From positions 138,012,001 through 138,076,000 of the forward strand of contig OX597818.1 of NCBI GenBank assembly GCA_951406725.2: a stretch of 64,000 nt of DNA, given 5' to 3'. Both the position numbers and the translations under genes were made by a program. This stretch comes from Octopus vulgaris (lineage: Eukaryota). The notes beneath the pieces were generated by a model. The model did no database searches, had not been told where the DNA came from, and was given only the letters and a program-made list of their open reading frames with translations. Positions 1-64,000 of this stretch are shown here, in pieces; position 1 is the stretch's first letter; each line of letters starts with the position of its first letter.

Positions 1-397
1 GATGGATTATAGTAAGCCAAATCTCATTTAAGCATATGCTGCTCTCTTAAAATAGAGAAGAATATACTAAACATTTCAATAATATATATATATGTATAAA
101 ACATGGTGATCACGGATGGAATGTCTTTGATCAGAAGTTTTCTTAATCAGTATGAACTGAACATAGAATATTTAAAACAGCACTTTTGTGATTTGGGCAC
201 AAACACAGAAATTTTGAGGGAAGCGGATTTGCCGATTACCTCTAACTCAGTATTTGACCGGGTACTTTATTTTATGGGCCCTGAAAGAATAAAAGGTAAA
301 GCTAATCCCGGCAGGAACTGAGCTCAGAATAAAAAGAGTTGGTACAAATGCCGCTAAGCATTTTTGCGATTGTACCCAACACTTCTTAAGAGAGCTG

Positions 398-687
398 TGA
401 AGGCGCGTGGCTTAGTGGTTAGGGCATTCGACTGACGATTGTAAGGTCGTGAGTTCGATTCCAAGCGACGCCTTGTGTCCTTGAGCAAGACACTTTATTT
501 CACGTTGCTCCAGTCCACTCAGCTGGCAAAAATGAGTTGTACCTGTATTTCACCTGAGAACCACGTTAAGGGTACGCGTGTCTGTGGATTGCTCAGTCAC
601 TTGCACGTTAATTCCACGAGCAAGCTGTTCCGTTGATCGTATCAGCTGGGACCCTCGTCGTCGTAACCGACGGAGTGCTCCTTTTTT
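398..687 (+). mobile_element. tRNA-derived SINE (CORE-like middle, family-A 3' tail) with 12-bp TSD
   Basis: A box TGGCTTAGTGG, B box GAGTTCGATTCC, middle GTGTCCTTGAGCAAGACACTTTATTTCAC, tail ...CGTCGTAACCGACGGAGTGC shared with family A; TSD TTAAGAGAGCTG at 386-397 and 688-699. Confidence 0.85.
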
Positions 688-806
688 TTAAGAGAGCTGA
701 ATGAAATCATTCAGAAAATACCCGGAGAATTTCCGGCTTTGATCTTTTCAGCGTCTATTATAAGATGTAGAAATCCCGGGAAACGGATTGAGGGAACTCT
801 TTGACA

Positions 807-1326
807 GTCTTCTTGTCTTGTCTTGAGACAGCATTCACCCGGGGTGGGTTAAGCTGGCTTCATTCATCCTCAGTGCTGCATCTCTCACAAACGCCGACCA
901 GGCCTGGCGATTTGAGGCTAACGACCGCGCGATCTCCAATCACTCCCTATTCCAGCGGTGAACGCCGTAGACATGTGGTCCTAGGTTGGGTTCCAGATCA
1001 GCCTTGACTGTCGTCAGCCAGGTTTTTCGTTGTCCACCACGTCGCTTTCGCCAACCCTGAAGGGGAGCTGGGGCAATTGCTTCGTAGATGAATTCTCCTG
1101 GTTGACGACGGAGGGCATGACCCAGCCAACACAGACGTCTCGTTAGGATGACTTGTCGGAGGGAGGTGATTTTGCACTGGTGTCGCACCGAATTTTTGGA
1201 GACAAAGTGATGCCATCGGACACGAAGGATGCGGCGTAGACAGAGGTGATCGAAGGATTTTCTATTCACTTAATATCTTCCACTCTCATCGGCCATGACT
1301 TGCTGCCGTAAAGGAGAATCGTTCGA
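807..1326 (-). mobile_element. RTE-clade LINE, 3' fragment (C-terminus of ORF plus short-repeat tail)
   Basis: Translation RTILLYGSKSWP...FDHLCLRRILRVRW...RRLCWLGHALRR...RRGGQRKTW is typical of the RTE post-RT region; (CAAGA)n-like tail at 807-826. Confidence 0.85.
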
Positions 1327-1636
1327 TCTAGTGCTTGGTAGATCCGTACTTTGGTGGTGCGTCGGATTTCAGATCTTGACCAGAGTCGTGCATTGAGTCA
1401 GACGGTCGGACAAGATGACTTGCGGTATCTGTATCTGATCCGTTTTCTTTTTTTGTTCTCCTGACAACGCCAGCGATGTCATTTGTACTAAGTTGTATCG
1501 GCCCAAGTCGGCGGTCGATTCCCTGGATATCCATCGATAGTGTGAAGATGGAAGTCATGTATGCAGAGACAACTGCCAGTCTTCCTCAAAAGAGAAAAAA
1601 TCTTCTCCAGGCTGTGCATACGTAAGCTGTATGACA

Positions 1637-2001
1637 GTGGTTAGGGCACCGGACTCGCGGTCATAGGATCGCGGTTCGATTCCCAGACCGGGCATTGTGA
1701 GTGTTTATTGAGCGAAAACACCTAAAGCTCCACGAGGCTCCGGGAGGGGATGGTGGTGATCCCTGCTGTACTCTTTCGCCACAACTTTCTCTCACTCTTA
1801 CTTCCTGTCTCTGTTGTACCTGTATTTCAAAGGGCCGGCCTTGTCACTCTGTGTGTCACGCTGAATATCCCCGAGAACTACGTTAAGGGTACACGTGTCT
1901 GTGGAGTGCTCAGCCACTTGCACGTTAATTTCACGAGCAGGCTGTTCCGTTGATTCGGATCAACCGGAACCCTCGTCGTCGTAACCGACGGAGTACTTCC
2001 A
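1637..2001 (+). mobile_element. SINE family A (tRNA-Arg-like head), slightly 5' truncated
   Basis: Near-identical to copies at 10478, 26183, 40505, 44286, 57209 and 59468. Confidence 0.9.
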
Positions 2002-2392
2002 TGCATGGCAACCCTTGATCAACAGATCTTTTTTAACATGCTGATTAAAAGCATTAATACTAGACTCAAACGGCGCGGAGATAGAGAATCCTCCTCTAAT
2101 AAAGTTGCGCTTCCTATTCGTAATCTCTTTTATTTGAATCAGCAGAATTTGTAATCGCTTTTGTTTGCATCAGCAGAATTCTTTGTTCTGTATTCTTTGA
2201 CGAGTTTATTCATTACTGCTTCATCTGCCACTCTCACGCTTAATATTTCCATAGACTTCTCCAACATTCTTCTATTTCTTTTGCAGTCGATACTGCTTTG
2301 ATTTCTATTTTCGTTTTACTTAGTTCTTCATAGATATTTTTGATAGGAACTGAATTGTTTTGGTCTAAGAATCAGAGCCTTTTATAACGATG

Positions 2393-2393
<1 letters not shown>

Positions 2394-2423
<30 letters not shown>

Positions 2424-2904
2424 CTTCTTCTTCTTCTTCTTCTTCTTCTTCTTCTTCTTCTTCTTCTTCTTCTTCTTCTTCTTCTTCTTCTTCTTCTTCT
2501 TCTTCTTCTTCTTCTTCTTCTTCTTCTTCTTCTTCTTCTTCTTCTTCTCCTTCTTCTCTTCTTCTTCTTCTTCTTCTTCTTCTTCTTCTTCTTCTTCTTC
2601 TTCTTCTTCTTCTTCTTCTTCTTCTTCTTCTCTTCTCCTTCTCCTTCTTCTTCTTCTTCTACTTCTTCTTCTTCTTCTTCTCCTCCTTCTTCTTCTCTTC
2701 CTCCTTCTTCTTCTCTTCCTCCTTCTTCTCCTCCTCCTCCTTCTTCTCTCCCCCTCCTCCCCCTCCTCCTCTTCCTCCTTTTATGCTGCTGTTCTCTCTC
2801 TCTCTGCTCCTCTCTGTATCTACCTATCGTTCTCTCGCTATCTAACTATTTCTCTCTCTCTCATCCTCCATCTCTCCCTCCTTTCTCCCTCTCTCTCTTT
2901 CTTT

Positions 2905-2998
<94 letters not shown>
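2394..2998. repeat. (CTT)n, degenerate (CCT)n and (CT)n microsatellites forming a long polypyrimidine tract
   Basis: Directly visible. Confidence 0.97.
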
Positions 2999-3000
<2 letters not shown>

Positions 3001-3184
3001 TTCTCCCTTTCTTGCGACTCAGGCGTTCTTTGATTTTACAGAATATTTCTCTATTATTGGGCTATAGTTTCCTTTTAAAAAATATTTCTGCTTCTTCGTT
3101 GTTGATTACATTAACGAACTTCCTTTATTTTCTACCTTCATCTTTATTTCATTTACATTATATTCTTGCTTAATGACACTCTGA

Positions 3185-3188
3185 TATA

Positions 3189-3267
<79 letters not shown>

Positions 3268-3411
3268 ATGTAAGTATATATATATATATATATATATATA
3301 CATACATACATGAATATATATATATATATATAAATACATACATACGTGCATATATATATATATATATATATACATACATATATATACATATATACATACA
3401 TACATGCATGC

Positions 3412-3457
<46 letters not shown>

Positions 3458-3630
3458 GTATGTATGTATATATATATATACCCACACACACCTATATATA
3501 TATTTATATATGCATACACATACATTTACATATATGTGTGTGTTTGTGTGTGTGTTTGTGTGTGTGTTATATATATATGTGTTTTATATTTATATATGTG
3601 TGCGCGCGTGTGTGCGTGTGTGCGTGTGTA
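3185..3630. repeat. Compound (TA)n/(TG)n/(TACA)n microsatellite, representative of dozens in the window
   Basis: Directly visible; source of the [12 protein letters not shown] ORFs. Confidence 0.97.
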
Positions 3631-4081
3631 GTTTTCACAGACTATTTAATTTCCTTTCTACCTATAGCGACTTTTATTTTATGGTTATTGCAGATTTTTA
3701 TCGTGAAGTCTTATCTTCGGAACAATATTTCCCTTTGTCCGTAGGAATATCTTTTTTATCGATTTCAATTTCCATTTCTATTTCTATTTCTACCTCGAAA
3801 TTATTTCCATATTCAAAGCCTACCATCTTTAGAATTGTCTATTCTTAAATCTATCACATATTTACTTTTAAATTATGTTTCTTTTGAAATTGTCAAGTTC
3901 TTGTTAGACCTTTATTGTTTGGTATTCTGTGAGTGTTCCAGTGTTTGAATTTGTTGCGTTTTGTAGTTCTGTTTGTTTTCCACATGATTTACTCTTTTAG
4001 TGTTTATAACTTCTATGCTTCTTCTTGCTGTTTGCATTATTCCTTGTTGTCCTCGCTCGTTTCATTTTTTCGTTTTCTTTT

Positions 4082-4356
<275 letters not shown>

Positions 4357-4364
4357 TATATGTG

Positions 4365-4870
<506 letters not shown>

Positions 4871-5100
4871 ATAATATATATATATTTGAAGTGTTCTATT
4901 TCTATGCTTGATATACATTTCTTTTTTTTTTATATTTCCAGAATGTATATCGTTAAATAAGTTTTGATTTTAGAGAATATATATTGTTAAATTAATTATT
5001 TTCTTTCCTGATATTTCATATAAATATCGTTATATTTTAGCGTTGCTGTTAAATATGCATGTAGTATAGAAACGTGGCCCACTCTCGTCCATCGCTTTCA

Positions 5101-5102
<2 letters not shown>

Positions 5103-5133
<31 letters not shown>

Positions 5134-5525
5134 CTTCTTCTTCTTCTTCTTCTTCTTCTTCTTCTTCTTCTTCTTCTTCTTCTTCTTCTTCTTCTCCTTC
5201 TCCTCCTTCTTCTTCTTCACCTTCTTCTTCTTCTTCACCTTCTATTTCTTCTTCACCTACTTGTTGTTGTTGTTGTTGTTGTTGTTCTTCTTCTTCTTCT
5301 TCTTCTTCTTCTTCCACTTCCCTTCCTCCTCCTCCTCCTTCTCCTCCTCCTCCTTCTTGTTCTTGTTGTTGTTGTTCTTCTTCTTATTATTATTCTTATT
5401 CTTCTTCCACTTCCCTTCCTCCTCCTCCTCCTTCTTGTTCTTGTTCTTGTTCTTGTTCTTGTTCTTGTTGTTGTTGTTGTTCTTCTTCTTCTTCTTACTC
5501 CTCCTCCTCCTCCTCCTCCTTTTCT
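5103..5525. repeat. (CTT)n/(GTT)n/(CCT)n compound trinucleotide repeat
   Basis: Directly visible. Confidence 0.95.
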
Positions 5526-6198
5526 TCTTACACTTTGCTTTCGCAGAGAAGTCTCTTCACCATATACAGAGCATAATTTCCGTTCCGGTTTCCAATCTAT
5601 AATCTGTTACTAGGTACCATGGTGGCACATAGTGTCATTTACAAGACTGCGTCACAATTTGTCGAATGCCACCTTGACATTGATTCTTAGTCCATAACTT
5701 GTAACTCTGCACCTCAGACACCCAAATGCTGTTGCTAAAAGATCCATTTATTGCCATATTAGCTTTCGACTATTGAGACATTCCCATTACCAAGCTTCTG
5801 TTCACATCAGATGTCGTTTCCCACCATTTCTATTATTGTAGTTGTAGTTGTTGTTGTTGTTGTTTAGCCCTCGGCAACACTGATTCAAGCTGTTCTAACC
5901 GTAACCTTCAATCTTTTTTAATGTGCGTAGGACTAGATTAAGCAACGTGTTAGCAATTATGTGAATCGACTGGTGACATTATACTGCGTGCGTGCTAGCA
6001 AATCGGCAACAGTCAACAATTTCTTGAAAATGGGGACATAACCGGAAAATATTTAATACAAGGTAAGTCTACATTAATTTACATATTTGTTTTCTTGTAA
6101 TTTACCTTGCATTTAATTTGCATTGTTTTGGCCTTACGCACAATCCTTTATACAATATACTCTACACAAAGCTTTAGTGTAATTATTCCATTATAATA

Positions 6199-6315
<117 letters not shown>

Positions 6316-6770
6316 TTATTTATGTATGTATGTATGTATGTATGTATGTATGTATGTATGTATGTATATGTGCACTGGAGTCGATATAATCGACTTAATA
6401 CCTATGTCTGTCCTTGTTTGTCCCCTCTATGTTTCCTGTTATATAACCCCACATATTTAGCCCCTTGTGGGTAATAAAGAAATAGGTATTTCGTCTGTCT
6501 TCACGATCTAACTTCATATGCCTCCGGGGTCGACTTTGCCCTTCATCCTTTTGGGGTTCTATAAATTAAGTACCAGTTACGCACTTGGGTCGATGTAATC
6601 GACTGGTCCCCTCCCACAAAATTGTACCTATAGCAGAAAGGACATTGTAAATTCCATTGTTGTCGAGAGTGTTTAGATTATTGCTTATTACTCTTCATTC
6701 TTACCTCCCTTGTTGTGGTGCATTTTTCTGTAAGAATATTTCTTTGCTTTCTGTAGTTTCTTTTTTCCTG

Positions 6771-6845
<75 letters not shown>

Positions 6846-6850
6846 CGTGC

Positions 6851-6908
<58 letters not shown>

Positions 6909-7001
6909 TACATTTGCAGTAAAGCAGTGAACTGTTTTCAACAACTGTTTTCAACACAGACAATGCTAAATATATACATTTGTCTTACGCATATTCATAT
7001 C

Positions 7002-7285
7002 CAGGCCGGGCTATGTGTTGTCTTCTTGAGCAAGTAACTTTATTTCACTTGCTCCAGCTCACTCAGCTGTAGAAATGAGTTGCGACATCACAGGTGCCAA
7101 GCTGTATCGGTCTTTGTCTTTCCCTTGGGTAACATCGGTGGCGTAGAGAGGGGAGGCCGGTATCCATGGGCAACTGCTGGTCTTTCATAAACAGCCTTGC
7201 TCAGACTTGTGCCGCGGAGAGTAAATTTCTAGGTGCAAATCCCATGGTCATTCTTGACCGAAGGAGGTCTTTACCCTTTTACCCT
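7002..7285 (+). mobile_element. Older SINE with CORE-like middle and a different 3' tail
   Basis: TTGAGCAAGTAACTTTATTTCACTTGCTCCAGCTCACTCAGCTGTAGAAATGAGTTG matches 481-540, then diverges; ends (TTTACCC)2. Confidence 0.65.
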
Positions 7286-7477
7286 ATATACAAAAGTTAA
7301 ACATACTTATTTGTACAAGCAGCGATACGCTCTCATACGTTTACATTCATAAGTTTGCAGATACATATACACCCATGTCTAAATTTCAGTGGAAGAGCCT
7401 CGTCATGTGTTTTTGGAGACCGGCTATTTCTCCCTTGGTAAAGGAATATATAAAATATAGCCAGATATATACACATC

Positions 7478-7710
7478 TCTTATCTTTTATCTTTTATCTT
7501 TTAGTTGTTACAGTCATTAGACTGCGGCTATGCTGGGGCATGGCTCTGAACAATAATTTGAATGAACCGATTGCAGTAATTTTTTCTTAAGCCTGGTACT
7601 TATTTTATCGATATCTTTTGCCGAACCATAAAGTTACGGGGTCGAAAACATACCAACACCGATTGGCAAGCGGTAGTGGGGGACAAAATAAAACACAAAG
7701 TCACACAGAC

Positions 7711-7746
<36 letters not shown>

Positions 7747-7794
7747 GCACATACATACATACATACATATATATATGTATATATATATATACAG

Positions 7795-7853
<59 letters not shown>

Positions 7854-8015
7854 GATGGTCTTCTTCCAGTTTTCATCTAACAAATCCCCTCACAAAGCAT
7901 TGGTTGGCTCGAGGCTATAGCAGAAGACACTTGCCCTAAGTGCCACACAGTGGGATTGAACCTGCAATCATGTGGTTGGGAAGCAAATTTCTTGTCACAC
8001 AGTTACAGCTGCGCC
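7478..8015 (-). mobile_element. SINE family B, diverged full-length copy
   Basis: Reverse complement matches 4477-4870; expanded internal (TA)/(CA) tract. Confidence 0.85.
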
Positions 8016-8395
8016 TGTACGTAATTTTTGAAACGATAGGTGTTTTCAGGCATAGAAAGTGACCACCTAACATGTATTTTGAAAAAATAAGATCAGTAAA
8101 CGACGCATGAAAATGTGTAAGACTTCTCTAAAGTCCAGCATATCACTTTTCGTCTTTGTTGCCATCGAAACTTCAGCAGCTGAGCTTTGTATTTATGTTA
8201 GAAACTAGTAACGTTTTATGTGAATTCAGTGAAGAATGAGACACAAACAAACACACACACACACCACACACATATGCACACATACACACACACACACATA
8301 TATACATACGTGCATGCATGCATGTATACATACATCCATACAAACGTACTTACATAGATACGTACATACATACATGCACAAATGTACGACATACA

Positions 8396-8620
8396 TATTT
8401 CTTTACTACCCACAAGGGGCTAAACACAGAGAGGATAAACAAGGACAGACAGACGGATTAAGTCGATTATATCGACTCCAGTGCGTAACTGGTACTTAAT
8501 TTATCGACCCCGAAAGGATGAAAGGCAAAGTCGACCTCGGCGGAATTTGAACTCACAACGTAACGCAGACGAAATACCGCTAAGCATTTCGCCCGGCGTG
8601 CTAACGTTTCTGCCAGCTCG
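8396..8620 (-). mobile_element. SINE family C
   Basis: RC reads CGAGCTGGCAGAAACGTTAGCACGCCGGGCGAAATGCTTAGCGG...TTCAAATTCCGCCGAGGTCGACTTTGCCTTTCATCCTTTCGGGGTCGATAAATTAAGTACCAG; other copies or fragments at ~240-365, 6370-6640, 11895-12118, 12133-12350, 13150-13354, 35212-35408, 38680-38842 and 60448-60600. Confidence 0.85.
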
Positions 8621-9146
8621 CATACATGCATACATACATATATACATTTACATACAAGCATACATACATAGAGACAGACAGACAGACGGACAAACAGATA
8701 ACCTAGATATACGCAACTGAAGAACAGAGGCTCGCAATAAGCGGTCGAGAAACCCACTACGCATTCGCTGACAAAACCTTAGAATTGCACAGACGGGATT
8801 TACGGGCACACATTCATACACACACACACTCGCAAAAAGAAAGCCACAACTTCACACAGTCGTGTAGAACACATATACAAACAAACACACACGCACACAA
8901 ATACACACACACGCACACAAACACACACACACACACGCATGCAAACACGCACTCACATACGTGTACTCACACAAAAACACTTACCTATACACATTAACAC
9001 ACAAGAAAACCGTTTTGCCATTCATTTTGAAAGACACTTTATATAACATTTTTTCAATAGAAAATTAAAACTTCGTTAAGATTTAATTTAATTTTCATTC
9101 CTCAATTGCTTGCATGCTTTGTCTTCTATTTTTCTGTTCCAATTTC

Positions 9147-9199
<53 letters not shown>

Positions 9200-10239
9200 T
9201 AATAAGGTTTCTTTTTCTCTTCCATATTGTTTTACGGATTCCCAATGATTACCCCTTTATAGAAACAGTCCTTCATTATCAATATTTTTCTTGTGTTTTT
9301 CTATTTAATTTCATTTAATTAAACATTTTTTTTTTTGAAATTTTACATACTTGAAATATTCCCAACCATCCACTTAAAATGTGACTGACTACAAAAAGAG
9401 ATGCTTTTGTCTTGCATTGTTTTGGAGGGGATTTCGTTATGTCTTAACGTAAATATAAACGTTAAAGATGTAGTTAATGTTATAGATGTTGTATGAAGAA
9501 TTATTCGTTTTCAACGGAGTAGAAATATTGGAAGATTTTGTCTGATTTTTTGTTTCTTTTTAATGTTTAACACACTTCAACATTGTAAAAATATTTTTGA
9601 ATACATTAATAAAAACGTGAAAACCAGACCATGTTGTAACTTTATTCAATTGATATATTATTCTATACACATTTATACAAATGTGGGGGAAAATATATAA
9701 GCTATAGGAATGAATAATTCTCAAATGAATGAAAATACATTCGCATGAACAGGTTAAGCAATCCGTACATTGAAAAAAAAAAGATGGTTACCGACTAGCA
9801 ATGACATTCGAACTCACATCCTTCTGATTACGCATCAAGTGATTTAAGCTCTAAGCTAAATTGCCCAGTAACGAGTCCTGCTGCAAATTTTAGGATTTAT
9901 AAATCTAGCTTTGTAAGACGCTGACGTTAAATTTAACTTACGATGAAAGAAGACAAAGTTTGCCTCAGAAGCGTTGAGATGTATTGGAAGATATAGAAAT
10001 AATTTATTCTCAAACGCATAATGCTGATACTATAGCATGAACAGGATACACTATCCATATATTGCAGAAAAAATCATTACAGGCTAACCATGAGACTTGA
10101 ATTTACAAAGTTGATCCTGTTCATGCTATTGTATTAGAATTAACATGCGTTTAAGAATAAAATATTTCTGTATCTTTCAATACATCTCAACGCTTCTAAA
10201 TATAATGTATATACAAAAAATATATTTGCATGTGTATAC

Positions 10240-10380
10240 TTTTACTTACTTTTAGCTTTATCGCTTTCAGCTCAAAGTTGCAGCAATGCTGGGGCACCGC
10301 CATTTTGCTATACTGTTACAATTAAAAACCTCCTGTTGTGCGTGGCATTTGGTCAATAAGGGAGTTTGATGCATTTGTGT
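10240..10380 (-). mobile_element. CR1-group LINE extreme 3' end (same family as 31993-32790)
   Basis: TTTCAGCTCAAAGTTGCAGCAATGCTGGGGCACCGCCATTTTGCTATACTGTT...GTGGCATTTGGT...GGAGTTTGAT aligns with ~32005-32110. Confidence 0.7.
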
Positions 10381-10477
10381 ATCAAGGTATGCATGTATAA
10401 ATATATAACTTTATAAATGGCACATGGATGTGTGGTTAAGAAGTTTGCTTCACAACTACATGTCTATGTGTCCGATC

Positions 10478-10866
10478 GTGGAGGCGCAATGGCCTAGTGG
10501 TTAGGGCAGCGGACTCGCGGTCTTAGGATCGCGGTTTCGATTCCCAGACCGGGCGTTGTGAGTGTTTATTGAGCGAAAACACCTAAAGCTCCACGAGGCT
10601 CCGGCAGGGATGGTGGTGATCCCTGCTGTACTCTTTCACCACAACTTTCTCTCACTCTTACTTCCTGTTTCTGTTGTACCTGTATTTCAAAGGGCCGGCC
10701 TTGTCACTCTCTGTGTCACGCTGAATATCCCCGAGAACTACGTTAAGGGTGCACGTGTCTGTGGAATGCTCAGCCACTTACACGTTAATTTCACGAGCAG
10801 GCTGTTCCGTTGATCGGATCAACCGGAACACTCATCGTCGTAACCGACGGAGTGCTAAAGAGAAAG
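10478..10866 (+). mobile_element. SINE family A, full length, 12-bp TSD, nested in a decayed family-B-like SINE
   Basis: TSD ATGTGTCCGATC at 10466-10477 and 10867-10878; A box TGGCCTAGTGG, B box GGTTTCGATTCC. Confidence 0.92.
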
Positions 10867-11894
10867 ATGTGTCCGATCTCAATGTTCTGTACATTGGACA
10901 TGCATTTTCCACCCTAGCCGGTGTCGACCGAATGCTGATGAGTGGAATTTGGTTCACGGGAACTGTGTGAAACCTATTACATTGATCGTTTTGTTTTAAA
11001 ATGGTAAACTTAATTTGTCACCTAGTTTAACACTTAACACCACCATGTGGTCCTTGCGCCCCTTCAGTGGTGTCCACTCTGTTGCAAGCATTCAGGGCGG
11101 GTCTCCAGTCTAAGATTAATTTCTTCCTTTTCTTTTACTAATCTCAGAAACCTTAAAAAGAATTTTAGGCGCTGTTCTTACAAAACTATTAAAAACTCAG
11201 TGACATCCTTAAGCATTTGTCTTCATAAGTATATTGAAATGATTTTAAAGTTTTGTTGCCCTTGTAGCAAATAAACATTTCAAACCATTGTATTTATTTC
11301 TCTTTGTGTTCAGATCTGAGTGGTTTTGGAGTGTGGTTAATATTGTGTTGGTTTAGTATATGCTTATTATGTTTTTGTTCATATAATTTTGTTCGTATCC
11401 AGTGTCCAAATTGTTATTAATAACTTTTACTTTCACACTACTCGTCCTGCTTATTTCAGTTTCAAGACGCTTCTACAGGGAAGAATTTCCCCCTTCTCCT
11501 TCGGGGCAGTGTATTTGTTAGAAGGTATCAAGACGTCTCTCAGTACACTCATGTTCCTTCTAGACCTTCTTAATTAATTATATCTGGACGGTCTGCTTTT
11601 TATAATTATATTATTAATTGCCTTTGTTATAATATATTAATTGCATTATAATTTGCTTTTGATAATTAGCATGATGGAGTGATGGAGGTTTTAAAGCTTC
11701 AAAGGAAATTCTTCGCGGTTATTTTGGTCCCAGCTGTTCAAGATCTGAGTTCAAATTCCGCAATAATCACCTTTGTTTTTTCCTCGTTTCTGGCTTTATA
11801 AAATAATGTACCACAAAACAGATCTCTTTAAATCCAAACTTAGTGACCTTGTACCTATTTTAGAAACGACAATTATAATTTTATGCCTATTACT

Positions 11895-12350
11895 AAGGCA
11901 GTAAGCTGGTAGACTCGTTACCACGCCAGACAAAAACCAAATGAAATACTTCACGGCATTTCGCCCGTCAAAGTTTTGAGCTCAAATTCCGGTGAGGCCG
12001 ACTTTGCTTTTCATTCTTAAGGGTTCGGTAAAGCAAGTGCCAATCAAATACTGGAGTAGGTATAATCGACTAGTCGGCTCTCCAGAGATTTCAGGCCATG
12101 TACCTATAGTAGAAAGGATTATTATTATTATTAAGGCAGCGAGCAGGCAGAATCGTTAGCACGCCGAGCAAAATATATAGCGGCACTTCGCCCGTCTTTA
12201 CGTTCTGAGTTCAAATTCCGCTGAGTTTGACTTTCATCCTTTCGGAGTAGATAAATTAAGTAACAGTTGCGTACTAAAGACGATCTAATCGACTGCCCCC
12301 CGCCCCCTCTCACCCAACTTTTCAGGTCTTGTGCTTATAGCAAAAGAGGA
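11895..12350 (+). mobile_element. Two tandem diverged family-C SINEs, each ending in (ATT)n
   Basis: Both start AAGGCAG.GAGC/AAGC.GG.AGA.TCGTTA and contain TCAAATTCCG...GACTTT; (ATT)n at 12118-12132 and 12350-12465. Confidence 0.75.
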
Positions 12351-12371
12351 TTATTATTATTATTATTATTA

Positions 12372-12466
<95 letters not shown>

Positions 12467-12933
12467 CCGATCTCTGATTGCGCCGATTCTCAAATCCAAG
12501 TGTACGTCAAAGGACACAAGTAACAGAATGCTATTGACTTTGGAGATCAAACTCTTCTGTATCTGATAGAAGGACCGTGAATGGCCCCAGAGTGGCCGTC
12601 CACTTTGATGTATTTTGTTTCATTTCATTTCAGTTATGTTCTTATTTGTTATGTTTTTTTAATTTTTTTGTAAACATATGCAGTGTTTTTCTATTGTATT
12701 GAAGGTTACCATACGTTAAATGTTCAGTACCTACTGGTGATATTGTTTTGTCCGTTACTTAAATGTCTTATGTCTAGGAGCATTCTACGTTTTTGACAGT
12801 GATATTTTCTGTTGAATGGATAAATGTGTGCGGCTTCCTGATCCTGAAGAACCATAGATGAACCAATTATATACATTGAGAAGCAAACAATTACGGATTT
12901 TATACATATATATATACGTATATATATATATAA

Positions 12934-12982
<49 letters not shown>

Positions 12983-13366
12983 TCACGTGACCAACAGGAG
13001 TATCAGATATTTTTACACAACGCTGTTCACAGAGCGTTTTGCAACGTTTTAGCATTCGAATAACTCTACCTCGCTGGCGAGGTGAGCAAACCAACATACG
13101 TGTGTGTGTGTGTGTGCGTATTAATCCGTTCTAGATTAGCCCGAAGGCCTGGAATTTTGGGAGAGGGATTAATCGGTTACATAGACTCCTGTACGAGATC
13201 GATAAAATAAGTACCACTGGTACTTATTTTACCGACTCCGTAAGGATGAAAGACAAAGTCGACCTCCGTGGAATTCGAACTCAGAACGTAAGACTAGAAG
13301 AAATACTGCTAAGTATTTTGTCCGGTGTACTGACATTTCTACTAGCTCGCTGCCATATATATATAA

Positions 13367-13735
13367 GTCTGCCGAAAAAGTCCTCTTCGTTTTCTTGGCA
13401 CATTGCCAAATGAGCCTGGAAGCAATTGACTCGTTCCTGCTTCTGAAAAGGTGTGAGTATAAGGAGGAAACCATCGTGAAAACTACTTCCGTGTGTGCAA
13501 ATGCTAGTGAATGATTTTTTCCCACAGACCCTACACTTATCTTCACTTCTTGGGCTAGTTGCCGAATAGTTAGTTATGCGGCAATACTCCAAATTGGCGG
13601 CTTTCACGTCCAGGAATAGGAGCAGTTTCCACCGATGTCCGACCACATTAGAAGTAGCGATGCAAGTGGTTGACTAAGTCATATGATGGTACATTGTCAT
13701 CATAAAAAAGCCGCAATAATTATGCACCAACCCAA
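13367..13735 (-). repeat. Inverted duplicate of 13878-14245 (mariner TIR plus transposase fragment)
   Basis: Near-perfect reverse complement; ORFs 13281-13646(-) and 13967(+) share the same N-terminal translation. Confidence 0.95.
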
Positions 13736-13759
13736 TATATATATATATATATTGGGTTG

Positions 13760-13838
<79 letters not shown>

Positions 13839-13842
13839 GTTG

Positions 13843-13877
<35 letters not shown>

Positions 13878-13881
<4 letters not shown>

Positions 13882-14885
13882 GTTGGTGCATAATTATTGC
13901 GGCTTTTTTATGATGACAATGTAACATCATATGACTTAGTCAACCACTTGCATCGCTACTTCTAATGTGGTCGGACATCGGTGGAAACTGCTCCTATTCC
14001 TGGACGTGAAAGCCGCCAATTTGGAGTATTGCCGCATAACTAACTATTCGGCAACTAGCCCAAGAAGTGAAGATAAGTGTAGGGTCTGTGGGAAAAATCA
14101 TTCACTAGCATTTGCACACACGGAAGTAGTTTTCACGATGGTTTCCTTCTTATACTCACCCCTTTTCAGAAGCAGGAACGAGTCAATTGCTTCCAGGCTC
14201 ATTTGGCAATGTGCCAAGAAAACGAAGAGGACTTTTTCGGCAGACCTATCACACAGGATGAAACATGGGTCCATCCTTATGATCCTGAGTCTAAAGTCCA
14301 GTCGAAGCAATGGAAGCACGAAGGCTCGTGTCCAACCCTCAGCACGCAAGGTGATGCTTACAGACTTTGGGGACCAGTGCGGAGTTGTGATGATGAATTT
14401 TCTGGCAAAGGGCACCACAATTAACGGGGCATATTATGCTTCTCTGCTGCAGAAATTGCTGAACGCCATTAAAGCAGAGAGATGTAGCATGCTGACCAAA
14501 GGAGTCCGTCTCCTCCAAAGCAACGCCCCAGTTGACAATGCGCATGTTACCCAGATGAAAGCATACTCCTGCGGTTATGAAATCCTTACTCATTCTCATT
14601 ACTCACCCAATCTTGCACCATGTAACCTCCACCTCTTTTCAACCATGAAGTCTTTTTGAAAGGCGAGCACTTTTTGGATGATGAACTTAGATCTGAGGTA
14701 AAGTCTTGGCTCCAGATGCAATCTACCCGCTTCCACCGACGAGGTTTTCACAGCTGTATAAAGCGATAGGAGAAGTGTTACCATTGGCGGTGGGTATGTA
14801 GAGAAGGACAAATAATTATGCCAAGTATCGTTTATTCTAGTCTTTAGGAAGTGGGTTAGGTGAAATCCTTAAGGAACATCCCTCG
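13878..14885 (+). mobile_element. Defective mariner DNA transposon (composite; the two ends do not match)
   Basis: Left end TA|TTGGGTTGGTGCATAATTATTGCGGCTTTT (Hsmar1-like TIR); right end ...AAATCCTTAAGGAACATCCCTCG|TA (a different mariner-type TIR). Confidence 0.85.
14030..14815 (+). pseudogene. Mariner transposase pseudogene (D,D34D family)
   Basis: Across frameshifts: IRQLAQEVKISVGSV, ITQDETWVHPYDPESKVQSKQW, KVMLT..GVV, TINGAYYASLL, LLQSNAP, HYSPNLAPCNLHLF, GGYVEK. The 2nd and 3rd catalytic Asp are mutated and stops are present. Confidence 0.92.
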
Positions 14886-15180
14886 TATACCTTCGTTAAG
14901 TAAAACATAGAGAATAGTCCTTTGATTTAATGCGGCTTCCGGTCACAAATAATGAATTTTTTAACTACCCTGCCAGCTAATTGCAACAGCGTTGATTTGT
15001 TGATCACTGTTTCTGTATAGCAATGGATGATAAATTTGTCCCGATATGCATTGCTATTAGATGCTTGCTATTCACGACGCTCATTGAAGCAAAATTATAT
15101 ATTTTACAATTCGGCCACTGCTACAAGATGCTTTACGTCAACTATAGATATATTTCTGTGCTTTTTTAATAATGTGCATC

Positions 15181-15872
15181 TAATTTGGTCGAAAAATTCC
15201 AGGAAAGATCCGAGGATTTTCTAGCATCCGGGTAATTTGGTCGAAAACTTGCTGGGAAGTTCCGACGACATTCTAACATCCGGGAAATTTGGTCGAAAAC
15301 TTCTTGGGAAGTTCCGAGGATTTCTGACTTCCAGGAAATTTCGTTGAAAACTTCCAGGAAAGCTCCGAGAATTTTCTAACATCCGGGCGATTTCGTCGAA
15401 AACTGCATGGGAAGTTCCAAGGATTTTCTAACTTCCGGGAAATTTGGTCAAAAACTGCAAGAAAAGATCCGATAATATTCTAACTTACGGGAAATATGGT
15501 CTTCAAATATCTGGGATGTCCCGAAGATTTTCTAACTTCCGGGAAATTTCGTTGAAAACTTCCTGAGAAGTTCCGAGAATTTCGAACTTCCGGGAAAATT
15601 CGTCGAAAACATCCTGTGAAGTTCCGAGGATTTTCTAACTTCCGGGAAATTTGTTCGAAAACTGCATGGGAAGTTCCGAGGATATTCTTACTTCCGGAAA
15701 AATTGTTCGAAAACTTACTGGGAAGTTCCGAGGATTTTCTAACTTCCGGAAAATTTCAACAAAAACTTCCGGGAAAGTTCCAAGGATTTTCTAATTTCCG
15801 GGAAAATTGGTCGAAAGATTCCTGGGAAGTTCCGATGATTTTCCAACTTCCGGGAATTTTGGTCGAAAACTG
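15181..15872 (+). repeat. 52-bp tandem repeat, about 13 copies (left arm)
   Basis: Unit ~TTCCGGGAAATTTGGTCGAAAACTTCCTGGGAAGTTCCGAGGATTTTCTAAC. Confidence 0.95.
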
Positions 15873-15875
15873 CTT

Positions 15876-18800
15876 AGCGCTTCGAGAAATGAGATCGATG
15901 AAATGACGTAGCGGTTCGTCAAACGGGATCGATAAAATGACGTAGCGGTTAACCAAACGAGATCGACAAAATGACGTAGTGGTTCCTCAAATGGGATCTA
16001 AAAAGTGACTTAGCGGTTCGACAAATGAAATCGATAAAATGACGTAGTGTTTCACCAAAGGTGAAGGGTAAAATGACTTAGCGGTTCGCCAAATAACATC
16101 GTCAAACGAGATTGATAAAATGATATAGCGTTTCACCAAACGAAGATCGATAAAATGACTTAGCGGTTCGGCAAACGAGATCGATAAAATGACGTAGCGT
16201 TTCGCCAAACAAGATAGATAAAATGACGTGGCGGTTCAACAGACGAGATCGACAAAATGACGTAGCGGTTCGCCAAACCAGATCGATAAGATGACTTAGC
16301 GATTCGACAAACGAGATCGATAAAATGATGTAGCGGTTCGCCAAATAATATCGATAAAATGAGCTAGCAGTTTGCCAGACGAGATCGATAAAATGACGTA
16401 TCGGTTCGCCAAATACAATCGATAAAATGATGTAGCGTTTCGCCAAACAAGCTCGTTAAAATAACTTACTGGTTCTCCAGAGGAGATCGATAATAAGACT
16501 TAGCGGTTCGCCAAACAGAGTCGATAAAATGACGTAGCGTTACGCCAAACGAGATCGATAAAATGACGTAGTGGTTCGTCAAATATGATCGATAAAATAA
16601 CTTAGCGATTCAACAAACAGCAGTTCGTCAAACGAGATTGATAAAATGACATAGCGATTCACCAAACGAAGATCGATAAAATGACCTAGCGGTTCGGCAA
16701 ACGAGATCGATAAAATGACGTAGCCGTGCGCCAAACGAGAATTGATAAAATGACGTAGCGTTTCACCAAACGAAGATCGATAAAATGACGTAGCGGTTCG
16801 CCAAACGAGAACGATATAATGACGTAGCGTTTCGACAAACGAATATCGATGAAAAGGCATTAGCGGTTCGCCAAACAATATCGATTAAATGAACTAGCAG
16901 CTCGCCAAATGATGATCGATAAAATGACATAGCGTTTCGCCAAACGAAGATCCATAAAATGACATAGCGGTTCGCCAAACGAGTTCGATAAAATGACCTA
17001 GTTTATCGCCAAACGTGATAGATAAAATCACGTAGGGGTTCGCCAAAAGAGATCGATAAAATGACATAGCGGTTCGCCAAACTAAGATCGATAAAATGAC
17101 ATAGCGGTTCGCCAAACCAGATAGATAAAATGACTTAGCGTTTCCCCAAACGAGATTTAAAAAATGACATAGTGGTTCGCCAAACGAGTTCAATAAGATG
17201 ACGTAGCGATTCGCCAAATGAAGATCGATAAAATGACGTAGCGGTTCGCCGAACGAAGATCGATAAAAGGACGTAGCGGTTCGCCAAACTGTGTTTGATA
17301 AAATGACATAGCGCTTCCACAAACAAGATCGATAAAGTGACGTAGCGATTCGCCAAACATGATCGAAAAAATGACATTGCGGTTCGAAAGACCGGATTGA
17401 TAAAATGTCGTAGCGATTCGCCAAACGAAGATCGATAAAATGACATAGCGATTCGACAAACGAAGATCGATAAAATGACATAGCGGTTCGCCAAACGGGA
17501 TCGATAAATTGACGTAGCAGTTCGCCAAACGAAGATCGATAAAATGACATTGCGGATCGACAAAAAAGATCGCTAAACTGACGTAGAGTTCGCCAAATGA
17601 AGATCGATAAAATGACGTAGCGGTTCGCCAAACGAAGATCGATAAAATGACATAGCGGTTCGCCAAATAAGGTTCGATAAAATGACGGAGCGGTTCGACA
17701 AACGAAGTTCGATAAAATGTCAGAGCGGTTCGCCAAACGAAGATCGCTAAAATGACATAGCGGTTCGCCAAATAAAGATCGACAAAATGACTGAGCGGTT
17801 CGATAAAAGATGATCGATAGTATAATACAGCGGTTCGCCAAACGAAGATCGATAAAATGACATAGCGATTCGCCAAATAAAGATCGATAAAATGACGTAG
17901 CGGTTCGCCAAACGAAGATCGATAAAATGACATAGCAGTTCGCTAAATAAAGATCGATAAAATGACATAACAGTTCGCCAAACGAGTTCGATAAAATGAC
18001 GTAGCGGTTCGCCAAACGAAGATCGATAAAATGACATAACCGTTCGCCAAACGTGATCGATAAAATGACGTAGCGGTTCGCCAAACGAAGATCGATAAAA
18101 TGACATAGCAGTTCGCTAAATAAAGATCGATAAAATGAACTAGCGGTTCGCCAAACGAGTTCGATTAAATGACATAGCGAATCGCCAAACGAGATCGATA
18201 AAATGACGTAGTGGCTGCCAAAGGATAATCGATAAAATGACATTACGGTTCGCCAAAGGAAGATCGATAAAATGACGTAGCGGTTCGACAAATGAAGATC
18301 AATAAAATGAATTACCCGTTCGCCAAACGAGATCGATAAAATGACGTAGCGGTTCGCCAAACGAAGATCAATAAAATGACATAACCGTTCGCCAAACGTG
18401 ATCGATAAAATGACGTAGCGGTTCGCCAAACGAAGATCAATAAAATGACATAACCGTTCGCCAAACGTGATCGATAAAATGACGTAGCGGTTCGCCAAAC
18501 GAAGATCGCTAAAATGACATAGCGGTTCGCCAAATAAAGATCGACAAAATGACTGAGCGGTTCGATAAAAGATGATCGATAGTATAATACAGCGGTTCGC
18601 CAAACGAAGATCGATAAAATGACATAGCGATTCGCCAAATAAAGATCGATAAAATGACGTATCGGTTCGCCAAACGAAGATCGATAAAATGACATAACCG
18701 TTCGCCAAACGTGATCGATAAAATGACGTAGCGGTTCGCCAAACGAAGATCGATAAAATGACATAGCAGTTCGCTAAATAAAGATCGATAAAATGAACTA

Positions 18801-20279
18801 GCGGTTCGCCAGACGAGTTCGATTAAATGACATAGCGATTCGCCAAACGAGATCGATAAAATGACGTAGTGGCTGCCAAAGGATAATCGATAAAATGACA
18901 TTACGGTTCGCCAAAGGAAGATCGATAAAATGACGTAGCGGTTCGACAAATGAAGATCAATAAAATGAATTACCCGTTCGCCAAACGAGATCGATAAAAT
19001 GACGTAGCGGTTCGCCAAACGAAGATCAATAAAATGACATAACCGTTCGCCAAACGTGATCGATAAAATGACGTAGCGGTTCGCCAAACGAAGATCAATA
19101 AAATGACATAACCGTTCGCCAAACGTGATCGATAAAATGACGTAGCGGTTCGCCAAACGAAGATCGCTAAAATGACATAGCGGTTCGCCAAATAAAGATC
19201 GACAAAATGACTGAGCGGTTCGATAAAAGATGATCGATAGTATAATACAGCGGTTCGCCAAACGAAGATCGATAAAATGACATAGCGATTCGCCAAATAA
19301 AGATCGATAAAATGACGTAGCGGTTCGCCAAACGAAGATCGATAAAATGACATAACCGTTCGCCAAACGTGATCGATAAAATGACGTAGCGGTTCGCCAA
19401 ACGAAGATCGATAAAATGACATAGCAGTTCGCTAAATAAAGATCGATAAAATGAACTAGCGGTTCGCCAAACGAGTTCGATTAAATGACATAGCGATTCG
19501 CCAAACGAGATCGATAAAATGACGTAGTGGCTGCCAAAGGATAATCGATAAAATGACATTACGGTTCGCCAAAGGAAGATCGATAAAATGACGTAGCGGT
19601 TCGACAAATGAAGATCAATAAAATGAATTACCCGTTCGCCAAACGAGATCGATAAAATGACGTAGCGGTTCGCCAAACGAAGATCAATAAAATGACATAA
19701 CCGTTCGCCAAACGTGATCCATAAAATGACGTAGCGGTTCGCCAAACGAAGATCGATAATATAAAAAAGCAGTTCGCAAAAAGAAGATCGATAAAATGAA
19801 CTAGCGATTCGCCAAACGAGAACGATAAAAAGACATAGCGGTCCGACAAATGAGATCGATAAAATGACGTAGTGGCTGCCAAAGGATGATCGATAAAATG
19901 ACATTGCGGTTCGCCAAATGAAGATCGATAAAATGACGTAGCGGTTCGACAAATGAAGATCAATAAAATGAATTACCCGTTCGCCAAACGAGATCGATAA
20001 AATGACGTAGCGGTTCGCGAACCGAGATCGATAAAATGAAATAGCGGTTCGCCAAACTAAGATCGATAAAATGACGTAGCGGTTCGCCAAACGAAGATCG
20101 ATAAAATAACGTAGCGTATCGCCAAACCAGATCGGAAAAATGAAATAGTGGTTCGGCAAACGAAGATCGATAAAATGACATAGCGGTTCGCCAAACGAAG
20201 ATCGATAAAATGACATAGCGGTTCGCCAAACTAAGATCGATAAAATTATCTAGCGGTTCGCCAGACTAAGATCGATAAA
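15876..20279 (+). repeat. 34/35-bp CpG-rich satellite array, left arm (roughly 125-130 units)
   Basis: Unit GATCGATAAAATGACGTAGCGGTTCGCCAAACGA(A). Confidence 0.97.
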
Positions 20280-20639
20280 GTGTGGTAACGTGTGGTAATA
20301 TACGTCTGCAGTACAATAGCATATTACCAGAAATCATTTCTACACTTTCTGTTAGTATGCGTCCGTAGTTTGGTGAACTTCTAAGGTCTTTAAAATCAGA
20401 ACCAGTCAATTCTTGGAATTCCAACCAATTTCAGCATCCCTCTCTTCTTTCGCAATACATTTTACTAAATATCCTTTTTACCATTTTCATCATTAAAGCA
20501 CCATTTGAATTATTTTAAGAACACCAGAAACCGTTATATTCGCTTTCTTTTTATTCGTTTAATCACGAAGATATTTCGTTCCGCTTCTACAACTTGGTCA
20601 TTGAGACAATTCCATTTACTGAAAATCATATAATGAGGA

Positions 20640-21029
20640 CTAGCAGTATCGCCCGGCGTTGCTCGGATTTGTTAGCATTTTTAGCATTTTATAAGCATTT
20701 TTATAAGCATTTTATAAGCAATTTTAGAGAGTTATAGCCAAAAAATAGCAAAAAAATGCATTAAAAATGGAAAAAAAATGATGATAAATTTTTTTTTAAA
20801 TCGTTGACTCATCTTAGACATTTTTAGAGAGTTACTTCCCTTATATAATAGCGAAAAAATACATTAAAATGGAAAAAAATGATGGTAAATTTTTTATTTA
20901 AATCGTAGACTCATCGTAGACGCGCGCTAATACCCAGAAGGGCTCGATATGAATCACGACTATAAGATACCCAGTTTTGGTTAAACTGCACCGCAAAATG
21001 TGGGAGTAAGGAATCTAAATCGTAGGAGA
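20640..21029 (-). mobile_element. Non-autonomous Helitron, 5' end truncated by the satellite
   Basis: Matches 45422-45818; 3' CTAG terminus at 20640-20643 with subterminal GC hairpin; the ~30 bp at the 5' TC end are missing. Confidence 0.88.
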
Positions 21030-24000
21030 TCTGCTTTGGCAAACTGCTATGTCATTTTATCGATCTTCTTTTGGCGAACAGCTACGTCATTTTATCGATC
21101 ATCGGCGGCGAACGGCAATGTTTTTTTTATCTATCATCGTTTGTCAAACCGCTCCGTCATTTTATCGATCATCGTTTGACAAACAGCTATGACATTTTTT
21201 CGATCTTCGTTTGGCGAACCGCTACGTTATTTTATCGATCTTCATTTGGCGAACCGCTACGTCATTTTATCGATCGTGTTTGGCGAACCGCTATGTGATT
21301 TTATCGATCTTCCTTTGGCGAACCGCTAGTCATTTTATCGACCATCGTTTGTCGAATCGCTAAGTCATTTCATCGATCTTCGTTTGGCGAACCGCACCAC
21401 AATGTCATTTTATCGATCATCATTTGGCGAATCGCTACGTCATTTTATCGATCATGTTTGGCGAACCGCTACGTCATTTTATCGATCTTCGTTTCGCGAA
21501 CCGCTACGGCGTTTTATCGATCTGGTTTGGCAAACTGCTATGTCATTTTATCGATCTTCGTTTGGCGAACAGCTACGTCATTTTATCGATCATCGTTCGG
21601 CGAACCGCTATGTCTTTTTAATCGATCATCGTTTGTCTAATGGCTCCGTCATTTCATCGACCTTCGTTTGGCGAACCGCTATGTCATTTTATCGTTCTTC
21701 GATTGGCAAACAGCTATGGGATTTTTTCGATCTTGTTTGGCGAACCGCTACGTCATTTTATCGAACTTCGTTTGGCGAACCGCTACGTCATTTTATTGAA
21801 CTTCATTTGGCGAACCGCTATGTCATTTTATCGATCATCCTTTGGCGAACCGCTAAGTCATTTTATCGACCATCATTTGTCGAATCGCTAGATCATGTTA
21901 TCGATGTTATTTGGGAAACCGCTACATCATTCTATCGATCTTCGTTTGGTTAAACGCTACGTCGTTTTATCGATATTCGTTTGGCGAACCGCTACGTCAT
22001 TTTATCGATCTTCGTTTGTCGAACCGCTATGTTATTTTATCGGCGAACCGCTGTTTTTTATCGATCTTCGTTGGTCGAACCGCTCCGTCATTTTATCGAT
22101 CTTCGTTTGGCGAACCGCTATGTCATTTTATCGTTCTTCGTTTGGCAAACAGCTATGGGATTTTTTCGATCTTGTTTGGCGAACCGCTACGTCATTTTAT
22201 CGATCTTCGTTTGGCGAACCGCTACGTCAATTTATCGCACTTCGTTTGGCGAAACGCTATGTCATTTTATCGATTTCCTTTGGCGAACCGCTAAGTCATG
22301 TTATCGATCTTATTTTGGGAAACCGCTACGTCATTTTATCAATCTCGTTTGGTTAAACGCTACGTCGTTTTATCGATCCTCGTTTGGCGAACCGCTACGT
22401 CATTTTATCGATCTTCGTTTGTCGAACCGCTATGTTATTTTATCGGTGAAGCGCTATGTTTTTTATCGATCTTCGTTGGTCGAACCGCTCCGTCATTTTA
22501 TCGATCTTCGTTTGGCGAACCGCTATGTTATTTTATCGAACCTCGTTTGGCGAACCGCTACGTCATTATATCGATCTCGTTTGGTTAAACGCTACGTCAT
22601 GTTATCGATCTTCGTTTGTCGAACCACAATGTCATTTTATCGATCATCGTTTGGCAAAACGCTACGTCATTTTATCGATATAGTTTGGCGAACCGCTATG
22701 TTTTTTATCGATCTTCGTTTATGGAAATGCTCCGACATTTTATCGATCTTCGTTTGGCGAACCGCTATATAATTGTATCGATCTTCATTTGAAGAACCGC
22801 TACGTCATTTTATCGACACGTTTGACGAAACGCTGTCATTTTATCGAATATATTTGGCGAACCGCGACGTTTTCGATTACGTTTGGTGAATTGCTACGTC
22901 ATTTTATCGATCTTCGTTTGGCGAAAAGCTATGTCATTTAATCGATCTTTGTTTGGCGAACCGCTACGTCATTTTATCGATCTTCGTTTGGCGAACCGCT
23001 ATGTTATTGTATCGATCTTCGTTTGGCGAACCGCTATGTCATTTTATCCATTTGCGTTTGGCGAAACGCTACGTCCTTTTATCGATCACGTTTGGCGAAC
23101 CGCTATGTCATTTTATCGATCATCATTTGACGAACAGCTATGTTTTTATCGACCTTCGTTTGTCGAACCGCTCCGTCATTTTATCGATATTCGTTTGGCA
23201 GACCGCTATGTCATTCTATCTATCTTCGTTTCGCGAACCGCTACGTCGTTTTATCGATTGCGTTTGGCGAATCGCTACGTCATTTTATCGATCACGTTTG
23301 GCGAAACAATACGTCATTTTTTCGATCATGTTTGGTAAACCGCGACGTCATTTTATCGATCGCGTTTGGTGAACTGCTATGTCATTTTATCGATCTGGTT
23401 TGTCGAACCGCTGTGTCATTTTATCGATCTTCGTTTGGTTAACCGCTATGCCATTTTATCGATCTGATTTGGCGAATCGCTACGTCATTTTATCCATCTT
23501 CGTTCGGCGAACCGCTGCGTCATTTTTTGGATCTCGTTTGTTTAAGCGCTGTCATTTTATCGATCTTCGTTTGGCGATCCGCTATGTCATTTTATCGATC
23601 TAGTTTGTCGAACCACTAATTCATTTTATCGATCTTCGTTTGACGAACCGCTACGTCATTTTATCGATCTTCGTTTGGAGAACCGCTACGTCATTTTATT
23701 GATCGTCGCTTGGCGAACCGCTACGTCATTTTATCGATCTTTGTTTGGTGAATCGCTACGTCATCTTATTGAACTCGGGTGGCGAACCGCTATGTCATTT
23801 TTTTGAACTCGTTTGGCGAACCGCTATGTCATTTTATCGATCTGGTTTGGCAAATTTACTACGTCATTTTATCGATCTCGTTTTGCGAACCGCTACGTCA
23901 TTTTATCGATATTCGTTTGGCGAAACGCTATATCATTTTATCGATTTTGTCAGGGGAACTGCTATGTCATTTTATCTACCTCGTTTGGCGAACCAGTAAG

Positions 24001-25674
24001 TATTTTTATCGATCTTCGTTTATCCAACCGCTACGTCATTGTATCGTTCTCGTTTGTGAACCGTTAAGTCATTTTATCGAACTCTTTTGGCGAACGGCTC
24101 CTCACTTTATCGATCTTCGTGTGGCGAACCACTACGTCATTTTAACGAGCTTGTTTGGCAAAACGCTACATCATTTTATCGATCTTATTTGGCGAACCAC
24201 TACGTCATTTTAACGAGCTTCGTTTGGCGAATCGCGATATCCTATTATTGATCTCGTTTGTCGAACCGCTACGTCATTTTACCGATCTCGTTTGGTGAAC
24301 CGCTAAGTCATTTTATCAATCGCGTTTGGTGATCCGCTCCGTCATTTTATCGATCTCGTTTCGCAAACGGCTATGTCACTTTGTCGATCTTCGTTTGGTG
24401 AATCGGTAAGTCATTTTAACGAGCTTGTTTGGCGAAACGCTACATCATTTTATCGATGATCGTCTGGCGAACCGCTACGTCATTTTACCGATCTCGTTTG
24501 GCGAACCGCTATGTCGTTTTATTGATTTCGTTTGTCGAATCGGTAAGTCATTTTTCGATTTCGTTTGGTGAACCGCTACGTCATTTTATCGATCTCGTTT
24601 GGCGACCCGATAAGTCATTTTATCGATCTGATTTGGTGAACCGCTAAGTCATTTTATCAATCGCGTTTGGTGATCCGCTCCGTCATTTTATCGATCTCGT
24701 TTCGCAAACGGCTATGTCACTTTGTCGAACTTCGTTTGGTGAATCGGTAAGTCATTTTAACGAGCTTGTTTGGCGAAACGCTACATCATTTTATCGATGA
24801 TCGTCTGGCGAACCGCTACGTCATTTTACCGATCTCGTTTGGCGAACCGCTATATCATTTTATTGATTTCGTTTGTCGAATCGGTAAGTCATTTTTCGAT
24901 TTCGTTTGGTGAACCGCTACGTCATTTTATCGATCTCGTTTGGCGACCCGATAAGTCATTTTTATTGATCTCGTTTGGCGAAAGGCTAGGTCATTTTATC
25001 GATCTCGTTTGGCGACCCGATAAGTCATTTTATCGATCTGATTTGGTGAACCGCTAAGTCATTTTATCAATCGCGTTTGGTGATCCGCTCCGTCATTTTA
25101 TCGATCTCGTTTCGCAAACGGCTATGTCACTTTGTCGAACTTCGTTTGGTGAATCGGTAAGTCATTTTAACGAGCTTGTTTGGCGAAACGCTACATCATT
25201 TTATCGATGATCGTCTGGCGAACCGCTACGTCATTTTACCGATCTCGTTTGTCGAACCGCTATGTCATTTTATTGATTTCGTTTGTCGAATCGGTAAGTC
25301 ATTTTTCGATTTCGTTTGGTGAACCGCTACGTCATTTTATCGATCTCGTTTGGCGACCCGATAAGTCATTTTTATTGATCTCGTTTGGCGAAAGGCTAGG
25401 TCATTTTATCGATCTCGTTTGGTGAACCGCTATGTCATATTATCGATCTCGTTTGGCGAACCACTATGTCATGTTATGGATCTTCATTCGGCGAACCGCT
25501 ACGTCATTTTATCCTTCACCTTTGGCGAAACGCTACGTCATTTTATCGATTTCGTTTGTCGAACCGCTAAGTCACTTTTTCGATCTCGTTTGACGAACCG
25601 CTACGTCATTTTATCGATGTCGTTTGGCGAACCGCTACGTCATTTCATTGATCTCGTTTCTTGAACCGCTAAGC
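21030..25674 (-). repeat. 34/35-bp satellite array, right arm (inverted)
   Basis: Unit TTCGTTTGGCGAACCGCTACGTCATTTTATCGATC is the reverse complement of the left-arm unit. Confidence 0.97.
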
Positions 25675-26101
25675 AGTTTTCGACCAAAATTCCTGGAAGT
25701 TAGAAAATCCTCGGAACTTCCCAGGAAGTTTTTGACCAAATTTCCCGGAAATTTGAAAAAACTTGGAACTTTTCAGGAAGTTCTTGACCAAGTTTTCCGG
25801 AAGCTAGAATATTCTTGGAACTTCCCAGCAAGTTTTCGAACAAATTTTCCGTAAGAATATCCTCGGAACTTCCCATGCAGTTTTCGAACAAATTTCCCGG
25901 AAGTTAGAAAATCCTCGAAACTTCACGGGAAGTTTTCGACGAATTTTCCCGGAAGTTCGAAATTCTTGGAACTTCCCAGGAAGTTTTAGACCATATTTCC
26001 CGGAAATTAGAAGATCATTGGAACTTCCCATGTAGTTTTCGACGAAATCTCCCGGATGTTAGAAAATCCTCGGATCTTTCCTGGAAGTTTTCGACCAAAT
26101 T
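25675..26101 (-). repeat. 52-bp tandem repeat, about 8 copies (right arm, inverted)
   Basis: Reverse complement of the 15181-15872 unit. Confidence 0.95.
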
Positions 26102-26182
26102 AGATGCACATTATTTAAAAAGCACAGAAATATATCTATAGTTGATGTAAACATCTTGTAGCAGTTATTATTGATTTCACAT

Positions 26183-26566
26183 GGAGGCACAATGGCCCAG
26201 TGGTTAGGGCAGCGGACTCACAGTCATAGGATCGCGGTTTCGATTCCCAGACCGTGCGTTGTGAGTGTTTATTGAGCGAAAACACCTAAAGCTCCCCGAG
26301 GCTCCGGCAGGGGATGGTGGTGATCCCTGCTGTACTCTTTCACCTCAACTTTCTTTCACTCTTACTTCCTGTTTCTGTCGTACCTGTATTTCAAAGGGCC
26401 GGCCTTGTCACTCTCTGTGTCACGCTGAATATCCCCGAGAACTATGTTAAGGGTACACGTGTCTGTGGAGTGCTCAGCCACTTACACGTTAATTTCACGA
26501 GCAGGCTGTTCCGTTGATTCGGATCAACCGGAACCCTCGTCGTCGTAACCGATGGAGTGCTTCCCC
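26183..26566 (+). mobile_element. SINE family A inserted in the right arm only
   Basis: Interrupts CATCTTGTAGCAGT|GGCCGAATTG, which is contiguous in the left arm (~15107-15130); CAGT is duplicated at 26162-26165 and 26567-26570. Confidence 0.92.
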
Positions 26567-26801
26567 CAGTGGCCGAATTGCAAAATATGTAATTATGCTT
26601 CAATGAGCGTCATGAATAGCAAGCATCTAATAGCAATGCATATCGGGACAAATTTCGCATCCATTGCTATACAGAAACAGTGATCAACAAATCAACGCTG
26701 TTGCAATTAGCTGGCAGGGTAGTTAAAAAATTCATTATTTGTGACCGGAAGCAGCATTAGATCAAAGGACTATTCTCTATGTTTTACTTAACGAAGATAT
26801 A

Positions 26802-27147
26802 CGAGGGATGTTCCTTAAGGATTTCACCTAACCCACTTCCTAAGGACTGGAATAAACGATACTTGGCATAATTATTTGTCCTTCTCTACATACCCACCGC
26901 CAATGGTAACACTTCTCCTATCGCTTTATGCAGCTGTGAAAACCTCGTCGGTGGAAGCGGGTAGATTGCATCTGGAGCCAAGACTTTACCTCAGATCTAA
27001 GTTCATCATCCAAAAAGTGCTTGCCTTTCAAAAAAGACTTCATGGTTGAAAAGAGGTGGAGGTTACATGGTGCAAGATTGGGTGAGTAATGAGAATGAGT
27101 AAGGATTTCATAACCGCAGGAGTATGCTTTCATCTGGGTAACATGCG
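26802..27147 (-). mobile_element. Inverted copy of the mariner 3' end (14541-14885)
   Basis: TA|CGAGGGATGTTCCTTAAGG TIR; ORF 26918-27133 repeats MKAYSCGYEILTHSHYSPNLAPCNLHLF. Confidence 0.95.
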
Positions 27148-28113
27148 GGCGATACTGCTAGTCCTCAATAAATGATTTTCTGTAGGTATAATGGAATTGT
27201 GTCAATGACCAAGTTGTCGAAGCGGAACGAAATATCTTTGTGACTAAACGAATAAAAACGAATATATATGTATGCATGCATGCATGCATGCATGGACTAT
27301 ATGAATATACAGATAGATAAATAGATTGATTGATAGATAGATAATATATTATGTACGTATATGTATGTGTGTGTGCGTGTGTGTAGGTACGCAGGTAGGT
27401 GTCATTATTCATCGATCTACAATAAAAAGTTGTATGTACTATGAAAGCGAAATGGTGACTCGGATATCTTTCAAACCTTCTCAAACCGCATATAAACGCA
27501 TATAAATCGTGTTCCCGTGCGCGCAGGATATTGTGTGTATGTGTGTGTGTGCATATACATACATGTATCTACTGTCCTTTCTGACCTTGCTTTACCCGAG
27601 TGTAGACGGCATTTTCTGTGGCTCCTTCGCCGTTCTCAAAAATAGCGTTCGTAATATTTTATCTCGTTCGGCTTAACAGCCCTTCTTGTCTGTGTTACTG
27701 TTATTCTCCTTGTCCTGTCTTCTACTGTTTATATTTTGTACTGTCGTTACTGTCCTGTTTTTGTTACCTTTTTTTACCCCTCCGCAAAAAAATCTCAAAT
27801 TTTATTTAATTTGCTTTTTGCGGGAAGGAATGTTTCAGTCGAAGTCGCGTCTTGCCTTCACCTTCGAAAACGCGGAGTAGATGAAACCATGGCGACTGAA
27901 GAAGGGGAATATCCCTTGTGTTATTTGTCCTGTACTCTTTGGTTTTTTTCGTTGTTTAAGAAAAATGTCCAGTTCCTTGGTTTTGTGTTTATGTTTTCGT
28001 TTCTCATTGTGTTCGACGTTTTTTCTTTGTGTCCTGTGCCCATATATGCATGTATATATACATGTAGAGGTAGGTACGTACATATATGTATGTATATATG
28101 CATATGTTTTATT

Positions 28114-28202
<89 letters not shown>

Positions 28203-28389
28203 CATATACATATATATATACATATGTATGTGTCTTGTGTGTGTCTCTGCGCGTGTATATGTATGCATGTAAGAATAATAATATTAACAGCTACACATTT
28301 TCTAACCATCCGACTTGACAAAAAACATTACTACAAAATACATACACGTATATCCAAAATAATTCTCAGTGATGTATATATACATACAT

Positions 28390-28455
<66 letters not shown>

Positions 28456-28592
28456 CTATCGTATATATGAGGGTAGCCTCAAGAATTCTTTTTCATAGTT
28501 TGGATTTTAACTGCCCTTTCTAGCATGTAAGAAGTCCTATCAAAGGTATCCTCTCTGTGTACACTATATTTTAAAATACACACACACACATT

Positions 28593-28651
<59 letters not shown>

Positions 28652-29119
28652 CATACATATATACACACATACATACATGCACAAAAATGCACACACACAA
28701 TATCGCGCGCGCACGTGGTCACAATTTGAATGGATTTATATATGCAGTTTCAGAAGGTTTGAAAGATAGCCGAGTCATCATTTCGGTTTCATCGTACACA
28801 CAACTGTTCATTGTAGCTCTATGACTAATTACACCTACATACATACATACATACATGTATACATACATACATACATACATACATACATACATACATACAT
28901 ACATACGTACGTACGTACGAACATACATATAGTAAGTATATGCTATTAGACAATAAGCATCTATTACGCTCAGTATCACTCGGTATGTGTCTTTGTATAT
29001 ATATCATTCAGGAACCCCCACCAACTGTGAAAAACAGCTTACTCAGTGTTAATAACCAGCAAGAACATTAGGGCTTTTGTTGTGAGAAACCATTATTGCT
29101 GGCAAGTATTATTATCATT

Positions 29120-29158
<39 letters not shown>

Positions 29159-29176
29159 GCTGCTGCTGCTGTCGTT

Positions 29177-29800
29177 AAGGTGGCGAGCTAGCAGAATCGT
29201 TAGCACACCGGGCAAAAAAGGCTTAGCATCATTTCGTCCGTCTTTGCTTTACTCTTTTTACTCTTTTACTTGTTTCAGTCATTTGACTGCGGCCATGCTG
29301 GAGCACCGCCTTTAATCGAGCAAATCGACCCCGGAACTTATTCTTTGTAAGCCCAGTACTTATTCTATCGGTCTCTTTTGCCGAACCGCTAAGTGACGGG
29401 GACGTAAACACACCAGCATCGGTTGTCAAGCAATGCTAGGGGTACAAACACAGACACACAAACACATACACACACATACATATACACATATATATATATA
29501 TATACATATATACGACAGGCTTCTTTCAGTTTCCGTCTACCAAATCCACTCACAAGGCATTGGTCGGCCCGGGGCTATAGCAGAAGACACTTGCCCAAGA
29601 TGCCACGCAGTGGGACTGAACCCGGAACCATGTGACTGGTTAGCAAGCTACTTACCACACCACCGAGGTTGACTTTCTTTGCCTTTCATTCTTTCGGGAT
29701 CGCTAAAAATAAGTAGGGGGGGGATGTAATCGACTTAACCCTCTTTGTCTGTCCTTGTTTTTCTCCCCTATGTTTAGCCCTTTGTGGGCAATAAAGAAAT
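29177..29800 (+). mobile_element. Family-C SINE split by an antisense family-B SINE
   Basis: C head at 29177-29250; C body resumes at ~29661 (CACCGAGGTTGACTTT...GCCTTTCATTCTTTCGGG). Confidence 0.8.
29251..29660 (-). mobile_element. SINE family B
   Basis: Near-identical to RC of 37925-38380 and 51036-51445. Confidence 0.9.
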
Positions 29801-30453
29801 ATGAAACTAAAAGAAGCTTGTTACATGAGCGCCCGTATGTGTGTGTGAGAGCGTGTGTGTGTGTGTGTGTGTCTTTGTGTCTGTTTGTCCCCCCAACACC
29901 GATTGACAACCGGTGAGGGTGTGTTTACGTTCTCGCAACGTAGCGGTTCGGCAAATAATAGAATAAATACCCAGCTTTTTTTAGAAGTAAGTACAGGGGG
30001 TCGATTAGTTCAACAAAAAAATCCCAAAGGCGGTTCCCCAGCAATCTAATGACTGAAACAAGAAAACAAATAGAAGAATAAAAGCATAAAAGAATCTAGT
30101 TTATGAAAATATAGGTAAAGCGGTTAGTCATTGCTACCAGAAGTCACAACTACAAGATAAATAATTCACACAGCTGTGTCAGTACGTATAATACAAAGGA
30201 ATGCTTGTGTTCAGACCTTTATACAGCAAAAGCACATTAACAGCAGCACCAACTTCATAAACATAACCACCACCACCGACGCCAGAAACTTCACCAACAA
30301 CATCATTGATGATAATCAAAGTGATTACTGTATATATATGTATGTATATTCGTGCATGCATACATACAGGCAATCATATATATATATATATATATACATA
30401 TATATAATATATAGACACAAAAGATTAGTCATACATGAGAAATTTAATGAACG

Positions 30454-30516
<63 letters not shown>

Positions 30517-30594
30517 GCTTGTGTATGTCTTGTTGATATTTCATTGATGTACTTCGTAAAATTTAGGAGTTCAGCGTTTGTGCGTGTGCGTGTA

Positions 30595-30613
30595 TATATA
30601 TATATATATATAT

Positions 30614-30654
<41 letters not shown>

Positions 30655-30657
30655 TGC

Positions 30658-30690
<33 letters not shown>

Positions 30691-30797
30691 AATGTATATC
30701 TATATGCATATATATTTATATATATATATACATACATACATATACATACATATACATATATATGTACATGTGTATATATGTATATATGTATATATGT

Positions 30798-30833
<36 letters not shown>

Positions 30834-31345
30834 GTATGTATATCTATATGCATATATATTTATATATATATATACATATACATATATATGTATATATATG
30901 CATATATGTATGTATATATATATATATGTATTTATATATGTATGTACGTATGTAGTATGTATGTATGTATGTATGTATGTATATATGTATGTACGTATGT
31001 ATGTATGTATGTATGTACGTACGTATGTATGTATGTATGTATGTATGTATGTATGTATGTATGTATGTATGTATGTATGTGTGTATGTATGTATGTATGT
31101 GTGTATGTATGTATGTATGTATGTATGTATGTATGTATGTATGTATGTATGTACGTACGTATGTATGTATGTATGTATGTATGTATGTATGTATGTATGT
31201 ATGTACGTACGTATGTGTGTATGTATGTATGTATGTATGTATGTATGTATGTATGTATGTATGTACGTACGTATGTATGTATGTATGTATGTATGTATGT
31301 ATGTATGTATGTATGTGTGTATGTATGTATGCGTGTGTGTGTTGT
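30595..31345. repeat. Compound (TA)n/(TG)n/(ATGT)n microsatellite
   Basis: Directly visible. Confidence 0.95.
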
Positions 31346-31860
31346 GTCTGTGTTCGTGCTTGTTGAGAAATCAGGAAAATTAAAGAAAATTATGCATCGT
31401 TTTATCTGAATTTCTTCTTCTTCTTCTTCTTCTTCTTCTTCTTCTTCTTCTTCTTCTTCTTCTTCTTCTTCTTCTTCTTCTTCTTCTTCTTCTTCTTTAT
31501 CATCATCATCAACAATCATCATTATCATCATTGTCATTAGCATCACTTCGGCGTTGTCATTGCTGTGTTGCTTTTCTATTTTCATTTTTTTTTCCACTCG
31601 AAATTTCAAGAAGGTTTGTCTTCCCGCTAAGTTTTTTTTTTTTTCTTATCTTAACCGATGCAAAAGAAAGCCCATCTTTTCTAATCCATAAAAGATAAGA
31701 GTTCAACACAATATGAAGTGGTGGAATTACGGAGATGGGCACTTCCTACAAGACCCTTGTAGTTACAATACTTTACGAATATATATGTAAAAGAGTACGT
31801 CTATGCATATGTGTACACACACTTAAATATCTATCTACCCACCTACCTATCTCTCTATCC

Positions 31861-31991
<131 letters not shown>

Positions 31992-31992
31992 A

Positions 31993-32790
31993 ATTTTTTT
32001 CTAGTTTCAGCTCAGAGCAGCGGCCATGCTTATGCACCGCCGTTTTGCTACACTGTTATTACTAAGAGCCTCCTCTAATATGTGGCACTTGGTGAAGAAT
32101 GGAGTTTGATATAGCTACCCTCATTTGCACCTCTTGCCGTGAGGTACGTTCATCTGGGACTCTCGACAGGAAGAGGTCCAGCTTTGATTTAAAAACCCCT
32201 ACATCTACTTTGTGTAAGTTCCTCAGACTGTTTGGGAGAATATTAAAAAGTTGTGGGCCCTTGAAACCAAGGCTGTTGCAGTATCTGGTCCTGAAGCATG
32301 ATAACATTGCTGGGATATATGGCACTATGCAGTGTCGTCCCGTTCTGGCAATGGTGTAGCTTTCAATGCCAAAATTTGGCACAATTCCTTCCAGGATCTT
32401 CCAGACATATATTACTGCATACCTCTCTCGTCTTCTCTCTAGAGAGTAGAGTCTTAGCTGTTTCAACCTTTCCCAGTAGCTGAGCTGTTGCAAAGAGACG
32501 ATCTTCTTTGTGAATCTTCTCTGGATTGCTTCAAGGTCCGCTGTTAATTTCACACTGGTGGGTGACCATAGCTGTGAGCAGTAATCCAGGCGGCTGAGGA
32601 CAAATATCCGCCAGAGGGCCATCATGGTTTCCTTATCTCTGGTTCTGAATGTTCTTAGGATCCATCCAGTCAGTCGTCTGGACTTGATCGCCATCCTGGT
32701 AATGTGCACTTGGAAAGAGGTATCATCACTCATATCGAAACCCAGGTCCCTCACTGACTTAGGCTCTGGGATTGAAATTCCCTGTTGACC
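31993..32790 (-). mobile_element. CR1-group LINE, 5'-truncated (ORF2 C-terminus plus 3' UTR)
   Basis: ORF 32062-32826: VRDLG...WILRTF...SRLDYCSQLWSP...LEAIQRRFTK...SYWERLKQLRLYSLERRRER, typical CR1/L2-group post-RT motifs. Confidence 0.92.
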
Positions 32791-33301
32791 GCTAATGAAG
32801 ATTATATATAACAATTGCAAATTCAAAAATTAAAATTTAAAATTTGTTAGCATAATACTATATTATATTCATAGAATAATATAACATAATATATTATATT
32901 ATATTATATTATATTATATTATATTATATCATATTATTATAAGAACATAATACAATATATTATTATGCCAATAAAATTTAGATTTTTATTTTTCAGTTAG
33001 CACTTGTTATATATGTCCACATTTTTTCTATTCATTTTTATATTTAATATATACCTATGTAACTTGTAAGGTCTTTTCTGAAAATTTAGGTAGTCAACAG
33101 TGGAGCCAGTGAAAGATTGGATGTCTTCATCCCTGTTTTCCTGGGATATATACATGTACATTTATGTGTGTGTGTGTGTGTGTGCTTCCATATATATGGA
33201 AGGATATGTTGTATGTATAAATATATAAACAAGTTGGTGAAAGAAAGAATGAAGCAGCATTCAACACACAAATGTATTATGCATACATACATATGTATAT
33301 A

Positions 33302-33352
<51 letters not shown>

Positions 33353-33511
33353 GTTCGGCTTCTTTTAGTTTCCTTCACCAAATCCACTCACGAGGGTTTA
33401 GTCGAACCGAGACTATATCAGAAGACACTTGCCCGATATGCTATGCAGTGGGACTGAGCTCCGAACCATGTAGGTGGGAAGCAAAGTTTTTACCACACAG
33501 CCACGCCTGTA

Positions 33512-33649
<138 letters not shown>

Positions 33650-33699
33650 TACTTTATTTGATCACTCTTAATAGAGGCAACTGCAGCAATGTAGTCGAA

Positions 33700-33751
<52 letters not shown>

Positions 33752-34207
33752 ATCGACCACACTTGATTTATTGCTCTGAACTAACTGAAATATTTCAACT
33801 ATTCAGCATATTTATTTTATTTAATTATAATTAAATTTAATTATAATTTTATTAATTTAATATTTATATGAAACAAAGTTAAAATGGTGTCCTCAGAAGC
33901 AATGCATAGTCCGTATTTTTCCATAGTTCCAGAATTTATGAAGACAGGGTCCCTCCCTATTAAACTAATTCACTGTTGAACTGTATCTACATTTTCTCAT
34001 TAAACCGCATCTCTATCGACGAGATATGTAGTAGATTAAAATTAATATCAAGGGCTGTTATGTTCTGCTGGTAAAAAAAAAAAAGCCTCCAAAGATTGCT
34101 CCCTCCAGTATGGCCGAAAACAATGACTAAAACTAATAAAACTATAAATCTCAGAAAGCATAACATCTACAATAAATCTCCGACAATTTTTCTGTTCTCT
34201 CTCTCTT

Positions 34208-34258
<51 letters not shown>

Positions 34259-34703
34259 TATACACATACACACACACGCACACAAACTATTTATCTATCT
34301 ATCTCTAGTCAAAGACATTTACTAAAAGAATTTAGTTATTCTACGTTTCCCTCAGTGAAACAAACTGTATTAGAATATATACTTAAATTTCTTCTTAACG
34401 TTCTTTTTGTATGCATTCACCTGCTGGAGTTATTTCCTTACTTCATTTTGAGTTTAGCCCATTTTGAACCGCCGTATTAACGTTGTGTTAGCATATATTT
34501 TTGCGTATACCTATTTGACTAGTATTTCATATCTTTTCTCTCTGTCAAAATATGCTGGCGCAACACGGACGATCGTCGTTTATGTATGATGCAATCATCA
34601 ATAAATAATGCGATTTTCTCCATTCTTGTTCTTTTATACTTCGAATTCTTCGAAATATTTCTAAGCGATATTTGGATTTACTTGTCATTCATGAAGAATT
34701 ACA

Positions 34704-35094
34704 TCTTTATATATAAAAGTGAGGTTGTGTGTCTGTCTCCTACGATTTAGATTCCTAACTACTCCCACATTTTGCGGTGCAGTTTAACCAAAACCAGGTA
34801 TGTTATAGTCGTGATTCATATCGAGCCCTTCTGGGTATTAGCGCGCGTCTACGATGAGTCTACGATTTTAAAAATAATTTACCATCATTTTTTTCCATTT
34901 TAATGCATTTTTTTAATATAAGGAAAGTAACTCTCTAAAAATGTCTACTATGAGTCGACGATTTAAAAAAAATTTACCATCATATTTTTTCCATTTTTAG
35001 TGCATTTTTTTGCTATTTTTTGGCTATAACTCCCTTAAAATGCTTTATAGTTATTTCCCTTACAAACCCGGGCAACGCCGGGCGATACTGCTAG
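34704..35094 (+). mobile_element. Complete non-autonomous Helitron (~390 bp)
   Basis: A|TC start, CTAG|T end, hairpin CCCGGGCAACGCCGGG at 35067-35082, no TSD; other copies at 20640 and 45422. Confidence 0.92.
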
Positions 35095-35408
35095 TTCAAT
35101 ATAAATTCAACTTGCGTTTATTGCATTCTGATTGTTTGATATAGTTAACCAAGATTGTTTAACTCTGAAGGCTTTTTGGATAACTGCCTAAATTTATTAA
35201 TCCCTTTTACTTGAGCTAGCAGATCGTTAGCACACTGGACGAAATGCTTAGCTGTATCTCGTCTGTGTTCAAAATTCCGCCGAAGTCGACTTTGCCTTTC
35301 ATCCTTTCGGAGTCGATTAAATAAGTACCAGTCACGCACTGGGGTCGATGTAATCGACCTAATCACTTCCCCCAAATTTCAGGCCTTGTACCTACATTAG
35401 AAAGGATT

Positions 35409-35471
<63 letters not shown>

Positions 35472-36025
35472 GAGTGAGAGAGCAGTTCATGCCATCAAAG
35501 TGACACTGGGGTAAAATATACGAAGCCCAATATACCCATCATGACTACCCGTCTGATAAGGGTACACCAGGCACATGCATCACAACCATATGTGCGCGAC
35601 ATGGTGATCTCATATCAAGATAAACAGCACATGACCTTGCAGGTGGGGCCCAGTTAGAATTTTCTTCAGGTTGAGTAGCCCATCCCGCTCAAAAGGTCCC
35701 TGAATAAGGGTTGTTTAAGGATGTTGAAAGAACCACCCATGTTTCCAGAGGTGAATTATTCAAACCCCAAAGAATCCCTCTCAACACATGGCTATGATGC
35801 TCCCCCACTACTTCTGCTCGTGATCAGAGATGCACATATCGTCAGCCACTAAGGGACATGCTCAACTGGTTAAGGTCAAACAACTGACAAGCAAATCTGT
35901 GGTATTGAGCAGAATATTTGCTGTAGCCCATCTTTTATACCAAGACAAAACAATGTACATGATAACACTTCCAATCAGTTAAGATCAGAAGCCACGAGAG
36001 CAACTGCCTGGTACTGCATCAGGGC

Positions 36026-36027
<2 letters not shown>
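35472..36027. mobile_element. Unclassified ~556-bp element inserted within an (ATT)n tract
   Basis: Sharp boundaries, higher GC than flanks, (ATT)n on both sides; single copy in this window. Confidence 0.55.
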
Positions 36028-36071
<44 letters not shown>

Positions 36072-36960
36072 GTTGTTGTTGTTGTTGTTGTTATCGTTGT
36101 CGTTGTTGTTATCATTATTGTTATTGTATATTTGTGTGTATATATACAGACATAGAGGCGTAGATAGATATGTGCATACATGTGTGTGTTGGTGTAGATA
36201 GATAATTATATAGATATATATGCATACATATACGCACATACATACATACACATACACACAAATATATACATATATATATACTTGCATACACACATACAAA
36301 CATATAAATGCATGTATATATGAACATAAAGACATGCATATATACATGCGTGTATGTGTGTGTGTATATCTATGTATAGAGACAGATTATAAACATAGAT
36401 ATAGAGGAATACATGTACACACACATACACATACACACATACACACATACACATACACACATACACATACACATACACACATACACACATACATATATGT
36501 ACATGCTTCCACATATGAAAACATCTATAAGCATATGAATATATGCATATGTACATACAGGCATAAAGATGTATGTGCATGTGTATCCTTGAATGTTTGT
36601 GTATGTATGTGTGTTTGTGTGCACGTGCGAGTGTATGTGTAAGCGTGTGTATGCGTGTGTGTGTGTGTGTGTGTGCTTTTGTGCGGGATTATTGTCGAGA
36701 AAAGAGGAAATTTGAGAGTCATTGATACTTTGCACAAGAATAAAAGCAGGCGATACTTATAAAACAAAGGAGAGATAAAAAGACATGGAATTAAACCAAC
36801 TCAAACCGTCTGAAGAGAGAGAGTTAAGAATTAAAGGAAAGATCAAAAGATTTTTTTTTTTTGTAAATATATCAATAAATAAATAAATATTTGAAAAACA
36901 AATCTTTCACTTATTCGCTTCCATTCTCTCTACCTACTCTCCTTGTGAGTGCGTATGTAT

Positions 36961-37048
<88 letters not shown>

Positions 37049-37318
37049 GTATATATGTATGTATATATATGCATGTATGTATGTGTGTGTGTGTGTTGGG
37101 GATGTCTGCGTTTGGTCTTATGTGAAGTTATATATGAGCAGCTTGATATTAAAGAGAATTACTCAATACTTTTTTTTGAACAGAGTACGTATTTAGTAAA
37201 TTTTTACAAAGAAAAAGTTGACAGCGAGCAAACAGAAACAAACTTCGAAGTTACTGTCAGTATATACCTTGCAAAATATATATGTACGTATATATGTGTG
37301 TATATTTGTGTGTTTATG

Positions 37319-37372
<54 letters not shown>

Positions 37373-37505
37373 TGTATATGTATATATATATGTATATATA
37401 TATATATGTATGTATGTATATTTATGTGTATAAACATATACCCATATTTATTTATATATGTGTATATGTATATATATGTACACATATATACTGTATGTGT
37501 ATGTA

Positions 37506-37561
<56 letters not shown>

Positions 37562-37605
37562 GATGTATTTGTGTGTGTGTGTGTTGATAGATCGATCGAT
37601 AGATC

Positions 37606-37655
<50 letters not shown>

Positions 37656-37924
37656 CAGATGACGTGTATATATTAGTTTTTTTTCTGTTTGTTTGAGGAT
37701 TTTTTTGTCTATGTATTTTAAAACTATGATTTATTCAATCAGTATAAAAATCGATTAAGATATTAGATATTTATATGAACTCACTTTTAATTTAGGCATG
37801 GAAAAGTTATTTTTATATATTAAAATGTCGAACAAGACGATAGGCGTCGTGACACAATAGCTGTGAACATACGCTAACACCGAAATGACAAAGGCCTAGT
37901 GTGCTAACTTCGAGTTTTGCTATT

Positions 37925-38070
37925 TGTGGTAAGTAGCTTGCTAACCAACCACATGGTTCCGGGTTCAGTCTCACTGCGTGGCATCTTGGGCAAGTGTCTT
38001 CTGCTATAGCGCCGGGCCGACCAATGCCTTGTGAGTGGATTTGGTAGACGGAAACTGAAAGAAGCCTGTC

Positions 38071-38168
<98 letters not shown>

Positions 38169-38380
38169 TTGTGTGTCTGTGTTTGTCCCCCTAGCATTGC
38201 TTGACAACCGATGCTTGTGTATTTACGTCCCCGTCACTTAGCGGTTCGGCAAAAGAGACCGATAGAATAAGTACTGGGCTTACAAAGAATAAGTCCCGGG
38301 GTCGATTTGCTCGACTAAAGGCGGCGCTCCAGCATGGCCGCAGTCAAATGACTGAAACAAGTAAAAGAGTAAAAAGAGTA
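37925..38380 (+). mobile_element. SINE family B
   Basis: Matches other B copies; internal (TA)n(TG)n. Confidence 0.9.
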
Positions 38381-38573
38381 AATACATTAATATTATAGAG
38401 CACCAAAATGTTTGTTTCTGGTTAGTTCGCAACTTCCCTGTTTTGAGTTCAAAATATGCGGATGTCTGACTGTTAAAAAAAAACAGTCAGTAATATATGG
38501 AAATGAATTACGTTTGCCGTTCCCCAAGCGTTGTGTGTGCGTGTGTGTGTGTTAGGGTCTGTATTTGTGGGTG

Positions 38574-38618
<45 letters not shown>

Positions 38619-39178
38619 CACGCACACAAACAAAGAAAGTGTTTCGTTACGTGGCACCTTGAGCAAGTGTCTTATAATAGATATTTCTTTATTGCCCACA
38701 AGGGGCTAAACATAGAGAGGACAAACAAGGACAGGCAAAGGGATTAAGTCGATTATATCGACCCCAGTGCGAAACTGGTACTTTTATTTATCGACCCCGA
38801 AAGGATGAAAGGCAAAGTCGACCTCAGCGGAATTTGAACTCAATATAAACCCAAGGCTGATTCAGGCCTTGTGAGTGGATTTGGTAGACGGAAATTGAAA
38901 GAAGCCCGCCAACTGAAATATACAGAATAATCAAAAGTAAAATACAATTAAAGTTCCTCAAAAAATTCTTCACAAGTGCTAAGTTACCTTCCACAATTCC
39001 TACATGAACAGTCAAAAAGTGTGGTCTCCCCTATTGTTGGACTTGCATCAACCTTATTGAAGACACAATGTCGGTCACTTTTGTTGAAACGTTAAGTTAC
39101 GGGGACGTAATCACACCAACACCAGTTGTCAATCGATGGTAGGGGACAAAAACAGAGATATACACACATAAATATATG

Positions 39179-39217
<39 letters not shown>

Positions 39218-39225
<8 letters not shown>

Positions 39226-39518
39226 ATCACGTGACTGACCAGTCCATCAGATGTAGTTACACATCGCTGGTCACAATGCGTTCGCATTGTTTTAGCCTTC
39301 GAATGACGCCACCCCGCTGGCTAAGCGAGCAGGCCAATAGAAGAAAGAGTGGGAGAAAGAGTGGTGAAAGAGTACAGCAGGGATCACCACCCCTGCCGGA
39401 GCCTCGTGGTGCTTTTAGGTGTTTTCGCTCAATAAACACTCACAACGCCCGGTCTGGGAATCGAAACCGCGATCCTACGACCGCGAGTCCGCTGCCCTAA
39501 CCACTAGGCCATTGCGCC
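39218..39518 (-). mobile_element. SINE with family-A head and an alternative 3' tail, nested in the microsatellite of an old family-B copy (~39075-39712)
   Basis: ~39345-39518 matches the family-A head; 39218-39340 instead matches 12981-13095 (GATCACGTGAC...TTTAGC.TTCGAAT). Confidence 0.8.
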
Positions 39519-39519
39519 A

Positions 39520-39562
<43 letters not shown>

Positions 39563-39979
39563 CGATGGGCTTTTTTCACTTTCCGTCAACCAAATCCATT
39601 CACAAGGCTTTGATCGGCTCGAGGCTATAGTAGAAGGTACTCGAGATGTCACGCAGTGGGACTGAACCCGGAACCATGTTGTTGGTAAGCAAGCTACTTA
39701 CCACACAGTCACGTTATAGTCTACAACATGGCTTTGGTCGACCTGGAACTACAGAAGAAGAAACGTTCTCAACTTGCTACACCGTAGGGCTGAACTCGGA
39801 ATCAAACTTCTAAGAAACATTTCTACCGGTTTCAAATTCTGAGTCCAAATTCCGTCCAGGTCAATTTTGCTTTCGTCCTTTCAGATCGATAAAATAGAGT
39901 ACCAATCATCTGTAGGAGTCGACACAATCGAATTACTCCATTCTCCAAAATTACTGCCTTTAAGCGAAAATTTGTAAAT

Positions 39980-40159
39980 ATCATCATCATCATTATCATC
40001 ATCGTCGTCGTTATCATTATCATGATCATAATCATCATGATCATCATGATCATGATCATCATCATCTCTTCTTCTTCTTCTTTTTCTTCTTCTTCCTCCT
40101 CTTTCTTCTTCTTCTTCTTCTTCTTCTTCTTCTTCTTCTTCACCATCATCATCATCACT

Positions 40160-40197
<38 letters not shown>

Positions 40198-40380
40198 TAT
40201 CATCATCATCATCATCAATGTCCTCCTCATCGTGATCATCATCATTATCAACATTCACCTCTTCTTCCTCCTCCGCCTCCGCCTCCTCCTCATCATCATC
40301 ATCACCATCATCATCTTCTCCGTCATTCTCCTCCTCCTCCTCCTTCACCACCACCCTCACCATCATCATCATCATCATTA
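39980..40380. repeat. (CAT)n/(CTT)n/(CCT)n compound trinucleotide repeat
   Basis: Directly visible. Confidence 0.95.
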
Positions 40381-40504
40381 ACATGAGGTTCCTACACTGA
40401 TTGTGATGGACGACAGAATAGCTACGGGTCCAGTCTTACTGGGCGACAGTGTTGTTATTGATGCTGTGTTGATGTTTTTCATATTGTTGTTATTGTGTTT
40501 GTGT

Positions 40505-40892
40505 AGAGGCGCAATGGCCCAGTGGTTAGGGCAGCGGACTCACGGTCATAGGATCGCGGTTTCGATTCCCAGACCGGGCGTTGTGAGTGTTTATTGAGCG
40601 AAAACACCTAAAAGCTCCACGAGGCTCCGGCAGGGGATGGTGGTGATCCCTGCTGTACTCTTTCACCACAAACTTTCTCTCACTCTTACTTCCTGTTTCT
40701 GTTGTACCTGTATTTCAAAGGGCCGGCCTTGTCACTCTCTGTGTCACGCTGAATATCCCCGAGAACTGCGTTAAGGGTATATGTGTCTGTGGAGTGCTCA
40801 GCCACTTACACGTTAATTTCACGAGCAGGCTGTTCCGTTGATTCGGATCAACCGGAACCCTCATCGTCGCAACCGACGGAGTGCTTCCATCC
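40505..40892 (+). mobile_element. SINE family A with TSD
   Basis: TSD ATTG(T/C)GTTTGTG at 40492-40503 and 40893-40904. Confidence 0.92.
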
Positions 40893-41829
40893 ATTGCGTT
40901 TGTGATTTTGTATATCATTCCTATTGTTGCTACTTTCTTACTTCAGAATCTTTTCTTTCTCTTTATTAAAAATTGAAATAAGAATTTCGTTTACAGACAC
41001 CATACATAGTTGATAACTGTCCTGTTTAATCCTCTCGCTCACTCTCGCTGTCCCTCTCTCTTTATCTCTCTATTTCTAACAATCTCTCTTCCTCTCACTA
41101 TCTCTTTCTCTCATTCGCTCACTCAATTTGACATCATATGACTACCCACGCATACACGTACGCATGTATCCTTATATATATGTATGTTTGTATGTATGTA
41201 TGTATGTATGTATGTATGTATGTATGTATGTATGTATGTATGTATGTATGTATGGATGGATGTATGTATGTATGTTTGTATGTATGTATGTATGTATGTA
41301 TGTATGTATGTATGTATGCATGTGTATAAGCGTGTATGTGTGTGCATGAGTATGGAAGTGTGTGCGTATCATTGCGGTTAGTATGTATATAGAAATATAT
41401 ATATATATAAACAAATTTACATTCATACATACATGCATACATACATATGTACATACATAAATAAATACATACATACATAGATGTATATACACATGCAAAC
41501 ACATACATAGATGCATACATTCATACGTACATACATACATACATATATATATACATATATACATGCGTACATAAATACATACATACATATATACATACAT
41601 AAATACATACATACATAGATGTATATACACATGCAAACACATACATAGATGCAGACATTCATACGTACATACATACATACATACATACATACATGCATAC
41701 ATACATATTTACATACGTACATATATACATACATAAATAAATACATACATACATGTATATACACATGCAAACACACATAACTGCATACATTCATACGTGC
41801 ATACATACATACATACATACATACATACA

Positions 41830-41860
<31 letters not shown>

Positions 41861-42365
41861 GTTCCTACACAAGAAAACTAATCAATACAAACCGCTAAAC
41901 GAATGCAACGTCACCATCATTAACAACAACAACAACAAAAACAACAACAACAACAACAACAGCAGCAGCAGCAGCGACATTGGAATCGACAGTGTAGTCT
42001 TTACATGAAGAGATGTGAAGAATTCATTAAAGTTTCAAGGGTTTATTTAGACAGACATGAAGATTTTAACGTAAGGACATTAAGAATGGTAAAGAACCCT
42101 GAAGATTCTTGAAATGAATTTTGGTTTTTCATAAACTGTTGGATATCGTTCTTTTTTAATAATTTTGCAGGGTTTTTGAAAAATTTTATTTCTCCCCCCA
42201 CCCACCCACACTCACACACACTCACACACACACCGCCCATTCACACACATGCGGATATACAGAGGCACAAGTAGACATACACTATGTCTACAGACTGTGG
42301 ACACACACCTATGCATAGATACATTCTTACATAGAAAAATGCGTATAATAATGTAGAGAGATAGA

Positions 42366-42474
<109 letters not shown>

Positions 42475-42498
42475 TGACAGACAGATAGATTGAGTGAT

Positions 42499-42584
<86 letters not shown>

Positions 42585-43075
42585 ATGTATGTAGATAGAG
42601 ATAGAGAGTGAGAGAGAGACTGACAGACATCAGACAGACAGGCAGTCAGACAGGCAGTCAGACAGACAGACAGACAGACAGATAGATAGATAAGTAGACA
42701 TACTAACAGATAAATAGATTGATAGTGTTTATATATATATATATATATAAAATGGTTGGATTGACGTATGCCTCAATCAGTTTATCTATCTATCTATCTA
42801 TCTGTCTGTCTGTCTGTCTGCCTGTCTGTCTGTCTGTTTGTATGCAGTTGTGTACATATAAACCGCAAATGGCGCGTGATCATATTCAATTATGTGTTTA
42901 TACGCATGTATACAAGTATGTTCGTATGTATTTACGTATGTCTAGGCATATAGGTATCTAGGTATATTTAAGTAAATGTGTCTGCATGCACGTGCATGCG
43001 TATGCGTGTCTACGAGTATGCGTGTCTGTGCGTATATATCTATACTCATGTAACTCTGTAAGTATATATAGTGTC

Positions 43076-43126
<51 letters not shown>

Positions 43127-44285
43127 TTTTTTAATTGCGAGGCTTTAACTATTTAAATATACATACACAGAGCAAGAGACCAGGGTATACACACATACAC
43201 GCGCGCGGACACACACACACATACACATACACACACATACACACAATCACACACATATGCATACAAACACACGCATGTTCTCGTAAACACGCACATTCGA
43301 GTATACACATAGACGCACATACAGGCAAGCGCGCACAAACACTCCATACTTTTGTCTTTTCGTTCATTTTGAACTAACAGAATCTAAATGAAAATGAGTC
43401 GCAGCGATGAAACATAACCTCCCACCACACACACACACACACACACACACATACATATACACACACACACACACATACATACACACATACACACATCGCT
43501 ACCCCCACATTACTACATGAATAACTTATAAGATGAAATTTTATTAAAGAAATAAAAGGCAAGACTGCCAGTGTACACCCACCACTTTTGCATCAAAAAT
43601 CAAAATCACGTGGATACATACATGTATACACATACACACATACACACACACACGCACGCGTACGCACACACACACACACACACACTCAAACACAGACACA
43701 CACACACATACCTACATACACGTATACTCTTGCATTCACATAAATTTAATAAAAAAAAGATGTACTGATGTGAAAGGGAAACCAGCTGAATAATTTATTG
43801 CAAGGAACAGTTTGAAAGAAATGTAGAGATATTGTGTTTAAATGGCAATATTTATTTTAAGTCTTTATTATTGTACAAAGAGTGAGGTGTTTGTAATGCG
43901 GTGAGCAAGGAATAGAAGTGGTTGTGGTGTGAGTGGAGGTTTTGATTTAGATTTTGAGTAGAGGAATTTTAGTGGAGTATGAGTGGAGAAAATCATTGTA
44001 GGGGTATGAGTAGAAGTTTGATTTTTGATCTTGAGTAGAAGAATGTTTCGTGGAGTATGAGTTGAGGAAGTTGTAGAAGAGTCTGAGTAGGGGAATCTTG
44101 TGACTGAGTGAGCCAGGGGTGTAGTGAGAGTGTGTTCTGCTTGGAGTGACCCTTACATTTTCCCCCACCTCCGTTTTCTGCCCGTCGTCTTCTATACAGG
44201 TTTATACGGCAGACCCAAAATTGTCGCGTCTATTAACGCCTTGTGCAGTGACAGACCGCACCTATCGTCTCCCCACATGTTAGGA

Positions 44286-44673
44286 GGAAGCACTCCGTCG
44301 GTTACGACGACGAGGGTTCCGGTTGATCCGATCAACGGAACAGCCTGCTCGTGAAATTAACGTGTAAGTGGCTGAGCACTCCACAGACACGTGTACCCTT
44401 AACGTAGTTCTCGGGGATATTCAGCATGACACAGAGAGTGACAAGGCCGGCCCTTTGAAATACAGGTACAACAGAAACAGGAAGTAAGAGAAGAGTGAGA
44501 GAAAGTTGTGGTGAAAGAGTACAGCAGGGATCACCACCATCCCCTGCCGCAGCCTCGTGGAGCTTTAGGTGTTTTCGCTCAATAAACACTCACAACGCCC
44601 GGTCTGGGAATCGAAACCGCCATCCTACGACCGCGAGTCCGCTGCCCTAACCACTGGGCTATTGCGCCTCCAC
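44286..44673 (-). mobile_element. SINE family A with TSD
   Basis: TSD CCCCACATGT at 44271-44280 and 44674-44683. Confidence 0.92.
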
Positions 44674-44883
44674 CCCCACATGTAGGCTCAGAATGAGCAA
44701 AGGAATTTTGTAGAGCATGAATTCAGTTGGAATGTAATTTGTGAGCAAAGAAAATTTGTGGAAATCTGTTGTGCTAAAAAATGTTTCAAGAGTATGGCGT
44801 GAAGGTCAAAATGAGCTAGTCTGTTTAATAAAGCAAATAGATGTGAGCTGATCTGGTTTGAGTAGTGAAAGCCTAAGGTGTCA

Positions 44884-45271
44884 ACTATAGTAGAAGACAC
44901 CTGCCCAACGTGCCACGCAGTGGGACTGAACCCGGAACCATGTGGTTGGTAAGCAAGCTACTTACCACAAGCTACGCACAGAATTTGAGAAAGAGCTACA
45001 AATAGTTGCATGCTGTAGAGATAGAATAATATTGCAGGTTTATATAACATGATATGTGTCTCCAAGCAATCCTTCAGGCTCTGTACAGTTAGTCCTATTT
45101 AGAAACCAGGACGAGAAAACATGAGAAAAAAAAGAGAAGACGTAGACGTAAAAAATTGGAAGAAAAGAAAAAGAAAAGAAGCAAGACCCCTTTCTTTGTA
45201 CTATTGGTAGCTCTTTTTAAAATTCTGTATATCAAATTATATTTATCTCTTACTGGATGGAGTACTTTTTG
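44884..45271 (-). repeat. Inverted copy of 46665-47092
   Basis: Reverse-complement match including non-repetitive DNA (e.g. GTACTATTGGTAGCTCTTTTTAAAATTCTGTATATC). Confidence 0.9.
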
Positions 45272-45421
45272 AGAAGTGAAAGCCTAGGGTGTGAACGGCT
45301 AAAGCGATAGCCGTAAGAATGTAAGAAGAGGTGTGAGATGCTTCAGGAGGGTGACATAGCTAATAAGACGAAGGGTAGGTATGTTTCAGTTAAAGATATC
45401 AGATATACTTCAAATATAATA

Positions 45422-45818
45422 CTAGCAGTATCGCCCGGCGTTGCTCGGGTTTGTAAGGGAAATAACTATATAAGCATTTTTAGAGAGTTATAGCCCAAAA
45501 ATAGCAAAAAAATGCATTAAAAATGGAAAACAAATGACGGTAAATTTTTTTTAAATCGTTGACTCATCGTAGACATTTTTAGAGAGTTACTTCCCTTATA
45601 TAATAGCGAAAAAAATTCATTAAATGGAGAAAAAATTATGGTAATTTTTTTTTAAATCGTAGACTCATCGTAGATGCGCGCTAATACCCAGAAGGGCTCG
45701 ATATGAATCACGACTATAAGATACCCGGTTTTGGTTAAACTGCACCGCAAAATGTGGGAGTAGTTAGGAATCTAAATCGTAGGAGACAGACACACAACCT
45801 TACTTTTATATATAAAGA
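45422..45818 (-). mobile_element. Complete non-autonomous Helitron
   Basis: On minus strand A|TC...hairpin...CTAG|T; matches 34704-35094. Confidence 0.92.
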
Positions 45819-47001
45819 TATATGCGTGAGTGTATGTGTGTATGTGTGTATAATACACACACATGCGTGCACACAAACATACACACACATACACACACAA
45901 ATACACACACGTATGATGGTGGCTTCGATTTCTGGATGGAATGGTGAGCTCTGGTCTTGAGCAAAACACTTCATCTCAGGTTGCTCCAATAATAAGTTCA
46001 AGCAGAAGCTGGTAAGTTAACACTGCGCCGGACTAGCGTCTTGTCCAGGGAGGAAATTTTGTCATTGAAGTCAATTACACGGCATAGAAACTGAGTGAAA
46101 TTTCAGCCTCTATCTTTCTTAGGGATTAGAACAGACCCGAACTGTGTAGAAACTCATATTTATAAACTTTTAAAATGCATTTGGATGAATAAAGATACGC
46201 ACGCTCAGACGCACACACACGCATATCTTTATTTTTCTTTGTCTCTCTTTTGCCTTCCTCCCTCTCTTCTCCCTCTTTCACTCCCTGATACTTTACTTCT
46301 TCCTTCGTTCTGACATTCTATCTGTCTTTCTCTCATCTCCAGTCCTTCGAGGCACTTTCATTTTCTTTTGAGTCTCCGTCATGCGGCTGCACGGCTTCTT
46401 ATTATTTTTTTATTGTATATGTATAATTCATTTTGTTGTGTTCGTTTCCGTCATTTTTCCGTGTGTTCTCTACTTATTCCCAGTGGCTTTTTCGCCACTA
46501 GCGCCACCAAAAGTGAACAATATCAACGTTAAAAGCGCGAAATTGTAAGCATTATTTGGACGTTGATTGATGAAGAATTATCTACGAATTTTCTGTTTAT
46601 TATGCTTTTGTAAAATATTCCGTATTTTATGTTTTTGTTAAATTTTCGTTATTGATAGGATTAACAAAAAGTACTCCATTCAGTGAGAGATAAATATCAT
46701 TCGATATACAGAATTTTAAAAAGAGCTACCAATAGTACAAAGAAAGGGGTCACAAATCTTGTTTCCTTTATTTTTCTTTCCTTTCTTTTCATTCCAGTTT
46801 TCTACGTCTATATTCTTCTCGTTTTTTTCTTCTCTCTCGTGTTTTCTCGCACACTAGCGTCCTGGTTTCTAAATAGGACTAACTGTCTATACAGAGCCCC
46901 ATGGATTGCTTGGAGACACATATCATGTTATACAAACCTGCAATATTATTCTATCTCTACGGCATGAAACTATTAGTAGCTCTTTTTCAAAATCTGTGCG
47001 T

Positions 47002-47206
47002 GACTGTGTGGTAAGTAGCTTGCTTACCAACCATATGGTTCTGGGTTCAGTCCCACACCGTGGCACGTTGGTCAACTGTCTTCTACTATAGTCTTAGGCC
47101 GACCAAAGCCTTTTGCGTGGATTTGTTAGACGGAAACTGAAAGAAGCCCGTCGTATATATGTGTGTATATATATATATATATGTGTATATATATATACAT
47201 ATATAT

Positions 47207-47267
<61 letters not shown>

Positions 47268-47556
47268 TGTATGTATGTATGCATGTATGTATGTATGTAT
47301 GTATGTATGTATGTATGTATGTATGTATGTATGTATGTGTGTGTATGTTTATTTGTGTTTGTCCTCCCAACACCGCTTGACAACAGATGATGGTATGTTT
47401 ACGTCCCCGTAACTTAGCGGTTCGGCAAACGAGATCCAATAGAATAACTACTACGCTTACAAAGAATACGTCATGAGATCGATTTGCTCGACTAAAGGCG
47501 GTGCTCCAGCATGGCCACAGTCAAATGACTGAAACAAGTAAAAGAGTAAAAGAGTA
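47002..47556 (+). mobile_element. SINE family B, diverged
   Basis: Head, internal (TA)/(ATGT) tract, tail GGCGGTGCTCCAGCATGGCC. Confidence 0.88.
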
Positions 47557-47560
47557 TATA

Positions 47561-47615
47561 TAACTTAGATAAATTTAGATATGTTTCGACCAAAGATTGG
47601 CCCGAGCCAATAGAT
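47561..47615 (-). mobile_element. 3' tip of the CR1-group LINE family seen at 61588-62950
   Basis: RC CCAATCTTTGGTCGAAACATATCTAAATTTATCTAAG matches 62904-62941. Confidence 0.75.
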
Positions 47616-47734
47616 CCATTTATTTCGGTAAGTATATTATTATTCACGAATATACCAGTACCACCGCCCCTGAGGGTAATATTCTCTGAGAACGCATAAA
47701 ATCCCAAGACATATCCAAACTCAAGGTATATCTT

Positions 47735-47811
47735 GAGTTTGTTGCACTGATGAGCATAGAATGCATATTCTGCATTAATTGCGAAATCATAGGTGATATG
47801 TAACTAAATTC
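47735..47811 (+). ncRNA. Type I hammerhead ribozyme (predicted)
   Basis: Stem I GUUGCA/UGUAAC (extendable GAGUUU/AAAUUC), CUGAUGA 47747-47753, stem II GCA/UGC, GAAA 47783-47786, stem III AUCA-UAGG-UGAU, cleavage triplet AUA (after 47798). Confidence 0.75.
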
Positions 47812-48054
47812 TTTTTTTTAAATGACTTGCTTTGAAGTTTTGCATTCGGTAAAATTTGTTTATTTTAGTAGTTTTGACCGCAAGGGTCACTCTTAGCGTG
47901 AGGTATCTACGAATAGTAGTACCCTCTATATAATATAAATAAATATTTTCAAAGTGGAAAAATTTACGGATTTTTTCTCTTACGAGGTTTTTCACGCTAA
48001 CTACTGATAATTTCTTATAAAGATTTTATCCTCAATTTTAAATTTATATATATA

Positions 48055-48119
<65 letters not shown>

Positions 48120-49275
48120 GAAAGAATGGAGTCGAACGACGATTTAACAAAATTCCTTTATTCTCGAAGACTGCATATTCTTAATTCCGAAGGAATAAAG
48201 GGTGCATTATGCCGTCTTCTCATCAGGAAAGACAAGGAACTTATGTCAGTATCATGACGAACAAAAACTTTTAGATGACTGCCCACACGGAGTCCATAGT
48301 GATAAAAAACACACAAATTTCCACACGAAAGCACGTGATCTCTGCCCTTGGCATGTAGCTTCAACCGTGCTTTCTGACGTAAATTTGCTACCCGGGTATC
48401 AGTTAACCGAATTATCCATACTAAGATAATTCATTCAACTACTTAAATATATAATAAACTTGGCTTATTCGGAATTTACAACCGATAGGCAGTACCTGTA
48501 GTCACTTGAGGGACATCTATCTATCAGTCTGTCTATCTATCTATCTAGCTAGCTAGCTAGCTATCCATTTATAAGTTATATATATATATATACGACGGGT
48601 TTCTTTCAGTTTCCGTTTACCAAATCCACTGACAAGAATCTGGTCGGCCCGAGGCTGTAGCAGAGGACACTTGTGCAAAACCCGAAACCATGTGGCTGGT
48701 AAGCAAGCTACTTATCACACAGCCACTCCTCTGTATGAATACACATATGGATGTATACATTCGTACATATTTACATACGCACAGACGGACATATATAAAC
48801 ATATGCTAATGCATTCCTACATACATAATACATACATACATACATACATACATACATAAATACATACATACATACATACATACATACATACATACATACA
48901 TAAATACATACATACATACATAAATACATACATACATAATTACATTCATACATACATACATACGCATGTATCATACGTTTTTTTTTGCTCTTAACGTTTT
49001 GAAGTAGTTGTAGTAGTAATGGTGATGGTGGTGGTGGTGATGGTGGTGGTGCTAGTGGTGGTGGAGGCGGTGGTGGTGGTGATGGTGGTGGTGCTGGTGC
49101 TTGTTGTAGACATCGTCGTCATGATGGATGTCGGGATGACGTTAGTAGTCCATTTAACGTATATTTTGTCTACCTGTAGATGGTTCAATACCCCTAACCC
49201 TTCTCCTCTCTGATTTTTTCACCTCCCCCCTTTCCTCTCATTCATTCTCCTTCCTTCAATATCTTTCCTTTTCCA

Positions 49276-49445
<170 letters not shown>

Positions 49446-49801
49446 CATATATATATACATACATATATATATATATATTCCTCGGCATGCCGTCACATAA
49501 TTTCACACTTCATTAGCTCCTTCCCTTTCATTTCTAACAACATACGGAGGAATTCTCCCTCATTACTCACATGCAATCTAGCAAGCTTACATGCATACAT
49601 ACATACATACATGCACACGCACGCATGCACACATGCGCACACATTCACTTACACTTACAGAGAAGGCATGAGTCATGTATGAACGTTTGTATGAATATGT
49701 GCATGTATGCAAGCGTGTGTGTATGTGTGTATGTTTGAATGCGTGAATACATTTGTGCGTGCATCTTTGTGTATATTATATGTGTGTATTATGTATGTAT
49801 G

Positions 49802-49883
<82 letters not shown>

Positions 49884-51035
49884 CAGACAGACAGACAGAG
49901 TAAGAGACAGACAAGCAGCCAGACAGAAGGGAGAGAGGTAGGGGAGGGAATGAGAGAGAGGAGTATATAGAGCGATAGATAGATAGATAGATTGATTGAT
50001 ATATAGAGATATTAGCATACACAGAAGTTTGTGTGTGTGTGTGTATATATATGCGCGCGTGTGTGGATATATATATATATATAAATACATGTGCGTGCGT
50101 GTATTTATATGTGTGTGTATGTATGTATATATGTATGTATGTATGTATCTATCTATCTATCTATCTATCTATGTCGGTGTAGTATATCCACTACCCCCAA
50201 TGCAGATCACTACCATCATCAACATAGAACCATCAGTGCCACGCGCTCCGTCATCACCAGCATGAACAACAAGAACTAAAACGGCAAGCCATGGAGGAAA
50301 CAAATCACAGAGGAAGTTATTACATAGTCACCCGAAATGCTAGAAACACCAATCATATTCCACCTACCATATCCGTCCCTCTTAGAGAAAAAAATGGATA
50401 AATTTGATAACGTAGCCGTCGTTACAAATAAAACATCACCGAAATGCTTTTCGATGTAGGCTTCCTTGATAAGTTTAAGCTTAGAGTTGAACAATAGCAA
50501 CTAGAACGCTATTACTCTTTGATATTAACAAACGATGTTGTGATCGAAAGTGAACCACCTGGATTGTGGAACACCTGGATCCACTAGCAGACAGGAATTG
50601 ATTATGTCATTAACAACTATCAACAAGAAGCAACACACCTGAGCTGGACATGTCACAGGATTTTAGGAGGCATGACATCATTATTATCATTATCAAGGAC
50701 AAACACGGATAGAACACGGGCAGAACATGGACAGAAACACGTCTCACCGTTTAAGGACAACAGGTTGATGATACCGGCAAAAGAGTGGACATCAAATGAA
50801 TGGTCTCGATTGCAGGATTGACCAAAAATGAAACAATATGAATGTATCACTCGTCCCCTGAGATCTCCGTGCACAACACTGGCCGGAGATAGCTGTCGGT
50901 AAGCCGTATACAAGACAGAGTTCCTCTATAAGGAGTAATATTAAACCAGGAATGAATGAATGTGTAAATGAATAAATGAATGAAGACGTCAGTGACAACT
51001 ATGCAATATTCATTGAGATTTTTTTTTTTTACTTA

Positions 51036-51445
51036 GCGCAGGAGTGGCTGTGTGGTAAGTAGCTTGCTAACCAACCACATGGTTCCGGGTTCAGTCCCAC
51101 TGCGTGGCATCTTGGGCAAGTGTCTTCTGCTATAGCCCCGGGCCGACCAATGCCTTGTGAGTGGATTTGGTAGACGGAAACTGAAAGAAGCCTGTCGTAT
51201 ATATGTATATGTATATGTATGTATGTGTATGTGTTTGTGTGTCTGTGTTTGTACCCCTAGCATTGCTTGACAACCGATGCTGGTTTGTTTACGTCCCCGT
51301 AACTTAGCGGTTCGGCAAAAGAGATTGATAGAATAAGTACTGGGCTTACAAAAGAATAAGTCCTGGGGTCGAGTTGCTCGACTAAAGGCGGTGCTCCAGC
51401 ATGGCCGCAGTCAAATGACTGAAACATGTAAAAGAGTAAAAGAGA
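51036..51445 (+). mobile_element. SINE family B, full length
   Basis: Matches other B copies. Confidence 0.92.
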
Positions 51446-52021
51446 GAGAGAGAGCTATCAGGTGCAAGTGAGAAGGACCTGATAGCTTGTAATGTGCTAT
51501 TATTTATTGTTTTGGGAAAGTATGTAGTCTCAAGCTGATATAGACAGCCTCTCGACCCTTCCGTCGAGGATGTAACAGCAGGGGAGTGAGAAGAGAGGGC
51601 GACACCAGCAACTTCCTGGTCCTCATTTTCAGCTGAGTAGATCTGAACAACATGAAACGAAGTACCTTGTTTAAAGACACATCGCGCAGTCTGGTTCAGG
51701 AATCGAACCTCCAACTATACGATTATGACCCTGATACCCTAACTAAGTTACGTGCCTTATATGCTAATAAAACCCCTATATTTGTATATCTAAATGTTGT
51801 TTCGACAGAAACGTTACAGCCCTGCAGCATTTGCCTCGGGTGACTTTGTTCAAAGTTTTCTGTGGTCAGCTTTGCTTTTTATCTTCTTGGGGTAGACAAG
51901 TAAACCAGTCCAGGGCAGCGCCGGTTTGACAGCATTCTAGGTCCTGCACAAAGCAATACAATACGACCTAAAGTCATTGCGCTCTTGACACAAAGTCACA
52001 GTGAACATAGAATAATGTCGA

Positions 52022-52160
52022 GCTCTCTTAGGCCCGTGGGATAACTGCAGCTCTCTAAGACCCGTGGGATAGCTATAGCTCTCTAAGATCCGTGGGATAA
52101 CTGCGACTCTCTAAGACCCCTGGGATAAATGCGGCTCTCCTAAATCAGTGGGATAACTGC
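52022..52160 (+). repeat. 28-bp minisatellite, 5 copies
   Basis: Unit ~GCTCTCTAAGACCCGTGGGATAACTGCA. Confidence 0.9.
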
Positions 52161-52274
52161 TTGTGAGTGTGTGTATGTGTGTGTGTACGCGTGCGCGCGA
52201 GGATGTATGAGTGTATGAGAGAGAGAGAGACACACACACACACACACAAGTGGCTTAAAAGTGAAGGAAGAAAG

Positions 52275-52682
52275 TACTTTTACTCTTTTTTACTCTTTTA
52301 ATTGTTTCAGTCATTTGACTGCGGCCTTGCTGGAGCACTGCTTTTAGTCGAGCAACTCGACCCCGGGACTTATTCTTTGTAAGTCCAGTACTTATTCTAT
52401 CGGTCTCTTTTTGCCGAACCGCTAAGTGACGGGGACGTAAACACACCAGCATCGGTTGTCAAGCAATGCTAGGGGAACAAACACAAACACACATACATAT
52501 ATATATATATACATATATGCGACAGGCTTCTTTCAGTTTCCGTCTACCAAATCCACTCACAAGACATTGGTCGGCCTGGGGCTATAGCAGAAGACACTTG
52601 CCCAAGATGCCACGCAGTGGGACTGAACCCGGAACCATGTGGTTGGTTAGCAAGCTACTTACCACACAGCCACTCCTGCGCC
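52275..52682 (-). mobile_element. SINE family B, full length
   Basis: RC of 51036-51445. Confidence 0.92.
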
Positions 52683-53154
52683 TACTGATGGATAAGAAAT
52701 GACAATATTGTAGTCATTACACAGAGGCTCATGGAATGATAGAGTGGTGTACTGCCACGGGCCAGTGATCCGTCCAGGCGTAACTGTTAGATGCCTTCAC
52801 GGAATATAACGACTACTGACGACAAGCAAATGAAAAAACAGAAGGGGAAACCGAGGCTTTCTAATTATTTCTACTTTTCCATTTGAAAGAGAGAAGGGTT
52901 AAAAGATCAAATTAGGTCACTAAGTGAGGGGTGAGTGTAATATATGCGGATGATTAATGATATATGAGTGTATGTGTGCCTGTGTGTGCGTTGTGCGTGT
53001 TTATATGCACGTATAGACACACACATACGCATGTGTGTATATGCATATATATATACACACACCTAAATGTGAGTATATATACCTAATATGAATGAGAAGC
53101 AATCATATTAAATATATGATTGTACACACATTTACATATATATGTATGTATGCA

Positions 53155-53202
<48 letters not shown>

Positions 53203-53951
53203 TGTATGTGTGTATACACGTATATATGTATATATGTATACATATATAAAGAGTGAGATAGAGAGATGGACAGACTTAGATATTTATACACGCACATACA
53301 TGCACCCTACTCGTACATACGTACATATTTCTATACATGTATGAATATGTATATATGTTTGATGTATGTATGTATGTATGTATGTATGTATGTATGTATG
53401 TAGATAGGTAGGTAGGTAGGTAGGTAGGTATGTTTGTATTTTTGTATGTTTGTATGTATGTATGTATGTATGCATACAAATATGTATATATTGATTTCGA
53501 TGATTCATAACTACTCTGAGTTGCATTAGTGGGACATCAATCAGTCAACGAATGCTGAAAAACAAAATGCTGGCTCCAATCATTACTCGTTCCTGTTACA
53601 TTTCATATTGAAAGTTTTAGTACTCTTTTGTAACGGTGACAGAAATCAAATGCAAATAATTAACATAGGTTTGTCCGTAACATTCATGTGAAAGTCACTC
53701 CAAACAGAATCTAGCGTTTATTGCCACATTCTTAAGGCGATATTCGACAACTATTCGGGGAAATTATACTGGATTCATAGGACTCAACTTCATGATCAGA
53801 TCCAGTGATCACATGGGTGGCTTTGGATTTAAAATGAACGCCACCTCTCGCTCACAGTATGTTTGGAACTAAAGAGTAGTGATGGTAAAACAAACCAATA
53901 TACAGGAGTTTACAAAGTGTTGCACTACTCTACCATCAATGAGATAATATA

Positions 53952-53982
<31 letters not shown>

Positions 53983-54094
53983 GTACATATATATATATAT
54001 ATGTATGTATATATATGTATATATATATATATTTATGTGTGTATGTGTCTAAATAACAGTGAAATATTCTTCCCTTTCCTGAAACTTCCGCATT

Positions 54095-54316
54095 AAGCTG
54101 GTTACAACCCATCACTATATATGTATAGTGATAGATTGGTAGCCACTACTCACATTCTTTTTCTCTCCTTGCTTGTCTCCTTGTTTCTTTCTGCATTCCT
54201 TTCTGTAGAAGAGCGTAGGCTCGAAACGTAAAACACTTTTTCAATTCCTGAGCGTTATACTAATACATTTGTTTGTTTTCTACACTACGTCTTTTGTTTC
54301 TTTCGTGAATTCTCCC

Positions 54317-54317
<1 letters not shown>
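54095..54317 (+). mobile_element. Possible Penelope-like terminal remnant ending in (TA)n
   Basis: Contains GAAGAGCGTAGGCTCGAAACGT, a hammerhead-like core with non-canonical positions; no coding evidence. Confidence 0.35.
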
Positions 54318-54401
<84 letters not shown>

Positions 54402-54492
54402 GTATGTAAGTGCGTTTGTGTGGTTTCGTACATATACGCATACACCCACTTATGTATATATCTATAACTATAAATAGATAAATAGATAGATT

Positions 54493-54529
<37 letters not shown>

Positions 54530-54702
54530 GAGAAGAGAAATGAGAGAAGCGTAAGAACGGATACATACATACATAATTACATACATACGTACATACATAC
54601 ATACATACATACATACACACATACACACATACATACATACATACATACACACATAGGGACGAATACAAATAGCCATCTCCAGACAATTATAACTTTCCAC
54701 AC

Positions 54703-54773
<71 letters not shown>

Positions 54774-55212
54774 TGATCTTGTGCCAAATGAAGTGAGTTT
54801 GTCAAACTTGAATGTAAGACATCAACAATTTAGTTCAGTAACATTGTAGAAAGAAATTTGATTTCATCCCGTCCTCCTACCACACTGGGTGGTGTCTGGT
54901 TTTCAACGAAATCTAACAAAATAGATTGATGTATAGGTGAGAGGTCAACTTACTATGTGATATTTAAATATCTGAAGCGTGTCCTTCATATAATACTATA
55001 ATACGTACAAGCACACGCAGATACACACGCATTGGCATACCTATGCAGCATAATCACAAACACGCACGTACATACATGGATACATACAAACATACATACT
55101 AGATACATATATACATACATAAATATATAGGCGTCTGTATATATAAATATAGATATATACTCATACACACACATAAGCATATGTGTACACATATACGATT
55201 ATGTGTATTTAC

Positions 55213-55251
<39 letters not shown>

Positions 55252-55345
55252 CATATATATATAAATATACATATATATATATATACATACGCATATATAT
55301 ATATGCCTATATATATTTATATATGCACTATGTTTATGTATATAT

Positions 55346-55428
<83 letters not shown>

Positions 55429-55619
55429 TGTATATGTATATGTAGATGTCTGTATACATATGTATATAATGTATATATACAAAAACATACATACATGTAT
55501 TCATATATATGTACATACGTGCATACATTTATACTTTCATCTCTTGTTTGTTGATGACATTTTGTTACCCTTTAAGTCAATTTTTAAAAGTTTTGCTCTA
55601 TCGCTTTCTCACACTCTTT

Positions 55620-55662
<43 letters not shown>

Positions 55663-55689
55663 ATATACATACATTCGTACACTTATTCT

Positions 55690-55749
<60 letters not shown>

Positions 55750-55816
55750 TGTGTGTGTATGCACAAATAGATAGACAGATATATATATATAAATGAATAT
55801 ATATATATATACATAT

Positions 55817-55867
<51 letters not shown>

Positions 55868-56119
55868 CACCCACTCTGGCTCTGACTCACGTATATACAA
55901 ATTGAAATGCATACATACAAACACATATAAATACATACATGCACGCATACATACATACATACATACATACATACATACATACATACATACATACATACAT
56001 ACGTACGTACGTACGTACATACATACATACATACATACGTACATACATACATACATACATACATACATACATACATACGTACATACATACATGAAGACCT
56101 CAATAAAATGTATGTACAA

Positions 56120-56420
56120 CATAACTGATATAATGATTTAGGATAGAGAAGAGATACTGTGCACAGTTGTGGATATTAGCTGCCCAGCAGATGCTAGCAT
56201 AAAGCTGAAGATCAGTGAAAAAGAGAACTGATGTAACATCTGCAGTTACTCTATCCAGATTACAAGTTCAGGTTTATACCTGTAATTATTGGGACCCTGG
56301 GATATATGTAACACACTGCCTAAATACCAATCTTGAAAAATTAAGCTTCTCAAAACCAGATTCAATCCATCACTGGAACTGTAAAGATCTGTAAAATGTT
56401 ATCATTTAAATATATATGAG
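56120..56420 (+). pseudogene. Restriction-like endonuclease C-terminus of an R4/Dong-like non-LTR retrotransposon (decayed)
   Basis: Translates approximately DIMI*DREEILCTVVDISCPAD.SIKLKISEKE...LQLLYPDYKFRFIPVIIGTLG (PD..D..K-type RLE pattern). Confidence 0.7.
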
Positions 56421-57208
56421 CATGTCTAGATATGCAACTATATGCATGGGTATACATACATAGCACATTCAAATCTGCACATACATACATACATACATAC
56501 ATACATACATACATACATACATACAAACATACATTCATACATACATACATACACACATACATACATACATGCATGCTTACATACATACATACATACATTC
56601 ATACATACATACACACACACATACATACATACATACATGCATACATTCATGCATACATTCATACACACATACATACATGCATACATACATACATACAAAC
56701 ATACATACATACATACATACATACATACATACATACATACATACATACATACATACATACATACATACATACATACATACATACATACATACATACATAC
56801 ATACATACAAACATACATACATACATGCATGCATATATACAAACATACATACAAACAAAAATACCCTGTTATTGATGTTGCAATTCCAATGAAGGAATCC
56901 TGGATGTAGGTTAGAAGCCCGTTCTTTCTCAATTGGCAAGAAATCTTGAAATAAACTGAATATTGACATACATACATGTGGAATAAATAAACTTGGAAAT
57001 AATTAAAGCCCACAGTTTGATAGTACTTTTTCATTTTCTCTAAGCTGTCAAGAGAGACCCAGAAACTTTTGGATGACAGCATGAAAATGGTGACCCATCC
57101 TATGTCAGAAAGTTATTGAGAATATCGCCAGAAACTATATACAAATGTCATTACTTGTGTTGCTCTATCATTACCTGCTTTTATATATTAACTGTCTACC
57201 TGAAAAAC

Positions 57209-57596
57209 GTGGAGGCGCAATGGCCCAGTGGTTAGGGCAGCGGACTCGCGGTCATAGGATCGCGGTTTCGATTCCCAGACCGGGCGTTGTGAGTGTTTAT
57301 TGAGCGAAAACACCTAAAGCTCCACGAGGCTCCGGTAGGGGGTGGTGGCGATCCCTGCTGTACTCTTTCACCACAACTTTCTCTCACTCTTACTTCTTGT
57401 TTCTGTTGTACCTGTATTTCAAGGGGCCGGCCTTGTCACTCTCTGTGTCACGCTGAATATCCCCGAGAACTACGTTAAGGGTACACGTGTCTGTGGAGTG
57501 CTCAGCCACTTACACGTTAATTTCACGAGCAGGCTGTTCCGTTGATTCGGATCAACCGGAACCCTCGTCGTCGTAACCGACGGAGTGCTTCCATCC
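57209..57596 (+). mobile_element. SINE family A with 11-bp TSD
   Basis: TSD ACCTGAAAAAC at 57198-57208 and 57597-57607. Confidence 0.93.
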
Positions 57597-57607
57597 ACCT
57601 GAAAAAC

Positions 57608-60430
57608 ACATAAAAGACACCTACAGAGTACGATGTAATGGAATAATTCTTCATAAATACCCAAATAGATAACGAAACCAGAATTTAATACAAGTAATGT
57701 CAACGGCAGAATAAGACTTTAAAATACCATCGAATGGTGTGAGGTAAATAATAAATTCACAGTAGTTCAACTTCATCTTAAGAGAAGATTGACAAAAATG
57801 TACTGGGATTGTACGCAGCAAAATTTGGAAAAGATCTTATATTACAACCGGAAAATCTTCGTGTTTGGAGGAAAAATATATTATAACGAACCAGCATTTA
57901 CTAATTTACTTTTAAGTATTTCCTTAAAAGAAAGCTCCTTCTCTGGTATATCTTTAATGATATAGTCTAAAATCCAAATATTGCATGGCCAAATACTATC
58001 AAAAATTAATTCTGTACTTACATCTACAGAAAAACTTAATCAGCTTTGGAATTTTCACTGAAACTGTACGAAAGCTACATAACATAAATTTACCAGGAAG
58101 AGACCTGATAGTTGAATACTAGCATTAGGTGTTAATGGTCTCCAGAAAGTTATCAATATGTATAGTTCAAAGTAATAAAGGTCAGCTAGACATACTAAAT
58201 TGGTTTGAAATAGTACAAACAAATCTTGTAGCCAAGAACGACATAACAAAAGAATTATAGCCTCGTTGTTCGCTTGAAATCATATACAGATTTTACGTAA
58301 GCTGTCTCAATCAATTATTCCAAGACTAGAACAGCAAGTTCGAAAAGATTAGCGACTGACGAGCCGGCAGGTTGGAAGGAGACAATGTAACATCTTCCAA
58401 ACAACTTTTGATACAGCTGTGCTCTCTATAATAAGAAAACAATACGGACACCTTGTAACAGCATGACTTGATAACAGGAAGATATTTGATTCCATTCCTC
58501 CAGCATAAGTGCTGAAGTCACTGAAATTAGCAAAATTTCCTGCTGTCTTAGTTACAATTATTTAAAGATTCCTAAATACCCGGTTAACAATCCGCACAAG
58601 AATACTTGAAAACCAAAGTATTGTCTCTATTGTTATATTTCAACGGAAATATTCCAGGAAACACTCTGTGCTTCTCTTTATTTTCATATTAAATCCATTA
58701 GTATTTTTATATAAAAATCCAGTAGTTCTGTGCTTGGGTCCACAAGAGACACTAATGACACGAATTAAAGAGCCATTTTAGAAGTACTTACAATTATAAT
58801 TTTCAATCATGAGAAACAGATGTATTTACTCGCAATATTTTCAGCTGATATAAGGATAAAATTTCCCATCCATGCTCATATTTGATAGCTGACTGCCAAA
58901 AGAACTTTTCCAAACCTTAAATCTTCCGCATCAAGGATTTCCCTATTTGTACTGTTCCATAAAATGAGTGCTACGGAAACTTTGCTATTGAAGAAAATAT
59001 ACCAACAAATGGGCTTTCAATAAAGACAAAGTGACCTAGAATGTTATTCCAAAATAAAAATATCTGATAACTAAAGCTTTCCTCTTACAACAAGGGAATC
59101 TCCAAAAGTGCGTTTACAGCACCTGTTCTAGTAACAACATTTCAGATTCCTGACTGGTTTATTGAGGAAATATGCTCCATAGATATTACGATCCACAAGA
59201 TAATGGCATCAACTGCAAGCTTCCACACAGAGTGAAAGTAAGAAGTTCTGTCTCAAAAGAAAAAAAGAAGAGAGGATGCTTCAAGTCAATGTAAATAGCT
59301 ATTGAGTATTAAATATATCAGACATCATCTACTAAACAACGGCAGCAAGAATAAATATATCAACAAAGTAGTCAAAAAGGAAATAAATAGCATCGCCCTG
59401 TGGGTCGGCAATGAGTTCTTCAAGAAGTAATCCCTTTACACTTACCTCCCATGAGATCTTAAAACTGGAAGCACTCCGTCGGTTACGACGACGAGGGTTC
59501 CGGTTGATCCGAATCAACGGAACAGCCTGCTCGTGAAATTAACGTGTAAGTGGCTGAGCACTCCACAGACATGTATACCCTTAACGTAGTTCTCGGGGAT
59601 ATTCAGCGTGACACAGAGAGTGACAAGGCCGGTCCTTTGAAATACAGGTACAACAGAAACAAGAAGTAAGAGTGAGAGAAAGTTGTGGTGAAAGAGTACA
59701 GCAGGGTTCACCACCACCCCCTGCCGGAGCCTCGTGGAGCTTTAGGTGTTTTCGCTCAATAAACACTCACAACGCCCGGTCTGGGAATCGAAACCGCGAT
59801 CCTATGACCGCGAGTCCGCTGCCCTAACCACTGGGCCATTGCGCCTCCACGATCTTAAAACTGCTGGACTAGTGAATCCCAACAAAGTCTTGGAAATGAA
59901 GCGCTCTACCTACCACAAAAAATTATGCATGACTTGAGGATAAGGCGAACATAAACAGGAACTACCTCTCTTGAGCACGCAACCGTTGCATCACATTGTA
60001 TTTTGACCATTATATTTTTTCAGTCCAAGAATCAGTTACAAAAATATCAAAGTAACGGAGACTCTGCTTGTCTTAAACTCACAAGATTCTACACAAATTC
60101 TCGATTATGTCACAGTTCTGTGACAGATATTACACACGTGATCAGCTGCTGCCCAGAAATGTCATAAAGGTACAATCTTCCAATACAGCATAAAGAAAAT
60201 ACAATTCTACCCGTAAAAATAAATACCTTGGCGAAAATACAGAAAATATTTCTATTTTTGAACAAATAGTTACATTTCTGCACAAAGAGTATTGGTGGAA
60301 CATCCTCATTAAAATCTTTGGTAAAGTTTAGTTAACAGACCTGATAGAGTTGTATGGGGGCAGAAAAGTAAACATGTCTGCAGTTATCAGCTACCCTACA
60401 GATGTGAACCTTTTTTTGAATATCAGTGAG
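57608..60430 (+). mobile_element. Heavily decayed R4/Dong-like RLE LINE (boundaries approximate)
   Basis: Remnant RT motif LD..K.FDSIP (~58465-58500), Zn-knuckle-like RLCHSSVTDITHVISCCPEMS (~60100-60165), YWWNI.IK (~60289), NRPD.VV...P.DVN (~60333-60410). Confidence 0.6.
59468..59850 (-). mobile_element. SINE family A with 13-bp TSD
   Basis: TSD GATCTTAAAACTG at 59455-59467 and 59851-59863. Confidence 0.93.
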
Positions 60431-61531
60431 AATACTTACACGTACATCGACACCAGTACTCAACTGGTACTCACTTTATCGCTACTGAAAGGATGAAAAG
60501 CAAAGTCGACCTCGGCGGATTCTGAGCTTAGAACGTAAAGATGGACGAAATTCCGTTAAGCATTATTTTGTCCTGGGTGCTAACGAGTCTGTTAGATCGC
60601 AGACTCATTGGTACCTATAACTATTGTTTAATTTGGTCATGGTAGCAAATATAAAAAGGTGCAATTGCAACTAAAAAAAAAAAAGAACGAAATGGGTTTT
60701 CAGGCAAAGACAGCACCCAGCTAACGCACACTTTACAAATACAAAGTGGAGTAATAAAAATATTCAAAACTTATAACTCTGCACTATTGTTGTTATCTAA
60801 ATTTCAGCAATGAAGCTTTGTATCTTTATCAAAGACCAGTTTCTTCTTTGTAGAAAGAATCTAAATAATCGCAATAAGATACTTGGAACATATACACAGA
60901 AAATGGTAAAAATATTTTTCCAGCATACATAAGCATACGAATGCTCTCTCCCTCACTATATCTCTCTCTCTCTCTCTCTATCTCTCTTTCTCTCTAACTA
61001 CCTATCTATCTCTAGCTCTCGCTGTCACCCTCTAATTATTTCCAACTTACTCTTTCTCTCTTCCCCCTCTCTCTTTCATTGTATATCTCCCTCTCTTTTC
61101 TAAACTCTGCTGATTCTTAGATTACTGTCCTCTGCTCTGTCAAAAATACTATACAATAAATACACACAACCAGACACACATACAAACATATACATAGACA
61201 CATATATAATAGATATAATTCGTCATCTTCAGTTGACGTGTTCAAATTCCGTCTTGGTTGAAAGAGTGGAGACGACAGAAGCATCCAGTTGATGATACCT
61301 GTGTAAAAGAAACTAATTAATCAGGTGAGACATTGACATCTCTATTATCTTCTTCAAGTCAAGTAAAGGTCACATCCCATATTCAAATTCGTGTGTGTTT
61401 CAATATGTGTGTGAATATGTATAAGTATATACGTGTGTGTGTGCGTGAGTGAGTGTGTGGGTGCGTGCATGCGTGTGCATATATATATATTTCAAGCGTG
61501 GTGGTATCTCTTAGATACCCTAAATTATAAT

Positions 61532-61587
<56 letters not shown>

Positions 61588-62950
61588 AATCAGCATGACT
61601 TTCGCTGTGGCAAGGACTGTCTAACACAGCTCTTACACCACATTGAAGATGTACTCAAAGCCTTGGGAACAGGTTCGAACTCTGATATCATATATCTTGA
61701 CTTCAGTAAAGCGTTCGACAAGGTAGACCATAATATCCTACTCTCAAAATTGGCAGATGTTGGAATCCGTGGAAAAGTTCTACACTGGATTAAGTATTTC
61801 CTGGCGAATAGAACACAACATGTTGTAGTTGATGGAGTCCACTCAAGCCCAGTAAAAGTCACCAGCAGTGTCCCCCAGGGGACTGTCTTGGGCCCGCTAC
61901 TCTTTATAATTTACATAAACGACCTTTCTAGTGTCGTACATTACTGCAAAGTGAAAATATTTGCTGATGACACTAAGCTCCAGCAAATCGTCAATGAAGA
62001 AGCAGACCGAACTCAACTCCAGTCTGATCTATATGCTGTGAGTCAATGGGCAGACAGAAACAAAATGCAACTGAATGAGGGAAAATTTTAGCTGATGCAT
62101 TTTGGAAGAAATACCTCACTAAAACAACCATACTCTCTTTCTTCAGGGGAACCGCTCACAGCCGCTAACAATATCAGAGACCTGGGTGTAATTGTTGATG
62201 ACGATCTCAGTTGGAGTGCACACATCAACAAGAAGGTCGATATAGCTCGTAGGATGAGTTCCTGGATCTTAAGAACTTTCCGGTCCAGAGAATAAGGTGT
62301 CATCATACCACTTTTCTCCTCCTTTGTACGGCCACACCTCGAATACTGCTGCCCACTGTGGTCTCCCCATACAAGACAAAACATCTCGAGGATTGAATCA
62401 CCCCAGAGGGCACTCACTAAACGAATTGAAGGCATGGCTGCTCTCGATTATTGGGATCGCCTTAAAGCCTTGAAACTCTACTCTCTCTAGCGTCGCCGTG
62501 AGCGGTACATCATTTGTACAATGTGGAGAATATACCGCCAACTTTGCCCAAACGACCTTAACATTAGCTTCAAGGTTCATCCAAGGCTGGGACCACGGGC
62601 CATACGTCCCCTGCCCAATTCAAGATCACAGCATAGATGTACACTGCAACGTAATTTATTTTCCTCAACAGGCCCTGCCCTATTTAACATTGTCCCGAAA
62701 GAGATCAAAGAGGAAAAGGATCCCATCAACTTTAAACGGAGTCTGGATAGATTCCTTCAAGAAATAACAGATAAGCCACCCATAATTGGATACAACTCAC
62801 CCAACAAAAACTCACTACTTGAATGGACCATAAACAAAACTTGACTTAAACAGGATTCAGATAATCCTATCAGGTGGTGCTATTAAGTTAGACATGGCCT
62901 GGACCAATCTTTGGTCGAAACATATCTAAGTTTTATCTAAGTCTAAGTTT
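61588..62950 (+). mobile_element. CR1-group LINE, 5'-truncated, RT domain pseudogene plus 3' UTR, flanked by (TA)n
   Basis: NQHDFR, YLDFSKAFDKVDH, VPQGTVLGPLLFIIYIND, IFADDTK, RDLGV, RPHLEYCCPLWSP in one frame to stop 62844; in-frame stops at 62089, 62293 and 62488. Confidence 0.95.
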
Positions 62951-62951
62951 A

Positions 62952-63026
<75 letters not shown>

Positions 63027-63041
63027 GTGTACATATATATA

Positions 63042-63074
<33 letters not shown>

Positions 63075-63079
63075 ATATG

Positions 63080-63126
<47 letters not shown>

Positions 63127-63337
63127 ATATATATGTGTATATATATATATATGTATGTATATGCATGTATATATATATATATATATATATAATTTATATA
63201 TAGAGGGCATTATACATACATGCCAGAGGGCATTATACATACATGCCACACGCTAAGAGGGACAATTAGTCATTTCTACCAAAAATTTTACTAATCCCAC
63301 CGAATGCAATTTTTCAAAGTAAGACATTTAAAAATAT

Positions 63338-63385
63338 AGACTTGTATCACTGTGATTTCATACCTCTGTATTCATCAGCAAGCCT
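63338..63385 (-). ncRNA. Minimal type I hammerhead ribozyme (predicted)
   Basis: RNA: AGGCUUG CUGAUGA AUAC-AGAG-GUAU GAAA UCA-CAG-UGA UA CAAGUCU; all core nucleotides canonical and three stems pair. Confidence 0.85.
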
Positions 63386-63597
63386 GGACGTATCATAAAT
63401 AAACGACCCTGCCTCGCTTAAGCCGAGCAGCTAACTGGTCAACATCAACGAAGCACATGGGTGAGTTTACATATATTACATCCGGTAAATGGCAGACTTT
63501 TACGAATTGCATTTCGGGAAAGGAAAAGTTTTTTCGGAATAAAAATTTAGCAATTAAGGACAACTATTTAATAAGGAAAACTTAACAAGAAATTGTC

Positions 63598-63654
<57 letters not shown>

Positions 63655-63792
63655 TAATTTAGGCTATCTAAGATATACCACCACGCTTAAAATAGTAGCC
63701 AAAACTTGACTCTAAAACCACATTAAAAGTTCATACGGCACCAGGAGAGAAGACAAAAAGACAAAATAAACTAGCAAAAAAATTACTGGATA

Positions 63793-63850
63793 ATTCCAGA
63801 TCCCGGATTTCTGGCTCTGCATAAGAAATGCTTTGCCTCTTCAGTGGAAT
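63793..63850 (-). ncRNA. Type I hammerhead ribozyme variant with one extra A before GAAA (predicted)
   Basis: RNA: AUUCCA CUGAAGA GGC-AAA-GCAU-UUCUU-AUGC-AGA-GCC A GAAA UC-CGG-GA UC UGGAAU. Confidence 0.7.
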
Positions 63851-64000
63851 ATACACAGCACATAAATACAAAGATATATATATATATAACATACGAATAC
63901 TTACATACACGAACGTATATATACATGTATATGCACGTATGCACCCGACCGGTTTTAATTGTCCGCCAAAAACTCCTCATGCGATATGGTCAAATATATC

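Follow-up and report, generated by a model that had tools for sequence, protein, structure and literature searches.

The ribozyme motif and its surroundings

The window analyzed here, a stretch of 64,000 nucleotides of the Octopus vulgaris genome (contig OX597818.1), carries a type I hammerhead ribozyme motif on its forward strand. The motif is no independent gene but lies near the 5' end of a partial copy of a 491-base non-coding repeat, and the copy ends at a (TA)n microsatellite. A second hammerhead, which belongs to a sister repeat family, is found on the opposite strand of the same window. The positions of all these features are collected in Table 1.

Table 1. Features of the ribozyme-bearing repeat copy and of the sister hammerhead, in window coordinates
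Feature	Position	Strand	Basis or remark
Type I hammerhead ribozyme motif, whole	47735..47811	+	direct sequence reading and covariation of stems I and II
Stem I, 5' strand GAGUUUGUUGCA	47735..47746	+	pairs with 47799-47811
Core CUGAUGA (C3-A9)	47747..47753	+	sequence read
Stem II GCA/UGC closing 23 nt, with inner hairpin	47754..47782	+	reading and fold; proximal four pairs covary
Core GAAA (G12 A13 A14 A15.1)	47783..47786	+	sequence read
Stem III AUCA/UGAU, 4 bp, loop UAGG	47786..47797	+	invariant across all versions collected
Predicted cleavage site, after A17 (47798) and before U1.1 (47799); triplet AUA	47798..47799	+	hammerhead numbering applied to the sequence
Stem I, 3' strand UGUAAC-U-AAAUUC	47799..47811	+	reading and covariation
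Run of eight T directly 3' of the ribozyme	47812..47819	+	found in family copies too
Partial copy, 321 bases, of the 491-base non-coding unit	47729..48049	+	unit positions 490-491, then 1-319
Short palindrome at the 5' junction (CAAACTCAAG / CTTGAGTTTG): initial bases of the copy, duplicated in inverse orientation	47716..47728	-	10/10 and 12/13 bases
(TA)n microsatellite adjoining the 3' end of the copy	48050..48117	.	sequence read
Hammerhead of sister repeat family, stem II AUAC-AGAG-GUAU	63330..63392	-	64.3 bits, model partly built from the same sequence

By direct reading, stem I comprises 12 bp with one bulged U. Stem II has the layout GCA-[UAG-AAUGCA-UAUUC-UGCAUU-AAU]-UGC, in which a 3x3 internal loop separates the closing pairs from a 6-bp hairpin (AAUGCA/UGCAUU) with the loop UAUUC. 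Two features relevant to a putative tertiary contact of helix I, at its bulge or loop, with loop 2 are the bulged U and, in the 3' part of stem II, a conserved UAA. Stem III begins with the final A of GAAA, and its strands are A-UCA at 47786-47789 and UGAU at 47794-47797; the intervening loop at 47790-47793 is UAGG in the window copy and CAGG in most copies. No core base is missing, and the pairs G10.1-C11.1, A15.1-U16.1 (A47786-U47797) and 1.1-2.1 (U47799-A47746) are formed. The nucleotide at position 17, immediately 5' of helix I, is A (47798) and not G. Judging from the strand order, the topology is that of type I, with helix I open and helices II and III closed by loops. The AUA triplet falls within the ordinary NUH rule, and has been described in a review as a slow triplet in engineered ribozymes (PMC3138052).

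Each hammerhead element that the initial annotation had placed at 47735-47811 is found where it was placed, and its predicted cut between 47798 and 47799 agrees with hammerhead numbering as applied to the sequence. The distance to the (TA)n tract, put there at about 230 nt, is approximately 238 bases (47812-48049), the tract starting near 48050.

Genome-wide occurrence and covariation of stems I and II

A pattern that fixes only the core and stem III, CTGATGA-N6-36-GAAATCA-N2-6-TGATA, was searched in the 2.8-Gb genome and in a reversed control. It matched 1503 times genome-wide (755 + 748) and once in the control (0 + 1). The looser pattern CTGATGA-N6-36-GAAA has a chance expectation of 1.5 per window. 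The common GAAAUCA...UGAUA is combined with at least 10 stem I/II designs genome-wide.

From the returned loci, together with 18 places hand-picked for a different-looking stem II among the first 100 matches listed, 67 distinct sequences (104 instances) were collected. The alignment consists of 46 rows, of which 44 are representatives of differing stem I/stem II designs and two are the window copies. Since the search pattern had fixed only the core and stem III, stems I and II provide a fair test of covariation. In the 46 rows, which are mutually related and pattern-selected, standard pairs occupy 87.4% of the cells, compared to 25.6-42.1% after a shift of the partners by 1-3 columns. The covariation score of 0.487 was reached by none of 500 shuffles, and the shifted versions score 0.122 at most. 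Changes on both sides were found for all seven tested pairs of proximal stem I and for all four tested pairs of stem II, and all of these stay paired. In helices I and II, 82-83% of the cells are paired, and RNAalifold recovers both stems unprompted.

The retention of pairing in stems I and II while their sequence is replaced between families indicates selection on the RNA fold. Judged from the sequences, the motif is real and more than chance, and the comparative evidence is decisive on this point. The initial annotation had pictured a divergent family of AUH-cleaving hammerheads with a common stem III, and the strong covariation of at least 10 stem I/II designs supports this picture. Its companion example, the sister ribozyme at 63338, is read on the minus strand; its stems I and II differ from those at 47735-47811 yet pair, and it has the same GAAAUCA...UGAUA. 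The covariation among homologues that had been suggested as a check was obtained for stems I and II, with compensation in 11 of 11 pairs, and not for stem III, which is invariant.

Stem III and a competing fold

Stem III is without covariation support because it never varies in the collected set; its invariance in every version is partly due to the search pattern, in which stem III was fixed. A search with position 15.2 changed gave 197 matches against 25 in the control, mostly from another motif family, and yielded no compensated variant among the first 100 listed. Four recognizable relatives occur among these 100, all of them uncompensated single copies. An unrelated hammerhead of the same genome (L096) has AUUGG/CCAAU at the place of helix III and keeps the AUA triplet.

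The minimum-energy fold of the window motif has an energy of -18.5 kcal/mol (z = -1.76), a stability matched by 12 of 200 shuffles. The hammerhead architecture foreseen in the initial annotation was reproduced only in part by folding: stem I and the stem II hairpin are recovered in the minimum-energy structure, and stem III is not, as AUCA pairs with the core UGAU instead. The hammerhead fold itself has an energy of -16.4 kcal/mol, compared to the -18.5 kcal/mol above, and the hammerhead helices account for about 0.3% of the computed ensemble. RNAalifold likewise prefers AUCA paired with U4-A7 of the core, an inactive pairing, over stem III. A helix at the stem III position is nevertheless plausible, on the strength of the general hammerhead architecture rather than of covariation. 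That its sequence is frozen while the other two stems change freely may reflect a role in conformation or recognition.

Rfam and covariance models

The Rfam hammerhead models gave no match to the motif at 47735-47811, either at the gathering score or at E values up to 10, in queries of 701 or 101 bases. They gave no hammerhead match for the 63338 copy or for two copies in the tandem locus L003. The gathering score of RF00163 is 34 bits, which the motif does not reach. The model does work on this genome, with six matches above the cut-off among 73 candidates scored; one of them, L063 at 35 bits, was detected in the same run that missed the L003 copies. The consensus of RF00163 has a helix III of ACGc/gCGU without a loop, CGAAAC and a GUC triplet, compared to AUCA-tetraloop-UGAU and AUA in the motif here. 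The miss is explained by this difference in helix III and triplet, and is not evidence against the motif. A covariance model built in this study gives 84.4 bits for 47735-47811, a sequence that is part of the training set of the model. In sequence terms the motif has the defining features of a hammerhead, and its Rfam score is below the cut-off.

The type I model of Rfam thus misses the class that has an AUA triplet and a looped 4-bp helix III, and counts based on Rfam are probably too low. Such a count is that for the giant squid genome, with 235 hammerhead_1 matches reported and no further analysis of them (PMC6962438).

The 491-base repeat and its copy in the window

The full length of the repeat unit, 491 bases, is shown by tandem copies (L003:1501-1991). 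The window copy is 97.5% identical to this natural unit, with homology extending from approximately 47727 to 48049, where the (TA)n begins. When 261 bases around the motif were used as a query, 1998 first-look candidates were returned, and the 40 of these that were scored are 90-97% identical. Copies of the unit are dispersed, in tandem, or arranged as head-to-head arms. The predicted cut site corresponds to unit position 68/69.

The GC content is 0.320 for the unit and 0.287 for the window copy, both below 45%. As RNA the unit folds at -112.7 kcal/mol (z = -3.19), more stable than its shuffles. The longest open frame in the window copy is 73 aa. The unit has no match to a protein family. Its only long open frame, of 162 aa (L003:1774-2259, minus strand), is antisense and spans one whole unit, a length reached by none of 500 shuffles (maximum 133). 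Neither a Pfam family nor a counterpart in the sister families was found for this frame, and it was not accepted as a gene.

The 5' side of the window copy is atypical. It has no (TA)n, which is found on the 3' side only, and the 10-13 base inverted piece at 47716-47728 is far shorter than the inverted arms of other copies. At the 10.1-11.1 position of stem II (47754/47782), 18 of 39 intact family copies, including the one in the window, have G10.1-C11.1, and the other 21 have A10.1 opposite C11.1, which makes two subfamilies of similar size. The sister families carry A-U at this position, which suggests a step-wise compensatory path. With approximately half of the intact copies mismatched at A10.1-C11.1, the family may be able to spread without a fully active ribozyme. 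As it possesses one ribozyme and two thirds of a unit, the window copy is predicted to be capable of cutting its own transcript and incapable of releasing a circle. We take this copy to be a young insertion, dead on arrival.

Assembled contigs from four public runs, the RNA label of which is a guess, extend over the repeat from 47727 onward, while the flank is mostly uncovered. The cut site is bridged by some of them; contigs of this kind cannot show ends, strand or circles. A strong A-to-G difference at 47777 in the public contigs was considered as RNA editing and rejected: it is a genomic subfamily difference, with G in 61 of the 100 matches listed out of 298 by hand count.

Other sequences of the window were noted in passing. 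An abundant repeat with many copies in the window occupies 47000-47609, with an internal (TA)n-rich tract at 47153-47362, and occurs inverted at 48577-48730. It is found within 1.5 kb of a retrozyme copy in 15 of 29 fetched loci, and may supply (TA)n targets. Overlapping open frames of 641, 322 and 359 aa at 16894-20249 on the minus strand have no Pfam family at the curated cut-off.

Architecture of the insertions

The insertions were compared at 28 distinct loci (L002-L030; L017 was left out, since it and L003 are one locus). In 25 of them, the direct arm terminates at unit position 318-320. The exceptions are L003, for which the first of two tandem units was scored and the second ends at 319, L020 at position 298 and L021 at position 316. 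The 3' flank begins with ATA in 25 of the 28 loci, and in 17 of the 28 TA steps make up at least 70% of it over 30 bases. Sixteen loci have an inverted arm upstream, and in 15 of these the outer end of that arm is at unit position 213-216. Both fixed outer ends are TA-rich stretches of the unit that adjoin (TA)n, and the inner junctions are variable. In 8 of the 28 loci, more than one unit's length lies on the same strand, and every direct arm crosses the cut site unbroken.

According to PMC8557442, Penelope-like insertions occur as partial tandems next to an inverted 5'-truncated copy, and prefer microsatellites, (TA)n among them. By this comparison, the shape of the insertions of the 491-base family matches the Penelope-like pattern. 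Arms longer than one unit in which the cut site is intact are consistent with a template that is circular or an uncut multimer, and inconsistent with a cut linear one. The fixed TA-rich ends, the over-unit arms and the intact cut sites support the proposed copying of a retrozyme from circular or multimeric RNA by Penelope-type enzymes.

Two smaller regularities were also seen. The direct arm starts within 2 bases of one point, located 4 bases before stem I, in 5 of the 28 loci (L006, L016, L019, L023 and L027) and in the window copy (47729-47731). Runs of T follow the ribozyme directly (47812-47819) and precede the unit start by about 10 bases.

Penelope-like elements in the genome

There are 6136 GIY-YIG candidates genome-wide, and 16 of the 148 matches listed lie in open frames of 781 aa. 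One such 781-aa frame, L091 (G000:C16:20837296-20840559), combines RVT_1 with a C-terminal GIY-YIG. The L091 family is apparently intact; TGATGACGTC motifs recur within its 3' region, which spans about 1.1 kb and terminates in (TA)n. The canonical hammerhead pattern is absent from the coding strand of L091, and the coding strands of 30 Penelope loci, taken from the 6136 candidates, gave no ribozyme match, our own model matching the opposite strand only. One of these 30 loci (L092) was matched by the 491-base unit, on the strand opposite the GIY-YIG match and more than 1 kb away from it.

A search of 84 loci, composed of repeat copies, pattern matches and the six Rfam matches, found a Penelope protein fragment in two. 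In L006 a GIY-YIG fragment lies 20 bases after the repeat copy, and in L038 the fragment is a separate insertion; neither fragment shows a link to the repeat. No autonomous partner of the repeat was found among the 30 Penelope loci (of 6136) or near the repeat copies. A reverse transcriptase beside L043 is of LINE type by its motifs and lies on the other strand. A Penelope-like fragment is also present in the window itself, at 38915-39067 on the plus strand, some 9 kb upstream of the ribozyme. It aligns with residues 427-478 of that L091 frame at 48% identity over 52 aa.

Proposed life cycle and alternative explanations

We consider it probable that 47735-47811 is a type I hammerhead, predicted to cut between A47798 and U47799, within a 321-base partial copy of a likely non-LTR retrozyme that would be mobilized by a Penelope-type enzyme. 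In the proposed cycle, transcripts would arise from head-to-tail copies located elsewhere in the genome. Their hammerheads would each cut to give unit-length RNA, and a cellular ligase would close the circle. A Penelope-like reverse transcriptase/endonuclease would then nick a (TA)n microsatellite and prime on the RNA at either of two TA-rich spots, unit positions ~319 and ~215, through TA microhomology, sometimes copying for more than one round. The outcome would be a direct arm, often accompanied by an inverted arm. Retrozymes have been proposed to be non-autonomous derivatives of Penelope elements (bioRxiv 10.64898/2026.07.22.740005).

An alternative is that the motif comes from an autonomous Penelope-like element and forms part of its pseudo-LTR (terminal repeat), in which case the window would hold a 5'-truncated copy of that element. 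Canonical Penelope-like elements do have hammerheads in their terminal repeats and are frequently 5'-truncated (PMC8557442). Such elements are abundant in this genome, where they also end in (TA)n, and one GIY-YIG fragment lies as close as 20 bases past the L006 copy. However, the tandem unit closes on itself at 491 bases without a reverse transcriptase frame, Penelope protein fragments are as rare beside the repeat as described above, the one in L038 being a separate insertion, and the match of the unit to L092, like the matches of our own model, is on the opposite strand. We regard this explanation as unlikely. It is quite unlikely, too, that the repeat is satellite-like DNA amplified at the DNA level, by unequal exchange or by slippage beside microsatellites, with the hammerhead as a relic. 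Long head-to-tail arrays do exist, copies with the A10.1-C11.1 mismatch are numerous, and the triplet is one reported as slow (PMC3138052). DNA-level array growth would not, however, predict hundreds of dispersed copies on many contigs that share the same two outer ends by (TA)n and have variable inner junctions and inverted arms, nor does a relic account for stems I and II that stay paired despite the replacement of their sequence between families.

A ribozyme domesticated by the host to process a host transcript at this locus has a precedent in the few conserved hammerheads of amniotes, which are said to act in mRNA biogenesis (PMC7229834). The copy is, however, one of approximately 2000 near-identical repeat candidates, its flanks are other repeats and the microsatellite, and no frame with a known domain is nearby, the few tested of the 99 window frames of at least 110 aa having no Pfam family; domestication is very improbable. 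A resemblance of AT-rich DNA to the hammerhead consensus by mere chance is the least credible of the explanations and close to negligible. It would be in keeping with the lack of an Rfam match, with the expectation of 1.5 per window for the looser pattern and with an unremarkable single-sequence fold, but it is contradicted by the ratio of 1503 to 1 for the full pattern and by compensatory changes in all 11 variable pairs.

Returning to the retrozyme reading, a more speculative extension of it, which we put forward as a doubtful possibility from the folds and insertion ends compared here, concerns the invariant AUCA/UGAU. This could be a built-in switch, in which pairing as helix III is active and pairing with U4-A7 is inactive. 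The RNA would cut during its synthesis and then stay a closed circle, to be copied round by a Penelope-type enzyme primed on both sides of a (TA)n break at two fixed TA-rich spots, so that the insertions would be the footprint of circular-RNA retrotransposition.

Comparison with known retrozymes

The type I hammerheads of animals are described as residing in tandem repeats of ~150-450 bp that have low GC and give circular RNAs (PMC7229834). No published description of the 491-base repeat was found in the literature search. The family likely belongs to an already known kind, the animal non-LTR retrozyme, from which it differs in detail. Like the retrozymes reported from coral, mussel and axolotl (PMC7229834), it has a short non-coding low-GC unit with a type I hammerhead, tandems ranging from dimers to long arrays, thousands of motif copies, and Penelope-like elements co-resident in the genome. 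Unlike them, it has a unit of 491 bases, compared to the 150-450 bp reported, an AUA triplet, and a stem II with an internal loop and an extension hairpin. Helix III has 1-2 bp in the axolotl types, whereas it has 4 bp and a tetraloop here. For the published animal retrozymes, circular RNA and cleavage have been shown; the present family is known from sequence, and the window copy is a single partial unit.

The minimal type I forms of RF00163, found in Penelope-like elements and in newt satellite, share with the motif the core, the open helix I and the link to a Penelope-type insertion architecture. Action as dimers has been reported for such forms (PMC7229834), whereas helix III here is long enough to fold alone, although the present motif may act as a dimer as well. 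Plant LTR retrozymes (PMC4918200) are likewise non-autonomous retroelements, with hammerheads that would release a circular RNA intermediate. They are, however, described as having type III hammerheads in LTRs, a primer binding site, a polypurine tract and high GC (PMC7229834), none of which is found here. Against this background the locus itself is ordinary, as one young, incomplete copy of a ribozyme-bearing repeat.

Sister families and other hammerhead-like motifs

The 100 bases downstream of the sister ribozyme at 63338 are 73% identical to 47815-47915. Sister families form arrays as well; an example has 31 head-to-tail pattern matches about 481 bases apart, with one inverted copy upstream.

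A weaker hammerhead-like motif lies at 63784-63858 on the minus strand and scores 24.6 bits (E = 0.0014) with our own covariance model. It is composed of CUGAAGA, a stem II of GGC/GCC with a 19-nt loop, an extra A before GAAA, a helix III of AUC/GAU, an AUC triplet, and a stem I of UAUUCCA/UGGAAUUA.

A further family recurs in the genome in the form CTGATGA-T(G)GCTG...CAGC(C)-GAAAC-TAAATT. It has no hairpin after GAAA, and its stem II covaries among GGCUG/CAGCC, GGUUG/CAACC and GCUG/CAGC. Members are spaced by approximately 500 bases in places; positions of this family include C1:112014238 and C1:112014744, as well as C6:81891895, 81892400 and 81892906.
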